From Octopus vulgaris (lineage: Eukaryota): 64,000 nucleotides of DNA. Shown in pieces: positions 1 to 64,000 of the stretch; positions within the stretch are counted from its first letter, which is position 1; each line of letters opens with the position of its first letter. The DNA is taken from assembly GCA_951406725.2 (NCBI GenBank), contig OX597817.1, positions 11,966,001-12,030,000 of the forward strand, written 5' to 3'. The notes beneath the pieces were generated by a model. That model searched no databases and was not told where the DNA came from. It worked only from the letters and a program-made list of their open reading frames with translations. The position numbers and the translations under genes were made by a program.

Positions 1-164
1 AGAAGAAGAAGAAGAAGAAGAAGAAGAAGAAGAAGACAGCAGCTGCAGGCCTAAGAGAAGGAGGAAAAGGAAGAGGAGCAAGAAGAAAAGGAGGGTGAAA
101 GTGAGGAAGTAACGAAGTAACAAAGTCTTGAGAGCCAACGACAAACCACGTTTGCTAGATCATG

Positions 165-290
165 TTGAATCAATTCAGTTCGAGTTCAAACTCCACCTGC
201 GGTGAGATCAGCCACTTGGAATACACCAGGCAAGTACTGCGTTCGATTTCACCAATTGTGCCCTTTTCCAAAACTGTTCTGGCCATTGCT
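165..290 (+). mobile_element. Highly decayed Meta-domain SINE (family B) fragment
   Basis: ttcgagttcaaactccacc..., aagtactgcgttcgat resemble the B-box and Meta domain of intact family B copies in the window. Confidence 0.45.
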
Positions 291-655
291 GTCTTTAAAG
301 TTGTCGTTGCCCTATTTTGTTGTTACCGTTGTATTGTTGTTGTAGTAGAAGTAGTTGTTGTTGTTGTTGTTGATAATGAGATAATGATGATGATGATGAT
401 GATGATGATGTAGTTTTTGTTGCTGTTATTAATATTGTTATTGCAAATTATGTTCACGCGTTTAGGAAAAAAAAAAGAAGTTGAAAAGAGAGCGTCAACC
501 ACCGCCGGTGGTCTCTGCTAGCAACAAGATCCTTGAAAACAAAAACAAATTTTAAAAAAAAAACGGGAAAACTTCAGTTTGTTGCTAATGCAATTCTACA
601 TATCATAACATGCATTCTTACATGCTTTTTCTTCACGCGAACGCGTCAAGACATA

Positions 656-658
<3 letters not shown>

Positions 659-733
<75 letters not shown>

Positions 734-997
734 TTCAGACACAATCAATCCCTCTCACACACACACACACACACACACATGTATATATACGCAGAGACAC
801 ACGGAAAACTTATTCTGTTTCCCCTTTTCACTCTTTCTCGGCCCTTATTCTTCCTCCCTCCCTTTCACACACATTCTCTCTCATCTTCTTTCTTGTTTCT
901 CTTTCATATCTGTGTAGATGTATGCCTGTATATGAAATACATGCACAGACATGTCTGCTCGTCCGTCTATCTGTCTCTCTGTCTGTCTGTCTATATG

Positions 998-1051
<54 letters not shown>

Positions 1052-1105
1052 CATACATACATATATACATATATATATGTGTGTGTTTATATACATGTGA
1101 ATATA

Positions 1106-1149
<44 letters not shown>

Positions 1150-1170
1150 TATGTTTATATATATATATGC

Positions 1171-1210
<40 letters not shown>

Positions 1211-1365
1211 GCATATATATATATATATATATACATGTATCCATATACATGTATATACTTACATGTATATCTATATATCTTTATATATATATATATACGT
1301 ATATATATGCATACATGCATACATAATCATACGTATATAATGATTATATATATTTTTTATATATA
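659..1365. repeat. Compound (TA)n/(CA)n microsatellite block
   Basis: Directly visible; explains the YI-rich ORFs. Confidence 0.95.
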
Positions 1366-1615
1366 GTTGGCTCTGTGTGTGCCACTATATGTTGCCTCTG
1401 TGTGTGTGTGTGTGTGTGTGTGCATGTGTGTGTGTTTGTGTTTGAGAGAAAGAGAGTGCGTGTGCGTATGTCTGTATAGCCTTTCTGTATATTTGGGTGT
1501 ATTCCTCACTTCTCCTGTCTGTCTTTTTCTTTAACTCCTTTTCCTATCTCTTCTGTTTTTCACTTTCTATTTCTTCATCATCCTCTTATTTAACTTGTAA
1601 CTGTTGTTCTTGCAG

Positions 1616-1999
1616 TTGTCGTCATCAGAAAGGCTGGTGAAGGGGAACTTAAATCTTTTTTCGTTAATTTGTAAACATGCCAAAAGTCTCTGGCGTGCGG
1701 AGGCGATTTCTGCATGAAAGCGAATATACAAACAAGCTTGCGGTGAGCCAAGACATTTACACAAACATATCGTACACCAGAAATTACACAGCTCAAATAA
1801 CATACAGGGGGTCCCGATTGTTTTTAAGTGGGTGGGGCCTTTAGTCGAAGTCCCGCAATAAAGCTTGATACTGGATGGTTATGTAGCGGTTACAAGACTA
1901 ACACAGAATGAGATGATTCTGTGAGATGGTACCGCTGTCATAACAAAGGGAACACACGCATCATGTTTGATCTACTAGGCTAGAAGATGAACAGGAAAG
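1616..1999 (+). other. Candidate spliced exon (donor at 1743 or 2000)
   Basis: ~110-nt pyrimidine tract, TTAAC branch-like motif, ttcttgcag acceptor ending 1615; AAACATG at 1677; donors CG/GTGAGC and AAG/GTATGA; no protein homology recognised. Confidence 0.3.
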
Positions 2000-2099
2000 G
2001 TATGAATTATTCGTTAAAACCAAATATATATAGCGTTGACATACAATACAGTTAATTGATATTTGTGAATAGAAAACATAAATTCTAATTAATATAAAG

Positions 2100-2280
2100 T
2101 GGCATCAAGGAGGGCAGAATGCTTGGCAGCATTTCGTCCGTCTTTACGTTCTGAGTTTAAATTCCGTGAGGTCGACTTTGCCTTTCATTCTTTCGGAGTT
2201 GAGCATTACCGTCGATGTAATCGACTTAACCCCCACTCTCACTCGCAAAATTGTTGCCCTTGTTCCAAAATTTGAAACCG
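2100..2280 (+). mobile_element. Meta-domain SINE (family B), older copy
   Basis: ttctgagtttaaattcc-gaggtcgactttgcctttcattctttcgg...tcgatgtaatcgact. Confidence 0.8.
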
Positions 2281-2529
2281 GTTGAAGTGACATTGAAAGG
2301 TAAATTTCCACTTCGTAGACACATTAATTCATGGCGGTTGATATACTGTGCTTAGGGTCCCAAACAGATAGAGGTGAACATGATGCACCATAGGAAGTTC
2401 TTAAATGGTGGCCAAACGGTTATGACAAACATTTTTGCTGTTAAAATAAATTATACTGTACCAAAGCCTACTTGAGATACAAGTGTTCGTAAAACGTCAG
2501 AAACACGGACACACACATTTTTATATTAT

Positions 2530-2762
2530 ATATTTCTTTATTGCCCACAGGGGGCTAAACACAGAAGGGACAAACAAGTACAGATAAAGGGCTTAAGTCG
2601 GTTACATCGACCCCAGTGCGTAACTGGTACTTAATTTATCGACCCCGAAAAGATGAAGGGCAAAGTCGACCTCGGCGGAATTTGAACTCAGAACGTAACG
2701 GCAGACGAAATACGGATACGCATTTCGCCCGGCGTGCTAACGTTTCTGCCAGCTCGCCGCCT
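2530..2762 (-). mobile_element. Meta-domain SINE (family B), full length
   Basis: Minus strand GGCGGCGAGCTGGCAGAAACGTTAGC head, GAGTTCAAATTCC B-box, Meta domain, CCCCTGTGGGCAATAAAGAAATA tail. Confidence 0.9.
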
Positions 2763-2814
2763 TTTACATGTTTATATTATATTGTATTATATCATATTTT
2801 GTTAATGATTCAGA

Positions 2815-3180
2815 TAAAGTTATTAGTGACGTTTCTTCCGACTCTTTACGTTCTGAGTTTAAATGCCACTGAAGTCGAATTTGCCTTTCATCCTTTTGGA
2901 GTCGATAAAATAATTGAGCCCTTGAATCGATGTAATGGACTAGTCCTCGCCCCGCAAATTTAGTAGAAAGGGTCATATTATCTTACATTAGAGCGTCGGA
3001 CAACAATTTTCGTGGTATTTCTACCGACATTTTTCCTTTAGAGTTCAAATCTACAAAGATCAACTTTACCATTTATCCCTCAGTAGGTAGATAAAATAAG
3101 GTACCCGTCTAGTACGGAAGTCGATGAAATGGACTGTCCCCTTCCCCTCAAAGCTGCTGGCCATGCATCTGAATTAGAAA
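2815..3180 (+). mobile_element. Two decayed family B SINEs in tandem
   Basis: Two degenerate B-box plus Meta-domain matches (about 2850-2940 and 3040-3135). Confidence 0.65.
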
Positions 3181-3379
3181 TAAATATATTTTATTATATT
3201 ATGTTAGCGAAAATATTAGAAATAAATTAACTGTTCAGTTAGTATAACAGCCCTATATCCCATCGTGATTAGTCATATTGGTACAATACAGCTTCAGTAC
3301 TTTTAGAGATAGCAGACCAACATCTGTGGGAAAAACTGAGTTCGGTAAATTCTAGAAGGTTGACGTTCTGAAGGTTAAA

Positions 3380-5050
3380 AAGAAAAAAAAAGAAAAAGTA
3401 AAATATCGGTTAGTGGGTGAGACAATATTGGTGACAAAAGTAAAATAAACTGGTGTGTCGGATGAGTTTGAACGGAGGTGATATGCAACTTGACACGTTC
3501 AGAATAGCAGAGAAAGGGCTCATTATGGAAGCGGCAGAGTGATTGCACAATACGTATGTGGTGTCGAGTTGAATTGTCTTGGTGAGTGTATGTCAATTAA
3601 ACCGATGGCTTTATTTTGGATACAATCTAGGATATTTGTGCGAGCAGTTGGAATACCATCACAGATAACGGTGTTCCAATATTGGCGGCGAGCTGGCAGA
3701 AACGTTAGCACGCTGGGCGAAATGCGTAGCCCTATTTCGACTGCCGTTGCGTTCTGGGTTCAAATTCCGCCGAGGTCGACTTTGCCTTTCATCCTTTCGG
3801 GGTCGATAAATTAAGTACCAGTTACGCACTGGGGTCGATATAATCGACTTAATCCGTTTGTCCGTCCTTGTTTGTCCCTTCTATGTTTAGCCCCTTGTGG
3901 GTAGTAAAGAAATAGATAACGGTGTTCCAATATTTGTCCCATTGCTTTGAATATTTAGTATTGTCTCATTGGTTTCAACTATTCAAACCTGAGGTATTTT
4001 CTAATCGTAAAGAATAAGGCCAGTTTACAGGCAGTTGGTTTTGTTTTTATGAATGAGACATCGTTAGGAGAAAACGCAAAAAAAAATGTGAAGGTAGCAC
4101 TTGTATGAATTATTATTGCTTTATGTAAAAGAATAGTTCAGTTGATTCCACTTTTACTGTCCACGGTAGTATTGTATAAGACAGACGTTTGCAACTGTCT
4201 CATGTAGCTAATATATTTAATATATTTATGCAGTGACGATTAAAATCTATGGATATACCCCGGAGTAAAATTTAATGTCTAAGAAGATTGTTTCCTGCTC
4301 AGCAATTTCGAGAGGGTCAAAAAGAAACCCACTAGTTTTCATAGATATGGTGAAGTTTGACCTCTTAGCCGTCTTGAGGTGATATGGACGGAAGCGTCGA
4401 ATAGTATGTGGTTATGTGGTATGTGACTTTGTTTAGGTAGTTGTCGGACGATCTGGTATGTGCAAAAATTGGTAGTTTGCTAGAGTTTTGTTTGGATGTT
4501 GATAAAGAGATTAAGGGTGTTGAAATTGTGATGATGAGGGATACATGTGGGAGATGATAGAAAGATTAAGATTTTGAAAGTTTAGGATAGCCAGAGATTC
4601 AGTTTCTGATTCAGCAACATCTGTATGAGATGAGCGCGAGAGCAAGGTTTGGTGACTTTGAAGTCGCCAATGATGATGACTTCAGAAAGGAGTGGAATAA
4701 GATGCAGAATGAGATATGCAGTATTAGTTGTTAGCTGCTGAGGAATTTCGGAGAGAGGTAAATGAAATAAAAGAATTTAGAATAGTGATGTGGGTAGACT
4801 ATCCACCAAATTAATTGGACATCTTTGTTGTTAATCTAGTTAGGAGAAGTTAGTGATGGATTCTACATATGAGCAGACATCACCTTTCCGAGGTGAACTT
4901 GTGGATTAGAGACAGATGTGGGATGTATAATGGTTGGAAGATATGCAGCTCAGAAAAGAACAGGATCTGTGGTTTGTATGATAGTGTGATACGTGGTGGG
5001 TAGTTTAGTTTGTATTAGAGTCCACAAATGATCATATAGAAGAAGAATCG
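3380..5050 (-). mobile_element. Decayed, internally deleted APE-type LINE (CR1/L2/Jockey group)
   Basis: Minus-strand peptides VIIIGDFK (APE GDFN motif, ~4660-4685) and post-RT LDCIQNKAIGLI (~3590-3630); many stops; interrupted by the SINE at 3684. Confidence 0.6.
3684..3913 (+). mobile_element. Meta-domain SINE (family B), full length with 21-bp TSD
   Basis: tRNA-like head, GCCTTTCATCCTTTCGGGGTCGATAAATTAAGTACCAG Meta domain; TSD agataacggtgttccaatatt at 3663-3683 and 3914-3934. Confidence 0.95.
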
Positions 5051-5844
5051 GCAAGTTCATTTATTGTTTTATCCTTAATATTTTAAAATGAGATTTTTTA
5101 TGTTATTTTTTTTGTGGGTAGAATGTTCTTCTCTACCAATATATCTGTGTCCATCCAGTATCTTCGAAGTCAGGTCTCCTCTGAGGCGGTTATTTGGCGA
5201 CTTTTATAAGTTTACAAAACTATCAAAGAGAAAGAAAGAAAGAAAGAAAGGAAATAAAGAAGTAAGGAAGGAAAGAAAAGTATCTGAGGAAAGGGAAGAA
5301 TAAAGAGTTAGGAATAATGGAAGAAGTAGGTAACTTAAAGTAATTGAGTGTAGAATAGATGAGAATTAAACAAAAGTAAACTGGAGGAGATGAAACATTT
5401 CTATGCGAGAGAGCGAGGCAAAGTGGAAGTTAGTATATAATAAGATTCAATTTGCGATCAAGTGACGTTGTAATATATCTCATCTTTCCACTGTTGCCAT
5501 TTATGCCGGCTTCGTACATTCGCTGGCTTTCAAACATCACGAAGCTGTCACTGCTCATATTTCTGCAAGATGTCCCCTTTAAATTCAAGTAAGACCCAGG
5601 TCTTAGCATTTAATGACTTTACATTGTGTTTCCTTCACTATTCTCAATATTTTAATATACACTATATGAATAGAACATCTGCTTTGAGCTTTGACTTTGG
5701 AGCTTTCCATTCCTTCACATTTCACGAGTAAAGATACAAATATTTCTTTTCTGTAGACAGGTAGATGGACACGATTCAGACCAAAAGAACGCATATGATA
5801 CCTCTTATTTCCTCAGTAGCAGGTCAAAGGTAAGATGTCAAATA

Positions 5845-6062
5845 CGAAGGGATGCTGAAAAGTTCCTGGCATTAAGAGTATGGTGAAAGACCTGGTTGGA
5901 GGTCCTGCCTTCTGAGTTCTTTTAAAATGCTTAGATATATTGAAGGACCGCTGCAATAAATGTGTGAATATGAGAGAGAAATATGTTGAATAAAATTATC
6001 ATTAACTGATCCAACTGTATTTTCTTTTACACAAAGTCAGGATCTTTATCAGCACGCCTTCA
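5845..6062 (+). mobile_element. Mariner-derived MITE
   Basis: Imperfect TIRs cgaagggatgctgaaaagttcctggc / gtcaggatctttatcagcacgccttca, TA flanks, internal transposase end DRCNKCVNMREKYVE*. Confidence 0.8.
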
Positions 6063-6169
6063 TAATCTAAAACGGTAGACTGCGCTTAGGACAGTGAATG
6101 GGTAGTTTGTGATACTAAACCGAATAAAAGATTAAGTCTACTTGCTAAGAACAGGAACATTTACACCGG

Positions 6170-6333
6170 TGAGTTTTCACACAGTTTCTGTCTTTAAAAA
6201 TGCCCTCCCAAGGCTTTGGGTCGATGCTAGGTTATATCTAATAGAACTCACTTGGCAAAGATAACGGACAGTGAGATCGAACTTAAAATCCCATAGTTGC
6301 AAAACGTACATCTTTGCCACATACCCATACCTA
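6170..6333 (-). mobile_element. Old family A SINE 5' half
   Basis: Degenerate match to the family A head (cagtttctgtc...caaggctttgggtcg...ccacata). Confidence 0.6.
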
Positions 6334-6797
6334 CATACATAGGTTGGCAAAAACAACTTACTCGTCTACATATCAACTATGAACCACACAAGGTTTCACT
6401 GGTGGTAACAAAGTGGTCAACGAAAACCAGTCAATATTTCTTGTAACTATTAGATTATTACACTTCTGTTTATTACATTGGCTTTGATTCTGAGAGATAA
6501 ACACCCAACCGGAACTAGATTTTCAACTACCACCCCGCCTTTTCGGGTGTTTCCAGTATTACCAAGTGAGAATGGTGGAAAGAGGATAATTGCTAAAACA
6601 CGCCAAAGTGTTTCTGCTATTTGAGATGTGACATGTAAGATATCGGACTGTCTCCAGCGTCACTGTTAGTCCAATCTAATTACACTTGTACACTTGTGTA
6701 TATTCTTTCCTATTTACATTTCACACATGCGCTTGCGTAAATACACACACATATATATACACACACATACATACATGCATCTACCTATATATATACA

Positions 6798-6829
<32 letters not shown>

Positions 6830-7760
6830 CATATGTGTGTGGTGTGTGTATGTATATATATATAATATGTATGTATGCATGTATGTATAAACATGGAAAT
6901 ATATACATACACACACACACATATATGTGTGTGTGTATACATAAATAAATATCAGTAGGTGTGCGTATGTGTATATATGTATACATACATACATATATAC
7001 ATATATATATACACGCATATAGAGAGAGAGAGAGAGAGAGACGCGCGCGCGCATGTGTATGTTTGTTTGTGTGTGTACGTGTGTGTATGCTTGTTTGTGT
7101 GTGCACGTGTGTGCATGTGTGTGTCTGTGAATACATGCATATGAATACATAATGATATATACGATGGTTCGCTCTCAGATTTCTAGACATTCGCATAGCA
7201 TTTTATACTACAACACAGGAAAATAATAACAACGATAACACCTTTATAAGAATGACAATAACAACAACAACAGCAGCAACAACAACAACAACGACGCAAT
7301 AATAACAATTACAACAACAATAACAAAAGCAGTTGAATAGCAAGTGATATATTCAACTCTGTCAAAATGTTTTACTATAAGACATTCTGTTGACATAAGA
7401 ATTGACACATGAGTAGTTTTCTCTGTTTAATTCAAGATTATGTCATTTTATTCAGTGAAACAGGTTACCCACTTAAATATAAACACACTGATACATTTAC
7501 ATGTATGCAACCAATACGTGCACGCACACATACGCACACACACCGTTGTGTATGTATGTGTATATTTGTTTGCTTATGTGTGTTTGTGTAAGTATGTGTG
7601 TGTATGCATGTGTAAATATACATATATATATATGTGTGTGTATGCATGTGTAAATATACATATATATATATGTGTGTGTATGTGTGTATATATGTGCATG
7701 CATGTGTGTGTGTGTTATTGCTGTGTAGACCCCACGTTAGCTTAGATCGAGCACCTAGAT

Positions 7761-7963
7761 CAGTGGTTTCCAACCAGGGTTCCGCCAGTACAGTCCAGGG
7801 GTTCGGCAAGAAGTTACAAAAATGCATACATGTAATTTTTAATTTTTAATTCTCCTGTGCAGATATGTGTGCATAAGACAATTAAATTATTGCACAGGGG
7901 TTCCTCGAGCCAGTGGAATGTTTCCTTGGGGTTCCGCTTCAGCAAAAAGCTTGAAAAGCACTG
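7761..7963. mobile_element. hAT (Charlie-like) MITE
   Basis: TIRs CAGTGGTTTCCAA / TTGAAAAGCACTG; 8-bp TSD acctagat / acctagaa. Confidence 0.85.
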
Positions 7964-8315
7964 ACCTAGAACATAGTGGTACTCGGCGGAACGTTGAGCC
8001 GCTGCACTTTGAACCATCTTCACATTTATATCATAACTGCAGAAGATAAAGCTTGCTTTGGCCTTTTATTCTTCAGGCATTCTTCTTTTTTCGAGCTGTA
8101 TGTTGTTTATAGTTGTGGTCCGTGTATGTACAACGCCTGTTATGATGTGTCGTTCGCTGCTTTGTTCTCTGCAAATAATTTTGATCTGTTTTGAAGCATG
8201 TACTTAATTAATCGTATGAAGCCAATTGTGGATTTTGTGATTTTTCTAAGTTTATCTGTAAGTTATTCTACTTTCTTTATTGTGATGAGCCCATTTTAAT
8301 TTGGAGCTGAGTGCG

Positions 8316-8603
8316 GAGACCCCATTTCGGTCACGAATGACCATGGGATTGCACCTAGAGGCACCTCCGAGGCACCAGTCGCCTATGCATACCAGCCTTC
8401 CCTCTCCATGCTACCAATGTCATCCAAGGGAAAGGCAAAGGCCGATACAGCTTGGAACCAGTGGTGTCGCAACTCATTTCTACAGCTGAGTGAACTGGAG
8501 CAAGGTGAAATAAAGTGTCCTGCTCAAGAACACAACACGCAGCCCAGTCCGGGATTCGAATCCACAACCTCACTGTCGTAAGCTCGACATTCTAACCACT
8601 GAG
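8316..8603 (-). mobile_element. tRNA-derived SINE (family D)
   Basis: Minus strand CTCAGTGGTTAG A-box region, GGATTCGAATCCC B-box, TTGTGTTCTTGAGCAGGACACTT core; tail shared with 16014-16264. Confidence 0.85.
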
Positions 8604-8815
8604 TACATTTTGTATTTTTTACATGCTGTAAATGCCGCAGAAGAATTATCTGTAACTCCAAATATTTTTCCTTGTAGATGTCTCTGTGTGTGTATATGTG
8701 TGCGCGCGCATGTGTATGTATGTATGTAAATATGTATGTATGTATGTATGTAAGAAAAAACAGAATATGAGATGGCTAGTGGTTGTTGTTGATGTGTTGC
8801 TATTGCTGTTGTTAT

Positions 8816-8844
<29 letters not shown>

Positions 8845-8846
<2 letters not shown>

Positions 8847-9800
8847 TTTTGTCAGTGATTTTGTTGGGACTCTTGGAGTCTTGTTATCTGCAGTCTACGG
8901 TACCATGCTATCCGTTCTTTTAAGCTATCTAATAATTTCCTGGTTATTCTGGCCGTGCCAAGGAGGCAAGCCTTTTGTAACAGTTCTACGGGGCACTCTA
9001 TGCCAATTTCCTTTATATTCCTTTATATTCCTCTCATACTGACTTTATCATTATTTGGGACTGTAAAGTCAATTATCTAGCACTTTCTATTCCTTCTATC
9101 TAGCACTTTCTATTCCTTGTCTACTACTGCTAAATCAAGCTTTCTAGCTTCTATTACGCTCTCAGTCTGAAAGTTAAAATCCAACAACATCATACATTTC
9201 TTACTGTTGAGTACTTTACTAGGTCCATGTTCATACCATTTCTCAGTATAGTCAAATCCGAGCTTTCTACATAGCTCCCAGTGGATTATTCTCCTTAGGC
9301 TGTCATGTCTTTTCTTGTATTCTTTCTATGCCAGCATACTACATTCGCTTACTATGTGAATAACACTTCCTTCTTTTGATTTACATAACCTACATGGGGA
9401 ATCTACCTGATTTTTTGCCTATCTTGACTTTTATCCAATTAGTCATCAATGCTTGATCTTGTGCAGCTACTAACAAACTTTCTATCTCCCTTTTCAGTCA
9501 TCATTTCTGTAAGCATAACTAAGTCTCATTATTACTGTTTCCTGCAACTATCTTTGGGAATCTACCACGCAAAGCCTTCTCTTGCCAGTCAGATAACCTT
9601 CCTGTTTTTCTTGTTTTAACTTCATTTGACTTTTTGCTTTCCTTGTCTCCTACTGTTATTCTAGCAGCTCTTTCTTCACTATTGCTTACATAGGAGTTTA
9701 TATCTACTCTAGTTAACTCCACGCAATCTTCTGCTGATATTAACCCTCTACCACCTTCCTTTCTACGTAAGTATAATCTCGTTACGCTTACTCATTGGTA
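8845..9800 (-). mobile_element. R4/Dong-clade non-LTR retrotransposon, 3' part, decayed
   Basis: CRLCKSKEGSVIHIVSEC zinc knuckle, KRHD, DFNFQT..KLDL (restriction-like endonuclease) and ELLQKACLLGTARI C-terminus; 3' end runs into (TAA)n. Confidence 0.9.
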
Positions 9801-9814
9801 ACACTTCTTTACTG

Positions 9815-9932
9815 TTCATGCTTCAAAGAACCTGCAGAGAACTCTTGCAGCTCCAACCAACGATGATTTCTGTCGGTGTTCTATCTTTACCTTTGTTCCA
9901 ATCTTTTTGAGCCATGTTTTTAGTTGGATGTA
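9815..9932 (-). mobile_element. Second R4/Dong C-terminal fragment
   Basis: LKTWLKKIGTKVKIEHRQKSSLVGAARVLCRFFEA*. Confidence 0.7.
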
Positions 9933-10111
9933 TTTCTGTGAATAATTGCATGCATGTGGGAGTGCTTTTAGTATTGACTTTAGCTATCTAAAAATGTAAA
10001 GGCTTCTTCCCAGAAATGTGCGTCAGCTTATGTAAGTGTATGTTTATGTATTTGCATTTGTGTACATAAAAGAGAGAGAGAGAGAGATAGAAAGAAATGT
10101 GTGTGTGTGTT

Positions 10112-10144
<33 letters not shown>

Positions 10145-10491
10145 GCATGCGCACGTGTGTGTATATGTAATATTTTGTGTCTAGCTGTCAATTCTTTCAG
10201 CAAACGATATTCTGGCTTCTCCTTGTTATCAATTTTCTAAATATATCACCATTAACAAGCCATATGGTCTGCATTCATGTATTATAATAATATACGCACT
10301 TTACGTATACAACGAACAGAATAATTCATACGAAAATCACATGTGGACGGATCGCTTCCCCCGCCTTATTCTTTGTCTTTCTCGGTCTCTCTACGTATTT
10401 TCTGTCTATAACTTTCTGCACCTCTCACAAACTCACTCACGCGCAAGCTAAAACACCTATAGTGTATATGTGCATATTAACACATGTATTT

Positions 10492-10566
<75 letters not shown>

Positions 10567-10596
10567 CATGCATACACATATATATATATATATATA

Positions 10597-10978
10597 TACT
10601 CTCTCTTTTTTTTACTCTTTTACTTGTTTCAGTAATTTGACTGCGGCCATGCAGGAGCACCGCCTTTAATCGAGCAACTTGACCCCAGGACTTATTCATT
10701 TGTAAGCCCTGTACTTATTCTATCGGTCTCTTTTGCCGAACCGCTAAGTAACGGAGACGTAAACACACCAGCATCGGTTGTCAAGCAATGCTAGGGGGAC
10801 AAACACAGACACACAAACATACACGCACACACATATACATATACATATACATATATACGACAGGCTTCTTTCAGTTTCCGTCTACCAAATCCACTCACAA
10901 GATGCCACGCAGTAGGACTGAACCCGGAACCATGTGGTTGGTTAGCAAGCTACTTACCACACAGCCACTCCTGCGCCT
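10597..10978 (-). mobile_element. tRNA-derived SINE family A (internal deletion)
   Basis: AGGCGCAGGAGTGGCTGTGTGG head, internal TA/TG tract, CAGCATGGCCGCAGTCAAATGACTGAAAC-type tail ending in GTAAAAGA repeats. Confidence 0.9.
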
Positions 10979-10999
10979 ATATATATATACATACAAATC

Positions 11000-11230
11000 T
11001 GGCGTGGCTGTGTGGTAAGAAGCTTGATTTCCAACTACGTGGTCGCAGGTTCAGTCTCGCTGAGTGGCACTTTGGTCAATTGCATTCTTCTATAGCCTCA
11101 GACAGTCTAAATCCTTGAGAGTGGATTTGGTAGACGGAAACTGAAAGAAGCCCGTCGTTTTGACTGTCTCCTAGCATGTAGATATTACTTGTTACAGGTA
11201 AATTTCTCTTTGTGTTTAAATGTACACTAT

Positions 11231-11278
<48 letters not shown>

Positions 11279-11510
11279 TATATATATTTATGTGTGTTTA
11301 TCTTTGTGTCTGTATTTGTCTCCCACCACCGCTCGACAACCGGTGTTGGAGTGTTTACGTTCCCGTAACTTAGCGGTTCGGCGAAACGGACCGGTAGAAT
11401 AAATAACAGGCTTTAACAAATAAACCCTGTATTCAATTTGTTCAACTAAAACTATTAAAGGTCGTACCCCAGCATAGCCGCAGTCAAAAATTGATCGAAA
11501 CAAGTAAAAC
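11000..11510 (+). mobile_element. Older family A SINE
   Basis: Head 11000-11158 and diverged tail 11290-11510. Confidence 0.8.
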
Positions 11511-11624
11511 ATGGACACACACACATACACACGCACGCACGCGCATACACACACATGTGTGTGTGTGTCTTTTACTTGTTTCGGTCATTTTTGAGAGAAC
11601 GAGAGAGAGAGAGAGAAACACATT

Positions 11625-11840
11625 TTAATACGAGAAGATCGATTGGACAAGCTTTATTACATATCACTATCATTAACAACAATTGTTTCAACGCAACGTT
11701 ATCAGGTGCTAGTTGCTAAATATTACATGAATTATACACAATGTTTGCATTAACATCATTCAACAATAGCTGTATGCATACGCATGAAACAATTGTAGTG
11801 ATTAGTAATGAAGCCTGTTCAATCCATCTTTTCGTGTTAA
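11625..11840. mobile_element. Fold-back Penelope-like pLTR pair with hammerhead remnants
   Basis: ~65-bp inverted arms; GAAACAATTGT stem III motif on minus (11679-11689) and plus (11786-11796). Confidence 0.65.
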
Positions 11841-11985
11841 CATTTTGTTCGATCATACTCTACGGATAGCTGCTGATTTCCACATGTATATCCAGTATTA
11901 GAAGTCTTACTATATGATATTTGGTAGCTGATTGAAAATCAAACAATAAATTTCTTATCCAGATGATATATATTTACATATATAC

Positions 11986-12016
<31 letters not shown>

Positions 12017-12019
<3 letters not shown>

Positions 12020-12420
12020 TCTTTTACTCTTTTACATGTTTCAGTCATTTGACTGCGGCCATGCTGGAGCACCGCCTTTAGTCGAGCAAATCGACCCCGG
12101 GACTTATTCTTTGTAAGCCCAGTACTTATTCTATCGGTCTCTTTTGCCGAAACGCTAAGTGACGGGGACGTAAACACACCAGCATCGGTTGTCAAGCAAT
12201 GCTAGGGGGACAAACACAAACACACACAAATACATACATATATATATACATATATACGACAGGCTTCTTTCAGTTTCCGTCTACCAAATCCACTCACAAG
12301 GCATTGGTCGGCCCGGGGCTATAGTAGAAGACACCTGCCCAAGATGCCACGCAGTGGACTGAACCCGGAACCATGTGGTTGGTTAGCAAGCTACTTACCA
12401 CACAGCCACTCCAGCGCCTA
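12017..12420 (-). mobile_element. SINE family A, full length
   Basis: Complete head, core and tail. Confidence 0.92.
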
Positions 12421-12425
12421 TTGGA

Positions 12426-12545
12426 ATGCTTACAGCACCTAGGTTTCCCAAGCGGTCACCCATCTAAGTACTAACTAGGCTCGATGTTGATTAACTTCGG
12501 TGATGGGACGAGAATCAGTGCTCTCAACGTGATATGGCTGTAAGC
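12426..12545 (-). rRNA. 5S rRNA: 5S rRNA gene copy, probably pseudogene
   Basis: Minus strand GCTTACAGCCATATCACGTTGAGAGCACTGATTCTCGTCCCATCACCGAAGTTAATCAACATCGAGCCTAGTTAGTACTTAGATGGGTGACCGCTTGGGAAACCTAGGTGCTGTAAGC; perfect terminal helix; no oligo-T terminator. Confidence 0.92.
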
Positions 12546-12548
12546 CAA

Positions 12549-12615
<67 letters not shown>

Positions 12616-12842
12616 GCCTACAAAAGCGCAGTACGTGTTTCGTAGCATGGTGTTAAGGCAGAAATAAATTTACACACTCGAGAAATGCACAAAACCTTTC
12701 ATTTACAAGTGTCATTGTTTTATTTCGACTTCTTGTAACTACTGAACAAAGATTGTGCACAAGTTGACTGCTTGCTAAGTTATCCTCACTGCATCCTCAC
12801 CACTTTAGATGATTTTATGAACATCTCTAGCCTTTTCTGAAA

Positions 12843-13196
12843 GATGATGTACTCAATAGCAGAAAGAATGGAAAATGTAGAAATGCATGTGAGAACGGAT
12901 TCTGTTAAACAAACGCATGAAATTTTTTGAACTCAAGTTTTTGAGTAAAGATTTATCGGCAAAGAGAACGATACAAATGTTGGTTGAAGTGGCTCGCTAC
13001 AGGGTCAGTGCACAACTCCCCAAAAGAAAGAAACCTTGCAGTTCGAACGCTAAACGTCGAAGTTATTCAGGACATTCGCCAACGGATTACTCAAAGTCCA
13101 ATGAAGTCAACACGTAAATCGGGGCAGAAATCTCTCATAAGCAGGGTGTTGAAAAGTTTAAAGTTGAAGCTTTATCATACAGCAATTAAAAGATGA
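12843..13196 (+). pseudogene. Tc1/mariner-type transposase N-terminal HTH (DUF4817-like) remnant
   Basis: Frameshifted MMYSIAERME...KRTIQMLV/KWLATGSVHN...IRQRITQSPMKSTRK. Confidence 0.7.
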
Positions 13197-13268
13197 CAAG
13201 AGCAAACGAGTAAATTACTGCACAGTTACACCCACCGTATTAAAACCTAAAATTAGCGGTTCAGTAAA

Positions 13269-13270
<2 letters not shown>

Positions 13271-13325
<55 letters not shown>

Positions 13326-13326
13326 C

Positions 13327-13390
<64 letters not shown>
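13271..13390. repeat. (GATA)n microsatellite
   Basis: Directly visible; resumes at 13601-13631. Confidence 0.97.
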
Positions 13391-13391
<1 letters not shown>

Positions 13392-13600
13392 TGTTTCTTT
13401 ATTAGCCACACCGGGCTGCACACAGATAGAACAAATTACAAGGTAGAGCTTTTCTTTTGAAGGTTAGAAAAAAAAAAAAAAAAAAAAGGAAGGGGGAGTT
13501 TCGATCAAAAGGGATCGTAAAAGGAGAGAAAGAGGACAAAAAAAGGGGGGGTTAAAAAAGGGGGGGAGGAAAAAAAATTGATCAATAGGGATCGTTATCA
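13391..13600 (-). mobile_element. LINE-like 3' end (Tx1/L1-like) inserted in (GATA)n
   Basis: Minus-strand pyrimidine-rich UTR ending GCCCGGTGTGGCTAATAAAGAAACA, flanked both sides by GATA repeats. Confidence 0.55.
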
Positions 13601-13601
13601 C

Positions 13602-13632
<31 letters not shown>

Positions 13633-14555
13633 ATGTGTACCAGGGTTTTAAAATATTTGTTCATCTAAGCTCTAAACTGGCTGCTTTCCAATGAGTGAAA
13701 GAGGTAAACGATATAAAATAAAATAAAGTAACGACTAGGAGAAAGAGAAATTACTATGTTTGGATAAGCAAATAGCCTAAACAAAATATTATGTAAAATA
13801 AAATAAACTTAATTAACTATAGTAGTAATTTTAAAATTAATGGATTCTAAATTGCTATTAGAAATTTCTGGGTGGCGATAATGCAGATTCTTTTAGGTAA
13901 TGGTTTAATAGCGAAATTAGAGATATATATTTAAATTTGTAGCTACTAGTTTAATTTCAAGCATAGTCTAATTGTATGCACCTGCTTGCTAATTTCTAAG
14001 TGGACATGGTAGTATACAATTACTAGTTTACATCTGGAAAGAGAATAGGGTAACATCTTAGTATAAATAGTGTAGGTATATGGAACGCAGTTTGGATATG
14101 AAATTTTAGAGTTGTATGGTTAAATCAAACTTTCTTAAGTGCTCATTACTTATTTTTAAGGATAGAAATGTAGTTCTGACCGTAAATTATAGGGTCTAAT
14201 GCAAGTAATTAACTAAAATAAATGGTTTGCTGAAACAGTAAAATATATCTAAATCTGCAGTGCCAAGCTGATCAGCATACAAATAGAGAAACAATATTAA
14301 TTAAATAACCTAGAGCTAATAAAAATGCACCGCAAAGGAATGTATTGTGAGAGATTAGGTATACAGATGAATAAAATATACTACAATACGAAGAAATAAA
14401 AAATAAAATGTCACGATAAAAATATCATATTGGTCAGTGATTAAACACGTGCGCGCACACACGCACGCACACACACGCATACACACTAACACACGCGCAT
14501 ATATTTACGGTGAGGGAGAGAAAAAGAGAAAGGAGAGATATACAGTTTTCTAAAT

Positions 14556-14957
14556 ACTCTTTTACTTGTTTCAGTCATTTGACTGCGGCCATGCTGGAGC
14601 ACCGCCTTTAATCGAGCAACTCGACCCCGGGACTTATTCTTTTGTAAGCCCAGTACTTATTCTATCGGTCTCTTTTGCCGAACAGCTAAGTAACGGGGAC
14701 ATAAACACACTAGCATCGGTTGTCAAGCAATGATAGGGGGACAAATACAGACACACAAACATACAAGCACACACATATATATATACATATATACAACGGG
14801 CTTCTTTCAGTTTCCGTCTACCAAATCCACTCACAAGGCTTTGGTCGGCCCGAGGCTATAGTAGAAGATACTTGCCCAAGATGCCACGCAGTGGGACTGA
14901 ACCCGGAACCATGTGGTTGGTAAACAAGCTACTTACCACACGGCCACTCCTGCGCCT
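14556..14957 (-). mobile_element. SINE family A, full length
   Basis: Complete head, core and tail. Confidence 0.92.
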
Positions 14958-14969
14958 AAATGTATATAT

Positions 14970-15185
14970 TATCTTTTACTTGTTTCAATCATTAGACTGC
15001 GGCCATGGTGGGGCACCACCTTGAAGAATCTTTAGTCAAATGAATCGATCCCAGTAAGTCTGGTTCTTATTCTATCAATTTCTTATGCTGAACCGCAAAG
15101 TCACGGGGCACATAAACATATCAACACCAGTTGTCAAACATTGGTAGGGGACAAATACAGGCATAAAGACACAGATACATAGATA
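14970..15185 (-). mobile_element. Older family A SINE 3' half
   Basis: Diverged tail match. Confidence 0.75.
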
Positions 15186-15191
15186 TATGCA

Positions 15192-15480
15192 TATATTGCA
15201 TAAAGGATCGTGGGCAAGGCCAGAACAATGCGAAGTAAAAGCAAGGCAAACCACAAGAAAACAAATACATGAATTAATGTAGACTTACCTGGCATTAAGT
15301 ATTTCGAGGTTATGACGCCCATCCTTAAGAAATTCGTTAACGTCTTGAGGATGGGGTTATAACCCCGAAATATTGAATGCAAGGTAAGTCTACATTAATT
15401 CATATATTTGTTTTCTTGTGGTTTGCCTTGCTTTTACTTCGCATTGTTCTGGTCTTACCCACGATACTTTATACAATATA
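15192..15480. repeat. ~290-bp near-perfect palindrome of two hammerhead-like pLTR arms
   Basis: 15192-15330 is the reverse complement of 15343-15480; the plus arm reads TTGAGGA-T-GGGGTT-AT-AACCCC-GAAATATT. Confidence 0.85.
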
Positions 15481-15515
15481 GTCTACAGAATGCTTCATAG
15501 TAACTATCCCTTTTG

Positions 15516-15586
<71 letters not shown>

Positions 15587-15713
15587 ATATATATATAAGA
15601 TCAGCAACAATTGGTACTTAATTTAGATGGACCAGAATTTTGTATGGTGTTACCCATAAAAATATGCGGGGTGATTATAATCAAAAATAAGCAACGAGAA
15701 TGAATCCGGTAAT

Positions 15714-15799
15714 TTAGTACAATTGTTTCATACTACAACATTTTATTAAAAGCTGTAAATATTACAGCAGATTTAAGATGCTGAGTGATCTTCAGCTAA
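15714..15799 (-). ncRNA. Type I hammerhead ribozyme with long stem II
   Basis: TTAG-CTGAAGA-(~60-nt hairpin incl. CAGCAT/ATGTTG and GCTGTAA/TTACAGC)-GAAACAATTGT-A-CTAA. Confidence 0.75.
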
Positions 15800-16013
15800 T
15801 TTATATAGGCTTTCCAATAATATAAAAGTTTTCAAATCAAGTAATAACATCTTAGGGAAGGTAAATTTATAGATAAAGATGTAGATATGAATTTTAGGAA
15901 CATAAGGTCGTGTGGTTCAGATGCTAACTGACCAAAACTTTGCTTATAACTGCAAAGCTTTGGTCGGCTTACGCACACACACACACACATTTATACACGC
16001 AAACAGGAACACA

Positions 16014-16264
16014 ATGGCGTATCGGACAGTGGCTAGAGCGTCAGGTTTACAATCATGAGTTTGTGAGTTCAATTCCCGGACCGTTCTATGCGTTGTATTC
16101 TTGAGCAAGACCTTATTTCATCTGTTCACTTAGCCTTTCCACGTTGGCGGGGAGACGGAAGACTGGTATGTATGGTATACAGATCTTCCACAAACATCAT
16201 TGCTCGGAATTATGCCACAGAGGAGAACTTCATAGGTGCAATCCCGTAGCCATCCATGATCGAA
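16014..16264 (+). mobile_element. SINE family D, decayed, followed by a family B head to ~16305
   Basis: gagttcaattcccgg B-box, ttgtattcttgagcaagacc core, taggtgcaatccc tail. Confidence 0.7.
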
Positions 16265-16347
16265 GGCGGCGAGCTGGCAGAAACGTTAGCACGCCGGGCG
16301 AAAATGCAGTGTGCGTGTATCTATCTCTCCCTATCTATCTATCTTTA

Positions 16348-16382
<35 letters not shown>

Positions 16383-16395
16383 GCACTATATATAC

Positions 16396-16742
16396 AAGGG
16401 TTCCAGTTGATCCGATCAACGGAACAGTCTGCTCGTGAAATTAACGTGCAAGTGGCTGAGCACTCCACAGACACGTGTACCCTTAACGTAGTTCTCGGGT
16501 GACTCAGCGTGACGCAGAGTGTGACAAAGTACAACAGAATACAGGGTCAACAGAAACAGGAAGTAAGAGAAAAATTGTGGTGAAAGAGAACGGCAGGGTT
16601 TGCCACCACGCCCTGCCGGAGCCTCGTGGAACTTTAGATGTTTTCGCTCAATAAACATTCACAACACCCGGTCTGGGAATCGAAACCCCGATCCTACGAC
16701 TGCCAGTTCGCTGCCCTGACCACAGGGGCCATTGCGCCTCCA
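16396..16742 (-). mobile_element. tRNA-derived SINE family E
   Basis: GGAGGCGCAATGGCC..GGTTTCGATTCCCAGACCGGG head (same as 62928); tail with GTGGAGTGCTCAGCCACTTGCACG. Confidence 0.85.
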
Positions 16743-16744
16743 CC

Positions 16745-16820
<76 letters not shown>

Positions 16821-16979
16821 GAGAGACTCATGTATATATATATATATATATGTGTAAAAGTAAAATAAATACAAACTGGGACAAGAACGTGAAACATTTA
16901 GAAGACGACACAAAAGAAACGGACGGGACATTCGAAGCCTTCAATCTTCAGTCAAGAACCGGATCATCTTCGCAATTTC

Positions 16980-17245
16980 GGAACAGCTTGCTCGTGAAAC
17001 TAACGTGCAAGTGGCAAGTGATTGAGCACTCCACGGAACGTGTACTCTTAACACAGTTCTCAGGGAGATTCAGCGTGACACAAAGTGTGATAAGGCTGGC
17101 CTATTGAGTCAAAAGAACTACTTATTTTTGCAAGTTGAGTGGACTGGATCAATGTGAAAATAAAGGGTCTTGCTCAAAGACACAACGCGTCACCGGGAAT
17201 TGAACTCACAACTTTACGATCGTTAGCCGAATGCACCAACCACTA
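16980..17245 (-). mobile_element. Chimeric SINE: family C/D head plus the 16396 tail
   Basis: TTGTGTCTTTGAGCAAGACC core joined to GTCACGCTGAATCTCCCTGAGAAC...GGAGTGCTCA tail. Confidence 0.75.
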
Positions 17246-17265
17246 AATATAAAATATTCCATTCC

Positions 17266-17309
<44 letters not shown>

Positions 17310-17474
17310 GGGGGGGAGAGTGGTTGTATACTGTCAACTTAACGTGACAGTCGTGTAAGAGAATTTCACCACCGCTGTTTAGCCCTAGGAAGCATCGTTA
17401 AATTGACAGTATACAACCATTATATCGCTCCACCACCGTACATATCTCTATGAGATATTTAGAAATTTAATATT

Positions 17475-17511
<37 letters not shown>

Positions 17512-17541
17512 CAAAATAAGCAACAAGTATATCCAAGGTAG

Positions 17542-17626
17542 AGTAGTACAATTGTTTCATGCTACTTCATATTAAACACTGTGTGTATTACATCACTTTT
17601 AAAATGTCGTGCAATCTTCAGCCACT
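17542..17626 (-). ncRNA. Type I hammerhead ribozyme with long stem II (paralog of 15714)
   Basis: AGTGG-CTGAAGA-TTGC...GCAT-GAAACAATTGT-A-CTACT; downstream tail (17508-17541) homologous to 15678-15713. Confidence 0.72.
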
Positions 17627-18149
17627 TATAGAATTTTCCAATCAAACGGACAATGCATATTCTTATCCATATTTCATTTGCCAACATTATATAGAGGGTA
17701 GATATATAGACAGAGAGGTTGATTTCTTTCTTAAGAACGTCATAGTAGTATATCCACTCTCTGATTGTAGATTTTATCATTGAGTTCTTTTGATATGTCA
17801 GTGGGGAGGGGATTTTATTTTTGGTTGGGTGGAGACAAAGAATTTTTTCTATTTATAGATATAGGAAGGTGTAGTACAAATGTCAAAACCATAAACCCAT
17901 TCCCATTTTGAGGACTTCAGTTTAGATATAGTAGGTTGAAGTTAGAGGTTAGGGGGAACATAGACTCCTAGTGCTCTAGATGCTTTCAATGTCCCTTACC
18001 ATTTAACATCCAGATTCGATATTAAGAAATTTAAGTACATATCTTTTAGATAATATTCTAAAGGATTTTAATAAATATTAGTATCTTATATAGGGGTAGA
18101 AAATATAGAAATCCTTTCATATTTATATATATATATATATATATGTATA

Positions 18150-18313
18150 TTACTCTCTTTTACTCTTTACTCTTTTACTTGTTTCAGTCATTTGACTGCG
18201 GCCATGCTGGAGCACCGCCTTTAATCGAGCAACTCGACCCCGGGACTTATTCTTTTGTAAGCCCAGTACTTATTTTATCGGTCTCTTTTGCCGAACCGCT
18301 AAGTAACGGGGAC
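18150..18313 (-). mobile_element. SINE family A 3' fragment
   Basis: Tail match. Confidence 0.85.
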
Positions 18314-18336
18314 ATAATATATATATATATATATTT

Positions 18337-18810
18337 CCATTTCTATTAATATATAATCATAATTAGTTAGTAAATGGTGATTTATTTTATTAATAAGTTG
18401 AATTAAAAGAAAATGTTAGACATAATAATTACTAACTGTGGAAAAAAATTTATTAATTTAGCACATATATGAGGGGTCAATAAGATATATTAAAAAGTAA
18501 GGGAAGGGAGGTAATCAAGATGAACCAAGTAATTTCTCTAGATATATAGAATTTTTTGCAATTATTTCATATTTATATAAATATATATATATATCCATTT
18601 CTATTAATATAGAATCATAATTAGTTAGTAGATGGTGATATGTTTTATTAATGAGTCGAATTAAAAGAATATGTTAGACATAATTTTTACTAACTATGGA
18701 GAAAAACTTTATCAATTTAGTAAATATATCAGGAATTAATAAGATATATTAAAAAGTAATGGAATGGATGTAATCATGATGAACCAAGTAATTTACCTAG
18801 ATATATAGAA
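18337..18810. repeat. Diverged tandem duplication, period ~258 bp
   Basis: 18337-18550 aligns with 18595-18810 (ccatttctattaatat...gatgaaccaagtaattt...ctagatatatagaa). Confidence 0.9.
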
Positions 18811-19544
18811 TGTTTTTCCATCCTATGTAGAAGAGTATCAAAGAATTCTAATTCCATTATATTCAGATTTATATATATAATGAAATTTCTTAGTAATCTA
18901 TGCAGGTTAAATAAAAGCTAGTATGGTACATTAATTTTTTATTTGGTTACAAAATATTAAGATTTGGAAATTTAGGAATGGTCAGAATGTTATTATTTAA
19001 AATATTTAAACGTACGGGTAGCACAATTTATACAAGATAATCCCAGTTCGGAACGGTTATTCAATAAGTTTGTATTATTCCTATGTTTTAAAATTTCATG
19101 GGTGTGTGTGTATGTGTGTGTGTGCGTGTGTGTGTGTATATATACACTCACATTTATCTGTACATATATTTGTATGATTGTGTTTATAGATGTAAGAATA
19201 TATAGTCATACAAATGTACGCATTTTAACCCAATATTTACATTAATAGCTATATCTACTTCGAGTTCAACAGCTAAAAAAAACTAATTATGTGTGTGTGT
19301 GTATGTGTGTGTGTATGTATATATGTATGTATGTTGTTATTTACATATGCTTCTGAGCGTCTAAATGTGTGTGACGGAGGGAGAAAGGCGTGTGAAAATC
19401 ACTATGCAAAAAATATATTTGATAACTCCACCGTCAGTTGTTAGCCTTCCATTTTCAGCGTGCATATATAAGCATATATTTAAACCCTGTGGTAAACCGC
19501 ACTTAATCACATGCTGTCTCAATATTTCAGTAATACATATAAGT

Positions 19545-19760
19545 CGGTGAGATGGCAGAATCGTTAGCACTCCAGGCAATATGCTTAGCGGCATTTCATC
19601 CGTCTTTACATTCTGAGTTCAAATTCCGCCGAAGTCATCTTTGCTTTTCATCCTTTCGGTGACTATAAAATAAGTGGCAGTTCAACGCTGGGGTCGATGC
19701 AATCGACTTACCGGTTTCCCCTGAAATTGCTTACCTTACGCCAAAATTTGAAACCTATAT
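19545..19760 (+). mobile_element. Family B SINE, older copy
   Basis: Head, B-box and Meta domain. Confidence 0.85.
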
Positions 19761-19982
19761 TTCAGTTACATATGTGTTAGTACGTATATATAAATGCATA
19801 TATGTATGCCAATATGTATGTATATAAATGTATGTAAATATATATGCATGTATATGTACATATGTGTATAAATATATATGCATGTATATGTACATACGTG
19901 TATAAATATATATACATATATGTACATATGTGTATAAATATGCATGTATGTGTTATGTATGTGTATGCATGAAGGTATAGGT

Positions 19983-20323
19983 TTAAGAACACAGAAGATC
20001 GAAGAGCTTGGTTGGGAAAAATTTCCTCATCCGCCTTATTTTCCCGACCTTGCTCCTTAAGACTACTATTTGTTTCATAGTTTACAGAATCATTTGGGGA
20101 GACAAAACTTTCGCAACCCAGGAGGAGGTCGAAACTGACATTTCAGATATTCTTCTCTTTGAAATCAAAAGAGTTGATGAGATTAAAATGCTTGAAATAG
20201 ATGGAAGGAAGTCATAGATAATCAGGGAAATTACACTGATGATTAAATTTCAATTAAATATAACATTTGATCACTTGTTTTCTTTATTGAAAATTCGGAC
20301 AGAACTTATGGGATGACCTGATA
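19983..20323 (+). mobile_element. Mariner transposon 3' fragment
   Basis: ELGWEKFPHPPYFPDLAP*DYYLF (YSPDLAP motif); TIR-like end gaacttatgggatgacctgata. Confidence 0.85.
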
Positions 20324-20753
20324 AATGCACAACACCGCGGAGGAATCGGCGTAAGCTTAAATAATAAACCAAGATAGGTGACCCGTGATGTGGCGAGTGG
20401 TTAATGTACACATTTGGGAGGAAAGTTTAAGTCATCGATTTCTCGGAAGGATCACAGGTCTTGATACTGACAAGCATTTTGCTCCGGCCTTGTATCGATT
20501 CCATGGTTCGGAATCCTTGTAATACTTATAGCAATGGTGATGACGATTAGGGAAATGGTGATAAAGATAGTGATGATAATAAACGTGATGAGACTGATGA
20601 TAAGGAAGATGAGGATGGTGATTATTTTTTTGATTACCACGTGTTTATTCTAAAAATATTTATAGTCATTACTAGTAGGTAATAAAATTCAATTGAAATT
20701 TACGAAAATTGCGTGTATTTATCTCGCTTGCTTTCGCTTTATCTGTCTAACGT

Positions 20754-20796
<43 letters not shown>

Positions 20797-20874
20797 TTCT
20801 CACTCTTTCTCTCTCACTTTCTTTCTCTCTCGATATATATATATATATTAGATATATATATATATATATATTAG

Positions 20875-21005
<131 letters not shown>

Positions 21006-21264
21006 GAGAGAAAGAAAAACATGTGTTTCTATGTGTATGTAATTGTGTGTGAGCGCCTGTATGGTGTGTATATGGCTGTATTTGTCTATGTACATGTATC
21101 AACGAAGAGTTTGGGTAAAGAAAAGGTCGAGAAAGACAAAGACAGATGGAAAGGAAATGGGGATGAGTCGGGTGGAGGAAGTGTATTTGAAGGAATGAAA
21201 CGGGTGCATTGCAGCACTACCTTCTCTAAGCGTTACACCAGATATATTCATATAAAGCATTTTC

Positions 21265-21292
21265 ACCATCAATCATCATCATCACCACCATC

Positions 21293-21333
<41 letters not shown>

Positions 21334-21367
21334 AATCATCATCATCGCCGCCATCATCATCATCATC

Positions 21368-21450
<83 letters not shown>

Positions 21451-21512
21451 TATCATCATCATCATTATCATCATCACCATCGCCATCATCATCATCAGCA
21501 GCAGCAGCATCA
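21265..21512. repeat. (CAT)n microsatellite
   Basis: Directly visible. Confidence 0.97.
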
Positions 21513-21809
21513 TTAGCTGCCCTAAATGCATTATCCAACATTCAGTGCATCTGTCTACTGCATAAAATCGGACTATTAATTCTCCACGCCTCGAGAGCCT
21601 CAGCTATGTGAGGCTTTTTTTTTATTATTGAGCTATGCAAGTTGTCTCACCATCAGGCCTTTCGTATGGAATTACTAAGAGATCTTTTACTCTCTGTGGA
21701 ATCATCACCACTATCAGCATACCAATGATTATTCTTCCACTTTATATATATATATATATTCCGCACTGATATACACACGCACACAGCCATACATATGAAA
21801 TTGTATGTA

Positions 21810-22180
21810 TCATTTCTAGTTTTAATTACATGAAATCTTCCTGTAGAGAAGGAACTGATTTCTAACAGAGATACAAAGCTCCGTCATTGGAATGTTGAGA
21901 ACTAAAACAAATTCACATTTTGAACTTGAGAAGAGCCTTACATTTTTTTTAATATTCCGCTTCCAGATTGCATTTGTGACCTGCGTGTTAATTGGTTGAT
22001 TTCTTTTCATGAAAACCCCAATTTAATCAGATTGTGGCTTACACACTTACAAAACCATTGACATCGATCGATGTTGGTATAAATGCGAATTTATAATCTG
22101 GGTACAGAAGCTGGAGGTGTTGAAGCAGTTGTTCATAGTTATTCCTCTCTCTTTGATTTTCGAAGAGATAGTCACATTAG
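21810..22180 (-). mobile_element. R4-like RLE retrotransposon 3' end, copy 1
   Basis: NNYEQLLQHLQLLYPDYKFAFIP...KLGFS*KEINQLTR...LLKFKM*; 3' end AGAAATGA then TACATAC. Confidence 0.8.
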
Positions 22181-22460
22181 TATGTGTGTATGTATGTATG
22201 TATGTATGTATGTATGTATGTATGTATGTATGTATGTATGTATGTATGTATGTATGTATGTATGCATGTATGTATGTATGTATGTATGTATGTATGTATG
22301 TATGTGTGTGTATATGTATGTATGTATGTGTATATATATGTATGTATGTATGTATGCATGTATGTATGTATGTATGTATGTATGTATGTATGTATGTATG
22401 TATGTATGTATGTATGTATGTATGTATATATGTATATATGTATATATGTATGTATATATG

Positions 22461-22494
<34 letters not shown>

Positions 22495-22647
22495 TGCATG
22501 TATGTATGTATTATGCATGTATGTATTTATGTCTGCATGTATGTATGTATGTATGTATGTATGCATGCATGTATGTATGTATGTATGCATGTATGTATGC
22601 ATGTATGTATGTATGCATGTATGTATGTATGTATGTATGTATGTATG
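22181..22647. repeat. (TATG)n microsatellite
   Basis: Directly visible. Confidence 0.97.
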
Positions 22648-23040
22648 TCATTTCTGTTTCTAATCATTTGAGCTCTTCCTCTGAATGAGGAGCTGATTTC
22701 TAACAAAGATACAAAGATACAAAGCTCCACATTTGGAACGTAGATAAAGAAAACAATTTCACATTTTAAACTTGAGGAAAGTCTTGCATAGTTTTACTGT
22801 TCCGCTTACAGATTGTATTTATAATGTGCGAATAAATTGGTTGATTTCTTTTTCTGAAAATTTAAGCTTATCCAGACTGACAGTTAGTTAGACAATTATT
22901 TACAAAACTAAGTACTCCAATTATTATTGATATAAATGTAAATTTGTCATCCGGATAAAGAAGCTAGAAGTTTCAAAGCATTTGTCCATAGTTGTCTTTC
23001 TCTTTGAATTTCAAAGCGATATTCCCATCAGCAGAACAGT
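22648..23040 (-). mobile_element. R4-like RLE retrotransposon 3' end, copy 2
   Basis: KEKDNYGQML..LLYPDDKFTFISIIIGVLSFV...SGTVKLCKTFLKFKM*; flanked both sides by (CATA)n. Confidence 0.82.
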
Positions 23041-23097
23041 TGTATGTATGTATGTATGTATGTATGTATGTATGTATGTATGTATGTATGTATAAAT

Positions 23098-23290
23098 CCT
23101 TTAAAATGTTTCAGCCCGAAAGCTGCGGCCATGCTGGGGCACTACCGTTGAATGAGCTACACTAGTATGTGAAACCACCTCTGATACGTGGCACTTCATC
23201 AACAAGGGAGTTCGACGCCGCTGCCCGCATCTGTGTTTCCTGCCGAGAGGTAGGTTCATCTGTAACCCTTGACAAGAAGAGATCCAGTTT
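23098..23290 (-). mobile_element. Retroelement 3' end sharing the family A tail
   Basis: GGTAGTGCCCCAGCATGGCCGCAGCTTTCGGGCTGAAACA preceded by a body unrelated to family A. Confidence 0.65.
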
Positions 23291-23319
23291 AGTATGTATA
23301 TATGTATGTATGTATGTAT

Positions 23320-23603
23320 GTAGGTAGGTAGGTAGGTAGGTAGGTAGGTAGGTAGGTAGGTAGGTAGGTAGGTAGGTAGGCAGGTATGTAGGTAGGTAGG
23401 TAGGTAGGTAGGTAGGTAGGTAGGTAGGCAGGTAGGTAGGTAGGTAGGTAGGTAGGTAGGTAGGTAGGTAGGTAGGTAGGTAGGTAGGTAGGCAGGTAGG
23501 TAGGTAGGTAGGTGGGTAGGTAGGTAGGTAGGTAGGTAGGTAGGTAGGTAGGTAGGTAGGTAGGTAGGTAGGTAGGTAGGTAGGTAGGTAGGCAGGTAGG
23601 TAG
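23320..23603. repeat. (TAGG)n microsatellite
   Basis: Directly visible. Confidence 0.97.
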
Positions 23604-23739
23604 GTATAAGCATTTCATATGCTTTTAGAAGATCATGTCTATATATGTCTACACATTTGAAAGCTTTATCAACATTGTACTAAAGATATTGTAAGATATT
23701 CATTGAAAAAAACATTGCTCTAAAGATATTAAGACTGAA

Positions 23740-24153
23740 GCGAGTGGCTGTGTGGTAAGTAGCTTGCTAACCAGCCACATGGTTCCGGGTTCAGTCTCAC
23801 TGCGTGGCATCTTGGGCAAGTGTCTTCTGCTATAGCCCCGAGCCGACCAATGCCTTGTGAGTGGATTTGGTAGACGGAAACTGAAAGAAGCCTGTCGTAT
23901 ATATGTATGTATATATATATATATGTGTGTGTGTATGTGTTTGTGCGTCTGTGTTTGTCCCCCTAGCATTGCTTAACAACCGATGCTGGTGTGTTTACGT
24001 CCCCGTCACTTAGCGGTTCGGCAAAAGAGACCGATAGAATAAGTACTGGGCTTACAAAGAATAAGTCCCGAGGTCGATTTGCTCGACTAAAGGCGGTGCT
24101 CCAGCATGGCCGCAGTCAAATGACTGAAACAAGTAAAAGAGTAAAGAGTAAAG
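23740..24153 (+). mobile_element. SINE family A
   Basis: Near-complete copy. Confidence 0.92.
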
Positions 24154-24389
24154 AGAGAGGAAAGTGTTCTTCCTGGGTGAATTTGTAAAAAGTTGAGTGA
24201 GTGTGACACAAATGATTATGATGAATGCACTTACTCATGTTCCAGTAGATTGGAGAACAACAGCTGGGCGAAAGCTTGTGCCCCTCGCGATCAGGGTGAT
24301 CTTGTATCTATGGGGCTTCTTGATTGGCTCTAGTCTGAAGTTCCCCTGCATCAAGAGGACTGTATTGTCTATATCTCATTTATCTCATT

Positions 24390-24797
24390 TCTCATTTACT
24401 TGTTTCAGTAATTTGACTGCAGCCATGCTGGAGTACCGCCTTTAGTCGAGCAAATCGACCCCGGGACTTATTCTTTGTAAGCCCAGTACTTATTCTATCG
24501 GTCTCTTTGGCCGAACCGCTAAGTGACGGAGACGTAAACACACCAGCATCGGTTGTCAAGCAATACTAGGGGGACAAACACAGACACACAAACATATATA
24601 CACACACACACATATATATATATATACATATATACGACAGGCTTCTTTCAGTTTCCGTCTACCAAATCCACTCACAAGACATTGGTCGGCCCGAGGCTAT
24701 AGCAGAAGACACTTGCCCAAGATGCCACGCAGTGGGACTGAACCCGGAACCATGTGGTTGGTAAGCAAGCTACTTACCACACAGCCACTCCTGCGCG
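24390..24797 (-). mobile_element. SINE family A, full length
   Basis: Complete copy, inverted relative to 23740. Confidence 0.92.
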
Positions 24798-24799
24798 TG

Positions 24800-24933
24800 C
24801 ACATACTTTGTATACAATGTATATTTGGCCTCATTTTCCTCTCCCTTTCCCTAATCTTTTATATACCACCTCAATTATAAACTTTTCTCTTAATGTCCAC
24901 TTAATTGATGCCCTTGTGGCAAATAAAAGAAAT
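24800..24933 (+). mobile_element. LINE-like 3' end (Tx1/L1-like)
   Basis: Pyrimidine-rich UTR ending GCCCTTGTGGCAAATAAAAGAAAT then (CAT)n. Confidence 0.5.
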
Positions 24934-24959
24934 CATCATCGTCACCACCACCATCATCG

Positions 24960-24996
<37 letters not shown>

Positions 24997-25019
24997 CGTT
25001 GTTGTTCTTGTTCTTGTTG

Positions 25020-25525
25020 AGAGAGCAGCGCACGCCATCAAAGTGACACTGGGGTACAAATATACCGAACTCAATATACCCGTCTGATTAGGGTACACCA
25101 GGTACATGCATCACAACGATATGTGCGTGACATGGTGACCTCATAACAAGTTAAATAGTGCATGCCCTTGCAGGTAGGGTGCAACTGGAATTTCTTCAGG
25201 ATGAGTAGCCCATCTCGCTCAAAAGGTCCCTGAAAACGGTTATTGAAGGATGATAAACGGAACGCCCATGTTGTCGGGGATGAATTATTAAAACTCTAAA
25301 GAATTCCTCTCAACATATAGCTATTATGCTTCCCGACTACTCCTACTCGAGAACAGAGATGCACATATTGGTTAAGATCCAGCAGCTGACAAACAAATCT
25401 GCGGTATTGATCAGAATATTTGCTGTAGCCCATCTTTTATACCAAGACTAAACATATACATGTTAACACTTCCAATCAGTTAATATCAGAAGCCACGCGA
25501 ACCACTGTCTAGTACTGCATCAGTG
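25020..25525 (-). mobile_element. Unclassified interspersed repeat, probably a retroposon with an (AAC)n tail
   Basis: Higher-GC block abutting (TTG)n; no ORF; recognition is tentative. Confidence 0.4.
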
Positions 25526-25607
25526 ATCGATATAATTGACTAACCCCTCCCACGAAGTTGCTGGCGTTCAGTCAGAATTTGATACAATTTTTTTTAAGAT
25601 TATTTAG

Positions 25608-25900
25608 GTCGGTGAACTGACAGAATCGTTAGCGCCTCGAATGAAATGCTTAGGTTATTTCTTCCGGCTTTTTATGTTCTGAATTCAAATTTCACCGAAG
25701 TCGGCTTCCGCTTTCATCTTTCCGGGGTCGGACTAAATGGTCTGAGGCATTTCTTCTGATATTTTGCGTTCTGAGTTCAAATTCCGCCGGGATCAACTTT
25801 TCCTTTCATCTTTTTAGAGTTGATAAAATAAGGTACCAGTTAAGTTCTGAGATCGATATAATCGACCAGTCTCATTCACCTAAAATATTTCAAACGTTTT
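25608..25900 (+). mobile_element. Two old family B SINEs
   Basis: Two successive B-box plus Meta-domain matches. Confidence 0.75.
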
Positions 25901-26012
25901 AGATATAGTGGAAAGATTACGCTACCATGCTATCTCTTCTTTTCAATTAACTAATACTTTTCTGTTGGTGATATCATCATCATCATCATCATCATTATTA
26001 TTATTATTATTA

Positions 26013-26066
<54 letters not shown>

Positions 26067-26067
<1 letters not shown>

Positions 26068-26289
26068 GGCGGCGAGCTGGAAGAAACGTTAGAATGCTGT
26101 GCGAAAATGTTTAGCGGTATTTCGTCTGCCGTTACGTTTTGAGTTCAAATTCCGCCGAGGTCGACTTTCACTTTCATCCTTTCGGAGTCGATTAAATAAG
26201 TACCAGTTGCGCACCGGGGTCGATGTAATCGACTTAATCCCTTTGTTTGTCCCCTCTATGTTTAGTCCCCTATGGGCAGTAAAGAAATG
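26067..26289 (+). mobile_element. Family B SINE in an (ATT)n tract
   Basis: Full length; (ATT)n on both sides. Confidence 0.9.
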
Positions 26290-26290
26290 A

Positions 26291-26391
<101 letters not shown>

Positions 26392-26603
26392 GAAGGTGAG
26401 GAGTTGGAAGAAACGTTAGAACGCTGGGCGAAATGCTTAGCAGTACTTCGTCCGAGTTCAAATTCCGCCGAGGTTGACTTCACCTTTCATCCATTCGGGG
26501 TAGATAAATTATGTACCAGTGAAACACTGGGGTCGGTGTAATCGATTAACCCCCACATTTCAGGCCTTGTGCCTATTGTAGAAAGGATTATTATTATTAT
26601 TAT

Positions 26604-26662
<59 letters not shown>

Positions 26663-26850
26663 AGGTGGGGAGCTGGAAGAATCGTTAGCACACCGGGCAA
26701 AATGCATTTCGCCCCTCTTTACGTTCTGAGTTCAAATTCCGCTAAGATCAAATTTGCCTTTCATCATTTTGGGGTCGATAAAATACGCACCAGTTGAACA
26801 CTAGGGTCGATATAATCGACTTACTTTTTCCCCCAAATTTGCTGCCCTTA
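26392..26850 (+). mobile_element. Two older family B SINEs separated by (ATT)n/(ACT)n
   Basis: 26392-26590 and 26662-26850; the second is interrupted by a family A copy and resumes near 27268. Confidence 0.8.
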
Positions 26851-27058
26851 CTCTTTACTCTTTTACTTGTTTCAGTCATTTGACTGTGGCCATGCTGGAG
26901 CACCGCCTTTAATCGAGCAAATCTACCCCGGGACTTATACTTTGTAAGCCCAGTACTTATTCTATCGGTCTCTTTTGCCGAACCGCTAAGTGACGGGGAC
27001 GTAAACACACCAGCATCGGTTGTCATGCAATGCTAGGGAGACAAACACAAACACACAA

Positions 27059-27117
<59 letters not shown>

Positions 27118-27266
27118 CATATATACGACAGGCTTTTTTCAGTTTCCGTCTACCAAATCCACTCACAAGGCATTGGTCGACCCGGGGCTATAGCAGAAGG
27201 CAGTGGGACTGGACCCGGAACCATATGGTTGGTAATCAAGCTATTTACCAAACAGCCACTCCTGCG
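26849..27266 (-). mobile_element. SINE family A (small deletion)
   Basis: Head and tail present. Confidence 0.9.
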
Positions 27267-27773
27267 TCAAAATTTGAAGCCATTATTATTTCCCCCACCC
27301 CTCTTATAGGGGGTTTATTTTTTTTAGAATTCGTTTTTTCAACGGTTGTCGCTCTTTTTTTATATTGTTTACACGTTCCTTCGTAAAAAAAAATCCCCAC
27401 TGTTCTTTTTGCGTCCCTTGTGGCTAATAAAAAAAAGATTATTGCTATCATTATTTGTTGTTGTTCTTCTTGTTGCTGTAGTTGTTGTAGTAGCAACTGA
27501 AGAATGAAAATTAATTGAGTGTAGGCGTTCAAGAGGGCATTATGACCATAATACCATACGGATATTATGACGGAGTAGAAAATGTAAAGGGACCCGGAAG
27601 ATGAGGTTGACTTCAAAGAAGAACAGTACGACGAGGAAATACTGGAGAAGAAGGGGTGTGAGGGAAAATGTTGTTGATTAACAGAACATTAAGAAATATT
27701 GTCATGGAAGAATAAGAGAAATATGGGAAATAGATTAATGGTTCTTGAAAGGATATTTGTTGGAAATTTAAAA

Positions 27774-27807
<34 letters not shown>

Positions 27808-28266
27808 CACCATCATCATCATCATCAGTTGTAGTAGTAGTAGTAGTGGAGGTGGTAGTTGTAGTGGTGACGACGGTAGCGGTGATGCTAGTAAAATCAG
27901 TGGTATTCGGTGGTGTAGGTGTTGCTGATTGTGATGGTGATGTTCATGCTATGTTGACAGGATCACCGGCCACAGAAATGCTCGTAGGAGGAGGAAGTGG
28001 CGGAAGAAGAAGAAGAAGAAGAAGATGAGGAGAAAGAAGAAGAAGAGGAAGAAGAAGAATTACAGCTACTACTACAATAACAAAAGCATCAATGCAAATA
28101 TCTATGACATATGTATAACTGTAACAACGTAACAGTAACAAAAGGGAAAAGAACAGGAAGTCCTATAAAGGAATAAAGGGGCTATACATGTTTATACGCA
28201 CGCACACGCACACTAGTAAACAAGCAAACACATACACACACACGCACACATACATATCTAGCCGCC

Positions 28267-28313
<47 letters not shown>

Positions 28314-28315
<2 letters not shown>

Positions 28316-28570
28316 AGGCGCCTGGCTTAGTGGTTAGGGTGTCAGCATCATGATCGTAAGATTGTGGTTTCGGTTCCTGGACCGGGCGACGCGTTGTGTT
28401 CTTGAGCAAAACACTTCATTTCACGTTGCTCCAGTTCACTCAGCTGGCAAAAATGAGTAACGCTGCGATGGACTGACGTCCCGTCCCGCTGGGGAACACA
28501 TACGCCATTGAAACCGGGAAACCAGGCCCATGAGCCTGGCTAGGCTTTAAAAGGGCGCATTTTATTTATT
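28314..28570 (+). mobile_element. tRNA-derived SINE family C (V-domain-like)
   Basis: TGGCTTAGTGGTTAG A-box, core TTGTGTTCTTGAGCAAAACACTT, CTGCGATGGACTGACGTCCCGTCC resembles the V-SINE domain; second copy at 36186. Confidence 0.88.
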
Positions 28571-29246
28571 TTTATATATAGGCACAGGCGTGGCTCCGTC
28601 GTCCAGAAATTCGCCTCGGAACCATAGGGTTTCGTGTTCAGTCCTACAGCGTGACACTTTGGATTAGTATGACACACTACATCCTTGGACCAATGCTTAG
28701 TGAATGGCCTTTTGTAAAACCGAAAAACAAACCAGTCTGGATCAATTCATAGGTTTCTGTTGTGATTTTTCCCCCAGTTTAACACAAAATTTTGTTGCGT
28801 AGCGAACTTGCATTCTGCGAACGAGTCCCAGCAGCATTCTGCAAACGAGTCAGTTGTAAGAAGTTTTGTTTTGTAGGGTGTGTTAAAACTGCTATTACAA
28901 CCGTTTCCTTCAATTTAGAATAACAAAAGCTGGCAAGTTAGCTTATTAGATTCGTAGTAATGAAATACTAAAATTTCAGTAGTTTAGGACAGTTATAACT
29001 GCCTCCCCTAAGAGTCTCAAAACTTCTGGAATTCATCTCATATACATGCATACGCAAAAACACTTGCACTTGTCTGAATATATTTATGTATATATGTTAG
29101 TATGCATATGTATATACATACATACACATATACATACATGCATACATACACACATACATACATACATACATACATACATACACACATACATACATACATA
29201 CATACATACATACATAAATACCTACATACATACATACATACATACA

Positions 29247-29277
<31 letters not shown>

Positions 29278-29280
29278 GTA

Positions 29281-29528
29281 TTGGTGCATAATTATTGCGG
29301 CATTTTTTCAACAAATTTTATTCAACAAAAACAATAACAATATTTAACAAAACATTTTCAAATGACGGTCTGACAGTCTACCAAACAGATGGGAAGCAGT
29401 AATTGAAGTAGCTGGTGAATATGCTCCGGAATAATCATTTAAAGATGCTTTTGTTAGATGTTGTAGTTTTTTTTTGCTGAATAAAATTTGTTGAAAACAA
29501 GCCGCAATAATTATGCACCAACCCAATA
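29281..29528 (+). mobile_element. Mariner-derived MITE
   Basis: ~70-bp TIRs ttggtgcataattattgcggc.../...gccgcaataattatgcaccaa; internal LPNRWEAVIEVAGEYAPE*. Confidence 0.9.
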
Positions 29529-29564
29529 CACACACACACACACACACGCACACATACACGCACG

Positions 29565-29611
<47 letters not shown>

Positions 29612-29655
29612 GCACACACACACACACATACATACACACATATTCGAACGAACAA

Positions 29656-29818
29656 AGGCGCAGAAGTGGCAGTGTGGCAAGAAGCTTGCTTCCCAACCAC
29701 ATAGTTCCGGTTTCAATCCCACTGCGTAGCACCTTGGCCAAGTGTCTTCTACTATAGCCTCGGGCCTACCAAAGACTTGTGAGTGGATTTGGTAGACGAA
29801 ATTGAAAGAAGCCCGTCA

Positions 29819-29851
<33 letters not shown>

Positions 29852-30058
29852 ATTTGTTATTTGCGTCCCTCCACCATCGCTTGACAACCGATGCTGGTGT
29901 GTTTACGATTCTGACTTCTAGCGGTTCGAAAAAAAGAAGCCGATAGAATAAGTACTAGGCTCTCAAAGAGTATGTCCTGGGGTCGATTTTTTCGACTAAT
30001 GGCGATGCTCAAGCATGGAGCACCGCCTTTAGTCGAACAAGTAAAAGAATAAAAGAAA
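29656..30058 (+). mobile_element. SINE family A, older
   Basis: Head, core and tail. Confidence 0.88.
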
Positions 30059-30321
30059 ATATATATATACCTGTGTGTGTGTGTGTTTGTATGCTTGTGT
30101 ATAAATATATATATGCGTATATAGTGATAATAAGAAAAATCCTTCGATGGAATTTAGAAATATTTAATGCAGCGCTACGCGCGTTTCTGCAGGTGTCATG
30201 TCTCTTAGGATCACTCTCCGTATTCCTGGAATGATCTTCAGTGTAGTCCGCAGTATCCGTGGGTATCGGTTTGATCATCTTCATGGATTCATTTCTTCAG
30301 AAGATATAAACTAATGGATGT

Positions 30322-30524
30322 TTACCGACCTCGTGTGTACCGTTGGCGATTTTTTTTCCTCTGTCTTCCCTTCCCTGGATCTTTCCTTCTCCTATGTTTC
30401 CGACGAAGAGCTCCGCTCGAAACGTTAAACCCTCCTTCTTTCCTGCTTTCCTGAGCGTCCAATAAAACTATATTTGTTCCACGTCCTCGCGTTGTTGTGT
30501 TTTTTTGTGCTTTCTTGTTTGGAT

Positions 30525-30528
<4 letters not shown>
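30322..30528 (+). mobile_element. Penelope-like pLTR fragment ending in (TA)n
   Basis: Carries a minimal hammerhead and an aataaa/T-rich tail related to 52517-52712. Confidence 0.65.
30396..30430 (+). ncRNA. Minimal hammerhead ribozyme, U4C variant
   Basis: GTTT-CCGACGA-A-GAGC-TCC-GCTC-GAAACGT-T-AAAC. Confidence 0.7.
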
Positions 30529-30583
<55 letters not shown>

Positions 30584-30612
30584 GCATACATACATACATA
30601 TACATACATACA

Positions 30613-30670
<58 letters not shown>

Positions 30671-30714
30671 ATACACATACATATATAATACATATAATAT
30701 ATATGTGGGGGTGT

Positions 30715-30927
30715 CTGTATATGTTTGTGTGTCTCTGTTTGTTACCCCAACATCACTTGACGACCGATGCTGGTGTTTTGCGTCCCAGTCACCTAGCGGT
30801 TCGGCAAAAGTACCCGATAGAATAAGTACTAAGCTTACAAAGAAATCCTCAGGTCGATTCGTTCGAGGAAAGGCGGTGCCCCAGCATGGCCGCAGTCAAA
30901 TGACTGAGATAATAAAAAATTAAAGAA
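30715..30927 (+). mobile_element. SINE family A 3' half
   Basis: Tail match. Confidence 0.85.
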
Positions 30928-31052
30928 TATATATATAGTCTTGCTGATAGTTGTGATGGTGATGATATTCATGATGTTGTTGGTGATGATGACATCAAAC
31001 TAGAAAGCTATCCATGGTCAGAACACAGCACCATCACCGCACGAAAAGAACA

Positions 31053-32122
31053 AAGAAGAAGAAGAAGAAGAAGAAGAAGAAGAAGAAGAAGAAGAAGAAG
31101 AAGAAGAAGAAGAAGAAGAAGAAGAAGAAGAAGAAGAAGAAGAGGAGAAGAAGAAGAAGAAGAAGAAGAAGAAGAAGAAGAAGAAGGAAGAAGAAGAAGA
31201 AGAAAAAAAGAAGAAAAAGAAGAAAAAGAAGAAGAAAAAGAAGAAGAAAAAGAAGAAGAAAGAGGAGGAGGAGAAAGAGGAGGAGAAAGAGGAGGAGAAG
31301 AAGAAGAAGAAGAAGAAGAAGAAGAAAAAAGAAGAAGAAGAAGAAGAAGAAGAAGAAGAAGAAGAAGAAGAAGAAGAAGAAGAAGAAGAAGAAGAAGAAG
31401 AAGAAGAAGAAGAAGAAGAAGAAGAAGAAGAAGAAGAAGAAGAAGAAAAGAAGAAGAAGAAAAAGAAGAAAAAGAAGAAGAAGAAGAAGAAGAAGAGGAA
31501 AAAGAAGAAAGAGGAGGAGGAGAAAGAGGAGGAGAAAGAGGAGGAGAAGAAGAAGAAGAAGAAGAAGAAGAAGAAGAAGAAGAAGAAGAAGAAGAAAAAG
31601 AAGAAGAAGAAGAAGAAGAAGAAGAAGAAGAAGAAGAAGAAGAAGAAGAAGAAGAAGAAAGAGGAGGAGGGGAGAAAGAGGAGGAGAAGAAGAAGAAGAA
31701 GAAGAAGAAGAAGAAGAAGAAGAAGAAGAAGAAGAAGAAGAAGAAGAAGAAGAAGAAGAAGAAAAGAAGAAGAAGAAGAAGAAGAAGAAGAAGAAGAAGA
31801 AAAAGAAGAAGAAAGAGGAGGAGAAAGAGGAGGAGAAGAAGAAGAAGAAGAAGAAGAAGAAGAAGAAGAAGAAGAAGAAGAAGAAGAAGAAGAAGAAGAA
31901 AAGAAGAAGAAAGAGGAGGAGAAAGAGGAGGAGAAGAAGAAGAAGAAGAAGAAGAAGAAAAAGAAGAAGAAAGAGGAGGAGAAAGAGGAGAAGAAGAAGA
32001 AGAAGAAGAAAAAGAAGAAGAAAGAGGAGGAGAAAGAGGAGAAGAAGAAGAAGAAGAAGAAGAAGAAGAAGAAGAAGAAGAAGAAGAAGAAGAAGAAGAA
32101 GAAGAAGAAGAAGAAGAAGGAA
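31053..32122. repeat. ~1.07-kb pure polypurine (GAA)n/(GAG)n tract
   Basis: Only A and G; explains the 417-aa and 409-aa ORFs. Confidence 0.98.
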
Positions 32123-32743
32123 GTTTGTACTAGTAGCAGTAAGAACGAAAGCGGCAGCAACAATAACAACAACAACAACAACAATAACAACAACAACAAT
32201 AAAATCAGCAACGAGAAAATTGTGGAGAAATGCCAGGAAGACAACAAAGAATATTAGAAATGTGTAAGTATAAAACCTTACTGAGTGAAGCGTTTAACCG
32301 TTCAGGTGTGGAAAGTCATGAGCGAGTGAAATGGAATAAATGTATGTTCAGGCAAAGAGCAATTGATGAGTGAATGATAGCTTTAGCAGTTGGTACAGAT
32401 GAAGAACAACAAAAGCGAAAGGAGAGCGGGGAGAGGATGTCACAGAGGAAGAGGTACGAAAGGCGATTTGCTGGTGTTTGATGTGTGTAATGTGAAATGT
32501 GCAAAAACCGAAAGGCAAGTGGTAATATTTGAAGATTATTCTGAAAGATGACTATGGGAAAGGAAAAAAAAAGAAAGGAACAATAGAGAAAGAATAAATT
32601 TAAAGAAAAAAAATGAAAAGATTGAATGAATATATATTAGGGAGATAGGAAGATATATAACTCTTTCTACTATGGATACAAAGCCTGAAATTTTTTATTG
32701 GTAAGAGGGATAGTTGATTACATTGACCTCAGAGCTTGACACA

Positions 32744-33327
32744 GCTAATTTTTACGATACTAAAATTTATTTCTAGAGGAGACAAACAAGGACAGACAAA
32801 CGGATTAAGTCGATTACATCGACACCAGTGCGTAACTGGTACTTATTTAATCGACCCCGAAAGGATGAAAGGCAAAGTCGACTTCGGCGGAATTTGAACT
32901 CAGAACGTAGCGGCAGACGGAATACCTATTTCTTTACTACCCACAAGGGGCTAAACACGGACAGGACAAACAAGGACAGACAAAGGGATTAAGTCGATTA
33001 CATCGACCCCAGTGCGTAACTGGTACTTATTTAATCGACCCCGAAAGGATGAAAGGCAAAGTCGACTTCGGCGGAATTTGAACTCAGAACGTAGCGGCAG
33101 ACGGAATACCTATTTCTTTACTACCCACAAGGGGCTAAACACAAAAAGGACAAACAAACGGATTAAGTCGATTATATCGACCCCAGTGCGTAACTGGTAC
33201 TTAATTTATCGACCCCGAAAGGATGAAAGATAAAGTCGACCTCGGCGGAATTTGAACTCAGAACGTAACGGCAGACGAAATACGGCTACGTATTTCGTCC
33301 GGCGTGCTAACAATTCTGCCAGCTCAC
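32744..33327 (-). mobile_element. Family B SINE head-to-tail trimer
   Basis: One full unit plus two 5'-truncated units restarting at GGTATTCCGTCTGCC. Confidence 0.9.
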
Positions 33328-33664
33328 TGTCTAGAAAGAAAAAGTAATGTAACCTAGCTAAACAAGAAGCAACATTTTTCGGATCTTTGTGGTTTGAATC
33401 AATATCTCCAATTTCAAATTTGATATATAGATTAAGTGTTGTATACGAACTAAGAAAATGAAAATAATTTTTCCGATAAATTTATCATTAAAAAGTTATT
33501 AGCCTTTAAAGTTTGCAAAATTTGGGTATTTTAGCAAATCAGAAGCGAGTATTTTGCACATCACTCTGTAAGCAAAGAAATCTGTTTCCATAGTAATTAA
33601 GGAGTATAACCACCACGTGTTTCATAACTGTTTGCAAAGAACTCTGTTTCCGTAATAACTAAAG

Positions 33665-34067
33665 ATGCTGCCCATGCGCACAAGGAGTGTGAGGGAAGTT
33701 TTCCTTTATGCTGTACCAAGTCTTAACCGTGAAATACCAGAAGACTGCAGACGACACTCAGTTCTTCCAGGAACTACTATCTTCAGTGACCTGAGACGAG
33801 CTTATAATGATATCCCAGAAATCGATAGCTATGATTTCAAACATAAACTGTGAACCATAGCAGTGAATTTATAAACTCAAAAGATGGGACTCAGACTCAA
33901 CTAATTTAGAGTACATGAGTGTCTTTAAAGAGTGGAGACAAGTGCCGATATGAGACACACCGTTCCATGGTTTGCTCGTATTTTTGCGAATTTATGTGGA
34001 GAAAAAGATATGAGAAAGATAATCTATTTCATAAAATCCTAGAGTGTATTGCAAACTTTCGTTCTTG
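33665..34067 (+). pseudogene. Merlin/IS1595 (ISXO2-like) DDE transposase remnant
   Basis: VLPGTTIFSDLRRAY...HK/TVNHSSEFINSKDGTQTQLI...SYFCEFMWRKRY. Confidence 0.85.
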
Positions 34068-34444
34068 AATATTTTGACCCATATATGTTTGTTTTAATCA
34101 AGATTTTGACGATTATTTCTAGCAACTGCATTTGGTTTGCTGGTAGCTTTTAAATATATTTTATTTGCTCGTATGTTTTAATGTTTTTTTGCTGTTATTT
34201 CTAATGTTTTGACATGCCGGCGCCCCCCCTCCTTCTCGCTTCTACCTAGAACAGTTCCTTTTCTACTATTTTTTCAATTTTGGATTTGTTCAGTGATTGC
34301 TCCAATTTGAAGTGACAGGAATCTTATAATATTTCAATGCCATATTGTTTTCTTCAAACTGACAATATGGGCAGGAACAGGCGTGACAGTTTGAAAGTTA
34401 TGAAAATAAGCCTTGTTGGCCGTAATTCTCAATTTCGAAAGGTT

Positions 34445-34659
34445 ACTCTTTACTTTTTACTCTTTACTCTTTTACTCTTGTTTCAGTCATTTGACTGCGG
34501 CCATGCTGGAGCACCGCCTTCAATCGAGCAACTCGACCCCGGGACTTATTCTTTTGTAAGCCCAGTACTTATTCTATCGGTCTCTTTTTGCCGAACCGCT
34601 AAGTAACGGGGACATTGTCAAGCAATGCTAGGGAGACAAACACAGACACACAAACACAT

Positions 34660-34692
<33 letters not shown>

Positions 34693-34864
34693 CATATATA
34701 CGACAGGCTTCTTTCAGTTTCCGTCTACCAAATCCACTCACAAGGCTTTGGTCGGCCCGGGGCTATAGCAGAAGACACTTGCCCAAGATGCCACGCAGTG
34801 GGACTGAACCCGGAACCATGTGGCTGGTTAGCAAGCTACTTACCACACAGCTATTCCTGCGCCT
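34445..34864 (-). mobile_element. SINE family A
   Basis: Complete apart from a small deletion. Confidence 0.92.
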
Positions 34865-35719
34865 TATTTCTTTTTCTGAATATGAATATTTTAAGAAACC
34901 ATTCATAATAATTTTCAAGTAAATTCTTCTTCCTCACAAGAAGCTCACACAGAAAGGACATTGTTCCTTTGCCAATTACCATAATCATATACTCTTTATC
35001 TCTCTTAAACCCTCAATAAATTCTGCTGTTTCGTAGTTTCAGCTGAAATTGCGTTAAATTGAATGTAAATAGTTGTTTTGTTGCTTTTTTTTATATAACT
35101 TCCATACCATCTAATATTTTGTGCTTTTGTTTGAACCCCTTGTCCTAATCAGTTTTTTTTTTTGTAGTGTGGAATATATTTTGCATTCTTACATATTTTC
35201 ACGACTCCATTTTTTTCTTTCTCATTTTAAGTTTGTACATTTTCGCCGTAAATTTTATGAACAGTTTAAGTTTCTTTCCTTTTATGTTCAGCCAAAGTAC
35301 ACAACTTTTGCTATTAGTGTGAGTTTAGCTCATGCTTTACAGAAAGCTTTTAAATATTATCAACTTCTAATGCTATTGATAGTAACATCTGTTTCCAGGA
35401 TGGATGGACTTGATGGCCTAGTTCAGTTTGTTATTTTTTGCCTTAACTTCATTTGGAGACCCGTTCCTCCATTGCAATATATTTTATCACATTTAATTAT
35501 TATATTTATGGTTTCTCCTTAGCAGCAAGTTAGCAGAATCGGTAGTGTTTCGGGAGAACTCTCTTGTGACATTCAAATACCACTCAGATCAACTTTTCCG
35601 CTCCACCTTAAACGGAGTCGATAAGTACCGATCAAGTATTGGTTCAATGGTATCAACTAAGCATCCCATCAAATTTAGTGACCTCGTGTCTAAATCAGAA
35701 TTTTTTTTTTGTGTGTATG

Positions 35720-35802
<83 letters not shown>

Positions 35803-35817
35803 GTATGTATGTATATA

Positions 35818-35851
<34 letters not shown>

Positions 35852-36185
35852 ATCAAGGTAGATAGATACATACACACATATATGCATACATACAAATACA
35901 CATATACATACATACATACGTACACATATAAATACATACACATTATATATGTGTGTGTGCATGTATGTATGTATGTATATTGTCAATGTGTTGCAGTTTT
36001 ATATGTGTGTTTGATACAATTTTTTGTGGGGTTTCGTGCTTTCTTTCAATGTTGAAGCAGGTTTCTGACCTTCAGTATATTCTAATATATTCCAATAAAG
36101 GAATTTTCAAAATTGTTGATTTTGCACTTATTTTGAGGTCAGTACTTTTCCTAGTTGTCGCCATTAGCTCTGTTACAAAATCTAA

Positions 36186-36446
36186 TAAATAAAAAATAAA
36201 TGCGCCCTTTTAAAACCTAGCCAGGCTCATGGGCCCGGTTTCTCGGTCTCTATGGCGTATGTATTCCCCAGCTGGACGGGACGCCAGTCCATCGCACCGT
36301 TACTCATTTTTGCCAGCTGAGTGGACTGGAGCAACCTGAAATGAAGTGTTTTGCTCAAGAACACAACGCGTCGCCCGGTCGAGGAATCGAAACCACAATC
36401 TTACGATCACGATGTTGACACCCTAACCACTAAGACACGCGCCTCC
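36186..36446 (-). mobile_element. SINE family C
   Basis: Reverse-complement homolog of 28314-28570. Confidence 0.88.
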
Positions 36447-37716
36447 ACACAAAATCTAATAACATTGCTTTTAATCTTCGATTTCTATGTCTATTATCAT
36501 CTTCAAAATATTTTGTACTTATTCTGATTACTTGGAGTTGAACTTTAATGAATAGCTGCTTCTCCATAATATTTAAGGAAGTGCCATTGTTGATGTTTTC
36601 TGTTGGATGGGATTGGACGTATGTTGCAAAAGCTGGGCTCTCACACACATATATAATATACACAGATGAGCATACTCACACCCACGCACATACGTGTATA
36701 TATTTGAAGGCACATAACACTCCTAATTTAGGAATTTGATTCGTTATACAGCTTCGTGCTACATCCTTATTCGGTGCTATCTGGTATTAATTATTTATTT
36801 AGCCTCTTGCTTTTGCTGATGAGGCTGTTTGGCTTTTGATTGGCAAAGTCGTACAAAATGTTTTATGTTTCCAACACTTCATAATTTCAAATCACGCCGA
36901 GGTCAACTTTGCGTATGAACCATCCGAGGTCCATAAAGTATCACACAACACTAGTGTCGATAGTATGGACTGAATTCCATCCTCTCAAAATTGATGATCC
37001 TGAGCCTAAATTAGAAACTTTTATTATCATATTTGTGTTTTATGTCAAACAGACGTTCTGGAAATTGTTCCGCAAAAAGATTGAACCTACATTTCCGTCT
37101 AATGGGAAAAGTCTTTTCTAATGTTTTGCAGACAAAAAAATCCACCCCCGTTTACTTCGGAGTGTAAAACTAAGGTTTTCTCTTTGTACATTTTGAATTT
37201 TTAGATTTTGTAAACATTTGTTTACAAGAAATTTAAGATGGCTTCTTCTTAAAGAGGAGCAAGAATGGTGTTCGCCACTGTGCTGTTAGCGCTAATATAA
37301 ACACTAACACCCACAAAACTCAAACGAAAATACACGCATTTTCACGAACATAAATAAAATAAAAAAACTACAAATTCAGTTTCGCAACATACTACATTTA
37401 TTTTACCAACAAAATGTGATAATTATGTTCTGAAAGAAAATAACATAATTTTAAAAGCGAAAGAGCAAACACTCTATTTTATCAAACCTGAATCGGAACA
37501 CAGCTCGACGGTCAGGCGTCTTTGTTAATGAGCGAGCGTGTGTTAATGTCATGAAGTATTTCCATTTTATGAATGACTGAAGTTTTTGGGGGGTTTTTTA
37601 AACTTTTTTTTCGAGGTTCAAAGGATCAGAAATACTCTGAAACTTAGCTGGAAGCGAGCACATTAATCGAAGCATTCTATCACCACAATGTACTATTTTC
37701 GCTAAAATCGCGGAAC

Positions 37717-38120
37717 ACTGGCAGAAACGTTCTACGCCGGGCGAAATGTTTAGCGGTATTTCGTCTGTGTTACGTTCTGAGTTCAAATTCCGCCGAGGTC
37801 GACTTTGCCTTTCATCCTTTCGGGGTCGATTAATTAAGTACCAGTTACGCACTGGGGTCGATATAATCGACTTAATCCGTTTGTCTGTCCTTGTTCGTCC
37901 CCTCTGTGCTTAGCCCCTTGTGGGTAGTAAAGAAATAGGTATTCCGTCTGCCGCTACGTTCTGAGTTCAAATTCCGCCGAAGTCGACTTTGCCTTTCATC
38001 CTTTCGGGGTCGATTAAATAAGTACCAGTTACGAACTGGTATCGATGTAATCGACTTAATCCGTTTGTCTGTCCTTGTTTGGCCTCTCTGTGTTTAGCCT
38101 CTTGTGGTTTATAAAGAAAT
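37717..38120 (+). mobile_element. Family B SINE head-to-tail dimer
   Basis: Second unit restarts at ggtattccgtctgcc (37938). Confidence 0.9.
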
Positions 38121-38145
38121 AAATTTTAGTATCGTAAAAATTAGC

Positions 38146-38352
38146 GGTGAATTAGCAAAATCGTTAGTAGACTCCGACGAAACTCTGAGTAACATTGCAT
38201 CCGTCATTACGCCCTGAGTATAAATTCTACCGAGGTCGACCTTGTCTTTCATTCCTTCAGGATTGAACTAATAAGTACCAGTTGAAAACTGAGGTCGATG
38301 TAATCGACTGCCTCACCCTTCAAAAGTTCTGGCCTTGCACCAAAATATGAAA
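38146..38352 (+). mobile_element. Old family B SINE
   Basis: Degenerate head and Meta domain. Confidence 0.7.
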
Positions 38353-38368
38353 AGAATTTCGGTATCAT

Positions 38369-38566
38369 AGGCATAGGAGTGGCTGTGTGGTGAGTAGCTT
38401 GCTTACCAACCACATGGTCCCGGGTTTAGTCCCACTGCGTGGCACCTTGGGCAAGTGTCTTCTACTATAGCCTCGGGCCAACCAAGGCCTTGTGAGTGGA
38501 TTTGGTAGACGGAAACTGAAAGAAGCCCGTAGTATATATGTATATACATATATATATATATATGTG

Positions 38567-38613
<47 letters not shown>

Positions 38614-38822
38614 TTGTGTGTCTGTGTTTGTCCCCCCAGCATCGCTTGACAACTGATGCTGGTGTGTTTACGTTCCCGTAACTTAGCAGTTGGCAAAAGA
38701 AACCGATAGAATAAATACTAGGCTTACAAAGAATAAGACCTGGAGTCGTCGATTTGCTCGACTAAAGGCGGTGCTCCAGCATGGCCACAGTCAAATGACT
38801 GAAACAAGTAAAAGAGTAGAGT
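38369..38822 (+). mobile_element. SINE family A, full length
   Basis: Complete copy. Confidence 0.92.
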
Positions 38823-39041
38823 ATCATTGAAATGATACCGAACTTTGCAGAGTAAAAAATTCGTACATTGTATATCGAGTTCAATGCATTTATTCTTGTT
38901 TTAAACTTCGACTAATGTCTACGGTTTGCGTTCGTAATGGTCCTCATTCCTGTTTTGTTTTTGTGTTTTTCACTAAACTGAATAGGTCTTGTGTTCATAC
39001 GGCTCGTTCTCCGTTGCTTTCTTTTCACGCAACATGTAACC

Positions 39042-39270
39042 TATTTCTTTATTACCCACAAGGGGCTAAACATAGAAGGGACAAACAAGGACAGACATAG
39101 GTATTAAGTCGATTACATCGACCCCAATGCGTAACTGGTACTTAATTTATCGACCCCGAAAGGATGAAAGGTAAAGTCGACCGCGGCGGAATTTGAACTC
39201 ACAACCTAGCGGCAGACGAAATACCGATAAGCATTTCGCCCGGCGTGCTAACGATTCTGCCAAGTCGCCA
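39042..39270 (-). mobile_element. Family B SINE with 18-bp TSD
   Basis: TSD ttcacgcaacatgtaacc at 39024-39041 and 39271-39288. Confidence 0.95.
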
Positions 39271-39649
39271 TTCACGCAACATGTAACCATAGATCAATTC
39301 TCTGATGACCTCTGAACAGCTTGGTTCTACGTAATTGTGACTCTCGGCTGCATCTTGTTCCGTACATGTTGTCTTTATCAACGAGGATGACATTTTATAT
39401 GGTATGAAGCAGGTACTCGAACATTTCATGCTATTTTGTCATAAACCATTATATTTTGCTAAACTGTCATTTTCTAATATACTATTTGTAGTATCGCGCG
39501 GCCATCAAATTTTCCGCTCACACACATTCGCTTGCTTCTTCCTGCTATTAGGCTCTAACTGTCATCCACACACGTGTGTGCGTGTGTGTGTATGTATGTA
39601 CATATTCGCATGTGCACATACACACATATATACACACATACATACATAC

Positions 39650-39696
<47 letters not shown>

Positions 39697-39705
39697 GTGT
39701 ACATA

Positions 39706-40110
39706 TACTCTTTAACTCTTTTACTTGTTTCAGTCATTTGACTGCGGCCATGCTGGAGCACCGCCTTTAGTCGAGCAAGTCGACTCCGGGACTTATTCTT
39801 TGTAAGCCCAGTACTTATTTTATCGGTCTCTTTTGCCGAACCGCTAAGTAACGGGGACATAAACACACTAGCATCGGTTGTCAAGCAATGCTAGGGGGAC
39901 AGACACACAAACATATACACACACACTTATATATATATACATATATACGACAGGCTTCTTTCAGTTTCCGTCTACCAAATCCACTCACAAGGCATTGGTC
40001 GGCCCGGCGCTATAGCAGAAGACACTTGCCCAACATGCCACGCAGTGGGACTGAACCCGGAACCATGTGGCTGGTTAGCAAGCTACTTACCACACAGCCA
40101 CTCCTGCACC
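39706..40110 (-). mobile_element. SINE family A, full length
   Basis: Complete copy. Confidence 0.92.
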
Positions 40111-40137
40111 TATGTATATATAGAGAGAGAGTGGGAG

Positions 40138-40208
<71 letters not shown>

Positions 40209-42309
40209 ATGAATGAAAGAAAGAAAGAATGAAAGAAAGAATGAAAGGGCTTTTTCTCGCGACATTTTCTTTTCACGTTGTACAGTCTGATCTTTCAGTC
40301 ACCTTAATTTTAGGAGAATGTGAAACTGAAACAGCGAAAGTAATCTGCGTATGCAAAATTTGATTTAAAAAAAAAAAGATATAAAAATGTTATCACGCCC
40401 TGATGTAAACGAAGAAGCATCAATGTTTCGAGTAAAGTCCTTTTACCGCTGCGCGTGCGTTATTAGCAAATAATGGTTAGAAACAGTCACTATAGAAGGC
40501 GTCAGTATATTGTTGTAAGTCATAAGTCATTATGTAAGCTTTATGTCTATACCTCGTCCTAGGGTGTTTTTACATATTTATCCTCTGTCGCATGTGTTCG
40601 ACTCAAGCCTTGGCCTGAGAATAACTCCTGTCACGGCTATCTTAAATAGGATTTTTTGTCCCCTTTTTCTTCTGAGTATTTAAAAGCACATACGTGAGGC
40701 AATGTATAATTGCTAACTATTTTCATGGTTTACAACATTGAGCCAAAATCTCATGAAATAATAATAATTCGTTGAGAGTCACTTAGTGTTTATTTACCCA
40801 TTGATAGATGCATCTATTCGGAAAATTCAGGCAACTGACTTTTCACTGATCACATTTACATGCGATAAATAAATATTTATTGACTTGTACTTTTTCCTCT
40901 CCTCATATAAGAGTGAAGATTTAAATATTGATCAATTAACCTTGATTCTCAAATCTTCTATTATTTATTTATATAGTATTTATTTATCGACCTTCTGTGA
41001 ACTCTGCCTCAGTGCAATGACACCATTAAGACTAAATGTTTTTCTTTAAAGAATATCCAACGTAGAAGTAACCTAAATAGCTCTTTCATAGTTTTGTTTT
41101 TGTTTTTTATATGTACATATATTTGCTGTTTGTCTACTGTTTTTTGTCTATGGAATGCTCTGAATGATACAGGAAATGCATTTGTTTTCTTTTAGCGTGT
41201 GAACATGAAATAAAGAATGAAAACCATTAATCCTCGTTTACTGACCTTCAGATTTAGTTATTTAGATCTATAAGCCTTTCGTGAAGTAAAATGATTCATT
41301 ATTGAAAATATTTCAAATGTGCAAAAAAACATTTCCGTGTTTTCTTAAGCAGATAGAAACTACCTTCATTAACACTTTTGGGTTTAATTTTTATATATGA
41401 CTCTTTATAACACAATGCAGGCCTTAAACTTTCAACCCGAATGAATATCTCACAAGCTTGGTGTGTGACAAGAGTGGAAATTTTCACACAAAATGTTTTA
41501 CGTGTTGGAAAAGTTATAAAACAGAAAGAAAGCAAACCATTTCGTTAAAAAAAAGAAGCGAGATAAACACACAAGCATAACATTCTGTGAATATGTATGT
41601 CAGAGAGGAAAAAAAAGGAGAGAGAATGAGAGTGTGAGTTCGAGCGTGTGTGTGTGTGTGTGTATGTGTGTGTGAGTGAGTGTGTGTGTGTTTGTTGCTA
41701 CATATAACGAACGAATGAATGTCTCATTCAATAAATCAATCCGCACACACATATGCACAAGTAGACACGTAAATATATTCCTATGTGTAAATTTTCAAGA
41801 AAGGAGAATGAAATTGACTGCAGGATATTCATGCTTTTTCTATGATCAATAATGGCGTAAATATATTGAATTGGTTTTAAACGGTACCAGAATTTTTTAT
41901 ACTTGTGCGAATATGAATGTTTATTACTTTCACCTTGGAGTAAGACAATGTTTAAAATATAAAACATATTATTAAACCATGTATATAAACATCAATTAAT
42001 AATACTGTCTTCTATTTTAAAGAAACATCTTGCATCTGGTAGAAGCACCTCTTCGTAGTCCATAGAGCAAATTATGTAGGTGAATGAATAGAGTACTCAC
42101 AGGTTCCACCATTAAGGTCTACATACGACATGGCATCTATAGAAAACAGTGATATCAAGGCATGAACATAGATCTACAACGGACATTTTGATGACATATT
42201 TATCGTTAAGGACGTCATGGAAAATGACGAAAAACTAAAGGAAGACCAAAAACAATTATTCAAAACACGAGTATCGAGGATAGCCTAAAAAAAGACTTTC
42301 TTTAGCCAC

Positions 42310-42705
42310 AAGTGGCAGCGTGGTAAGTAGCTTGCTCACCAACCACATGGTTCTGGGTTCTGTCCCACTGCGTAACACCTTGGGCAAGTGTTTTCTACTA
42401 TAGCTTCGGGCTGACCAAAGCCTTGTGAGTGGATTTGTCGGACGGGAGACCTGAAGGACGCCCTTGTATATATGTGTGTGCATATATATGTGTGCATTGT
42501 ATATATGTGTGTATGTCCCCACCATCACTTGACACCCGATGCTGGTGTGTTTACGTCCCCGTAGTTTAGCGGTTCGGCAAAAGAACCCGATAGAATGAGT
42601 ACTAGGCTTACAAGCAATAAGTCCTGGGGTCAATTTGTTCGACTAAAGGCGGTGCTCCAGCATGGCTACAGTCAAATAAGTGAAACAAATAAAAGAATAC
42701 AAGAA
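42310..42705 (+). mobile_element. SINE family A, older
   Basis: Head, core and tail. Confidence 0.88.
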
Positions 42706-42709
42706 AAAT

Positions 42710-43130
42710 ACATTAAATATAAACCTGGAAAATAACCGAGATATCACTAAAGTCATAAATACCTAGACTTATATGAAGACAGTGAATGTCCACATAGATA
42801 TAAGATGTCGGTGGTGATATCTTTATTTCATTCAAATTTACATTCTAGCCCAAAAACGAAATGCTATATGAAGAATTTTACGCAATGATTCAAAAGTAGT
42901 CGACAACGGTTATACTAAAAAGTGAGTAAAGCAAGTTATAGAACAACACAGAACTAATTCAATGCAATGAATATATCAACGATGATATCTGTTTAAAGTA
43001 ATCAAACCATAAATGACGTGTATTGAAAGAATAACATGCATAGGGGCTATAAAGTTACAAACAGTTTTAATGTAGTGCGCATGAAAAACATAATTAGAAA
43101 TAATTATGCGTTTGGGGAAAAAACAACAAT
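42710..43130 (+). pseudogene. Possible Penelope-like RT C-terminal remnant
   Basis: Fragments YLDL, VDNGYTKK*VKQVI, MKNIIRNN resemble PLE RT thumb/linker; heavily decayed. Confidence 0.3.
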
Positions 43131-43144
43131 ATCTCAGTTACTAA

Positions 43145-43517
43145 TCTTTATATATAAAAGTGAGGTTGTGTGCTGTCTGTCTCCTACGATTTAGATTCCT
43201 AACTACAGTTTAACCAAAACCGGGTATCTTATAGTCGTGATTCATATCGAGCCCTTCTGGGTATTAGCGCGCGTCTACGATGAGTCTACGATTTAAAAAA
43301 AATTTACCATCATTTTTTCCATTTTAATGCATTTTTTTCGCTATTAAATAAGGGAAGTAACTCTCTAAAAATGTCTACGATGAGTCAACGATTTAAAAAA
43401 AGATTTACCATCATTTTTCCCCATTTTTTTTTTGCTATTTTTTGGCTATAACTCTCTAAAAATGCTTATATAGTTATTTCCCTTACAAACCCGAGCAACG
43501 CCGGGCGATACTGCTAG
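43145..43517 (+). mobile_element. Non-autonomous Helitron
   Basis: A|TC start, subterminal CCCGAGCAACGCCGGG hairpin, CTAG|T end, no TSD; second copy at 54196. Confidence 0.88.
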
Positions 43518-44163
43518 TATTAGATAAATCATTTCAGCTACAAATATGTTAACTTAAGACATATTTCAATCTTAGTAATTTTTCTTTTTCTGAAGCACGT
43601 TCTCTACCTAACTTTCTAAAGTAGAGAATTCCGTTTTTACACTTTATGCTCCTCGACGAACACTTGATGACAATCACAGAGCAAACCCTTCGATATTCAG
43701 TGTAGATATATGAAACAATTTTATCACAGTAAAGTTGATGTTAATACTCCAGAAAATTATAACTGCATTAAAAAACAACATTTCTATACAGAATTGTTCA
43801 CATAGGCAGGTGATTGACTAATAATGGAAGTGATACTAATTCCACAAGACAATGCTAGACCTGCACAAATGTAGCGTACGTTACTTACAAACACTTTGTG
43901 AATAATGAAAGAGAACGGCCAATGCTCTGTAATTTAAACTTGCAATGCACTAGTCCTACTAGTCCTATGAAGCAGCAGTTTGAAATAGCAGTAACACACA
44001 CCAACACCAATCACTCCATCCAGACGTGAAGATCTAAACACGATAATGGATTTAGGAACAGTAAAAAGAACTGATAAACAAGAAAGAATCTTAGTAAAAT
44101 AAAGGTAGAACAGCCGTGCTTTTCATTACAAATATTTAAAAGAAAAGCTTTTCCTCAAATATG

Positions 44164-44250
<87 letters not shown>

Positions 44251-44536
44251 TTGTGTATGTATGCATGAATGCGTGCATCTATGTATGCATGTACGTATGT
44301 ATGTTTTTAAGGATATTTACGTGAGTAATACAAATCGGTATAAATTTCTAGAGAAAAAAATACCTCAAAAGTTGAAAGTATCAACAAAACTACCCAGTGA
44401 AACCGAACCTCGAATCTCCTGCTGGCAGTGCAAGCGTGCATTACAGTGAAGTTACAATCCCGACGCAGAATAAGTTCACACATGTTTATCTGATTGCAAA
44501 GCAATAGCAGTTTAACGTAAGCCTCATACGGTTTGT

Positions 44537-44845
44537 TTAGTAAATTGGCATAAATAGAAAGTTATCTCCAGATTCATGGAGTCTGTACGTCGTCGCTGAA
44601 CCTGATAGAAATTGCTGTAAAATTTCTCTCAATTCATACTCTACCGTTAAAAAACGCAGGGATACCATCTTATATGCTGTGTCAGCTGGTGTCGGTTCAG
44701 CTGAGTGGCGCATTCTCTGAATGACAGATATAAAAAACAAGACCGCTTCAAATATCTGAATCACAAGTCGTGGACCAAATCTATTAATAAGGAATGAACT
44801 GGCATAATACGGCAGAGCCCTAAATTCAGAATAACTCTTAAACAA
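44537..44845 (-). pseudogene. Probable PIF/Harbinger (HARBI1-like) transposase remnant
   Basis: IQRMRHS...MVSLRFLTV...ILQQFLSGSAT resembles the MR..I...TLRFLATG...F..G.ST HTH motif. Confidence 0.4.
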
Positions 44846-45955
44846 AAAACTTTACCAGATGTCCTACTATCTCCAATAGTAACAAAACTTGGGGTCTGTG
44901 CACCCAAAGCTAGATTGAGATATCAGCAGCAGAAAGGCCATAGGTGATCTGATTGAGATTCTTTATATTCTAGCTGGCTCATCTTTGATGACCTGGAACG
45001 GAACAGCAAGACATGCTGTCTTTAAAGAATATGTCAATACTTCATTTTTTAAATTCTTTTCATGAATATGGTATGTATATTTTTCGAAGCACATAAATGA
45101 TATGATTATCCTTTTTCTTAATAAACCTATTTCGTCTCCGCACGAGGTAAGCTGTGTTAAGACATATGAAAGATAACAACGTTAACACCTTTAAGACAAT
45201 GAGATTTATACTGAAATTCAGAATCAGGTGCACCCCTTGTGCATATAATCACTACCTCTGCAATGACAACGTGAATTTTATTTTTACCAGTCAATACAAC
45301 AGACACCTTCAGTAGAAAGACAAATCTAATTTCTAAATGCTGCCACGAGAACAAGTATTCCCTGTTTAATGTTAACAGAATTATTGAACCATATTAAACG
45401 TAATCACGTGCGCAAATGAATTTTTGTAGACCGTAATCATGTGAGCACCAGAAAGCGTAAGTTAACATCGTAACATATCACGACATATGAAGTCGACGGC
45501 TAAGTCAATCATCCAACAACCCAGGGCTGTGTATGATTTCTCCACGGACCAGGGAATAAAACTGTGTAGGTGAATGCTGGAACTATTACTAATGTAATAA
45601 ATATTTACTCTGTCTAAAGTGTGGGATTCTATCTAGAATTACTGAGTAAAAAACAATGTTTACAAACATATTACACAAATATATTTGCAAATAATATTTG
45701 CAAACATTTCACAAACAAGTGCACAAAGGTAGGAGCATACATATGGATGTATATTATAAATATTTTATATCAAATATATGAAATATATATACCTATGTAT
45801 ATATTTTAATACGGAGTAAATAATTCACGAAAACATAATTTGCGAAGATATCTCTGCTATGTATATAAATATATATATGTATGTGTGTGTGTGTTTCCCT
45901 ACGAAGAGCACTTATTCTTAATTCAGTATATTGTATTCTCATTGAATATATTTGA

Positions 45956-46004
<49 letters not shown>

Positions 46005-46033
46005 CATACATACATACATATATACATACACAG

Positions 46034-46092
<59 letters not shown>

Positions 46093-46096
<4 letters not shown>

Positions 46097-47140
46097 AAAT
46101 TCTCATATGGCTATTGTTCCCAAACACAAAGGAGAGAATTTCGATTATTCCCTCGTGGTGAGTCGTAATGTAAAAATATTTATAAAATAAAAGAAGGAAT
46201 TTACATAGTTTTGATATATTTTTAATATACTTTATATTGTGTTTGTCGACCGATTTCGCTTTCGCTAATCATGACATTGAAATTATTGTAATTTACTATT
46301 TTCTTAAGAAGATTTTAGCCCATGGTGCGTGTGGAGAAGTTTATGAATGAATGATTCAACATGCAGAAAAATCTAAGGAAAGGTAATTAGTGATCGTTAT
46401 TACTGAGGACAAGTGAGATAATTTTTCATCTTTTGCGGAAGAACTAAATATACACAAAATCTTGAAAGTTAAAGCAGTGAGAAGAAATATGTACTGTAAT
46501 GGGCATGTGATCATGAATTAAAATATATACTGAGATCAAAGTTGGTTATGAGTTCATATTTAGACGTGTTCTGTATTTGTTCGATGAACAAATTTTCTTT
46601 ATTTAAACGTTCTTTTATCGAAATTATTTCTTTGCGCTGGTAGATGGAGAAAACTGTGAAGTTTGGTTGGATATTACCTGCACATCTCTCTATGTGTTCA
46701 CTGAAAGGAATCTGTCTGTATTGCGGGAACCGGATCTGTTCCTTAAGTAGTGTGTTTCTCCGTCTCAATGTCATACTTGTCTCTCCTATATAGTTATGTC
46801 CACAAACTGAGCAAGTTATAACATAAATTAGATTCTCGGAAGGTCAAGTGAAGTTGGATTTAATTGTGAACCTCTCTCCTTGTTTGAATATGAATTCCGA
46901 GCATCCCAATAGGTTGGGTCATGTTCCACAGTTAAGGTTTCCACATTTTTTAACCGTTGGTTTCATGGTTGTTGTGTAAAGCTTCGCATTTGTTAGAAGT
47001 CTTTTTAGCGGTTTGTTTTGCCTTTTGCGTTTGATGAATTTATGTGTTTTCAGAATATTGTTCATTTTTAGATCTCTAGTGAACATAGGCAGATTTTTGT
47101 ACAATATGCCTAATTGTTTTATAGGGTTGTGAGTTGATAT
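46093..47140 (-). mobile_element. Penelope-like element 3' part: GIY-YIG endonuclease plus pLTR, in (TA)n
   Basis: KCGNLNCGT...SENLIYVITCSVCGHNYIGETSMTLRRR..., stops present; hammerhead downstream on the same strand. Confidence 0.9.
46244..46276 (-). ncRNA. Minimal hammerhead ribozyme, A3-U8 variant
   Basis: TGTC-ATGATTA-GC-GAAA-GC-GAAATCGGT-C-GACA. Confidence 0.75.
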
Positions 47141-47149
47141 ATATACACG

Positions 47150-47211
<62 letters not shown>

Positions 47212-47378
47212 AGGTTAACTTAACCCGAATGCAAAACGCTAAAGCGAAGTTGTTTTCAGTGGGACCCGTTCATTCCAGTGGCATATCAGAATGATCATGA
47301 GTGATATATATATCTATACATACAAAATTCACAATCATGCAAATGCAAATACAAATACACACACACATATATACATTC

Positions 47379-47413
<35 letters not shown>

Positions 47414-47545
47414 CATATACATGGGTGTGTACAAATGAATGTATATGTACGTATAATCCTATTACCGTTAGATACTGTGCACATACATATATGCAGAATC
47501 ATGTCCTAAACACACGGGAAAAAATGTATGTATGTACGTATATAA

Positions 47546-47587
<42 letters not shown>

Positions 47588-48347
47588 GCACACACACACA
47601 TACATACATAAAAGAATGCATGTATTATATATGTTATATACATATATATTATACGCGCACGCACGCACAAATACGCGCGCACACATACGCACACACGCAC
47701 GCACACGCACGTGCGCGTGCAAACTCACACACAGATACGCACGCACATACACACACATAGATATACGTACACATACAACCCGAATATTCTTAATTAACAC
47801 AGCTTGAAATATCGCAATTTTTTAATTAACAAGCTTTAGAAATTGATATTAATTCCTGAAAATTATAAATCACAATACGGATTTAAATTGTCGCAAAGTC
47901 GTGAAGTACCTTCATTGAGAGGAAATGCTCAAGCTGACTTATGAAAAATCAAAAAAGCTATAATTCATATTCATATCGTGTATAGAATTCCAGTACACTT
48001 AAAGGCTGTAAACAGTATTTGGACGATCTAACAAAGAGATATAAGTGAGTATTTTTGAATAGCGGTTATAAAATTATATTTTTCTCCGACCGAAGAAGCG
48101 AACGCTAGTATTTTGAAAGTTATATTGAATTTTGACAATGACATTTGGTCATACTGCTGTCATTGGGGATTCATACAGTTGTGTGAAAGTCATAATTTTG
48201 ATAAACGAACATCATATTCCAATTACTATTTTAAAGTATAATGTTTGATAAGAACGGTAAAAAAAATACATTTCTATGTAACTATACACATATACACACA
48301 CAAATACACACGCAAACACACACACACTCACACACGCACGCACACAC

Positions 48348-48404
<57 letters not shown>

Positions 48405-48437
48405 CTTTATTTAAAGCAGCAGAAAATTCAACAAAAC

Positions 48438-48475
48438 CTGTTACTCTGAGTTTCCCGTTGCCGTTCATCGGACAG
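48438..48475 (-). ncRNA. Minimal hammerhead ribozyme, U4C variant, in a ~130-bp insert between (TA)n tracts
   Basis: CTGT-CCGATGA-A-CG-GCAA-CG-G-GAAACTCAGAGT-A-ACAG. Confidence 0.75.
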
Positions 48476-48532
48476 TCTTTGCTAGCAAAGTACTCTTTTT
48501 TCCACCTTGTTTCACATTTATGTGTTTACTCC

Positions 48533-48572
<40 letters not shown>

Positions 48573-48626
48573 AATATATATATATATATTATAATAATAA
48601 TGATTATTATTAGTATTATTATAATA

Positions 48627-48721
<95 letters not shown>

Positions 48722-48748
48722 GCACACACACACATATATATATATATA

Positions 48749-49165
48749 TACTCTTTTACTCTTTACTCTTTTACTTGTTTCAGTCATTTGACTGCGGCCA
48801 TGCTGGAGCACCGCCTTTAGTCGAGCAAATCGGCCCCGGGACTTATTCTTTGTAAGCCCATTACTTATTCTATCGGCTCTTTTGCTGAACCGCTAAGTTA
48901 CGGGGACGTAAACAGACCAGCATCGGTTGTCAAGCAATGCTAAGGGGACAAACACAGACAAGCAGATATATACACACACATACATATACATATATATACA
49001 TATATACGACAGGCTTCTTTCAGTTTCCGTCTACCAAATCCACTCACAAGGCATTGGTCGGCCCGGGGCTATAGCAGAAGACACTTGCCCAAGATGCCGC
49101 GCAGTGGGACTGGACCCGGAACCATGTGCTTGGTTAGCAAGCTACTTACCACACAGCCATTCCTA
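48749..49165 (-). mobile_element. SINE family A, full length
   Basis: Complete copy. Confidence 0.92.
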
Positions 49166-49803
49166 TATATATATATAAATATATATATAACTACAAAGGT
49201 TACAGAGTTTGGTATATATTCAATTTTTCTTTTAATTTTAACAGTTAATTACACAACATAGTTTGTTAAAATGACCAACACGTGTTTCTGCTCAGTGAAG
49301 AATGTGGAGTTGCATATTTAACCTGCAATAAAGTGAAGGGGAAATGCTGAAATTTGATATGATTATAAAATTTACTCAGAATCTGATTTACATGTTAACC
49401 TTAGATGCAAAACAAAACAGATTTCTCTACACTAAATTAAGTCAAAGTATACATCTTAGTGTTTTGATACAACCTCATCGATGTATTAAAAGAAATTAAA
49501 TATAGATAAATTTAATTCAATTAATTGAAGTCATATATACTTCAGAAGTCTATATGAAAGGTGCACTTGTTAATTTAGTTTTAGATTATATGGAAGTTAC
49601 TGTGTCCTATAAGTGTTGCTAATGTTTATAAAAAAAAGACATTTAAGCAATTAAGAATATCTATGAGTAGTCGAAAGTTAAACTAAATAATGTCCTGACA
49701 TTCACCCCTTAAACTCAGTCACCTCCCCTCCATGTAGTGGATACTGACCTATTGAATATATGCATGGAAGTATTTAAATGTTTTCGCATGCAGGTGCTGC
49801 TTG

Positions 49804-49856
<53 letters not shown>

Positions 49857-50039
49857 CCCAACATCCCTTGTCCCCCCAACATCCCTTGACAACCGATGCT
49901 TGAAATATTTGCAATTTGTATTTTTACTGCTTATGTTTGCTTCACTTAATATATTTCCGAGATTAAATATTTTAATATACAAAATATACTTCACATTATT
50001 ATATATAGTATACATTCATGCAAAAAAATATTGTGTTTA

Positions 50040-50515
50040 TTGACTATCTTCAAAATGGTCACACTATCAATGGAAATCTCAATGCCAATTTGCTAAGTCA
50101 GTTATGAAAAGCTATCAAGACCAAGCGCCCAGAAAAACTGATGAATGGCTTCTTATTTCATTAGGACAATGCTTCAGCACACAAGTCCTTGCTTTCAATA
50201 GTTGCTGTGCGTGACTGGATTTGAACTGGTTGATCACCCACCCTATGTTAGTGGTTTGGTTCCATTAGATTATCATCTGTCTCTCAACATGAAAAAAACA
50301 CTCGGCTGGGCACCAGTACCGCTGAGATGATGACGTCTTATCTGCCGTTGATGACTTCTTTGACCAAGATAGCTTCTTTACCAGTGCGATCCAAGTACTG
50401 CGATTACATATGGAAGTGTGTGCACAGTAAGAGGAACTACGTTAAAAAAATGAACTTCATTTGGTCGCATTCCATAAGACTGTCTTGCTCAATCTATGAA
50501 CGTTTCAGTCGACCA
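50040..50515 (+). mobile_element. Mariner transposon 3' fragment
   Basis: FH*DNASAHKS, FELVDHPPYVSGLVPLDYHL, WKCVHSKRNYVKK; TIR-like end. Confidence 0.85.
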
Positions 50516-50767
50516 TAATAATAATAAAAATTATTATTATACCAGCATTTCTTGTAATGTTAACATTGAAAAAAATCCACATTTTACGTAAAAAAAAAAT
50601 TGAACCTGGGTTTGCACCACCGAAGAAAATTTTGTTGCCGGGCCACTGGTTGTTTTGACTCTTATTTCTAGCAATACTGGTGCTGAATAGCACCCTCAGT
50701 TGCCTTAGTGACGTATGTATTCTTCCTTTCGGTTGAAAAATTGCTAACAAGCCACCCATATATATAT

Positions 50768-51161
50768 GGTAAGTAGCTTGCTAACCAACCACATGGTTCC
50801 GGGTTCAGTCCCACTGCGTGGCACCTTGGGCTAGTGTCTTCTGCTATAGCCCCGGGCCGACCAATGCCTTGTGAGTGGATTTGGTAGACGGAAACTGAAA
50901 GAAGCTCGTCGTATATATGTCTATATATATAAGTGTGTGTGTTTGTTTTTGTGTTTCTGTGTTTGTCCCTCTAGCATTGCTTGACAACCGATGCTGGTGT
51001 GTTTACGTCCCCGTCACTTAGCGGTTTGGCAAAAGAGACCGATAGAATAAGTACTGGGCTTACAAAAGAATAAGTCCCGGGGTCGATTTGCTCGACTAAA
51101 GGCGGTGCTCCAGCATGGCCGCAGTCAAATGACTGGAACAAGTAAAAGAGAGTAAAAGAGT
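50768..51161 (+). mobile_element. SINE family A
   Basis: Slightly 5'-truncated copy. Confidence 0.92.
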
Positions 51162-51297
51162 ATAATGTACCCCATCATCTACACTCATCAACACTACCAC
51201 CACCAACAAACCAACACCAATACTACCACCTCTACCACCACCACCACCACCACTCCCATCGTCATTACTACCTACAACAACAATTTCCGCATGACTG

Positions 51298-51622
51298 TTA
51301 TAGCCCCGGGCCGACCAATGCCTATTGAGTGGATTTGGTAGACGGAAACTGAAAGAAGCCTGTCGTATATATGTATATATATATAAGTGTGTGTGTGTGT
51401 GTGTGTTTGTGTGTCTGTGTTTGTCCCTCTAGCATTGCTTGACAACCGATGCTGGTGTGTTTACGTCCCCGTCACTTAGCGGTTTGGCAAAAGAGACCGA
51501 TAGAATAAGTACTGGGCTTACAAACGAATAAGTCCCGGGGTCGATTTGCTCGACTAAAAGGCGGTGCTCCAGCATGGCCGCAGTCAAATGACTGAAACAA
51601 GTAAAAGAGTAAAAGAGTAAAG

Positions 51623-51625
<3 letters not shown>
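51298..51625 (+). mobile_element. SINE family A, 5'-truncated sister of 50768
   Basis: Shares gtccctctagc, gcggtttggc and atataagtgtg variants. Confidence 0.9.
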
Positions 51626-51672
<47 letters not shown>

Positions 51673-51713
51673 TGGAAAAAAGATTAGAGATCTATAGAAA
51701 TCAAATTTTTATA

Positions 51714-52500
51714 TATAAAAGATGGAGATGGACACAGCACAGAAGTAAATCTAAGACATTTCAATTTGAGGAATTCAATAAAAATGATTTTAAAAATTAT
51801 ATAAAGAAAATATAACCGGTTTCGATGATGAATCTCATCACACACAAACATACACCCAAAAGGAAACATCGCAAAAAATACACTCACACGCACATACACT
51901 CTCTCACACACACATACACAGCTGGTGACCACACAAATACACACAGGTGGAGACACTCAAAAGAAGACATCTAACCCAATGGAAAATACTAATTCTTTCT
52001 TCAACAAGACATTCATCACAACATACACGACCATCAACACACAGCTAGTCACATTCCAAACATATTGAAAGGGCAGTCAACACAATGCACACACACACAC
52101 ACACTTACACACACACACACTTACACACAGGTGGACATAAACCCATTCAATAAATGCTTTTAAGCCACTCTCTTGGCAGGAAACCATAAAGATTTCTTTT
52201 AGACAATAGACAGCTACACCCCTCACTTACTCTCCAACACTTTGAACTCCATACTCAACTATATTTAAAGAAGAATTCAACGAAAAATCTCCAGACATTT
52301 TTTTGGTCCCCAGACAGAATATAAACTGTTTTTACTCCAAATATTTATAAATTTTTACTGATATTTGATGAGATAAATTTAATCATCGAAACCGATAATA
52401 TTTTCTTTATATAATTTTTAAAATCATTTTTATTAAATTCCTTCTTAAATTGCAATGTCTTAGATTCAATTCTGTGGTATTTCTACCTCCATCTTTTATA
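51714..52500. mobile_element. Element bounded by ~130-bp inverted pLTR-like arms, each with a hammerhead
   Basis: 51714-51840 is the reverse complement of 52366-52500; both read TGATGA-GAT..ATC-GAAACCG(G/A)T outward. Confidence 0.8.
52361..52401 (+). ncRNA. Minimal hammerhead ribozyme, U3 variant
   Basis: ATAT-TTGATGA-GAT-loop-ATC-GAAACCGAT-A-ATAT. Confidence 0.65.
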
Positions 52501-52516
52501 CATACATCTTTTATAC

Positions 52517-52712
52517 ATAGTCAGAATTTACAAAAAAAAACCAAAAGACAAGCAAAACAAATGACGAAGATGGGTGTGTAAACAACAAACAGATGTATTA
52601 GTTTAACGCTCGGGAAGTAAGAAAGTCTTTATGTTTCGAGCCTACGCTCTTCAACAGAAAGGAACACAGAAAATAAACAGAGAGAAATTAAAAAGGTTTA
52701 GTGGCTAGAGAT
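52517..52712 (-). mobile_element. Penelope-like pLTR fragment with degenerate hammerhead (52627-52661)
   Basis: CTTT-CTGTTGA-A-GAGC-GTAG-GCTC-GAAACAT-AAAG; tail TTCCCGAGCGT shared with 30447-30460. Confidence 0.65.
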
Positions 52713-52727
52713 ACACACACACACAGA

Positions 52728-52759
<32 letters not shown>

Positions 52760-52760
<1 letters not shown>

Positions 52761-53064
52761 CTATATATAAACGGCAGATTGTCTGTGTGCGTGTCTGTGT
52801 GTCTGTCAGGTTGTACCCTCACCCTGACCACGGCTTTCAACCGATTCTGATGAAACTTGACACACACATAGCCCAATGTCATAATTCAAAACTAACGCAG
52901 CGAAAATTTTGATAAGTTCCCCCAGTTCTGAGAAAAATCGATAAATCCGACATGGGGTCGAGAATCTAAGCTTTTTAAATGCAACACATTTTCTGTTGTA
53001 GTTTTCGCAGTCGTTGCCTACTAGGGGCTCTTACATACCCGAGCAACGCCGGGCTATGCTGCTA

Positions 53065-53065
<1 letters not shown>
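52760..53065 (+). mobile_element. Non-autonomous Helitron, second subfamily
   Basis: A|TC start, the same CCCGAGCAACGCCGGG hairpin, CTAG|T end, different interior. Confidence 0.85.
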
Positions 53066-53114
<49 letters not shown>

Positions 53115-53116
<2 letters not shown>

Positions 53117-53262
53117 GACGGCCGTCTTTCAGTTTCCGTCTACCAAATCCCCTCACAAGGGTCTGGTCGGCCGGAGGCTATAGTAGAAGATACATGCCCA
53201 AGGTGCTTGATAAGCAATGTGGTTGGTAAGCAAGCTACTTACCCCACAGCCACTCCTGCGTC
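53115..53262 (-). mobile_element. SINE family A 5' half
   Basis: Head match. Confidence 0.8.
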
Positions 53263-54091
53263 TATATGTATGTTGCATATATATATATATATATATACAT
53301 GCATAATTATCTTGCTGTCGTCATCAATGCTATTGTTGTTAATGTCATTGTTATAAAACTTTGTTGTTGTTATTGTTGCTCGGGTTTAGATTGTTTGTTT
53401 TATTATGTTCTTACTTTTACTATTATCTAAACTACCAGGCAGGATTTCTCAGAGACGTGTCTGCTGCCCTGTATAGATCTACCTTGTCATATTTAATTAG
53501 TATTGTTACAACAACAGCTTTGTTTTCTAGAACTTGCCCACCCAACAACCTCATCTTTCGTTGCGCCACATAAATTCTCTATCTCTATCTTTGCCATACT
53601 TTATCAAATATATGTGTGTGTCTTCATGTTATATATATATATATATATATATACATATGCGAATGTATGCTTTACAAACACTCACTTATATATACGTATA
53701 AATACGTGTAAGTATGAATGTGTGTGTGTGTGTGTGTGTATGTGCGTGTGAATATACAAATATGTATGCGCCGTTATCTTGTCGCTGCTGTCGCTTTGAT
53801 TTGTGTGGGTTTTTTTTTCTTTTAGGAAGACAAGATGATGCCTGTTGCTTTTATACACATACATATTTTACATAGATGCATATCCCCCACCACAAATAAA
53901 ATGACACAAACCTCAACCACATGCGCGCATAGATTTATGTATGTTTAAATGCGTGGCCATATGTATGGTTTGCTGTATGAATACGTAAGCGAAATAATGA
54001 AATAGTTATATAACGTAAGGTGTACGAGCCTGTTTGAATGTATAGCTTTTGTATCTATCTGTTTATCTATCTCTTTATACATGCATACATA

Positions 54092-54186
<95 letters not shown>

Positions 54187-54195
54187 GTATATATA

Positions 54196-54590
54196 TCTTT
54201 ATATATAAAAGTAAGGTTGTGTGCTGTCTGTCTCCTACGATTTAGATTCCTAACTACTCCCACATTTTGCGGGGCAGTTTAACCAAAACCGGGTATCTTA
54301 TAGTCGTGATTCATATCGAGCCCTTCTGGGTATTAGCGCGCGTCTACGATGAGTCTACGATTTAAAAAAACATTTACCATCAATTTTTCCCATTTTTAAT
54401 GCATTTTTTGCATATATAAGGGAAGTAACTCTCTAAAAATTTATTATTAAATCTCAGAACGTAAAAAGCTACAGTAACCCCGCCCCTTTGTGGTTAGCCA
54501 TATTGAGATGGCTATTTTACTTTACATCTCTAAAAATGCTTATATAGTTATTTCCCTTACAAATCCGAGCAACGCCGGGCGATACTGCTA

Positions 54591-54591
<1 letters not shown>
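54196..54591 (+). mobile_element. Non-autonomous Helitron
   Basis: Homologous to 43145-43517 with TC and CTAG termini. Confidence 0.88.
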
Positions 54592-54628
<37 letters not shown>

Positions 54629-55009
54629 TATATATGTACTAGCAGAAACACCCTTCATCTACTGGGTTGAAAAAACTGCCAAAATTGTACTATGAATATT
54701 GAACGTTATTCACTAAGATTGTATTGAACATAAATAAGAAATGGCTGTTAACTTTCATGTAAATGTGAGAGTTTTATCCTTCTGAGAAACATATCATAAA
54801 TGACTGTCAGCTTTCATGTGGACGATAGAGGTGTTTTCTTCAGGCCTATATCCTCATATATATATTTGCTTTTTGTTTTATTCTCTCTAAGTTTCTGTCC
54901 AAGAACTGAGGCCGTGTTAGGGCACCGCCGTTTACTTTGCTACACTTTCACTACACATCCTCTAATATGTGACATTTAGTGGATAAAGGAGTTTGACTTT
55001 GCTGCTATC

Positions 55010-55460
55010 ATCTGTATTTCTCGCATAGAAGTAGGTTCATCCGGAACTCTAGTTTAGTTTTGAAAAATCTTACAATCACGTCATGCATGTCTCTCGGGCT
55101 TTGTGGGAAGATATTGAAGAGCCTTTGAAGTCCAAATTGTTGCAGTATCTGGTCCTGTATTCTGATGGCAATGTTGGGACCTTTGGTACCATGCAGCAAC
55201 GCCCCATCCTTCTGTTTGTGATAATGCCAAAGTTTGTAACAAGTTTTTCTAGGCTTTTCCAGATTTATATTATTGCATATTTTCCCGCCTTCGATCCATG
55301 GAGTAGAGTTGTAACTCTTTCAGTTTCTCGCAGTAACTGATACGTCACACTGTATCGTTCTTTCTTCTTTAGCTTCACTGGATTGCCTCGAGTTCCGTCA
55401 ATATTTTACACTGTTTGGTGACTACAGTTGGGAGCAGTAGTCCAGATGGCTGAGAACGAA
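55010..55460 (-). mobile_element. CR1-like LINE 3' fragment
   Basis: YAIIYIWKSLEKLV, GRCCMVP, RLFNIFP, FFKTKLE peptides typical of the post-RT region. Confidence 0.6.
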
Positions 55461-56970
55461 AGTCCTCCAGTGGACCATCATGGTTTGCTTTTCTTTATAG
55501 CATTGAAGGTGTTACCGGGAGATCTGTCATTTTAGCATCTCTCGTATAAAATACTAGAAAAGATTTCGTTGCTTACTTTCAAGCAAAAGGAAAATTTATA
55601 TATCGCTTGAAATATATTAGGGCACTTAGAAGTAGAAGTACATTAATCTTAGGAACCCCAAAATGTGTGGGTGGTCATGGCTGAAATATTTTCATCATAG
55701 ATTTGCTCAATCGAAATTGGCTTGTAGCTAACAACAATTGAGACATTTAGCCATAGAGGAAACCTCTACGTTGTCAATCCACTTGCTGGAAATCATGGTA
55801 GATCCCTTACAAATCTGCTGGTACCGCTTTATAAAAGAAAATGACAAAATAGGTAGTGTCGTTCGAAATATGTTTAGGTCATAGCTAAATGTCATTTATC
55901 AAAATATGTTTGTTTGGTTAGGATTGCTATATAAGCAACTGAAACACTTATGCAGTGTTCCATGGTCTACATCAGTTAGTAGAACCTTGTCATAAGATCT
56001 ACTTACATTATCGTTATGTGTATGCAATTCACATAATATACAGAAATAAAAGAAGTTCTAGGGATGCCGCACTAAGCGTAACATTCTCAATCAGCGTTTC
56101 AAAAAATGTTTCGCTTACATTATCAATCTCGTTGAGAAGGCATTAATTATCATACAATATCATTTTTTATCTTTCTTATAAATATGATACAAATCACTGA
56201 TATCAAACTTTAACATATGGAATAATACGGATGGCACCAGAATCTCACATAGAAGCAAAGTCGTAGTTAAAATTGCATAGATGTCGTTAACATTCATCTT
56301 AGTGGAAAATGTCTTTTTCCTTCATGCGTATCAAACCAATAAGGTAGACACTACAGGATACTTCGATCTGCTAGAAATAGCAGTTTAATTTCTCTCAAAT
56401 CCTACTTTATTATCTTCGGAAAAGAAGGGAAATTTACATAATGCCGTCCTTGATGAATGGGATGCAATGATAATAGATGTAACGAGATTATCATATGTAT
56501 TCTTCATGAAGTCTGACATGGGGGATAAATAATAACAACAGCCGAGGCGCTTACAACTTACACTGCTATAACAAATATCACAGCCTTGCGGAAATAATGG
56601 TTTACTTTTTCTACCTTCAAAGCTATCTTTATAAATATATTGTGAGTGAGGGATAGATTCGTTCTCATAAACAATATCAATATATCTATTATATATCCGT
56701 TTGGCCCCAGAAGTTAAACAGAATAACTTTAATTTCAGCTGGTTGCCTTTACGAAATTAAAAGTACAATCGGTATCCGTGCTACCTAAAAAGTAATTTGC
56801 TTAAAGTTTGGACTTGTGATAATCCTGATAAATTCTTGCGAGGTAGAAGGTGGCAGTTTGTTATTACCTACCCTTGGTCTATAAGAGACTTTGGTCCTAT
56901 TATTCGAAGTTCAGGTAATATTCAGAAAAACGATACTCTTTTACTCTTTAACACGCGTTATATAATATAA

Positions 56971-57385
56971 CTCTTTACTCTTTTACTTGTTTCAGTCATT
57001 TGACTGCGGCCATGCTGGAGCACCGCCTTTAATCGAGCAACTCGATCCCGGGACTTATTCTTTTGTAAGCCCAGTACTTATTCTATCGGTCTCTTTTGCC
57101 GAACCGCTAAGTAACGGGGACGTAAACACACCAGCATCGGTTGTCAAGCAATGCTAGGGGTTTCAAACACAGACACACAAACACATACACACACATACAT
57201 ATACATATATATACATATATACGACAGGCTTCTTTCAGTTTCCGTCTACCAAATCCACTCACAAGGCATTGGTCGGCCCGGGGCTATAGTAGAAGACACT
57301 TGCCCAAGGTGCCGCGCAATGGGACTGAACCCGGAACCATGTGGCTGGTTAGCAAGCTACTTACCACACAGCCACTCCTGCGCCT
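56971..57385 (-). mobile_element. SINE family A, full length
   Basis: Complete copy. Confidence 0.92.
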
Positions 57386-57960
57386 ATGTTTATTATTATT
57401 GATTAGCTTCATATTAGCCCATCTTGAGCGGACTATATGGTCAAAGGCGCTCCAGTCTTGGCTATCTCGTTTCTTTTCAAGCATTGCATAACAGAGAATG
57501 CTTTATTTAAAGTAGCATCGTTCCTTTTCAAGACAGATACGATGTGATCTGGTGAGAAATCATTTTTCAAAAGGCGAAAGACTATCTAAAATCTTCCAGT
57601 TCGGTACAATTCACCAGTATCGAGGAGGAACTTTACTCAATGGTATTGCTCTGTTGCAAGCATTTCCATCGAATCTTATAACTTGTCCATATTTTTCCAG
57701 TAGATATCGACTGAAAATATTAAGATCAGCTTCAGCGTCTAGAAAAATCTGTAAAATTCATGGGCATTGCTTCGCCTCACTTAGCTGATAATAAAAAGAC
57801 ATTCTACAGGTACAGTAGGTATACATGGTTATTAGGAATGAAGTGTCTTGGTCATGGACACAGCAAACCACCAGTGATATAATATGAAACAACGAACTGT
57901 CAATCCATTAGCTAGGACAAGCAGAAACGTTACTACAGAGTAAAATAAACAACAATGAGA

Positions 57961-58364
57961 ATATCAATAGTTATCGTCAAGCTAATATGGCAGTCCATAA
58001 ATATAGGACGAAAGCTACCGTTGATTAGCTCCAAGAGGCCATCGCTTCTAGCTAGCTACGTGACACACGAACCTGTGTCCATTATAAACTTCGAACAGAG
58101 GAGGTCAGCCGCTTCCCCTTGCTGGTCAGCCATCTGAAGACTAGTTTCAGGGTATTTGCCCTTTATCAATGCAGAGCAGCCGCACCCAGCAGGCGTCCGC
58201 TACTGACCGTCTGTTCGAAGGATTATTTACCTAAATTCAGGAGAATACATCCAAAAATAGAAATATTAATATTTCTAAGTCTCTCTAAAGGAGACTACGG
58301 CAGCGGTACTGGATATTAATAGTTATCGTCAAGCTAATATGGCAGTCCATAAAGACTGCCATTA
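57961..58364 (-). mobile_element. Retrozyme-like element: 352-bp unit with 41-bp terminal redundancy
   Basis: Direct repeat 57961-58001 / 58313-58353 (1 mismatch), internal hammerhead, long stems, 11-nt inverted tail. Confidence 0.75.
58134..58174 (-). ncRNA. Type I hammerhead ribozyme, U3-A8 variant
   Basis: CTGCA-TTGATAA-AGGG-CAAATA-CCCT-GAAACTAGT-C-TTCAG. Confidence 0.8.
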
Positions 58365-58427
58365 TCACTTGCACATTTCATTGACTTAAGAAGCGTCAAG
58401 TCAAATAGTTAATGAGATGGCTTAGAC

Positions 58428-58575
58428 CAGTTATTGGCAAACTGTGGCTCGGGGGACTTTTTGACTGGTACGCCTGCTTTGAATTTATCGTGAATATTTT
58501 TTTAGAATTGCGGCTCTCTTGATGATGAACTGTGTCTCATGCAGCCCGCTTTTCGTAAATGACTGCCCGCGCCTG
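58428..58575. mobile_element. Possible decayed hAT MITE
   Basis: CAG...ggcaaactgtggc and gcagcccgc...tgcccgcgcCTG ends; TSD degenerate. Confidence 0.35.
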
Positions 58576-59066
58576 TCTCAGATAAACAATATGACTGAGT
58601 TTATTTTCATCGCTGAGGCAAAGACGATATAGTCAGAATAGGCGTTAACTTCTCTAAAAATGTCTAATGAGGGAGACGGACAAGATTCTTCACAGTTATT
58701 TGCTTTGTTTCATTTTAGTTCAGAGGGAGACTTAAAAAGGCCTGCTGGAAGCAAAATGTCTGAACTGTTTGGGGGTCTAAAATTTTAAACACAAAGCACT
58801 GTTGGTTCCTTTATTCCCCACAGTCATCAGTGGCCACTGTTGTATTTATCAAACGGAAGCAAACACAAAACTATCCTCATACTGCATGGATAAAAGCAAC
58901 CTTTAAAATAAATATTCGTACATTAACACTAGTTTATGACTATTGAAAGTGTGACACACTCAGACATCTGGAAACGCTCACATATAAAGATATATATACA
59001 CTGAAATGCTTTTACTCATACATATGACCATGTATCCATCTATCTTTATAACTATTACAAATACAT

Positions 59067-59138
<72 letters not shown>

Positions 59139-59468
59139 GCGTGTGAATGTGTCGGTATATGCATGGATAAATAATATATATTGTATGTACACACATACAC
59201 ACACATATATATATATATAAGCAAAGACTATATTTACACGTGCAGTTATATGCATGCTCGGTCAACGAGCACATTAACGTGTGTATATAAACGAACATCT
59301 AAAAAAATAACTGCGTAATCCTCCCGAATGTAAACAAGTTCCACATATTTTGACATCTGGGTGTATCTATATTTGTTTACGTATGCATGTATGCACGTAT
59401 GCATGAATTCATAGGGACATAAATAGATGTAAATGTACATACATGTGTGTGTTTCAATGTACATGGAA

Positions 59469-59840
<372 letters not shown>

Positions 59841-61709
59841 CTGGATGGATGAATGGATGGATGGATGGATGGATATAGACTCACACATGTTTACATATAG
59901 ATTTCGAATTATGCAATAGAAAAAAACTTTAATGGCACACTTAACATATGTATGGAGTTGAAAAACCAGAAGCCGAGGTTTTTGTCCGAGATAAAAATCT
60001 TTTTATAGACGCAGTGTTAAAAACAAAACAAAACAATATACTACAGAGTTAGGTGAAACGGAATCAGCCCAGAAACGACTGTGGGAGCAGGAGCTACGAA
60101 TATGTTTGTTAATGCTGCTTCTCAGTGTCACTCACTAATATCACTTCCGAAACGAAATTGAATCAGCTGATCTGAAGTATATAGAGATAGTGCATAAATT
60201 ATACACTGGTTTTCAAAGGTGCTACACAAGCAGAATAAAATTCGAATCATGCAATAAAAGCAGTTCTATGGTAAAATCTTTATTAAAATAACTTGTTTAA
60301 CGTGTGTGTACAATTGAAACGCCAGAGGCTGCGGTTTCCATCGGCAAAAAATTCCTTGATATACGTATTGTGTTAAAAGCAAACAAAATAATCCTTCTGC
60401 AAATCATATCTTTTACGTTCCTCCAGTTTACTCAGCAGAAAATGAGTGCCATCCGACTGATAGTGAATCCTTCATCCCTTCCGGTTGCCACAACCTCGAT
60501 GTTCCGCTGGTCAGAGAGGGAAGTCAAATAAGGTACCTATGTCGCCTCGCGACTTTAGATAATTAGCAAAAGCACGGTACAAACTACCAGGTTACACCCG
60601 TTAATGAGTTACTACTGAGTTTTCCTTTCTATATCTGTGTGTGTATACACACATATTTTTTCTGTCTCCCTTTCGAGATGAACCTCTTTTTATGATGTAT
60701 AATTATTCTTACCTATGTGTGTTTTTTCGTAGTGTAGTGGGGATTGTTTTAACTCATGGAAAATGAGCCATTTTCGATTAGGCAATTTTACAGACTTCTT
60801 TGACTTCTCATCTATGAAAATCGGAATTTTTGCGTAACAGAATCAATTTGATTAGATTAAATTTTATTTAGAAGTCAGAGTAAAATATAAGCAAACAACA
60901 AAACACGTTTTTGCCATTCCGTAACAACATACCATATATGTGAATTAGTTATAAAGTCTATCAATTTGGAAATTTTTAAATCGAAAGCTCTTGAAATTTG
61001 ATTGTTTCTGTATAAACGTTCTGAAAAAAACGTTGTTTAGATTTCGTTTTTCGATTTGGTTTGCAAGATTCTTTATGTGAGTTGGTGTGTCGAAGAATAT
61101 TCTGTTGTGTCAAGACTATTGAAAAGGGTGCAAGACGCAACGAAAATTTTAGGAAAATAAAAATGAGAGTTATTGGAAATTTTACCGGTGAGTGTGTTAA
61201 ATTATAAGGCACAAAAAGAAAATTACTCTTCTCAGACACAACAGAAATGTTTTGATTTCTTTTTATTTACCATTGCGAGAAAGAGTGATTAAAAGATCAC
61301 GGCCTCCACAAATCTCTGTATTATTTAAGACCTGCTCTAAAATCAAATAAGAGCTTTCAAAGTTATCTAATCTTTGTCCCAACAATAACATACTTAATGC
61401 CGTCTCGTAAATGCAGTTGTGATTCTGTATGTTTCTTATTTTATATGTTTTTTATGTGACACAACCAACTTTGAACATACATAACATCCCGGTGAAAAAA
61501 CAGCTTTTCAGTGTTGAAGAGGATCCCACGAATTGCTCTGGATCATTAATTTATAAACTTAATAACCCAGTGGATACAGTTCCTACACCACCTTACGATA
61601 TACCAAAATGGCACCTAATTCCTCCGTTGCTATAAAGCAAGGCATAACATAAATGGGCTTCACTTATTGATTTGATGGTGCTACCATATCGAATTGCTAA
61701 CCATGAAAC

Positions 61710-62175
61710 GCCTCTTCAATAATCAGGACATGTAGCAAGAATGGAAGAGTCAAGGTTCTCACGCCATGTCTTATTCAACCAGCTCACTTCAAGGAAAAGA
61801 TCCCGGGGTTGTCCTCTTCGAAGATACAAGGACCAACCCAAAACAACACTGAATGCTACTGAACTTGATTCTAAATCGTTTGAAACACAAGCCCGAGACC
61901 AAACCAAGTGACGGTACTCCATCACAAATCAGAACCAAAAACTTCGAAGCTACCAGAAGAAAGAAAAAAGAAAGAAATCAAACGACAGATGAGAAAAGTT
62001 CCACAAAATCAACTTCGTCCTCCACCAACATTACCATGCAGTCAATCCCATCGTCTCATCTATGTAAGAATTGGTCAACTTAGTCATCAACGCCATCACC
62101 ATAAAGGAAGCGTTCAGCAAAGAACAAAATGAATTCTTGGATACGAGATGACGCCGCCGCCGCCGCCGACGACAA
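61710..62175 (+). mobile_element. RTE-clade LINE 3' end
   Basis: GHVARMEESRFSRHVLFNQLTSRKRSRGCPLRRYKD...ARDQTK*R, RIGQLSHQRHH; short (GCC)n/(GAC)n tail. Confidence 0.85.
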
Positions 62176-62927
62176 CGTGTGTTATCACATCTGTTCAAAA
62201 CAGTATCTCATTTACTTTATCTTTCTTCAACAATAAGAATGGCCACGTGGCTATACTCAGGAATATACTGATAGGAATGTTCACTGACGGAACTTTTGTC
62301 GGTTTTTATACCAACTTACAGTTCTAAAGCTGAAGTACATTTTAAAGCATCCCGAAAACTTGTCATAAGAACTGTTTTCATGAAGCACTTTTGCAGATTT
62401 AAGATAAGTTTAGGTCTCTTTTTGGACAGTTTTTTATTGCAATATAGGGCTTCTTTTTGTTGCTTTTTGGAACAGTTCTGATGATTCCTAGTACCATCTT
62501 CTAACGCCAAATTTATAAAATATTTGGCATAAAGAACCCATGTATGCAATATTTTAGATGCATGACGCAATACACTGCCATTACTTCCGTCCTTACTTTT
62601 TGCAGATTTTCCTTGCAAGACTGTACTTTTATATTACATTATTTTCTGGAGATTTTTAAATTCCCATGTTCTCACTTTATATATGTACACACACACACAC
62701 ACATACACACTCACACAAGCGCACGATCACTTGAAATTATCTTCCCCACGAGAGAAATGTATAGAGAAACGCCCGGCGGCAATTGCTGCCAACATCGAAT
62801 GAGATTATCTTAAGAAGCGAGAATTCTCTGGAATTTACGTTACGAGAAAGGCAGTGTGATCTCACCTAAGACGGGAGAATGAATTTGGACATGCGTTTCT
62901 ACCACAATAAGCATCATCAGCACATCA

Positions 62928-63337
62928 GGAGGCGCAATGGCCCAGTGGTTAGGGTAGCGGACTCGCGGTCGGAGGATCGCGGTTTCGATTCCCAGACCGG
63001 GCGTTGTGTGTGTTTATTAAGCGAAAACACCTAAAGCTCCACGAGGTTCCGGCACGGGGTGGTGGCGATCCCTGTCGTACTCTTTCGCTCCAACTTTCTC
63101 TCACTCTTTCTTCCTGTTTCTTGTCCCCGACTTCCTACGCAACCGCTGAGCCTGGATGCGCATTCATCCATCCGTCGATGCTCTTGGTGTCGGGGGTTGA
63201 CCTGCCTTCTCTTCTGCGGGTCTTACAAATAGCAAAGGATCGTGTTTCGGACTTCTCCCACTACAGACAATCCTGAGGCGCGATCTTGCGAGCTCTGGGA
63301 CGCAGACCGCTTCGTTCAACAAACAAACAAACAAACA
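62928..63337 (+). mobile_element. SINE with family E head and a distinct tail, 12-bp TSD
   Basis: TGGCCCAGTGGTTAGG A-box, GGTTTCGATTCCC B-box, (CAAA)n tail, TSD atcagcacatca at 62916-62927 and 63338-63349. Confidence 0.92.
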
Positions 63338-64000
63338 ATCAGCACATCAAACATCCTACCCTGACTTCGGCAGACATGAGACAAATATGTAACAAAAAGA
63401 ATAAAAAGTATCTATGGTCCTTAGCTGATTTGCATAATTCAAACAAAAATTATCTGAGAAATTACTGAGAGACCAGTGGTGCTTATGACACCTTTTGAGC
63501 AGAAACTGATGTTCAAAGTAACATGTGTGTGTGTGTGTGTGTGTGTATGTGTGTGTGTGTGTGTGTATATATATATTAGTAGAAAATATGTGGAAAACAA
63601 ATATAAAACGTGGAAGAGAAATGCCTTCGTTTCATATAGTTTAAAATCTTTTTATAAATATATACATATTATATGGCTGTCGTGAAATCCAACCGGTTTT
63701 CGCTATTTAAGGGACATTATACTGTAATCAATTCTCGTGACAAAGAGATCTTGTCATTTTGGATGTTTGAAAAATAAGAATGAGTCTAGAGAGTGAACCA
63801 AGGGAGGCAACAGGTGGGAAGGGAGACAACTGGCTCCTTAGTATACACTGCTGAACAAAATCTTAAGACTAGTGAAAAGCCTACCTAAATGAAATCCTTG
63901 CTCACCGATGTATTCGACTATTTTACATTATAGATTCATAATTAGAAAATAGAAAGAGATATACGAAAATCTAAAGAAATGTTTAACATATAATACAAAA

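What the first reader, a model, noticed from the sequence alone, without database searches (positions are those of the whole stretch)
57961..58364. Retrozyme-like unit: apparent cDNA of a 352-nt hammerhead circular RNA copied 1.1 times
Seen: 41-bp direct repeats exactly 352 bp apart bracket a unit richer in GC than its flanks, with no credible ORF. A minus-strand type I HHR (58134-58174) has a palindromic stem III (ACTAGT) and a GUC site. It is nested in a long stem (CTTCGAACAGA..GGTCAG 58089-58108 with CTGACC.TCTGTTCGAAG 58203-58220), and there is a further hairpin AGTCTC/GAGACT. Known: metazoan non-LTR retrozymes are 170-400-nt HHR monomers that form circRNAs and are thought to be mobilised by Penelope-like RT. 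Inferred: the terminal redundancy reflects rolling-circle reverse transcription, and this may be an undescribed cephalopod retrozyme family. A 41-bp TSD is the alternative but is unusually long.
Basis: partly seen in the sequence, partly recalled or inferred. Interest (0 to 1): 0.9.

Follow-up and report, generated by a model that had tools for sequence, protein, structure and literature searches.

The report
Hammerhead retrozyme with Penelope-type insertions
This is one worn copy of a family of roughly 360-base non-coding repeats that carry a hammerhead ribozyme motif and are scattered through this animal genome with the insertion marks of Penelope-like jumping genes, whose enzyme likely copied them from a probably circular RNA; the family gives a testable handle on how such elements move.

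Summary
In detail: 40/41-bp repeats 352 bp apart, a minus-strand type I hammerhead, the long stem and the hairpin. Its core is the U3-A8 variant, and this copy has a private stem I mismatch.

The 41 bp is not a target-site duplication. It is a partial second lap of a dispersed family (358-365-nt unit, at least 244 copies, up to 5.5 laps). Copies have two fixed RNA-3' ends 56 nt apart, variable 5' ends and inverted arms, and often sit in microsatellites: the Penelope-like signature. Of 28 inverted copies, 22 take one arm from each end site, none takes both from one, and 6 are unclear. Laps within a locus are near-identical but locus-specific, which points to a one-unit template. A circle is likely, not shown. 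Intact Penelope-like elements with the same hammerhead core exist in the genome, but no partner was identified. RNA data were inconclusive.

Verdict: new member of the known non-LTR retrozymes. Side finding: a Tx1-type LINE inserts just upstream of the hammerhead in related families. The scan noted similar Penelope-type tandem units and a similar Tx1 target in other genomes.

The parts
57961..58353 (-). Whole insertion: 393 nt = 1.1 laps of a 352-nt unit (family unit 358-365 nt); RNA sense is the minus strand
57961..57975 (-). RNA-3' end at fixed site A (ends ...UAAUAU), one of the family's two inferred reverse-transcription start sites
   Evidence: 22 of 41 non-inverted insertions end at A, 18 at B, 1 elsewhere
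57961..58001 (-). First copy of the 41-nt redundancy (3' end of lap 1)
58089..58108 (-). 3' arm of the long stem enclosing the hammerhead
   Evidence: compensatory changes in the sister family
58133..58175 (-). Type I hammerhead, U3-A8 core, palindromic stem III ACUAGU, cut site between 58139 and 58138; private stem I mismatch at 58137
   Evidence: sequence
58203..58220 (-). 5' arm of the long stem
58257..58312 (-). 56-nt 'tail' between start sites A and B (site B at about 58257, internal in this copy), with the AGTCTC/GAGACT hairpin (58278-58296) and an AU hairpin (58258-58277)
58313..58353 (-). Partial second lap (41 nt) = this copy's variable 5' truncation, not a TSD
   Evidence: other copies end anywhere in the unit and carry this segment internally
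58354..58362 (+). 9-nt fold-back (inverted copy of 58339-58347) at the 5' junction
   Evidence: sequence

Best explanation
The locus is a decayed, 5'-truncated copy of a non-coding, hammerhead-bearing repeat family of about 361 nt (a non-LTR retrozyme) that was likely inserted by the reverse transcriptase-endonuclease of a Penelope-like element, probably copying a circular monomer RNA. SHOWN: dispersed multi-copy family; two fixed RNA-3' ends 56 nt apart; variable 5' ends; head-to-tail laps with no scar at the hammerhead cut; inverted copies with one arm from each end site; homogeneous, locus-specific laps; covarying hammerhead helices and stem III palindromes; intact Penelope-like elements in the genome with the same hammerhead core. 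INFERRED: (1) loci with two or more hammerheads are transcribed and cleave as dimers through the palindromic stem III, releasing a monomer that is ligated into a circle; (2) the Penelope-like protein cuts AT-rich DNA and primes cDNA at site A or B; (3) when both broken ends prime, one uses A and the other B on the same RNA, which gives the inverted copies; (4) synthesis runs on past one lap and stops at random. The window copy started at A, ran 393 nt, and is a dead end with one damaged hammerhead.
For: Family: 2807 first-look candidates (40 scored); 244 exact matches to a 29-nt hammerhead pattern, reversed control 0. Ends: among 69 distinct insertions, non-inverted ones end at A in 22 of 41 and at B in 18 of 41; inverted ones are A|B in 22 of 28, A|A or B|B in 0, unclear in 6 (about 2e-7 if the two arms chose independently, by hand from 0.495^22). 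Sister family: 16 of 23 inverted loci A|B, 0 same-site, 7 unclear (hand count). A two-site 'tail' and extension of both strands are described for a Penelope-like protein in vitro (PMC11167929); tail at one end, inverted 5' copies and partial tandems in PMC8557442. 39 of 69 insertions abut a microsatellite; 9 of the other 30 have a flanking repeat of 7 bp or more. One-unit template: three full laps of L122 differ at 0 sites from each other and at 6-55 from other loci; three laps of L120 differ at 1-2 and at 29-53 from others; 28 rare non-CpG alleles are shared by all laps or both arms of an insertion, against 287 single-lap ones; no gaps at the cut site. Hammerhead: 185 of 192 motifs have a palindromic stem III of at least six different sequences; core 161 U-A, 25 C-G, 6 other; stem I paired in 991 of 1152 cells against 727+-13 shuffled. 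Penelope-like elements with a 781-residue RT + GIY-YIG frame, the same U3-A8 core and ACAUGU stem III, and two 3' ends running into (AT)n.
Against: No circle or cleavage was observed. Two RNA runs gave only 187 and 232 mostly divergent reads on both strands, with no pile-up at the cut site. For the anole Penelope-like element, unprocessed RNA was the dominant substrate and the ribozyme was not needed in vitro (PMC11167929). In a related family, L238 shows 1.1 kb of an upstream Tx1 copied together with the hammerhead and start sites, so long uncut linear RNA can also serve as template. The unit has no blastn similarity to the terminal repeats in 29 Penelope-like loci; the only real hits were inserted retrozyme copies, so the partner is unidentified. 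The window copy has no detectable TSD. The 69 insertions come from best-hit and pattern searches, not a random sample. The hammerhead counts are biased by pattern-based fetching and by a regex that fixed the outer pairs of stem III. Both strands of the unit fold better than shuffles, so folding energy alone says nothing about strand or circularity.
Confidence: 0.6

Rival explanations
1. Same family and same Penelope-like enzyme, but the template is an uncut linear multimeric read-through transcript of a tandem source locus. No circle is needed, and the hammerhead acts later or elsewhere.
For: Unprocessed RNA was the dominant substrate in vitro (PMC11167929). L238 carries 1.1 kb of upstream Tx1 copied across the hammerhead. 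22 of 100 arms cross two or more hammerheads. RNA 5' ends do not pile at the cut site (3 of 100 within positions 170-190).
Against: Multi-lap loci are internally homogeneous yet differ between loci, so the lineage must pass through a one-unit stage repeatedly. No clear lap-specific differences are inherited across loci: 79 concordant against 56 discordant pairs, of which 10 concordant pairs were an alignment artefact and several came from a duplicated segment.
Confidence: 0.27
2. Laps arise by repeated template jumping on a linear, hammerhead-cut monomer, or by tandem duplication of DNA after insertion.
For: It also explains homogeneous, locus-specific laps.
Against: No gaps at unit positions 174-181 in about 120 calls. 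Private alleles are shared with the inverted arm as well (L068), which simple tandem duplication of DNA does not give.
Confidence: 0.07
3. The unit is only the terminal repeat (pLTR) of an autonomous Penelope-like element, and the copies are its 5'-truncated ends.
For: Same U3-A8 core and ACAUGU stem III as intact elements in the genome. Cervera and De la Pena report most minimal hammerheads as single motifs of truncated elements (PMC4209133).
Against: Upstream of one lap the copies continue into another lap, up to 5.5, and not into Penelope coding sequence. No similarity to 29 sampled Penelope-like loci.
Confidence: 0.03
4. The family is mobilised by an L1/Tx1-type LINE rather than a Penelope-like element.
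For: A Tx1-type LINE is physically joined to related units at many loci and once to this family (L056).
Against: The Tx1 has its own 16-17-bp duplication of the local unit sequence and sits in different unit variants, so it is an invader of the unit. No poly(A) tail. Inverted arms restart at the second fixed site rather than continuing the upstream sequence.
Confidence: 0.02
5. The 41 bp is an unusually long target-site duplication around a 311-bp insert.
For: Only the geometry of this single locus.
Against: The 41-nt segment is an internal part of the unit in the other 29 loci, whose redundancy runs from 16 nt upwards.
Confidence: 0.01

Closest known systems
Metazoan non-LTR retrozymes (Cervera and de la Pena 2020, PMC7229834; Li, Clavereau and Pollet 2026 preprint 10.64898/2026.07.22.740005)
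   Same: 150-450-bp non-coding unit in tandem, one type I hammerhead per unit, GC under 50%, highly self-paired fold, short palindromic stem III suited to dimer cleavage; size close to the mussel (350-390 bp) and axolotl (331, 353 nt) units.
   Different: U3-A8 core. Mostly dispersed 0.6-2.7-lap insertions rather than long arrays. Explicit Penelope insertion marks (two fixed start sites, tail, A|B inverted arms), whereas the parts of those papers I read argue the Penelope link from shared hammerheads, tandem layout, co-occurrence and pLTR similarity. Cleavage and circRNA not tested here.
Penelope-like elements with C-terminal GIY-YIG endonuclease and their 'tail' (Frangieh et al. 2024, PMC11167929; Craig et al. 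2021, PMC8557442)
   Same: Two reverse-transcription start sites downstream of a hammerhead, optional tail, partial tandems, inverted 5' copies, AT-rich and microsatellite targets.
   Different: No ORF; tail of 56 nt rather than 30-40; no sequence shared with the sampled autonomous elements beyond the hammerhead core.
Minimal hammerheads of Penelope pLTRs, including the U3-A8 variant of Schistosoma Cercyon (Cervera and De la Pena 2014, PMC4209133)
   Same: U3-A8 covariation in the core; palindromic helix III.
   Different: Canonical helix sizes here (I about 6 bp, II 4 bp) rather than long helix II and short helix I; the motif lies in a non-coding monomer, not beside an ORF.
Non-autonomous Chlamys elements such as MRC1 (PMC8557442)
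   Same: Non-coding Penelope-type passengers with pLTRs and multi-copy head-to-tail insertions.
   Different: Those generally resemble their autonomous partner at the 3' end; no such resemblance was found here.
Tx1-clade target-specific LINEs (Tx1 in Tx1D, Keno, Kibi, Koshi, Tx1-Mar; PMC4494074), for the side finding
   Same: A Tx1-type LINE inserted at a fixed site in a multi-copy sequence, including other mobile elements.
   Different: The target here is the stretch just upstream of a retrozyme hammerhead; no paper held both 'Tx1' and 'retrozyme'. Clade membership rests on domain order, not on a tree.

Membership tests
Non-LTR retrozyme | Unit of 150-450 bp occurring in head-to-tail copies | tested here: met
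   Full laps 358-365 nt; up to 5.5 laps
Non-LTR retrozyme | Type I hammerhead in each unit | tested here: met
   window copy has a private stem I mismatch; Rfam models missed the motif
Non-LTR retrozyme | No coding frame, GC below 50% | tested here: met
   Longest ATG ORF overlapping the unit 60 aa; GC 0.449
Non-LTR retrozyme | No PBS or polypurine tract | not tested
   Not searched for explicitly
Non-LTR retrozyme | TSDs, when present, longer than 4 bp | tested here: inconclusive
   9 of 30 non-microsatellite insertions have a flanking repeat of 7 bp or more, some in AT-rich DNA; none at the window copy
Non-LTR retrozyme | Self-cleavage of the transcript | not testable with these tools
   Only covariation evidence
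Non-LTR retrozyme | Accumulation as monomeric circular RNA | tested here: inconclusive
   Sparse, divergent, two-strand reads in two cDNA libraries not made for circles
Non-autonomous Penelope-like element | Two fixed RNA-3' ends bounding an optional tail | tested here: met
   40 of 41 non-inverted insertions end at A or B
Non-autonomous Penelope-like element | 5' truncation, partial tandems, inverted 5' copy with tail at one end | tested here: met
Non-autonomous Penelope-like element | Autonomous elements present in the genome | tested here: met
   781-residue RT + GIY-YIG frames in many copies
Non-autonomous Penelope-like element | 3' or pLTR sequence shared with an autonomous partner | tested here: inconclusive
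   None in 29 loci beyond the hammerhead core; only part of 6136 GIY-YIG candidates was sampled
pLTR of an autonomous Penelope-like element | Unit flanks an RT-endonuclease frame | tested here: not met
   Copies extend into further laps
tRNA-derived SINE | tRNA-like head | tested here: not met
   ARAGORN found none in 56000-60000; a decayed head would be missed

The most novel reading that the evidence does not exclude
These families record the Penelope mechanism in the genome: a protein dimer primes both ends of one DNA break on the same small circular RNA, one end at each of two fixed sites, and rolls round the circle, which would explain tails, partial tandems and inverted heads in one step. 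On top of this, a Tx1-type LINE has specialised on the site just upstream of the hammerhead across many retrozyme variants, a parasite of a parasite that could use the flanking ribozymes to cut its own RNA out of the host transcript.
Probability: 0.3. Interest if true: 0.8.

Novelty: new member of a known kind. Interest (0 to 1): 0.55.

Why it matters
That animal retrozymes are moved by Penelope-like elements through circular RNA is a standing hypothesis, resting on co-occurrence, shared hammerheads and pLTR similarity. This family shows the insertion signature itself, and a strict one-arm-per-site rule, on a 360-nt template small enough to synthesise, in a genome with intact candidate enzymes. 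That makes two open questions testable: whether Penelope tandems come from a circular template, and how inverted copies form. The window copy alone is an ordinary dead insertion.

Tried and rejected
Rfam at E<=1 gave only simple-repeat noise outside the unit and no hammerhead. No RNA holder was listed by the run index, which is no evidence either way. Reads from two RNA runs and contigs from two guessed-RNA runs were laid on a two-lap copy, L062: low depth, both strands, mostly under 90% alike, inconclusive. Search for the empty site through the right flank: it matches an older repeat only from about 60 nt past the junction, so no pre-insertion site was defined. Search for a partner by blastn against 29 GIY-YIG loci: none. 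Idea that retrozyme and Penelope RNAs pair through a shared stem III: the pattern search for motifs with ACUAGU returned 64 matches; the 20 fetched were retrozyme variants, and tblastn with the Penelope frame gave only one weak unrelated-position hit, so no support. Idea that L237 was an autonomous partner flanked by two hammerheads: it is a Tx1-type LINE inserted in the unit. An apparent inherited lap-specific difference at unit position 112 was a gap-placement artefact. A possible cluster of 5' ends near the Tx1 target site was not borne out (3 of 100 at 231-234). Literature searches for a cephalopod retrozyme and for Tx1 with retrozyme listed no paper describing either. Repbase, Dfam, the TE library of PMC13282606 and the supplement of PMC7229834 could not be seen, and the family may be in them under another label.

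Full report
OBSERVATION. The 41-nt repeats at 57961-58001 and 58313-58353 differ at one base and lie 352 apart. The minus strand reads stem I - UUGAUAA - 4-bp stem II - GAAA - ACUAGU - C, with the cut between 58139 and 58138. The core is the U3-A8 covariant, which Cervera and De la Pena found in Schistosoma Penelope-like elements (PMC4209133, parts 1-2 of 4 read). The enclosing long stem folds far better than shuffles (z -4.88); the whole 393 nt gives z -4.19. GC is 0.449 against 0.369 and 0.411. Rfam did not detect the motif.

FAMILY. The window lies in G000 (2.8 Gb, 227 contigs); the organism was not determined. The unit has 2807 first-look candidates, of which 40 were scored. A 29-nt hammerhead pattern has 244 exact matches against 0 for the reversed control. 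The majority unit of 29 other loci is 361 nt; the window copy lacks a 10-nt segment and has a stem I mismatch at 58137 where 37 of 37 other calls pair. It is 6-7% from its nearest sampled relatives. The 41-nt segment is internal to the other copies, whose redundancy runs from 16 nt up to 5.5 laps in all. A TSD is therefore excluded. Copies extend upstream into further laps and not into a Penelope frame, so the unit is not merely a pLTR.

INSERTION SIGNATURE. I pooled 69 distinct insertions from three searches (best hits to two queries and the first 30 pattern matches; not a random sample). Their RNA-3' ends fall at two sites 56 nt apart: of 41 non-inverted copies, 22 end at A, 18 at B and 1 elsewhere. 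Of 28 inverted copies, 22 have one arm from A and one from B, none has two from the same site, and 6 are unclear. If the arms chose independently, 22 of 22 would have a chance near 2e-7 (hand calculation). The 5' ends are spread over the unit and do not pile at the hammerhead cut. 39 of 69 copies abut a microsatellite, and 9 of the other 30 have a flanking repeat of 7 bp or more; the window copy has none. [quoted passage not shown] Frangieh et al. showed that the tail is the stretch between two internal reverse-transcription starts, and that the protein cuts and extends both strands of AT-rich DNA (PMC11167929, parts 1-2 of 4 and a term search).

CANDIDATE ENZYMES. G000 holds young Penelope-like elements with a 781-residue frame (RVT_1 E 1e-6, GIY-YIG E 4e-7), a DKG motif and a CxxxxCxxC linker. 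By the passage that linker marks the Neptune and Nematis clades; no tree was built. Their terminal repeats carry a hammerhead with the same U3-A8 core and ACAUGU stem III and end at two sites about 40 nt apart, running into (AT)n. The two inverted cases among 56 loci are both site 1|site 2. Beyond the core, the unit has no blastn similarity to 29 such loci, so the partner is not identified.

RIBOZYME. In this family stem III is ACAUGU (78 calls), ACGCGU (21) or ACUAGU (20). Over all fetched loci, 185 of 192 motifs have a palindromic stem III of at least six sequences; positions 3 and 8 are U-A in 161, C-G in 25 and mismatched in 6; stem I pairs in 991 of 1152 cells against 727+-13 after shuffling. 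These counts are biased by pattern-based fetching and by a regex that fixed the outer stem III pairs, but the inner bases were free. A sister family (350 nt, 58% identical, C3-G8 core, 8-nt palindrome) keeps the layout, the two end sites and the long stem through compensatory changes; 16 of its 23 inverted loci are A|B, none same-site, 7 unclear (hand count). Selection for dimeric cleavage is inferred from this, not assayed.

CIRCLE OR NOT. Laps of one insertion share subfamily alleles (46 of 422 diagnostic pairs differ within copies, against 4513 of 9512 between). 28 rare non-CpG alleles are carried by all laps or both arms of an insertion, against 287 single-lap ones; chance would give about one (rough hand estimate). 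Three full laps of L122 are identical and differ from other loci at 6-55 sites; three of L120 differ by 1-2 and from others by 29-53. No gaps occur at the cut site. The lineage thus passes through a one-unit template that is copied seamlessly several times, which a ligated circle explains most simply, as proposed by Cervera and de la Pena (PMC7229834; part 2 of 6, sections 14 and 17 and passages read; supplement unreadable). Against this: the anole protein preferred unprocessed RNA, and L238 shows a long composite copied across a hammerhead. A test for inherited lap-specific differences gave 79 concordant and 56 discordant pairs, with the excess largely traced to an alignment artefact and a duplicated segment. 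RNA reads were sparse: 187 in 12.9 million and 232 in 12.0 million records, mostly under 90% alike and on both strands. I put identity as a Penelope-mobilised retrozyme near 0.9 and the circle step near 0.6.

SIDE FINDING. A third related family led to a LINE with zf-CCHC, endonuclease, RT and zf-RVT domains, inserted about 25 nt upstream of the hammerhead core with a 17-bp duplication (L237). Of the 40 best 3' ends among 240 candidates, three were already held and carry the hammerhead. Of the other 37, 33 are followed by the target motif, 31 by a hammerhead core 26-36 nt downstream and 34 by unit sequence; the hammerheads are of many variants while the LINE copies are 95-98% alike. The 5' junctions of L241 and L286 match their local unit variants, which indicates repeated site-specific insertion. 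A 76%-identical relative joins the window's family at the equivalent place (L056). Tx1-clade elements are known to target other mobile elements (PMC4494074, passages); no paper held both 'Tx1' and 'retrozyme'. An unchecked note of this scan reports a similar target in a vertebrate.

NOVELTY. The class is known. The 2026 preprint (parts 1-3 of 5 read; supplements closed) sampled 31 vertebrates, three insects and one coral. PMC7229834 has no mention of cephalopods in its main text. Searches for retrozyme or hammerhead with octopus or cephalopod listed no description; PMC10886601 was seen as a listing only. A recent octopus repeat annotation mentions no ribozyme or retrozyme in text or supplement (PMC13282606; parts 1-2 of 3 and term searches), but its library, Repbase and Dfam were not available. 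Verdict: a new member of a known kind, with unusually clear mechanistic evidence; interest 0.55.

Noticed in passing
L237:2215-7471; L241; L286; L248-L284; L056:1611: Young Tx1-type LINE (zf-CCHC ORF1; endonuclease-RT-zf-RVT) inserted site-specifically just upstream of the hammerhead in many retrozyme variants, with a 16-17-bp duplication; 33 of 37 sampled 3' ends carry the target motif and 31 a hammerhead core. In L237 it lies between two hammerheads 5.65 kb apart.
   Followed up: partly
L238:6398-7834: 5'-truncated Tx1 plus hammerhead ending at site A, with an inverted arm from site B: a composite apparently copied by the Penelope-type route, so the Tx1 may also hitchhike.
   Followed up: partly
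L119:385-810; L150-L178: Sister retrozyme family of 350 nt (2164 candidates), C3-G8 core, 8-nt stem III palindrome, same two end sites; flanked mostly by 7-10-bp duplications in ordinary AT-rich DNA rather than (AT)n.
   Followed up: yes
L248-L284: At least four further hammerhead variants (stem III ACUGCAGU, ACCGCGGU, ACCCGGGU, ACUAUAGU; and a different unit in L248 and L262) point to a large radiation of related families.
   Followed up: no
L111:434-5670; L112; L113: Near-identical Penelope-like elements of about 4.7 kb with an extra upstream frame of 359-400 residues (no convincing Pfam match) before the 781-residue RT-endonuclease frame.
   Followed up: partly
window 56970-57393: Copy of a very abundant ~420-bp repeat found in the flanks of many fetched loci; not characterised.
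   Followed up: no
window 58420-58575: Fragment of an old dispersed repeat, about 72% identical to 39 other scored places.
   Followed up: no
Runs under five different organism labels hold parts of the unit, and RNA reads from one label show a consistent divergent variant, so the family probably spans several related species.
   Followed up: partly
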